Shown here: positions 1 to 18,310 of the stretch, piece after piece
How the letters are laid out: the number at the start of each line of letters is the position of its first letter
Position numbering within the stretch: position 1 is the stretch's first letter
Made by a program: the position numbers and the translations under genes
Source of the DNA: Promethearchaeota archaeon
GTDB lineage: Archaea; Asgardarchaeota; Lokiarchaeia; Sigyniarchaeales; SOKP01
Assembly (NCBI GenBank): GCA_048941015.1
Contig: JBHLNZ010000063.1
Location: 1-18,310 of the forward strand
DNA: 18,310 nt
Direction of reading: 5' to 3'
Notes under the pieces: generated by a model
Told to the model about the DNA's origin: nothing
What the model saw: the letters and a program-made list of their open reading frames with translations, nothing else
The model's database searches: none

Positions 1-1082
1 GGAATTTCTCTGTAGTCTTTAACAGCGAAAAACTTTCCATTTCCTGCTTTAGCAATTTCTTTACAAGTATCTATCCCACGGTCAGCATCATTTTCAGCAG
101 GCATACCAATTACATGTAGTTTAGGAAACTTTTTTGCTAATGGAATAGGATCACTACCTCTATTATAATTTCCATCTGAAATTAAGATTGCAAATTTATT
201 TCTTGCACTCGCTTTCACTTTATTCAATTCATTTAATCCTTTCTCTAAACCAATATAAATATTAGTAAAACCAACTGCTTCAGAATCAAGAATCTCATCT
301 ATAATAGTTGTAATCTCTTTTTTCTTATCTATTGGTTTTAGAACCATTGCTGTAGAATTAAATAAGATTATACTATAATCCTCCTTTTCCATGTTATAAG
401 CTAAAACTGATGTTGTTAGGGCCGCATTTAATAAAAGTTTTCCATACATACTTCCACTTGTATCAAGAATTAAAATAACTTTCCTTTTTTGTTGTTTTCT
501 TCTAATTCCATAGATATCCTTATAAGTTAAAGTCTTATTATAAACTTTTAAAGGGTTATGTTGAATAGTTTCATCCAAATCAAATTCAGGCATTCCAATT
601 TCATAATAGGGTACAACTTTCTTTATTTGACCTCTTATACCTTTACTTGTAATCTTTAATGAAGTGTTTAATATACTTTGTCTTGCTAATCTCCTAAAAA
701 TTTTTTTATATTTCTCTCCAATCGGACGCCTTATGAAAAAATACACTTCAGGCATAGACGTACCTGATTCCTTAGCCTTTTCAGTGAAAAACTTTACTCC
801 TTCATCACAATCAAGAGCGTCGGTTGCGGCATAAACATTTGATTTAAGCAGCCCCATAATTGCTTCAAGGTTTTTATATTGTATTGCTAAATAAGTTAAT
901 TCTTTAATTTGTTTATAATCTAAAGTATTTGCCAAATTACGATAATAATCTGGTTTTTTCTTTTTTTTCCGAATTATTTCATAACGTAAAATATCCTTAT
1001 CAGGGGGTCTGTCTGCAAGTCTAACGTGAAGCCTACCACTCTCAATCTCTTCGGAATTTTCTTTAGAGAAATCATCGATTAT
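1..1082 (-). CDS. VWA (von Willebrand factor A) domain protein, MoxR partner; 3' end lies beyond the window start; start codon uncertain
   Basis: Absent from the ORF track, translated by hand. The frame is open from about 1097 to base 1: ...IDDFSKENSEEIESGRLHVRLAD...VILILDTSGSMYG (MIDAS DxSxS, 464-450)...GFTNI...FAILISDGNYNRG...LHVIGMP...CKEIAKAGNGKF. The first in-frame TTG is at 935 and the first ATG at 857. An in-frame ATA at 1082 overlaps the MoxR stop codon. Confidence 0.88.
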   Translation of the reverse strand, partial: MIDDFSKENSEEIESGRLHVRLADRPPDKDILRYEIIRKKKKKPDYYRNLANTLDYKQIKELTYLAIQYKNLEAIMGLLKSNVYAATDALDCDEGVKFFTEKAKESGTSMPEVYFFIRRPIGEKYKKIFRRLARQSILNTSLKITSKGIRGQIKKVVPYYEIGMPEFDLDETIQHNPLKVYNKTLTYKDIYGIRRKQQKRKVILILDTSGSMYGKLLLNAALTTSVLAYNMEKEDYSIILFNSTAMVLKPIDKKKEITTIIDEILDSEAVGFTNIYIGLEKGLNELNKVKASARNKFAILISDGNYNRGSDPIPLAKKFPKLHVIGMPAENDADRGIDTCKEIAKAGNGKFFAVKDYREI

Positions 1083-1945
1083 TAAAAATCCAACTTATTT
1101 AGAACAGACAAAACAATATCAGTAATTATTTCCGTCTTGGATTTTGTGATACCATCTTCAAGTTCGATCTTGTTATAGAGTGCCATTATCGCGGAATCAA
1201 TCCAATTTTTTGAGCTTTTTTCTAATCCTGAATTTCGAATTAATGCCGCTAAATCAATTCCTCCTCTAATGGAGCTTCCTCTACGTATTGATGTGATATT
1301 CCTTGTGACTTGAATGATAGACTGGCAAATTTTAGCAATCTTTTCGCCATTATCTCCATCTAAATCCGCTTCGTTTTTAATAATCTTTATCTCTTCTTCC
1401 GGAGATTGGTAATCTAATTTAATCCAAATGAACCTATCTTTAAGTGCTTCTCCTAGTACAGTGGTTCCAACATGAGCAGTTGGATTTAATGTGGCAAGTA
1501 CAAAGAAATCTTTATGAGCATGAATCGTTTTTAATTTTGGTATTTCAAGAATTTTCTCATCTAGTGAAGTTAAAAGGGAATTTTGAGTGCTTTCTGGCAT
1601 TCTATTGATTTCATTTATAAAAAGACAACCACCTTGTTTCATAGCTGATGTTAAAGGTCCATAAACATATGAATCTTCAATATAACCTTTTGAAATTACT
1701 AAAGGAGGATCAAAATAACCAATTAAATTATGGGGCAATGTATCTTCTGAACAGTCTATTCTGTAAAAATTTGTATCATAATAAGAAGCGACCGCTTTTG
1801 CTATAGTTGTTTTTCCTACTCCAACTTCGCCTTCTATCAAAATATTTTTTCCAACTGATCTTGCTAAGATAATTTTAGTTAATTCCTCTTCTCTACCAAT
1901 AATATTATTTTGTTTTTGTATTTCTTGAACAATCTCAGAGGCCAT
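1082..1945 (-). CDS. MoxR-family AAA+ ATPase (AAA_5/CoxD/GvpN-like)
   Basis: IIGREEE N-terminus, Walker A GEVGVGKTT, variant Walker B CLFINEINR, LLTSLDE, sensor I VLATLNP, arginine finger ALKDRF, sensor II SIRG. It is directly followed by a VWA gene, the classic MoxR-VWA pairing. Confidence 0.93.
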   Translation of the reverse strand: MASEIVQEIQKQNNIIGREEELTKIILARSVGKNILIEGEVGVGKTTIAKAVASYYDTNFYRIDCSEDTLPHNLIGYFDPPLVISKGYIEDSYVYGPLTSAMKQGGCLFINEINRMPESTQNSLLTSLDEKILEIPKLKTIHAHKDFFVLATLNPTAHVGTTVLGEALKDRFIWIKLDYQSPEEEIKIIKNEADLDGDNGEKIAKICQSIIQVTRNITSIRRGSSIRGGIDLAALIRNSGLEKSSKNWIDSAIMALYNKIELEDGITKSKTEIITDIVLSVLNKLDF

Positions 1946-2053
1946 AATTTAGTTAATATTGTATTTCTAAAAAACTAAACTACTCATTTTGATATGATTT
2001 ATTTAGAATAAGAAGAATGTTTTAATTAAAAGAGCTTTAAAAGAACTTTGATA

Positions 2054-4111
2054 ATGAAGTTAAAACTAAAAATTAATTCTTGGATTGTCTTTTTATTTAT
2101 TTTTTTAATAATAAGTTTATCGATTATGAATTTGACTTATATAAATTTATCAGTTCAAAAAAGAAATGTTGAAGAAGATTCTCACACAAGATACAATCTT
2201 TCAGATGATGGAGTGGAATTTGATATTTTAGATTTTTGGCAAGAAGAGATTGCGCGCGTAAATAGTACTAATCTTGATATAGTATTTGGTGAGAATGATA
2301 CTATAGAATATACTAATCCTTACTCTAAAATAAAACATGAGTTTACGTCTCAAGAAGTTTATTTTAATTCCCCAAACTGGGTAGATGCAACGCCTGAGAA
2401 TCTAAGATTGCATGGTTATTTGTTATATCCTGAAGTGGTTAATGCAAGTAATCCTGGTTGTCTTTGTATGCATGGATTAAATGAAAAAGCAGAATCTGCT
2501 TTTAAACTTGCATATCCTTATTTAGAAAAAGGATTTATTGTATTATGCCATTCTCACCCCGGACATGGAAAATCAGAAGGAGTCCAACCTAGCCCTAATA
2601 ATATGTATTATCAAGCTGAATATAATCGATCAGCTCATTTTTATTTAACACTATGTGGTGCTATTCAAGGATTAAGGGTTTTAGAGAATATTTCAATTGT
2701 AAATAATTCTCAAATCTTAGTTACTGGAATTTCTTACGGTGGATTTAATGCTATGTGGCTAGCTGGTATATGTGGAGAACGAATTTCAGGTGTAATCCCA
2801 TATGTTGCTATAGGAGATATTGTAAAGAATTTAAAGTACCCGAACAAACTGATATTTTGGATATTAGGGAAAAGTCCTAAAGATATTCCTTCCTCATTTC
2901 AAAATAATCAACTTTTAAGATTCGATCCGATTTATTACTTGAAATCACCAAAAATGCCGCCTATTTTGTGGCAAATTGGAACGAATGATGATTTTTTTCA
3001 TTATAGCTCTATAAAGAGCACATTTGAAGCGGTTAATCATTCAAAGAAGTACCTTCAAATATACGCAAATGAACACCATGGCTTTCCTGGATTTGAAAAT
3101 ACTACAAAATTTTTTATTGATTATATTTTATATAATCACTCTATTCCACCTAATATTACAATTCAAAATTTTAAAAAAAATTGGGAGTTAATAGGAAATA
3201 CAATACAAGTTGATATAGAAACTGAATCCCAAAATGTAATAGGATCTGTGAAAATTTATTATAAATTTATTGATATAATAGGAACTTGCTGGCAAAAGGC
3301 AGAGCTTCGTAAAATAATAAATAATTCTTGGTCGATTACTTTAAACCCTTGGATAATTAATTCTAAACTTGATTTCTATATTACTATTGAATTAGAAGGG
3401 GAAGAAAATGTATGGTTTACGTCAAACATATATTCAGTAGGAATAATGATAAGTAATTATAGTCTTATTTTTTTATTTTTAATACTCTTTTTCATTATTT
3501 CTACACTAGCATTAATTGTCTGGAAGAGATATAACAAAATAGAATCATTATCGGATAAACAAATTAAAGTTAAAGCTAATGATTATATCAATAAAGAATT
3601 AGCATTTTTAGGTATTACAGAGTCCTTATTCTATATCTCGTTGATTTTACCTTGGATCTCATATCAAAGTGGAAGTGTAAATTTTAGCCATATTTATTTT
3701 TTTAATAATTTCTTTACTTGGAAATTGTTTATTGGAGCGATTTCACAAATATCAACGGCACTTTTTATTATAGGTTGGATAATTTATTCTTTTTTGAGTT
3801 TATTAAAACCTATAATCTCTGGAATTATCAAAATTATTTACCCAATTTTCATTTTAGTCTCATTCAGCATTATTGTTGAATCTACTGGGATTGCAAGTGA
3901 TCAATCCTTACTATCGAACTTTGGAATGATTTATCCTAGTTTTGGTTTATTTTTAATGATAGCAGCTTCAACCTTAACAATTATTATTGGGATTTGGAAA
4001 AGGAAATATGAAAATAAGCTTGGAATAAAGAAAAAAAAGAGACTTGAATTAAAAAATGTTTTTAAAAAGATTATACAACGATGGCAAATGTGGAAGAGGA
4101 ATAATATTTAA
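2054..4111 (+). CDS. Membrane-anchored alpha/beta-fold serine hydrolase (acetylxylan esterase/PqaA/S9-like) with a C-terminal multi-TM domain
   Basis: N-terminal hydrophobic anchor, LHGYLLYP...CLCMHG, PGHGKSEG, nucleophile elbow GISYGG, acid GTNDDFF, His in NEHHGF. A beta-rich domain and about 5 TM helices follow, and there are many N-x-S/T sequons. ATG at 2054 is preferred over TTG at 2048. Confidence 0.82.
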   Translation: MKLKLKINSWIVFLFIFLIISLSIMNLTYINLSVQKRNVEEDSHTRYNLSDDGVEFDILDFWQEEIARVNSTNLDIVFGENDTIEYTNPYSKIKHEFTSQEVYFNSPNWVDATPENLRLHGYLLYPEVVNASNPGCLCMHGLNEKAESAFKLAYPYLEKGFIVLCHSHPGHGKSEGVQPSPNNMYYQAEYNRSAHFYLTLCGAIQGLRVLENISIVNNSQILVTGISYGGFNAMWLAGICGERISGVIPYVAIGDIVKNLKYPNKLIFWILGKSPKDIPSSFQNNQLLRFDPIYYLKSPKMPPILWQIGTNDDFFHYSSIKSTFEAVNHSKKYLQIYANEHHGFPGFENTTKFFIDYILYNHSIPPNITIQNFKKNWELIGNTIQVDIETESQNVIGSVKIYYKFIDIIGTCWQKAELRKIINNSWSITLNPWIINSKLDFYITIELEGEENVWFTSNIYSVGIMISNYSLIFLFLILFFIISTLALIVWKRYNKIESLSDKQIKVKANDYINKELAFLGITESLFYISLILPWISYQSGSVNFSHIYFFNNFFTWKLFIGAISQISTALFIIGWIIYSFLSLLKPIISGIIKIIYPIFILVSFSIIVESTGIASDQSLLSNFGMIYPSFGLFLMIAASTLTIIIGIWKRKYENKLGIKKKKRLELKNVFKKIIQRWQMWKRNNI

Positions 4112-4924
4112 CAAATAGAATAGAATGAATAAAAATCCACAAAAAGTTAGAATTAAAAAAATAAGATCATTGGCTTTATAGTTCACTCGTATTAAATTTG
4201 TTCTTTTTTTATATAACCCAAAACATCTGTTTTCCATTGATATAGAAGAAATATGACCTTTGCGAAGTACTGACACCAATGTTGTTACCAACCTTTCAAA
4301 AATTAATTTATAAGCTTTTTTCACTGTATTTACTTTTTCAAGACCAAAACCCCGAGCTCTTTGAGCTAATGCTATTGTTTTAGCTTCTTCTTCTATAGTA
4401 GGGATATATTTTATTCCAACCATAAAAGAAAAGCAATATTTGTATGGAATTTTTAATCTTATAAGCGAGTATACAAAATCTTTCATATCTGTTGTATTAG
4501 AGTAAATTATCGCAGAAGTATATAAAGTTAAAATTATTAAAAAAGACCTTAAAGCGAAATATACAGCTAATCTTCTTATAGGTAAAAATGGGAGGTTAAA
4601 AAGGTAAAAAAGAACAATTTCATTTTCATTAGGAATAGCATTAAAGAAGATATTTAGTATAACGCTAAAAATCAGTACAATAATAATAAATCTCAATTTT
4701 CTTACTAAATTTTTAAGAGAGATATTACTTAATAATGCAAGTATTAACAATAATAATAAAACTAAAGCTAACAACAGGATACTGTTTATTAAAAATAATG
4801 AAATTGTTAACAAGATTAAAAAAATTAATTTTGAAATTGGATTTAAGTTATGCATTATAGATATTCCTGGAAAATAAGCAAATGTATACCTTTTATGATC
4901 TAATATATTTCTTTTTCTTTTCAT
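4049..4924 (-). CDS. ecfT: ECF transporter transmembrane T component
   Basis: SIMHNLNPISKL N-terminal motif, TTDMKDFVYSL, KYIPTIEEEAKTIALAQRARG (first X-R-X motif), SMENRCF (second motif). Adjacent to the ECF ATPase and S component. Confidence 0.93.
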   Translation of the reverse strand: MKRKRNILDHKRYTFAYFPGISIMHNLNPISKLIFLILLTISLFLINSILLLALVLLLLLILALLSNISLKNLVRKLRFIIIVLIFSVILNIFFNAIPNENEIVLFYLFNLPFLPIRRLAVYFALRSFLIILTLYTSAIIYSNTTDMKDFVYSLIRLKIPYKYCFSFMVGIKYIPTIEEEAKTIALAQRARGFGLEKVNTVKKAYKLIFERLVTTLVSVLRKGHISSISMENRCFGLYKKRTNLIRVNYKANDLIFLILTFCGFLFILFYLLNIIPLPHLPSLYNLFKNIF

Positions 4925-6745
4925 TTATTCAAATTCTCTTTTTAATCTTTCATTAATCTTTTCTAGAAGTATAATAGGTCCTAAATTCTTATGTCTAAGA
5001 AAATAATTGCTATTTATATCATAATCTCGTAATGAACCGTCCTTATTTAGTTCTATAATCCTTTTTGTATATTTAAGTAAAAGATGATAATCGTGAGAAG
5101 AAATTATTATAGTTTTACCTCTCTTATTTTCTATATATAATGTTTCTATTAAGGAATCTATTGTTTTTTGATCCTGCCCTATAAAAGGTTCATCAAGTAA
5201 AATTATATCTGGATTATAGACAAAAATAGAGCTTAAATTTAATCTTCTTTTTTGGCCCCAACTTAGTTTAAATGGATTTTTGAATTCACTTTCATTTCCA
5301 ATTAGAGTCTTTAATTTTGAAAAGTATTTTTCGCTAACCTCTTTTAAAGTACCAAAATTCTTAGGTGCATAGAGAATTTCATCTTTTATGGTTGATTTAA
5401 AGATCATACTTTCGGGGTTTTGAAAAATAAAACCAACGTATTTTGCATATGAGTAAGGATCAATTTCCTCTAAATATTGATTATTAAATAGTATCTTTCC
5501 AGAACTAGGAGTATATAGATTTGCTAATAGATACAATAATGTTGTCTTCCCTGAACCATTTGGACCTACAAGACCAATAAAATCTCCCTTTTGAATTTTT
5601 ATAGATAAATTATTTATTGCTTTGATGCCGTTATTAGGATATTCAAATGATAATTTCTTTGTTTCAATTATAATTTCATCCTTCTCATCGGAATTTGCAT
5701 TTCTTCCTTTGATATCATTCGGAGCAAAAAATCTATTCCTTTTTAAGGTTTCAATATATAGTTCTTTAAAATCAATTTTCTCTTCAAATTCAGAATATTT
5801 TTTTAATGCTTTAGGTTTAATTTCCTTATCTATGAGAATTTTGAGCAGACTATTTAACTGATTTTGACTCATTTTAGATATTATTTCTAAAAGATCTTGA
5901 AAATTTGAAGGATTACCATATTTTTGAGTATTGGTATTAAATTTCTTAAAATCATTAAATAAGTCTATTATCCAGGGCACTCTAACGTTGAAATCCTTTA
6001 ATTGATCAAATTTTTCGAATAATATTTCATTAATTGTTCCTTGTAATCCAATTTTGCCATTATCATCTAAAACGATAATTTTATCTGCAATATCTATAAC
6101 ACGTGATAACCTATGCTCTATTATAACTAATGTAAGAAGAAATTCCTTGGAATTTATCAACTTTTTTAAACGATTTAATAACAAGCTTTCTGAATGTTGA
6201 TCTAGAAAGGCAATAGGCTCATCTAAAATCAAAATTTTAGGCTCCATTGCTAAAAAAGAACTTAATATTGTTAGCTGTTTTTGCCCTCCGCTAAGTTGAT
6301 CTATATCTCTATCTAATAAGTGGTCGATCTCCATGAATTTTGAAACTTTTTTTACTCTTTCTCTAATTTCATTTTCATTATAGTTTAGATTTTCGAGTCC
6401 GAAAGCAATCTCATCTTTTACAGTAAAAGTTGTTAATTGATCCAGAGGATTCTGTTTTACTAAACCAACTTTTTTACAAATTTCTGTGAAATTATAATCC
6501 CATATACTTTTATTAAAAATTTGGATCTCTCCTTTAAAATAACCCTTTTGTCTCCATGGAATGATTCCATTCATAGCATAGGAAAGAGTTGATTTACCAC
6601 TTCCACTAGGACCTGCTAAAATCAAAACCTCTCCTTCATTAAGATTGAAACTTATATCTGAAACTGCTGGTTTTTCTGTTTCATCTGTACCATAAATGAA
6701 TGAGAAATTTTTAAAAGAAATAGCATTTTTATACGTGGAGGAAAT
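4925..6745 (-). CDS. ecfA: ECF transporter duplicated ATPase (A-A' fusion); probable ATT start at 6745
   Basis: Two ABC cassettes: GPSGSGKST/QNP/LSGGQKQ/ILILDEP/IIEHR and GPNGSGKTT/FQNPE/LSWGQKRR/ILLDEP/SSHD. The frame extends 40 codons above the TTG at 6625 and encodes the ABC N-terminal strands (AISFKNFSFIY...PAVSDISFNLNEGEVL). SD GGGGTGA lies 6 nt before ATT. Confidence 0.93.
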   Translation of the reverse strand: MSSTYKNAISFKNFSFIYGTDETEKPAVSDISFNLNEGEVLILAGPSGSGKSTLSYAMNGIIPWRQKGYFKGEIQIFNKSIWDYNFTEICKKVGLVKQNPLDQLTTFTVKDEIAFGLENLNYNENEIRERVKKVSKFMEIDHLLDRDIDQLSGGQKQLTILSSFLAMEPKILILDEPIAFLDQHSESLLLNRLKKLINSKEFLLTLVIIEHRLSRVIDIADKIIVLDDNGKIGLQGTINEILFEKFDQLKDFNVRVPWIIDLFNDFKKFNTNTQKYGNPSNFQDLLEIISKMSQNQLNSLLKILIDKEIKPKALKKYSEFEEKIDFKELYIETLKRNRFFAPNDIKGRNANSDEKDEIIIETKKLSFEYPNNGIKAINNLSIKIQKGDFIGLVGPNGSGKTTLLYLLANLYTPSSGKILFNNQYLEEIDPYSYAKYVGFIFQNPESMIFKSTIKDEILYAPKNFGTLKEVSEKYFSKLKTLIGNESEFKNPFKLSWGQKRRLNLSSIFVYNPDIILLDEPFIGQDQKTIDSLIETLYIENKRGKTIIISSHDYHLLLKYTKRIIELNKDGSLRDYDINSNYFLRHKNLGPIILLEKINERLKREFE

Positions 6746-6760
6746 ATGAATTCACCCCTA

Positions 6761-7405
6761 TTAAAAAGTTGTTGGAACTCCTGCTTTAATTAGATAGTTT
6801 TTTACTAACCTGCCTAATAGACCAGTTATAAAAATACCTGAAATAAAAGCAAAAGCAAAAGCTAAAACCCATAATGTCCAATGCAAATACCATCGCATAT
6901 TTATTATCCAAAAGAAAGGAGCTTGAAAAAAATTACCTATACCTCCTGCTATTCCCCATCCCAATTTTGTCTCACCCTCTCCTATCTTTTCCATAATAAA
7001 AAAGCCCCCTGCTAAACAAAATCCTTCGATAAGGTTAACAAGAATGATAATAACGCTCCAAGGATCACCTAACAAAAATTCTAAAAGACCCTTGGATATC
7101 ATAGTAAAAATAATATTTTGTTTTTTTCTAGTTAGACCATATACAATCGAAGCCCACATCACGTGATGTCCACTTACCAATTGAGTGCCACCCGTTAGAG
7201 GATACCAAACTTTTATTAATAAGCTAAAGGGTATTAGACTTGAAATAAATCCTCCTAATACTCCAATAATTGAAGAATATAATAGATCCAAAAGTGATAG
7301 TTTAATTTTTCTATCTTGACCCATTCCAGTCGCTTTATAATCTTTTTCAGCATCTTGTTTATCTAAATCGCTGGCTTTTCTAATAGTTGAATTCAAGTTG
7401 TTCAT
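6761..7405 (-). CDS. ECF transporter substrate-specific S component (group I, YkoE/HtsT/MtsT-like; substrate unknown)
   Basis: About 6 glycine-rich TM helices in about 180 aa, LLDLLYSSIIGVLGG start, KGLLEFLLG, and terminal LLGRLVKNYLIKAGV typical of group I S components. Lies immediately upstream of ecfA and ecfT. Confidence 0.85.
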   Translation of the reverse strand: MNNLNSTIRKASDLDKQDAEKDYKATGMGQDRKIKLSLLDLLYSSIIGVLGGFISSLIPFSLLIKVWYPLTGGTQLVSGHHVMWASIVYGLTRKKQNIIFTMISKGLLEFLLGDPWSVIIILVNLIEGFCLAGGFFIMEKIGEGETKLGWGIAGGIGNFFQAPFFWIINMRWYLHWTLWVLAFAFAFISGIFITGLLGRLVKNYLIKAGVPTTF

Positions 7406-7422
7406 AAGTTTTTAATCCTCTT

Positions 7423-7953
7423 TTATTGAATTAAGATTGTTTTCAATTCCTTTATTGTATAATGTGTATTTGCTTTATCTGGAATCACTTCATGATCGAC
7501 TACTGATCTTATTGGTCCATCATAAAATAATGGTTGACCGTCTTGCTCATAGGCTAAAATTATTTGATTTGGATAATCTTGAGCTAATTGAATATCTAAT
7601 GGAGTCTCTGCATAATAACCATCTCCTCCTATAAATAAGAATGTCTTAGCATCTTCTTGCAGTATATTTTCTACTTCAAAGATACTCCATAACGAAACTC
7701 CTGAAAATACTAAATCATATTCACGTCCTATAGCATTAACAATATGAAAAGTTTTATCTCTAATCTGTAAATATTTATCTGATTTTAGATCAGAAAAGGT
7801 CAAATCAATTTCATTACTAACTTTACCTTTTATAATTATAGTATTTTGTGATGGGTTTACATCTAAAATAATATAACTATATGTAAATAACCAGAATAGA
7901 GAAATTCCAATACAAATTGATGCAATGAGTAAATAAAAGTTTCTTTTTTCCAT
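7423..7953 (-). CDS. Membrane-anchored molybdopterin-binding (Oxidored_molyb / sulfite-oxidase fold) domain protein lacking the Mo-ligating Cys
   Basis: IIKGKVSNEIDLTFSDL, FSGVSLWSIF, FIGGDGYY, IILAYEQDGQPL, GPIRSVV and IKELKTI match the SO/YedY fold in order. The FHCV position reads FHIV. One N-terminal TM. Confidence 0.82.
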   Translation of the reverse strand: MEKRNFYLLIASICIGISLFWLFTYSYIILDVNPSQNTIIIKGKVSNEIDLTFSDLKSDKYLQIRDKTFHIVNAIGREYDLVFSGVSLWSIFEVENILQEDAKTFLFIGGDGYYAETPLDIQLAQDYPNQIILAYEQDGQPLFYDGPIRSVVDHEVIPDKANTHYTIKELKTILIQ

Positions 7954-7959
7954 TTTTTA

Positions 7960-8850
7960 CTATATAATTTGAACCTCGTATTTTTTCTGAATTATTAATA
8001 AAAAGGAGGATATAAATCCGATTACTATAATAAAATAAATTAGATAACCGTCAATAAATGGTTTTTTTTCTTCATTTCTCAAATCTAGAGCATATGTCCA
8101 AGAAATTGCATGATCTTCATGGGTACCGTCATTCATAATTCCCATATTAAATTTGTAAAGTTTATTCTCATTAAATTGAACGTCATAATTATCGTTATCT
8201 ATTAATTTTCTCCTCATTTCAAGACTGTAAGAATGATTAATAACATAATTATATCCGACTTGAATATCTTCTGTTTCCAAACTAGGATTATACCATCCTG
8301 TTGTCCCAAAACATAAATCACTGCAGTAATATGAAGAACCGTTTGGAGGAGAACTTGATAAGCATGTCCAATCCCAGCAATCTACATTACCACCTCCCAT
8401 CTCAGAGGTATCCATCCCCCCTAAAAAGTAAGCACTAAAATTAGGGACATTAATATTCCAACAAAAGTAAAGTCCATCGTAATAATTACCTCCTAAAGCT
8501 GGAAGAGTGGTATTATCAAGCCATTGACAGAGAATATAAAGATAATTATCGTTCATAACTAAACTTAGATTCATATAACCAATAAAAAATCCAGGAGTCC
8601 CTACTTCGCTTGCTAATGCTACGGTAGTGGAGCCGTTTGTATTAGAAGGATTTGACCAAAATTGTTCTGAAGGTATACCATCTAAATTGATTACAGCATT
8701 TTTTTCATAATAAGGTTTCATATAAGTTATTCCATGAGATTCACCACAGTCTCCCCAACCCCAGTAAGCTGAAATTTGTTGGGGTAAAATTCCTAAAATA
8801 ATAATAAAATTAATGAATCCAAATGAAATAAGAAAATTTCGTGTTCTCAT
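7960..8850 (-). CDS. Secreted, C-terminally anchored DOMON / ethylbenzene-dehydrogenase gamma-like (EB_dh) domain protein, possibly heme-binding
   Basis: Signal peptide (ISA|Y), INLDGIPSEQFW, NDNYLYILCQWLDNT, DGLYFCW, GGMDT (candidate Met ligand), VDCWDW, YSLEMRRKL...YDVQF, HEDHAIS (candidate His ligand). The tail IDGY-TM-KK resembles Loki-CTERM. Confidence 0.75.
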   Translation of the reverse strand: MRTRNFLISFGFINFIIILGILPQQISAYWGWGDCGESHGITYMKPYYEKNAVINLDGIPSEQFWSNPSNTNGSTTVALASEVGTPGFFIGYMNLSLVMNDNYLYILCQWLDNTTLPALGGNYYDGLYFCWNINVPNFSAYFLGGMDTSEMGGGNVDCWDWTCLSSSPPNGSSYYCSDLCFGTTGWYNPSLETEDIQVGYNYVINHSYSLEMRRKLIDNDNYDVQFNENKLYKFNMGIMNDGTHEDHAISWTYALDLRNEEKKPFIDGYLIYFIIVIGFISSFLLIIQKKYEVQII

Positions 8851-8935
8851 CTTTGAAGAACCTAATATGTTGGATTTTTAATTTAATACAAATAAATTAA
8901 AAAAAATTTTAATTTCTGAAAATTTTTAATTATTT

Positions 8936-10120
8936 TTAAGGTATTGGTCCATTATATACTGTTATGTCAATCAAGTTAACATGTGAAATATAAACATCTC
9001 TTGGTCTTCCCGGAACAATTAAATAGAATGGTCCTCTATGATATCCACATATTCGTCTGTATGGCCAGACTGGATCCGTGACTCCTTGACCTGATTCTCC
9101 GAATTCTTGATCAGCATAAACTAAATTCATTATTAGATTTGTTTCTGGCAATGGGACTAATGTATCATTAATTAAATCATGATCGACCCAAGGAGGAGTA
9201 ATCCCGAGGTCAACGTCTGTGTTATTATAAGGATCTTCTTTTTTCCCTCCAAATGGACGAGGACTTGCCCAACCATCTTCGGACCAAACTCTTAAAGTGT
9301 AATTTTTTCCCACTGCTGATGTGTGTGAGATAATTTCACTGATATTTCTCCCCCAATATTGTCGATCAAAGTCCCACCAATCATCTCTTTCATAAGAGTA
9401 TCTGTCAGAATATTCTGAATCAGTCATATTTGTTGGATCAATTACAAATTCAAGCGTATTATTAACTCTAACCTCTACTTTCCAGCTATCTAATACATCA
9501 ATTTCTTCTAGATTGGTTAATGAATTTTGCATATTTTTACCAATGATTGAAAAATTACCCCAAATTTCTCCATAAGGCGAATCTGCTAGCCAAGTCTTAT
9601 TTGCTGCTAATGCTAGAACTATAGGTTCCTCATCACCCTCATACATTTTACTAATTATGTCCCCTGTGCTCATATGAATTACTTCTATTGAGCCTTCTGA
9701 AGATTGCTGTGAAGTAAATGTTAAGTTATATGCAAAATTTGTATCGTATTTTTCTAAAATATCTAGTATATCAACTCCTGTAATATAAAGCCCAGAAATA
9801 GGATCTAAGAAAGTATATGTATAAATTGTTTTTTTATACTCATTAACAAAAGATCCTGAAGGATCTTGATTCTCTTCAATAGCGAGCTGAACCCCTTCTA
9901 AAATATCACCTAAAGTGATAACTATTTGAGTTGTTCCATTATTTAGGATAAATGATGATGCATTTGGTGCTATACTCCAATCCTCAGGTAATCCCCATAA
10001 TAATGTAATTTGAGGTTGTTCTGGAGCTTTTGGTGAAGCAATTATAACAAAACCTAAACCGCCAGCTAGCCCTACAACTGCTATTACTAAAAGACCTAAA
10101 GCTATATCTTTATTTTCCAT
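8936..10120 (-). CDS. Membrane-anchored extracellular protein with two degenerate molybdopterin-binding (SO-fold) domains, about 394 aa
   Basis: The likely start is MENKDIALG at 10120, since the upstream 42 codons cover the promoter. Domain 1: ITGVDILDIL...IVLALAAN...GNFSIIG...LTNLEEIDV. Domain 2: YWGRNISEII...VWSEDGWAS...LVYA...GPFYLIVPGRPRDVYISHVNLIDI. N-terminal TM and many N-glycosylation sequons. Confidence 0.7.
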   Translation of the reverse strand: MENKDIALGLLVIAVVGLAGGLGFVIIASPKAPEQPQITLLWGLPEDWSIAPNASSFILNNGTTQIVITLGDILEGVQLAIEENQDPSGSFVNEYKKTIYTYTFLDPISGLYITGVDILDILEKYDTNFAYNLTFTSQQSSEGSIEVIHMSTGDIISKMYEGDEEPIVLALAANKTWLADSPYGEIWGNFSIIGKNMQNSLTNLEEIDVLDSWKVEVRVNNTLEFVIDPTNMTDSEYSDRYSYERDDWWDFDRQYWGRNISEIISHTSAVGKNYTLRVWSEDGWASPRPFGGKKEDPYNNTDVDLGITPPWVDHDLINDTLVPLPETNLIMNLVYADQEFGESGQGVTDPVWPYRRICGYHRGPFYLIVPGRPRDVYISHVNLIDITVYNGPIP

Positions 10121-10143
10121 TTTTAAGACTTTTAATAGATTTG

Positions 10144-10151
10144 TATTTAAA
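10144..10151 (-). promoter_or_regulatory. Archaeal TATA box candidate (leaderless transcript for the 10120 start)
   Basis: TTTAAATA lies 24-31 nt upstream of the ATG at 10120, and there is no SD before that ATG. Confidence 0.45.
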
Positions 10152-10155
10152 TTAT

Positions 10156-10179
10156 CGATATTACTATATGAACATATCG
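10156..10179. promoter_or_regulatory. Palindromic operator CGATAT-N12-ATATCG (ModE-box-like) upstream of the molybdopterin-fold/ECF operon
   Basis: Perfect 6-bp inverted repeat with a 12-nt spacer, the same geometry as the ModE consensus ATCGnTATATA-N6-TATATAnCGAT. It is flanked by minus-strand TATA candidates TTTAAATA (10144-10151) and TTTTTATA (10190-10197). Confidence 0.5.
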
Positions 10180-10292
10180 TGAAAAATGCTATAAAAAGTT
10201 TATTTCCAAATATTCTTTTATCAACAAAGAAGTATTTTTTCTTCAAGATTAGAATGAAAATAAAAAAGAGGGTAGTTCTTAAAATAATCTAA

Positions 10293-11030
10293 TCATGGCA
10301 TTGTAATTATGTTAGTATTTTCATCCAGATTTATTATTCCCTTTACTGCAAGTTGCTTTATTGTTCTTACTGCCATAATAGGAGGAACATCAAGTAATTT
10401 CTTAAGAACATCGAGTTTCACACTGCTCTCATCCATAATTGTGGCAAGTATAGCGACTTCAGGTATTTCTTCTTCGGAATTTTCAATCAAGAACGTTGTA
10501 AAGTAGTTATTTCTTTTCAGCTGAGTTAACTTTTGATTTAATTCTACCATTTTTTCTTCAGAATAAGTTGTTCTTAGATTTTTTTCACGAGTTTCATTCT
10601 CAATCTTTTTCTGATCTAGCTCAGTTTTCTCTTGTTCTTTTTTTGATATTTTTTCATTGATAGAATTTAATTTTGAAATTAAATCTTCTAATTCCAATTT
10701 TGGCGTTTTGAGATCGTTATCTAATCGTTCTAAATTATTTTTTAAATCTGAAATTTTAGATGTTAATTCATCTTTAGTTGATTTTACAATCTCTATTTTC
10801 TTATCATAATCATCAGATTTAATTTTCAATTCAGTTAATTCAGAATTTTGATTTTCAATATTAATTTCTAATCTTTTAACGTCGTCTTCTTCTGATTTGA
10901 TCATTTTCCAAGTATAACTAAGATTTTGAAGCATATTTTCGTTATTTTTTTGAATTGCCTGTAAATATCCGTCGAAAGAAGTTTCTAACTGTTCAATTAA
11001 ACTAAAAATTTCCTTCAAATTTAAGCTCAT
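10293..11030 (-). CDS. Coiled-coil protein with C-terminal winged-helix domain
   Basis: About 170 aa of K/E/L/N heptads, then PEVAILATIMDESSVKLDVLKKLLDVPPIMAVRTIKQLAVKGIINLDENTNIITM (HTH plus wing). Its ATG overlaps the upstream stop (TAATG). Confidence 0.8.
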   Translation of the reverse strand: MSLNLKEIFSLIEQLETSFDGYLQAIQKNNENMLQNLSYTWKMIKSEEDDVKRLEINIENQNSELTELKIKSDDYDKKIEIVKSTKDELTSKISDLKNNLERLDNDLKTPKLELEDLISKLNSINEKISKKEQEKTELDQKKIENETREKNLRTTYSEEKMVELNQKLTQLKRNNYFTTFLIENSEEEIPEVAILATIMDESSVKLDVLKKLLDVPPIMAVRTIKQLAVKGIINLDENTNIITMP

Positions 11031-11785
11031 TAAAAATCCAACTCCTCCTTTAATGTTATTGTATTTGAATTCTGGTCATAAATAATAGGAGCTTTTTCTT
11101 CTACCAATTTATCTATTATTTTTTTAGCTTGATCTACTCTCATATCAATAGCTAATAAAATATTTCTCAAATCTAAGGAACTTCCTACTTGTAAAGCTCT
11201 AAAGAATTGATAAATTGAAGAATTGATATATTTTTTGTTAATTAATATTTTCATTGCTTTTACTCTATTTTCATAAGACTGGACATATTTCTCCTTTTTA
11301 ATAAAAGTATTATCAAGTTCTTTTTCAAGAGCTTTTAGTTCTTCTTCAAACTTTTCAATTACTCTTGTTATATCGAGAATTTGAATTTCTAATTCTTTTA
11401 ATATAGTTGTTCGACTATTGAGTTCTTCTTTCTTAGTTTGGATTACTTTTCTTGTTTCTTCCAATTCTTGTTGTGTTTCTTGGATTTTATTTAACAGTTC
11501 CTGACGCTGTGAGTCGAGAAAATTATTATCTTCCTCAAATCTTTGAAGATCCCGCTGATTTTGCAAAATTTTGTTTTTGTAATTTTTTATTTTTTCATTA
11601 TTTAATGAGATTGTCTTCATTAAATTATTTTTCTCATTCTCATATTTTTCAATTACTTCTAAAATGTATTCTGGTTGCGTTCTTAATTTTGGGATAAACT
11701 CACTATTCAAACCGCTTATATCTACAATTACAGATGACATTTTCTTTAATGCTGTTTTTGCTTCTAATAAAGGTACTTCACTCAT
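11030..11785 (-). CDS. Coiled-coil protein with C-terminal winged-helix-like domain
   Basis: Long heptad region, then SIYQFFRALQVGSSLDLRNILLAIDMRVDQAKKIIDKLVEEKAPIIYDQNSNTITL. SD AAAGGAGA lies 7 nt upstream of the ATG. Confidence 0.8.
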   Translation of the reverse strand: MSEVPLLEAKTALKKMSSVIVDISGLNSEFIPKLRTQPEYILEVIEKYENEKNNLMKTISLNNEKIKNYKNKILQNQRDLQRFEEDNNFLDSQRQELLNKIQETQQELEETRKVIQTKKEELNSRTTILKELEIQILDITRVIEKFEEELKALEKELDNTFIKKEKYVQSYENRVKAMKILINKKYINSSIYQFFRALQVGSSLDLRNILLAIDMRVDQAKKIIDKLVEEKAPIIYDQNSNTITLKEELDF

Positions 11786-11933
11786 ATTATTGTCTCCTTT
11801 AAACGTGAAATTATAATTATAATAAAGTTATTATTATTAAATTTGCATTTTTAGCAATGCTGTAAAAATATAATTTCAATTATAAAAATACCTTTAGCAT
11901 TATAATAATGGAGTATTATTATAAACTAAGAGG

Positions 11934-12770
11934 TTAAATTTCTCGAGAAATTTGTTTAATGAAATAAGACTTTTCTAGATTTAAGTTGATATGTCTTCTT
12001 CTCATAACAATATTTAGATTTTCTATTAAATGTTCCGTGAAATATTTGAAGTCAAATTTAAATTTGGGATTTCTTTGATAATATTCCTTAAGAAAGTGAT
12101 TCAGTAAGTCAATTTTAACTTTAGGGTCATTTAATTCGAAAATTCCTGGATTAGTGTCAAGTAAAGAGCAACATATCCATGCAACATCATCTAAATGGTT
12201 CCCTTTATATGAATCTTCAAAATCAGTTGCGTAAATAATATCTTTCGAGTCATCATAAATGAAATCTCTTAAACGGGTATCACCTTTATTTAATACTATT
12301 GATTCAGAACTACCTGGTTTATATGCCAAATTGTTATGATGAAATTCTGTTAACCATACTGCTAATTTCTCAATGCTTTTAATAATCTTTGATTTAACTT
12401 CAGAATCTAAATCATCAAGGCTTTCTAAATTTTTCAATTTGTTATTAATAAAATCGCATAGATTAACTCCGTCTAGTTTTTCAAGAATCAAGTAAGGATT
12501 TTTAAAAAAAAGGATCTTAGGGACTGACATGTTCTGTTGTTGCAATTTCTTTAAAGTATTAAACTCATTTTCCGCATTAGGGCTTTTAAATGCCTTAATT
12601 ACTAATTCTTTTGGAAGTCTTTCAGTTTCTTTATTAAAGATTAATTCAGCGACAAGATTCTTTTTACTCGGTAAAAATTTTAGAATAAAATGATTGAATT
12701 TATCTACAAGTTCAGGAAAATCCTCACGAAGATCTATAATTATTTCTTTACGAAAATTTAACAGTTCCAT
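11934..12770 (-). CDS. Atypical protein-kinase-like fold protein (APH/RIO/Bud32-like phosphotransferase)
   Basis: LVIK (VAIK Lys), ENEFNTL (alphaC Glu), VPKIL, LILEKLDG, catalytic loop LNKGDTRLRDF, TDFED (DFG equivalent), DDVAW (alphaF Asp). Confidence 0.8.
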   Translation of the reverse strand: MELLNFRKEIIIDLREDFPELVDKFNHFILKFLPSKKNLVAELIFNKETERLPKELVIKAFKSPNAENEFNTLKKLQQQNMSVPKILFFKNPYLILEKLDGVNLCDFINNKLKNLESLDDLDSEVKSKIIKSIEKLAVWLTEFHHNNLAYKPGSSESIVLNKGDTRLRDFIYDDSKDIIYATDFEDSYKGNHLDDVAWICCSLLDTNPGIFELNDPKVKIDLLNHFLKEYYQRNPKFKFDFKYFTEHLIENLNIVMRRRHINLNLEKSYFIKQISREI

Positions 12771-12912
12771 AATCTCAATGTCTTCCTTATTATACTTAAG
12801 AGATTTATATCTAGAGAAGCTGCAATCCTTATGTTATAATTATTAATTATACAAGATAAACCTCTTTATTTATATATTTAAAATTTGTTTTGACTTTCAG
12901 AAGAAAAAGAAG

Positions 12913-12924
12913 TGAACATGTTCA
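12913..12924. promoter_or_regulatory. Perfect palindrome TGAACATGTTCA in the divergent kinase/DUF166 intergenic region; possible operator
   Basis: 12-bp perfect inverted repeat about 15 nt upstream of a TATA-like TTTTTATAAAAA (12939-12950). Confidence 0.35.
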
Positions 12925-12989
12925 TGAAAATTTTATTATTTTTATAAAAAATTAAAATCATAAATAAAAACATTAAATATTTTTAGTTC

Positions 12990-13883
12990 ATGATGAGCGA
13001 AAAACTCTATAAATTGGGTATGTTCTATGGACCAGGACCCGACACTGAGATGCTGGCACAAAAATTTGTTGGCAATCTTATTAATAATGAAGATTTTTGT
13101 AAAGCATGTGAAATTTTGGAACAAAATGTTAAGTGTGATAAATGCCGTGAATATGTAAAGAGTTTTTCTAATTCAATCTATTTTTATGAAAAAATTGGTG
13201 AGAATGTTCCCGAATTTATTGAAGAACCAGAAACTTATCTCCCAAAAAAGCTTCCTGCTATTGATTTTTTGATAGTTGTAGGAATTCATCAAGATCTACT
13301 GTCAGGTCTCCCCTATTATTTAAGAGAAAGTGATATAAAAGCAGTACTTATCCCAATTGAGGATCCTAAATGGGTACCTGCTGGACTACAAGTTCAAGTA
13401 TTAGAAGATTTTGAAAAATATGATATTCAAGCGGCTTTTCCTAAACCTTTTTGCTCTTTAAGTAAAGAGTTGAATCAATATAACAAAATTGGCTTTAATT
13501 TAACAAAAAAACATAACTATATTAATGAATTTATAGATTACTATAAAATTGGAGTTCCAATAGTCTCGTTCTTAGTTAGTAAAGATGGTAAATCAATCGA
13601 AGATACATGTGTAATTCAAAGTGCTCCTTGCGGCTCCACTTATTATATTATTCAACAATTAAAATCAAGGTATTTTAAGAATGGCAAAAGCGGAAACATT
13701 TCTTTAAATGAAAGAATAAGCAAAGCTCATCATGCTTACCCTTGTAATGCTTCAATGGATCAAGATTCTATTTTAAAAGACTCTATTTTACATGTTGGGG
13801 GATATTTGGTAAGAAATGCTATTCGACGGGAGCTGAATCTTGAAGAAGAAGAAGGTCAAAAACTTGTGTATGTTATAAAATAA
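12990..13883 (+). CDS. DUF166 family protein with an N-terminal four-Cys cluster
   Basis: PEFIEEPETYLP, GIHQDL, FPKPFCSL, SAPCGSTYY and HHAYPCNASMDQD...LHVGGY are DUF166 hallmarks. It also carries CKAC...CDKC. Confidence 0.82.
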   Translation: MMSEKLYKLGMFYGPGPDTEMLAQKFVGNLINNEDFCKACEILEQNVKCDKCREYVKSFSNSIYFYEKIGENVPEFIEEPETYLPKKLPAIDFLIVVGIHQDLLSGLPYYLRESDIKAVLIPIEDPKWVPAGLQVQVLEDFEKYDIQAAFPKPFCSLSKELNQYNKIGFNLTKKHNYINEFIDYYKIGVPIVSFLVSKDGKSIEDTCVIQSAPCGSTYYIIQQLKSRYFKNGKSGNISLNERISKAHHAYPCNASMDQDSILKDSILHVGGYLVRNAIRRELNLEEEEGQKLVYVIK

Positions 13884-13945
13884 TTCATTTCAAGTGAAAA
13901 TAAGTTGAAAATGTTAAACTATTATAATCCTAAATTGGATTTTTA

Positions 13946-15784
13946 TTAACCAATTTCACCAATTAACTCTTTATATTCTTTTGAACCTTTAATTTTATCT
14001 AATTTTTTATCTTCTTTTACCCTCTCAATATAATTTTTATCTTTGCTTATTACTTTCTTTAATAATTCTAAAGCTTTTATTTTATTATTTCTGAGCGACT
14101 CAAGACACGATATATTGTATAAGACTTCAATATTATTGGGATCCTTCTTAAATGCTTTAGTAAGAAAATTTTCTGCTTTTTCAAGATTATTTTGGTTAAG
14201 ATATACATAACCCAGGTTATTTTGGACATTAGCTACATTATAAGAATAAGTTTCATAATCCTGTTTTGCAAAAACTTTAAAGATCTTCAAAGCTTCAAGA
14301 TAAAGTTTTTCTGCTTCTTCAAATTTTTGTAGTCTAACGTATATATTTCCAAGAGAATTCTGGATAAAAGCAACATTATGAATGTATATTTCTGGATTTT
14401 GTTCTGCTAACTGTTTTGAAATTTCTAAAGCATCTTTAAACATAGGTTCTGCCTCTTCGAATCTATCTAAACTGGCATATAAATCTCCCAGATCTAGTAA
14501 AGTGAGAACTAATTCGGGTAAAATCTGTTCAGAATGATGTTCTGCTATTTCTTTTTTAATTTTTAGTGCTTTAAGATGCCTCTTTTCTGCCTCTTCATAT
14601 CTATTTAATTTACTATAGACTAGTCCAAGATTACTTTGAGTTTTGGCAATTTCAATTAAATAAAGATCATAATATATTTTTGATAACTTCTTATATATCT
14701 CTATAGAATCAATAGATCCATCTTTTATATCCTCTAATAAGTCTAAATCAATACCAACATTTCCAAATTCACTCGAAGTCGAGGGCTCTTCTGGTAGAAA
14801 AATATTGTAATATCTACTTAACAAATCATTGTAAGCTTTTAAATCATCAATATATGATTTATCTAACGACAATTCGTCTCTTGAATGAAATTCTGGTGAA
14901 TGAGCATTATAATATAGTTTTTTTAACTCTTTATATGACCTTAATGCATCACTGTAAATCTTTTCTGCCTCTTCAAACCGCTTTAAGTCAGTATATAAAG
15001 TACCAAGATTTTTCTGGGTTGAAGCGATGTATGGTAAATAAATTTTATAGTATTTTTGAGCTAAATTTTCATAAATCTCTAAAGCGCTAAGATAAATTTT
15101 TTCAGCATCTTTAGTATTTCCAAAAGCATAAAATAGGTTACCTACCACATTTAAAATAGGTGCTTTATATTCATCTTCAAGGATTAACAGCTCTTGGGCA
15201 ACATCAATTAATCTTTTATGCTCATATTCAAATTGTGGTATATTATTTGCAATTGCTAAAAATTCATTAACTAATTCAGCAGAAGGTTCTATCTTTACCT
15301 TATGAAACAGAAGTTCAATATGATCCTGAACAGTATTAAATCTTTTTAACTTTTTTTCATAGTATTGTATCGCTTTATTATGATCTCTTTCTTCTGCGAG
15401 AAATTTTAAATTATCTTGAATTTCCTGAAAATAAAATTTGTATTTAACGTGCTTATTTGACTTTTTCTTAATGATTCCGGCATTCGTTATAAATTGGAGA
15501 GATTTCTCTATATTTGGAAATTTACAGCAAGTTTCTATAGAATCACTATCAATATTAGTATCTATTTCCATATTAATTACTAATAAAGTTTTTAGTAGTT
15601 CCAAAGCATTTGGGTTTGATTGAAAAATATTTTTTATGATTTCCTTATAAAGTTGCTCAATTTGCGGTTTCTTTAGGTTTGGGTTAACAAATTTTAATTT
15701 TTCAATATCTATTTTCTTGTAATTCTTCTTAATTAATATTTCTAAATCAGGATGTCCTTTAGGGAATTTTGATATTAATTCCAC
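13946..15784 (-). CDS. Tetratricopeptide repeat protein (long kinesin-light-chain-type TPRs) with an N-terminal STAND-like helical/winged-helix region
   Basis: Repeats of the type IASTQKNLGTLYTDLKRFEEAEKIYSDAL at about 46-aa spacing, and a terminal YNISCLESL...EDKKLDKIK TPR end cap. GTG start, with a possible ATA start at 15805. Confidence 0.88.
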   Translation of the reverse strand: MELISKFPKGHPDLEILIKKNYKKIDIEKLKFVNPNLKKPQIEQLYKEIIKNIFQSNPNALELLKTLLVINMEIDTNIDSDSIETCCKFPNIEKSLQFITNAGIIKKKSNKHVKYKFYFQEIQDNLKFLAEERDHNKAIQYYEKKLKRFNTVQDHIELLFHKVKIEPSAELVNEFLAIANNIPQFEYEHKRLIDVAQELLILEDEYKAPILNVVGNLFYAFGNTKDAEKIYLSALEIYENLAQKYYKIYLPYIASTQKNLGTLYTDLKRFEEAEKIYSDALRSYKELKKLYYNAHSPEFHSRDELSLDKSYIDDLKAYNDLLSRYYNIFLPEEPSTSSEFGNVGIDLDLLEDIKDGSIDSIEIYKKLSKIYYDLYLIEIAKTQSNLGLVYSKLNRYEEAEKRHLKALKIKKEIAEHHSEQILPELVLTLLDLGDLYASLDRFEEAEPMFKDALEISKQLAEQNPEIYIHNVAFIQNSLGNIYVRLQKFEEAEKLYLEALKIFKVFAKQDYETYSYNVANVQNNLGYVYLNQNNLEKAENFLTKAFKKDPNNIEVLYNISCLESLRNNKIKALELLKKVISKDKNYIERVKEDKKLDKIKGSKEYKELIGEIG

Positions 15785-16049
15785 TATTTTATTTGGGTAT
15801 CGTATCTTGAATCACTTCATTTTCTACTAATTTTTAATGGTGAATTTTTATTTTAATATTTATATACTTAAAGATGCTTTTGAAAGCTGACGTTTACATT
15901 ATAAAATAAAAAATGTGATATCTTTTATAATATATAAAAAAAATAGTATATAGTCCTTTTAAGCTTTTAATTCAAAGTGTTTATTGTTATAAAACATTAA
16001 TAGCATCTTTTTTAGATTTAACTAGTTAATAGTAAATAGGTGATTAATT

Positions 16050-18209
16050 ATTTCTAGTGTAGTAAGTTGCACTCAAGAACTATGTGAAACTGATTTTGAA
16101 ATAGAAAAAGAAGAACAAGAATCTTTTTTTGAAGAAAAATTTTGGCTTTTTATAATTCCTTCAGCAATTTTACTTGGAATCTCAATACTTTTAGATTTTA
16201 CAACAGAATTGGTAATTATAAGTCAAATTTTAGCTATTTTGTCGGTAATCCTTTCTGCTCCAGGAGTATTAAAAGAAGCTATTGAAGATATTAAAAACAA
16301 AAAAATCACAGCAAATATTTTAATGATTATAGCTGCAGTAGCCTCTTTTTTTATTATTCATGGTCAAGAAGGTGCTACAGCAATTTTATTATATGCTATA
16401 GCAGAACATTTAGAGGAACTAACAACAGATAAATCAAGAAAAGCAATTAAAGAGTTGCTTGAATTAGCACCTGACGAAGCCTTACTTAAAATAGAGGATA
16501 AATATGAATTAATTCCTACAAAACAAGTTAAAATTGGTAATATTATAGGAATAAAACCAGGAATGAAAGTTCCATTAGATGGTGTAATTATTAAAGGAAG
16601 CACTTATTTGGATGAAAGTGCAATTACAGGTGAATCAATTCCTGTTTATAAGAAAGAATCAGATGAAGTTTTTGCTGCAAGTATTAATAGTGATAGCTTT
16701 ATTGAAGTAGAAGTAACTAGAGAAAGTACTAATACAATAGTTGCTCAAATTGCTGAAAGTATTAAGCTTGCCCAGCAAAATAAAAGTAAGAATGAAAGAT
16801 TTATTGAAAAATTCGCAAAATACTATACACCAATAATTCTCTTAAGTTCTTTAATTGTAATGATTATACCTCCTTTATTTGGTTTAAACTTTTATGATTG
16901 GTTTTATCGAGGTTTAATTCTTTTAGTAGTTTCATGCCCCTGTGCTTTAACACTTTCAACACCGTTAGCTAATATCGCAGCATTAACAAAGCTAGCAAAA
17001 GAAGGAATATTAGTAAAAGGAAATAAGTTTATTGAAAAAGTTAAAGATATCGAAGTAATAGCATTTGATAAAACAGGCACCCTTACTGAAGGAAACTTAA
17101 AAGTGTTTGACATTAAAATTTATAGAGAGACCAAAGATGAAGTTTTAAAAATTGCAGCAAGCTTGGAGGCATTATCGGAGCATCCAATTGGCAAGGCTAT
17201 TGTAGAAATGGCAAGAGATAAGAAAATTTCTTTATATAACGTTGAGAATTTTACAATAATAAAGGGGAAAGGAATAAAAGGTGAAATTAATGGAAAATTA
17301 TATCATGTTGGCAGCAAAAATTTTCTAGAAGAATTGAACTATAATTTTAATGAATATAATTTTCATTATATTGAATCATCAGGTACTATCCCTATTTTGG
17401 TTGGGAATGATGGCAATTTATTAGGCATAATCAGTATTAGAGATGTTTTAAGAATCTCAGCTCCACTTTTATTTGATGGCTTAAAGAAAAGAAAGGTTGA
17501 AACTTTGATGATCTCGGGCGATAATCAAAATGTATGTAATACAATAGGTGCTTGTTTAAATATTGATTCTGCTAAGGGTGAACTATTGCCAGATCAAAAG
17601 CTTGAAGAAATAGAGGATTTAAAAGCGAAATATAAAGGAGTTGCGATGGTAGGAGATGGAATAAATGATGCTCCAGCGTTGGCTTTATCTGATCTTGGAA
17701 TTGCTATAGGAGTTTCAGCTACAGATTTAACATTAGAGACTGCTGATGTTATTATTATGTCTGATGATTTAAAAAAAATTTTAGCCTTTTTTGATGTATC
17801 CCGAAAAACAAACAAAATTATAAGACAAAATATTTGGTCATCTATCTTAATTAAGGTTTCTTTTGCAATCTTAACCGTGATTGGTTTAATGACACTCTGG
17901 TTAGCGGTCGGTATTGGTGATATGGGTGTCTCACTTGGAATTATGCTTAATAGTATGACTATCTTTGCTTTTAGAAATAAGTTTAAAGAAACTGCTTCAG
18001 AAGACTTAAATAGTGATGCAAAAATGATTATTTGTAATAATTGTCAAACAAAAAATATAATTCCTCAACATCATGGTAGAGATATGGTTGAGAAAGATGG
18101 TAAGTTAGTCTGTTGGAGAAAACTGTTAACGAGTGATGAGTTAGAACCTTGTGAAGAGGAATTACCTTTATTTTGTCCTAATTGTAATAATCAATTAGAA
18201 ATTGCTTAA
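16050..18209 (+). CDS. zntA: Heavy-metal-translocating P1B-type ATPase, Zn/Cd/Pb (P1B-2, ZntA/CadA-like); probable ATT start at 16050
   Basis: TGES, SCPCAL, DKTGTLT, SEHP, MISGD and GDGINDAPAL motifs. Lys in ILIK and Asp in GDMG fit P1B-2. The frame extends 53 codons above the TTG at 16209 and includes the first TM (FWLFIIPSAILLGISILL). SD AGGTGA lies 6 nt before ATT. Confidence 0.92.
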   Translation: MSSVVSCTQELCETDFEIEKEEQESFFEEKFWLFIIPSAILLGISILLDFTTELVIISQILAILSVILSAPGVLKEAIEDIKNKKITANILMIIAAVASFFIIHGQEGATAILLYAIAEHLEELTTDKSRKAIKELLELAPDEALLKIEDKYELIPTKQVKIGNIIGIKPGMKVPLDGVIIKGSTYLDESAITGESIPVYKKESDEVFAASINSDSFIEVEVTRESTNTIVAQIAESIKLAQQNKSKNERFIEKFAKYYTPIILLSSLIVMIIPPLFGLNFYDWFYRGLILLVVSCPCALTLSTPLANIAALTKLAKEGILVKGNKFIEKVKDIEVIAFDKTGTLTEGNLKVFDIKIYRETKDEVLKIAASLEALSEHPIGKAIVEMARDKKISLYNVENFTIIKGKGIKGEINGKLYHVGSKNFLEELNYNFNEYNFHYIESSGTIPILVGNDGNLLGIISIRDVLRISAPLLFDGLKKRKVETLMISGDNQNVCNTIGACLNIDSAKGELLPDQKLEEIEDLKAKYKGVAMVGDGINDAPALALSDLGIAIGVSATDLTLETADVIIMSDDLKKILAFFDVSRKTNKIIRQNIWSSILIKVSFAILTVIGLMTLWLAVGIGDMGVSLGIMLNSMTIFAFRNKFKETASEDLNSDAKMIICNNCQTKNIIPQHHGRDMVEKDGKLVCWRKLLTSDELEPCEEELPLFCPNCNNQLEIA

Positions 18210-18223
18210 TTTTTAATATAAAT

Positions 18224-18239
18224 TTCTTTATTAAAAGAA
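18224..18239. terminator. Small AT-rich hairpin/oligo-T tract between the convergent ATPase and tRNA genes
   Basis: TTCTTT-ATTA-AAAGAA. On the minus strand it reads TTCTTTT directly after the tRNA discriminator base. Confidence 0.3.
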
Positions 18240-18310
18240 TGCGGGAAGGGAGATTTGAACTCCCGAACCCCTACGGGACTGGATTCTGAGTCCAGCGCCT
18301 TTGTCCAGAC
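18240..18310 (-). tRNA. tRNA-Leu(CAG), 5' end beyond the window
   Basis: Reverse complement shows anticodon arm CTGGA-CTCAGAA-TCCAG (anticodon 18288-18286), long variable arm CCCGTAGGG, T arm GGGAG-TTCAAAT-CTCCC, acceptor strand TTCCCGC and discriminator A. No encoded CCA and no anticodon-loop intron. Confidence 0.96.

Follow-up and report, generated by a model that had tools for sequence, protein, structure and literature searches.

The window analysed here, an 18,310-nt stretch of Asgard archaeal DNA, carries a module of surface proteins and transporter genes that is probably a group I (dedicated) ECF importer of ready-made tungsten or molybdenum pyranopterin cofactor (metal-loaded molybdopterin), replacing its synthesis. 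Substrate and direction are inferred: binding, transport and expression data are lacking, and naming the transported molecule as a Mo/W pterin cofactor rests on comparative genomics without any measurement. A dozen W/Mo enzymes, no detectable synthesis genes and a vitamin-type (ECF) importer placed in the slot where relatives keep synthesis genes together suggest that the finished cofactor is probably taken up.

Free Moco is very labile, and neither Moco nor its tungsten form is considered stable enough to be shared. To our knowledge, prokaryotes that use these cofactors are assumed to be their makers. The literature searched describes no ECF transporter or other system for Moco import or uptake in prokaryotes, and no Moco auxotrophy in Asgard archaea. 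On balance, the module would be the first prokaryotic uptake system for a Mo/W pterin cofactor, namely an ECF transporter that, unlike all those described, has extracytoplasmic capture domains, recruited from the sulfite oxidase fold.

Organization of the operon and its products

Six co-directional genes lie on the minus strand, with gaps of 85, 6, 17, 15 and 0 nt, and the same gene order is kept at 36 species-level Asgard loci, so that the arrangement is far beyond chance. Coordinates, fold searches, alignments and profile matches bear out the original prediction, which had read here three Cys-less SUOX-fold domains on membrane anchors, a DOMON/EB_dh protein and a full group I ECF transporter, behind a ModE-like palindrome.

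The ECF S component (6761–7405) belongs to the PF09819 (YkoE) family (30.9 bits, cut-off 25.2). Its profile matches only YkoE 5EDL (E 4.7e-7), NCBIfam gives it no name and several sources label its homologues ‘thiamin/hydroxymethylpyrimidine transport permease’. Identity is 54–83% over 36 Asgard species. Separated by 15 nt is the gene of a fused, YkoD-like EcfA–EcfA′ double ATPase (4925–6745; TIGR04521, 352 bits) with two ABC_tran domains. The frame of this gene is open to 6751. Its start is a non-canonical ATT, since no ATG, GTG or TTG stands ahead of Walker A apart from the first listed one (TTG, 6625), a mere few residues from that motif; orthologues align from residue 1 and start with ATT, ATA or ATC behind a GGTGA-like Shine–Dalgarno sequence. 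The gene of the T component (4049–4924; CbiQ family, PF02361 89.9 bits, TIGR02454 75.4 bits) abuts that of the ATPase. Judged from these profile matches, the criteria for a group I transporter are met, with an S component, two EcfA-type ATPase domains and EcfT in one operon.

The first gene of the operon encodes p394 (8936–10120, ATG at 10120), predicted to consist of an N-terminal TM anchor and two tandem Cys-less SUOX-fold domains. No Pfam match and no NCBIfam name are found for this protein, and the two domains appear in its AF2 model (pLDDT 87.8). Domain 1 (residues ∼50–213) aligns with PruR 7kom at Z 14.3 and rmsd 1.9 Å over 117 of 134 residues and with chicken SO at Z 14.1 (both VIA-align); Z is 13.4–13.8 for the PruR structures 7rkb, 7kp2 and 7kou. 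Domain 2 (∼213–389), which retains a canonical-looking ‘LIVPGR’ motif, is closest to plant sulfite oxidase 1ogp (Z 12.6) and SorA (Z 12.2), and matches of the p394 domains to SO, SorA, SoxC and YedY span Z 10–14. The family is small (39 representatives), present at every orthologous locus having enough upstream sequence and without a conserved Cys in an alignment of 26 sequences. Eleven N-glycosylation sequons occur in p394.

The second surface protein, so176 (7423–7953), has a TM anchor and a single Cys-less SUOX-fold domain (Pfam Oxidored_molyb, 31.2 bits, cut-off 24), and its profile gives weak matches to SorA and PruR 7kom. Its sole Cys lies in the anchor, the ectodomain is devoid of Cys throughout an alignment of 32 sequences and the near-invariant Asn73 occupies, in ungapped register, the place of the Mo-ligating Cys. 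Neither a Cys nor another conserved metal ligand could be identified in the SUOX-fold domains of p394 and so176. Fold searches on the 394-aa and 176-aa proteins thus return three Cys-less SUOX-fold domains, with PruR among the closest structures. The survey of S neighbourhoods also came out as foreseen: so176 is always directly upstream of the S gene, and SUOX-fold genes adjoin S in 36/36 loci.

Association with S goes as far as fusion. In three or more other Asgard families, S proteins carry one more TM helix and end in a SUOX-fold domain, which is homologous to so176 (hhalign 90.9%, E 1.2e-6). In Foldseek, the S part of a fused-S model matches YkoE 5EDL (TM 0.80, rmsd 2.2 Å), and the model matches SorA, YedY and PruR with probability 1.0. 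A 368-aa product upstream of fused S (L056) gives an hhalign probability of 12.7% with p394, and a 552-aa Metallophos protein (L057) one of 2.3% with so176. Co-folding of S with the SUOX-fold proteins was proposed earlier as a check; for S with so176, it gives weak support. This pair passes the mark with a score of 0.50 (best of three controls 0.00), with 45% or more of the contacts shared between runs and a partner pLDDT of 84 or higher. Of 80 solved complexes, 58 reach the mark, as do 2 of 110 mismatched pairs, and only seven of those 80 complexes, plus both passing mismatches, pass at a score ≤0.60.

Between the two surface proteins is encoded a DOMON/EB_dh-type protein (7960–8850), with hydrophobic segments at its N- and C-terminus and without a name in NCBIfam. 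Domains of this type are haem carriers common in extracytoplasmic electron transfer. The window copy remains below the EB_dh cut-off (20.8 versus 33.3 bits), although every one of the 22 family members matches EB_dh (best E 1.1e-10) and eight of them match DOMON. Invariant residues include His39, Met146 and His247, which are candidate haem ligands only. The gene is missing at six orthologous loci, including that of the closest relative. The protein is possibly a haem-binding accessory, a role that is inferred.

Upstream of p394 lies the ModE-box-like palindrome CGATAT-N12-ATATCG (10156–10179), with one match in the window for 0.08 expected. The pattern CGWTAT-N12-ATAWCG is kept at orthologous positions upstream of p394 orthologues. 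The experimentally validated Methanosarcina ModE box is RTTATGT-N8-RCATAAY (PMC12327845). This box occurs with at most two mismatches in 12 of 22 orthologous upstream regions (shuffles: mean 0.75, maximum 3), one of them a perfect match; the window's own copy has four mismatches. Searching the whole genome for the exact palindrome gives two sites, as many as the reversed-pattern control, and the second is inside an acetoacetate decarboxylase gene, so that no regulon can be derived. Support for a putative operator therefore comes from cross-species conservation only. The regulator is likewise inferred: the genome encodes a 136-aa ModE-N-terminal-like HTH protein (49 bits, cut-off 98.5), and neither a ModE with the molybdate-binding Mop/TOBE domain nor any TOBE match is found in this 95%-complete genome.

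Cofactor need and missing synthesis

The window's genome contains 12 AFOR_N, five Molybdopterin-family and one Cys-bearing Oxidored_molyb match, the true SUOX-family member being a separate gene. Profile searches find no MoaC, MoeA_N, Mob_synth_C or MoaE match, and the only MoCF_biosynth domain is CinA-like; MobA and MoaD are outside this survey. No WtpA or TupA-like protein is found either. With no tungstate-binding protein found and MoeA missing as well, the metal must arrive already within the cofactor. The same situation is seen in a closed genome (G196, 4.36 Mb, single contig), which carries the module and six AFOR matches, and in which no MoaC, MoeA, TupA or WtpA match is found.

The distribution over 201 Asgard genomes, 197 of them with AFOR_N, is strongly complementary, in agreement with the anticorrelation between S and moaC/moeA that the original prediction had offered as a test. 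The S family is present in 83 genomes and MoaC or MoeA_N in 91, with both in four and neither in 31; 22 of these last belong to one family. MoeA_N occurs in only four of the 83 S+ genomes. Within nine genera, some genomes are in one state and some in the other. In family f7 (48 genomes), PF09819 is found in 31 and MoaC/MoeA in 17, with one genome having both and one neither, and the corresponding splits are 13 versus 1 in f12 and 10 versus 1 in f21. AFORs are kept in both states. Tungstate uptake follows synthesis, a TupA-like protein or WtpA being present in 78 of 91 synthesis genomes versus 4 of 83 S genomes (WtpA alone, in only 17 genomes, is uninformative, and TupA-like proteins were therefore added). 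The link is not absolute, given the genomes with both systems or neither. Furthermore, kin are not independent and Fisher values overstate significance. Since most genomes are MAGs, any single absence is soft evidence, a weakness offset by the closed genome G196 and by the repetition of the pattern.

Replacement is also visible at the locus itself. In the window, the ECF module occupies the slot between a coiled-coil pair and MoxR; in five sister genomes, this slot holds TupA–TupB–TupC together with MoaC–MoaA–MoaE–MoeA–MoaB–MoeA. One genome has the ECF and the tup/Moco-synthesis modules in tandem on one strand.

A proposed import route and its rivals

In the proposed route, three SUOX-fold domains without metal-ligating Cys, two on p394 and one on so176, would be exposed outside the membrane, each protein being held by its N-terminal anchor. 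Their binding of the cofactor would be reversible, like that of pterins by PruR. Thus, p394 is proposed as the outer capture protein and so176 as the receptor handing the cofactor over to the YkoE-type S component; binding and hand-over are inferred, without binding data. The fused A–A′ ATPase and the T component would then drive the cofactor into the cell, where it would serve the 12 AFOR-family enzymes, the Cys-bearing SUOX enzyme and other molybdopterin enzymes. The route from imported cofactor to the bis-pterin form used by AFORs is unaccounted for. The DOMON protein would be an accessory of optional character, which might hold the cofactor, labile towards oxygen, in its reduced state, and the operon may be under control of the ModE-box-like operator. 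An import of this kind, with Cys-less SO-fold receptors passing a pterin cofactor to S, had been the preferred idea from the outset, and it gains support from complementarity, slot replacement, fusion and the PruR match.

The transported compound could instead be a different pterin or a precursor, such as a simple pterin, a folate or methanopterin precursor, cPMP or metal-free molybdopterin. This is unlikely, yet it cannot be neglected, for some of the best matches of the receptor domains are PruR proteins, which bind neopterin and monapterin in a cleft too short for Moco (PMC11194511), and so176 is as small as PruR. The PruR cleft is truncated and takes simple pterins, not Moco; by analogy, the p394 and so176 domains could be alike. 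However, at one locus it is specifically the Moco pathway and the tungstate transporter that alternate with the module. Any precursor, moreover, would have to be finished by MoaD/E and MoeA, and MoaE and MoeA_N are not found in the window's genome (folate and methanopterin genes are outside the survey).

Less probable still is a module for redox reactions or sensing outside the cell, whose SUOX domains, with a ligand other than Cys, would work with DOMON haem while the ECF transporter exports or inserts cofactor, or imports a metal oxyanion. DOMON/EB_dh haem proteins and the ‘LIVPGR’ motif of p394 domain 2 would suit such a module, and ECF-like components are implicated in flavin export in Listeria. 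Nevertheless, the SUOX-fold domains lack any identified Cys or other conserved metal ligand, the DOMON gene is dispensed with at six loci and metal oxyanion import is useless without MoeA. Cofactor export, which the original prediction had kept as the reverse possibility, is rejected, since genomes with the module have no synthesis pathway and thus nothing to export.

There is very little room for the view that the alternation arose by accident, through a variable genomic island where two functionally unrelated units, the ECF module and the Moco operon, merely use one insertion hot spot. The slot is indeed variable and often breaks assemblies, and the shared history of relatives inflates the statistics. 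Yet the same complementarity recurs in distant families (f7, f12 and f21), with the fused form of S and at other loci, while AFORs are retained in both states and the module proteins have a Moco-binding fold.

Finally, a thiamine/HMP importer of YkoEDC type with the SUOX-fold genes as unrelated neighbours is hardly credible and was rejected: despite membership of S in PF09819, with YkoE as the only solved relative, the annotation of homologues and a YkoD-like ATPase, ThiC occurs irrespective of S, in the window's genome as well as in 21/22 S+ and 24/24 S− genomes of the family, no TPP riboswitch is found at E ≤ 0.1, and SUOX-fold genes accompany S at all 36 loci and are fused to it in other families. 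Clustering of S with thiamine-type S components would have spoken against import of a pterin cofactor; S is only distantly related to thiamine-type YkoE. It remains that the one characterised protein of the family of S is a thiamine binder.

Consequences and relation to known systems

If the module does import a Mo/W pterin cofactor, >40% of the sampled Asgard genomes would belong to cofactor auxotrophs, and their central aldehyde:ferredoxin oxidoreductases would depend on cofactor released by neighbours. The lineage closest to eukaryotes would thereby have a concrete dependency of a molecular kind. This would explain why about four in ten sampled genomes keep 5–15 AFOR genes without cofactor synthesis or tungstate uptake. 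The genes of the missing transport step would be named, the cofactor would join the goods exchanged in syntrophic communities and an ECF transporter would be seen to work with dedicated surface receptors. Practical outcomes would be a testable nutritional requirement for Asgard cultivation and a tool to deliver Moco into cells.

Uptake of ready-made cofactor has a eukaryotic counterpart. Caenorhabditis elegans takes up dietary Moco, and Moco carrier proteins exist in eukaryotes. There, as proposed here, Moco comes ready-made from other organisms and is protected on binding proteins; in the eukaryotic case, the transporter is not known, and the proteins have no kinship with those of the window. 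Sulfite oxidase and YedY (MsrP) share the Moco-binding fold (Oxidored_molyb) with the window proteins, but these molybdoenzymes have a Mo-ligating Cys and a catalytic partner domain, both of which the window proteins lack.

On the transporter side, the closest system is YkoEDC of Bacillus subtilis, a group I ECF transporter for thiamine/HMP, which likewise combines a PF09819 S component, a fused double ATPase and a CbiQ-type T component in a dedicated operon. The sequence relation to the window's S component is distant (profile E 4.7e-7). YkoEDC has no SUOX-fold partners, whereas such domains are membrane-anchored in the window system and fused to S in relatives; the latter system also lacks a thiamine context, ThiC being kept, and has a phyletic pattern tied to Moco synthesis.

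On the receptor side, the closest protein is PruR, a Cys-less, non-catalytic and proven periplasmic pterin binder of Agrobacterium, Vibrio and Klebsiella (PDB 7kos, 7kom, 7kp2 and 7rkb), which is soluble, has a Trp (PW motif) at the Cys position and signals to the diguanylate cyclase–phosphodiesterase DcpA, its GGDEF/EAL partner gene being located downstream (PMC11194511). PruR and the window domains are small extracytoplasmic SUOX folds without Mo-ligating Cys (Z 13–14.3, rmsd 1.9–2.3 Å). In the window domains, the Trp of PruR is replaced by Asn (in so176) or another residue, and the domains are membrane-anchored or in tandem, with ECF genes downstream in the place of a DcpA partner. PruR binds simple pterins, whereas the ligand of the window domains, as far as can be inferred, is probably a larger metal cofactor.

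Organization and products of the ECF module

The window is one entire 18.3-kb contig of the 144 composing a 3.59-Mb genome (95% complete, 5% contamination). Six head-to-tail genes, all on the minus strand, constitute the module: p394 (8936-10120; 394 aa from the ATG at 10120), the DOMON gene (7960-8850; 296 aa), so176 (7423-7953), the S component (6761-7405; 214 aa), a fused A-A' double ATPase (4925-6745) and the T component (4049-4924). The last three genes make up a dedicated ECF transporter with no part missing, in line with the original prediction of a full group I transporter; its S, double ATPase and T components are identified by Pfam/TIGRFAM matches (PF09819, 30.9 bits; TIGR04521, 352 bits; CbiQ, 89.9 bits). 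The predicted intergenic gaps of 85, 6, 17, 15 and 0 nt hold with an ATT start of the ATPase at 6745, because its frame, open up to 6751, contains no ATG, GTG or TTG before Walker A, and its orthologues align from residue 1 and start with ATT, ATA or ATC behind a GGTGA-like motif. AUH starts lie a few bases past a GGTGA/AGTGA motif in the window (6745-6760) and in six orthologues (L017:10648, L018:6795, L026:10651, L041:4562, L046:10623 and L048:10643). Apparently, non-canonical AUH initiation is conserved in this gene. A tRNA gene (18240-18310; Rfam tRNA, 30.2 bits) is truncated by the contig end.

The module was predicted to encode three Cys-less domains of the sulfite oxidase Moco-binding (SUOX) fold on membrane anchors. 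This is right, given the Pfam match of so176 and the two SUOX domains in the p394 model, and fold searches (Foldseek and VIA-align for p394, Pfam for so176) lead to the SUOX fold for both proteins. The Oxidored_molyb match of so176 (31.2 bits) exceeds the Pfam cut-off; the sole Cys of the protein lies in its N-terminal TM helix and no ectodomain Cys is conserved among 32 orthologues. Its near-invariant Asn73 is in ungapped register with the Cys of a Cys-bearing paralogue on contig 87. The p394 family is small (39 representatives), with no conserved Cys in its alignment, and p394 has no Pfam or NCBIfam match. Its AlphaFold model (pLDDT 87.8; built on 26 sequences) retrieves SUOX-family proteins exclusively at Foldseek E ≤ 0.001 and splits into two domains in VIA-align, residues ~50-213 matching PruR (7kom; Z 14.3, rmsd 1.9 Å, 117 residues) and chicken sulfite oxidase (Z 14.1), and residues ~213-389 matching plant sulfite oxidase (Z 12.6) and SorA (Z 12.2). 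The paralogue on contig 87 (L001:1015-2067; 141 bits) is the single canonical Cys-bearing SUOX-family enzyme of the genome and carries a fused C-terminal multi-TM domain resembling MsrP-MsrQ-like fusions; it is Moco-dependent, yet its genome is without Moco synthesis. For the DOMON protein, the assignment is based on family matches, with EB_dh found in 22/22 members (best E 1.1e-10) and DOMON in 8/22, which backs the predicted DOMON/EB_dh identity at the family level.

Upstream of p394, the palindrome CGATAT-N12-ATATCG (10156-10179) recurs before orthologues as CGWTAT-N12-ATAWCG. The description of this element as ModE-like stands only in part. The experimentally validated ModE box of Methanosarcina, RTTATGT-N8-RCATAAY (PMC12327845), is approached with ≤2 mismatches in 12/22 upstream regions, one of them perfect (shuffles: mean 0.75, maximum 3), but the window's own copy has four mismatches and no full ModE accompanies it: the genome has no TOBE domain, and its ModE-related matches amount to one short ModE-N-terminal-like HTH. 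Judged from sequence, the element is real and its regulator unknown. This HTH is a 136-aa stand-alone protein encoded on contig 46 (L061:1495-1905; 49 bits); similar to the N-terminal, DNA-binding part of ModE but with no molybdate-binding domain, it is a candidate for binding the operator.

Cofactor need without synthesis in Asgard genomes

The genome contains 12 AFOR_N matches (aldehyde:ferredoxin oxidoreductases), five Molybdopterin-family matches and the Cys-bearing SUOX-family enzyme. MoaC, MoeA_N, Mob_synth_C and MoaE all go unmatched in it, its lone MoCF_biosynth domain is CinA-like, and no WtpA or TupA-like tungstate-binding protein is found. As far as the gene content of a 95% complete genome can tell, the organism needs a Mo/W pterin cofactor and cannot make it.

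All queries were run on the same 201 Asgard genomes, each ≥80% complete, of which 197 contain AFOR_N. The anticorrelation expected between the S component and moa/moe genes is found: the S family (a match to the window protein or to PF09819) occurs in 83 genomes and synthesis genes (MoaC or MoeA_N) in 91, with both in only four and neither in 31. Fisher values overstate this significance since relatives are not independent. The two states alternate within nine genera, and also in families with different S forms: in f7 (n=48), 31 genomes have PF09819, 17 synthesis, one both and one neither, and the split of PF09819 versus synthesis is 13 versus 1 in f12 and 10 versus 1 in f21. The closed, single-contig genome G196 (4.36 Mb) has the module and six AFOR matches, with MoaC, MoeA, TupA and WtpA all unmatched, so that the objection of assembly gaps is removed for at least one genome.

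Among the genomes with neither, 22/31 come from one family. Four belong to the window's genus; in two, p394 lies at a contig end just past the flanking gene, and in a third the contig stops right after this gene. Thus, the class is partly an assembly artefact. Three contigs of this genus (L067, L068 and L069, from G124, G072 and G145) terminate in, or immediately past, the first gene of the variable slot that houses the module, which suggests that population-level polymorphism breaks assemblies there and yields false members of this class. In family f5, most genomes have AFORs but lack MoaC as well as a PF09819 S component. Two f5 genomes (L078:5862-10722 in G137 and L079:5722-10716 in G116) encode an anchored tandem SUOX-like protein, whose gene immediately precedes a pair of ABC half-transporter genes (ABC_membrane + ABC_tran). 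In L078, where this protein has 338 aa, no Cys and an Oxidored_molyb match of 26.6 bits, its gene overlaps that of the first half-transporter. Possibly, the same job is done here by a third route that is not orthologous to the others.

Locus replacement, conservation and fusion

The module occupies a slot between a MoxR gene (1082-1945) and two translationally coupled coiled-coil genes (10293-11785; 251 and 245 aa), which most relatives keep in this neighbouring position and which were used as synteny anchor. In five genomes without the S component, three of them from the window's genus, the slot instead holds two gene sets, a Tup-type transporter (TupA-like binding protein, TupB-like permease and WtpC-like ATPase) and synthesis genes (MoaC, MoaA, MoaE, MoeA, MoaB and MoeA). 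In G169 (L055:1316-12884), the module and a full moaC-moaA-moaE-moeA-moaB-moeA operon stand in tandem on one strand, MoaC beginning directly past the T gene; this could be an ancestral or transitional state. Tungstate-binding proteins occur in 78/91 synthesis genomes versus 4/83 S-family genomes. Since MoeA and tungstate uptake are both lost where the module is present, an imported molecule must already carry its metal.

S homologues are 54-83% identical across 36 species-level Asgard genomes, and the order p394-(DOMON if present)-so176-S-A-A'-T is kept in all loci with sufficient sequence. Cys-less SUOX genes adjoin S at every sufficiently long locus, and six loci, among them that of the closest relative, have no DOMON gene; the core of the module is therefore the two SUOX-fold proteins and the transporter. 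More distant S homologues (families f7, f12 and f21; about 350 aa) are made up of an S component followed by one additional TM helix and, at the C-terminus, a beta domain that shares homology with so176 (hhalign 90.9%, E 1.2e-6); one such cluster already carries the annotation PF00174 + PF09819. The fused model (pLDDT 82.7) matches YkoE (5EDL, TM 0.80) and, with probability 1.0, SorA, YedY and PruR. If S components terminate on the cytoplasmic side, as assumed here, the extra helix would put the fused domain outside the cell. These fusions argue that so176 physically works with S. Co-folding of S with so176 lends this no more than weak support (score 0.50; best of three controls 0.00), with runs sharing ≥45% of contacts and a partner pLDDT ≥84. 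The co-folding mark is reached by 58/80 solved complexes and 2/110 mismatched pairs; with scores of 0.60 or under, it is reached by only 7 of the 80, plus both passing mismatches. Directly upstream of one fused gene (f7 genome G111), a 552-aa protein (L057:7698-9356) combines a calcineurin-like phosphoesterase domain with a weak Oxidored_molyb match (22.3 bits); if outward-facing, it might, as speculation only, trim dinucleotide cofactor forms before uptake.

Substrate and relation to known systems

Collectively, the genome survey, locus replacement, fusion and a ThiC control favour the original view that the module probably imports a pyranopterin cofactor, here metal-loaded, in the absence of binding, transport or expression data. 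Its main rival, import of a different pterin or a precursor, agrees with the ligand of PruR and remains an outside chance, at odds with the specific alternation with moa/moe and tup genes and with the absence of enzymes to finish a precursor. The original alternative, an export or redox module with the ECF transporter supplying cofactor, is improbable and fails because nothing is made for export and DOMON is dispensable. It is more doubtful still that the slot is a mere insertion hot spot, as the same complementarity is repeated in families with another S form. Thiamine/HMP import, raised by the only solved relative of S, the distant thiamine-binding YkoE (profile E 4.7e-7), can practically be set aside, since ThiC, whose absence would be predicted were S an HMP importer, is encoded in the window's genome and in 21/22 S-containing and 24/24 S-lacking genomes of the family.

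For the proposed receptor domains, PruR provides a precedent. PruR proteins are small, secreted, Cys-less, non-enzymatic SUOX-fold proteins whose pterin-binding site is the equivalent of the Moco site (PMC11194511). Their structures are among the closest solved ones to p394 domain 1. The so176 and p394 domains are not PruR members, having neither the Pro-Trp motif nor a DcpA partner. By analogy, and without binding data, they plausibly act as binders in the PruR manner. The ECF transporter class itself is already known. The literature searched yielded no paper on such a substrate, capture domains, SUOX re-use or Asgard cofactor auxotrophy. What would be new is the proposed pyranopterin substrate of an ECF transporter, an ECF system with anchored or fused domains for the proposed capture, the recruitment of the SUOX fold to this purpose, and the scale of cofactor auxotrophy implied for Asgard archaea.
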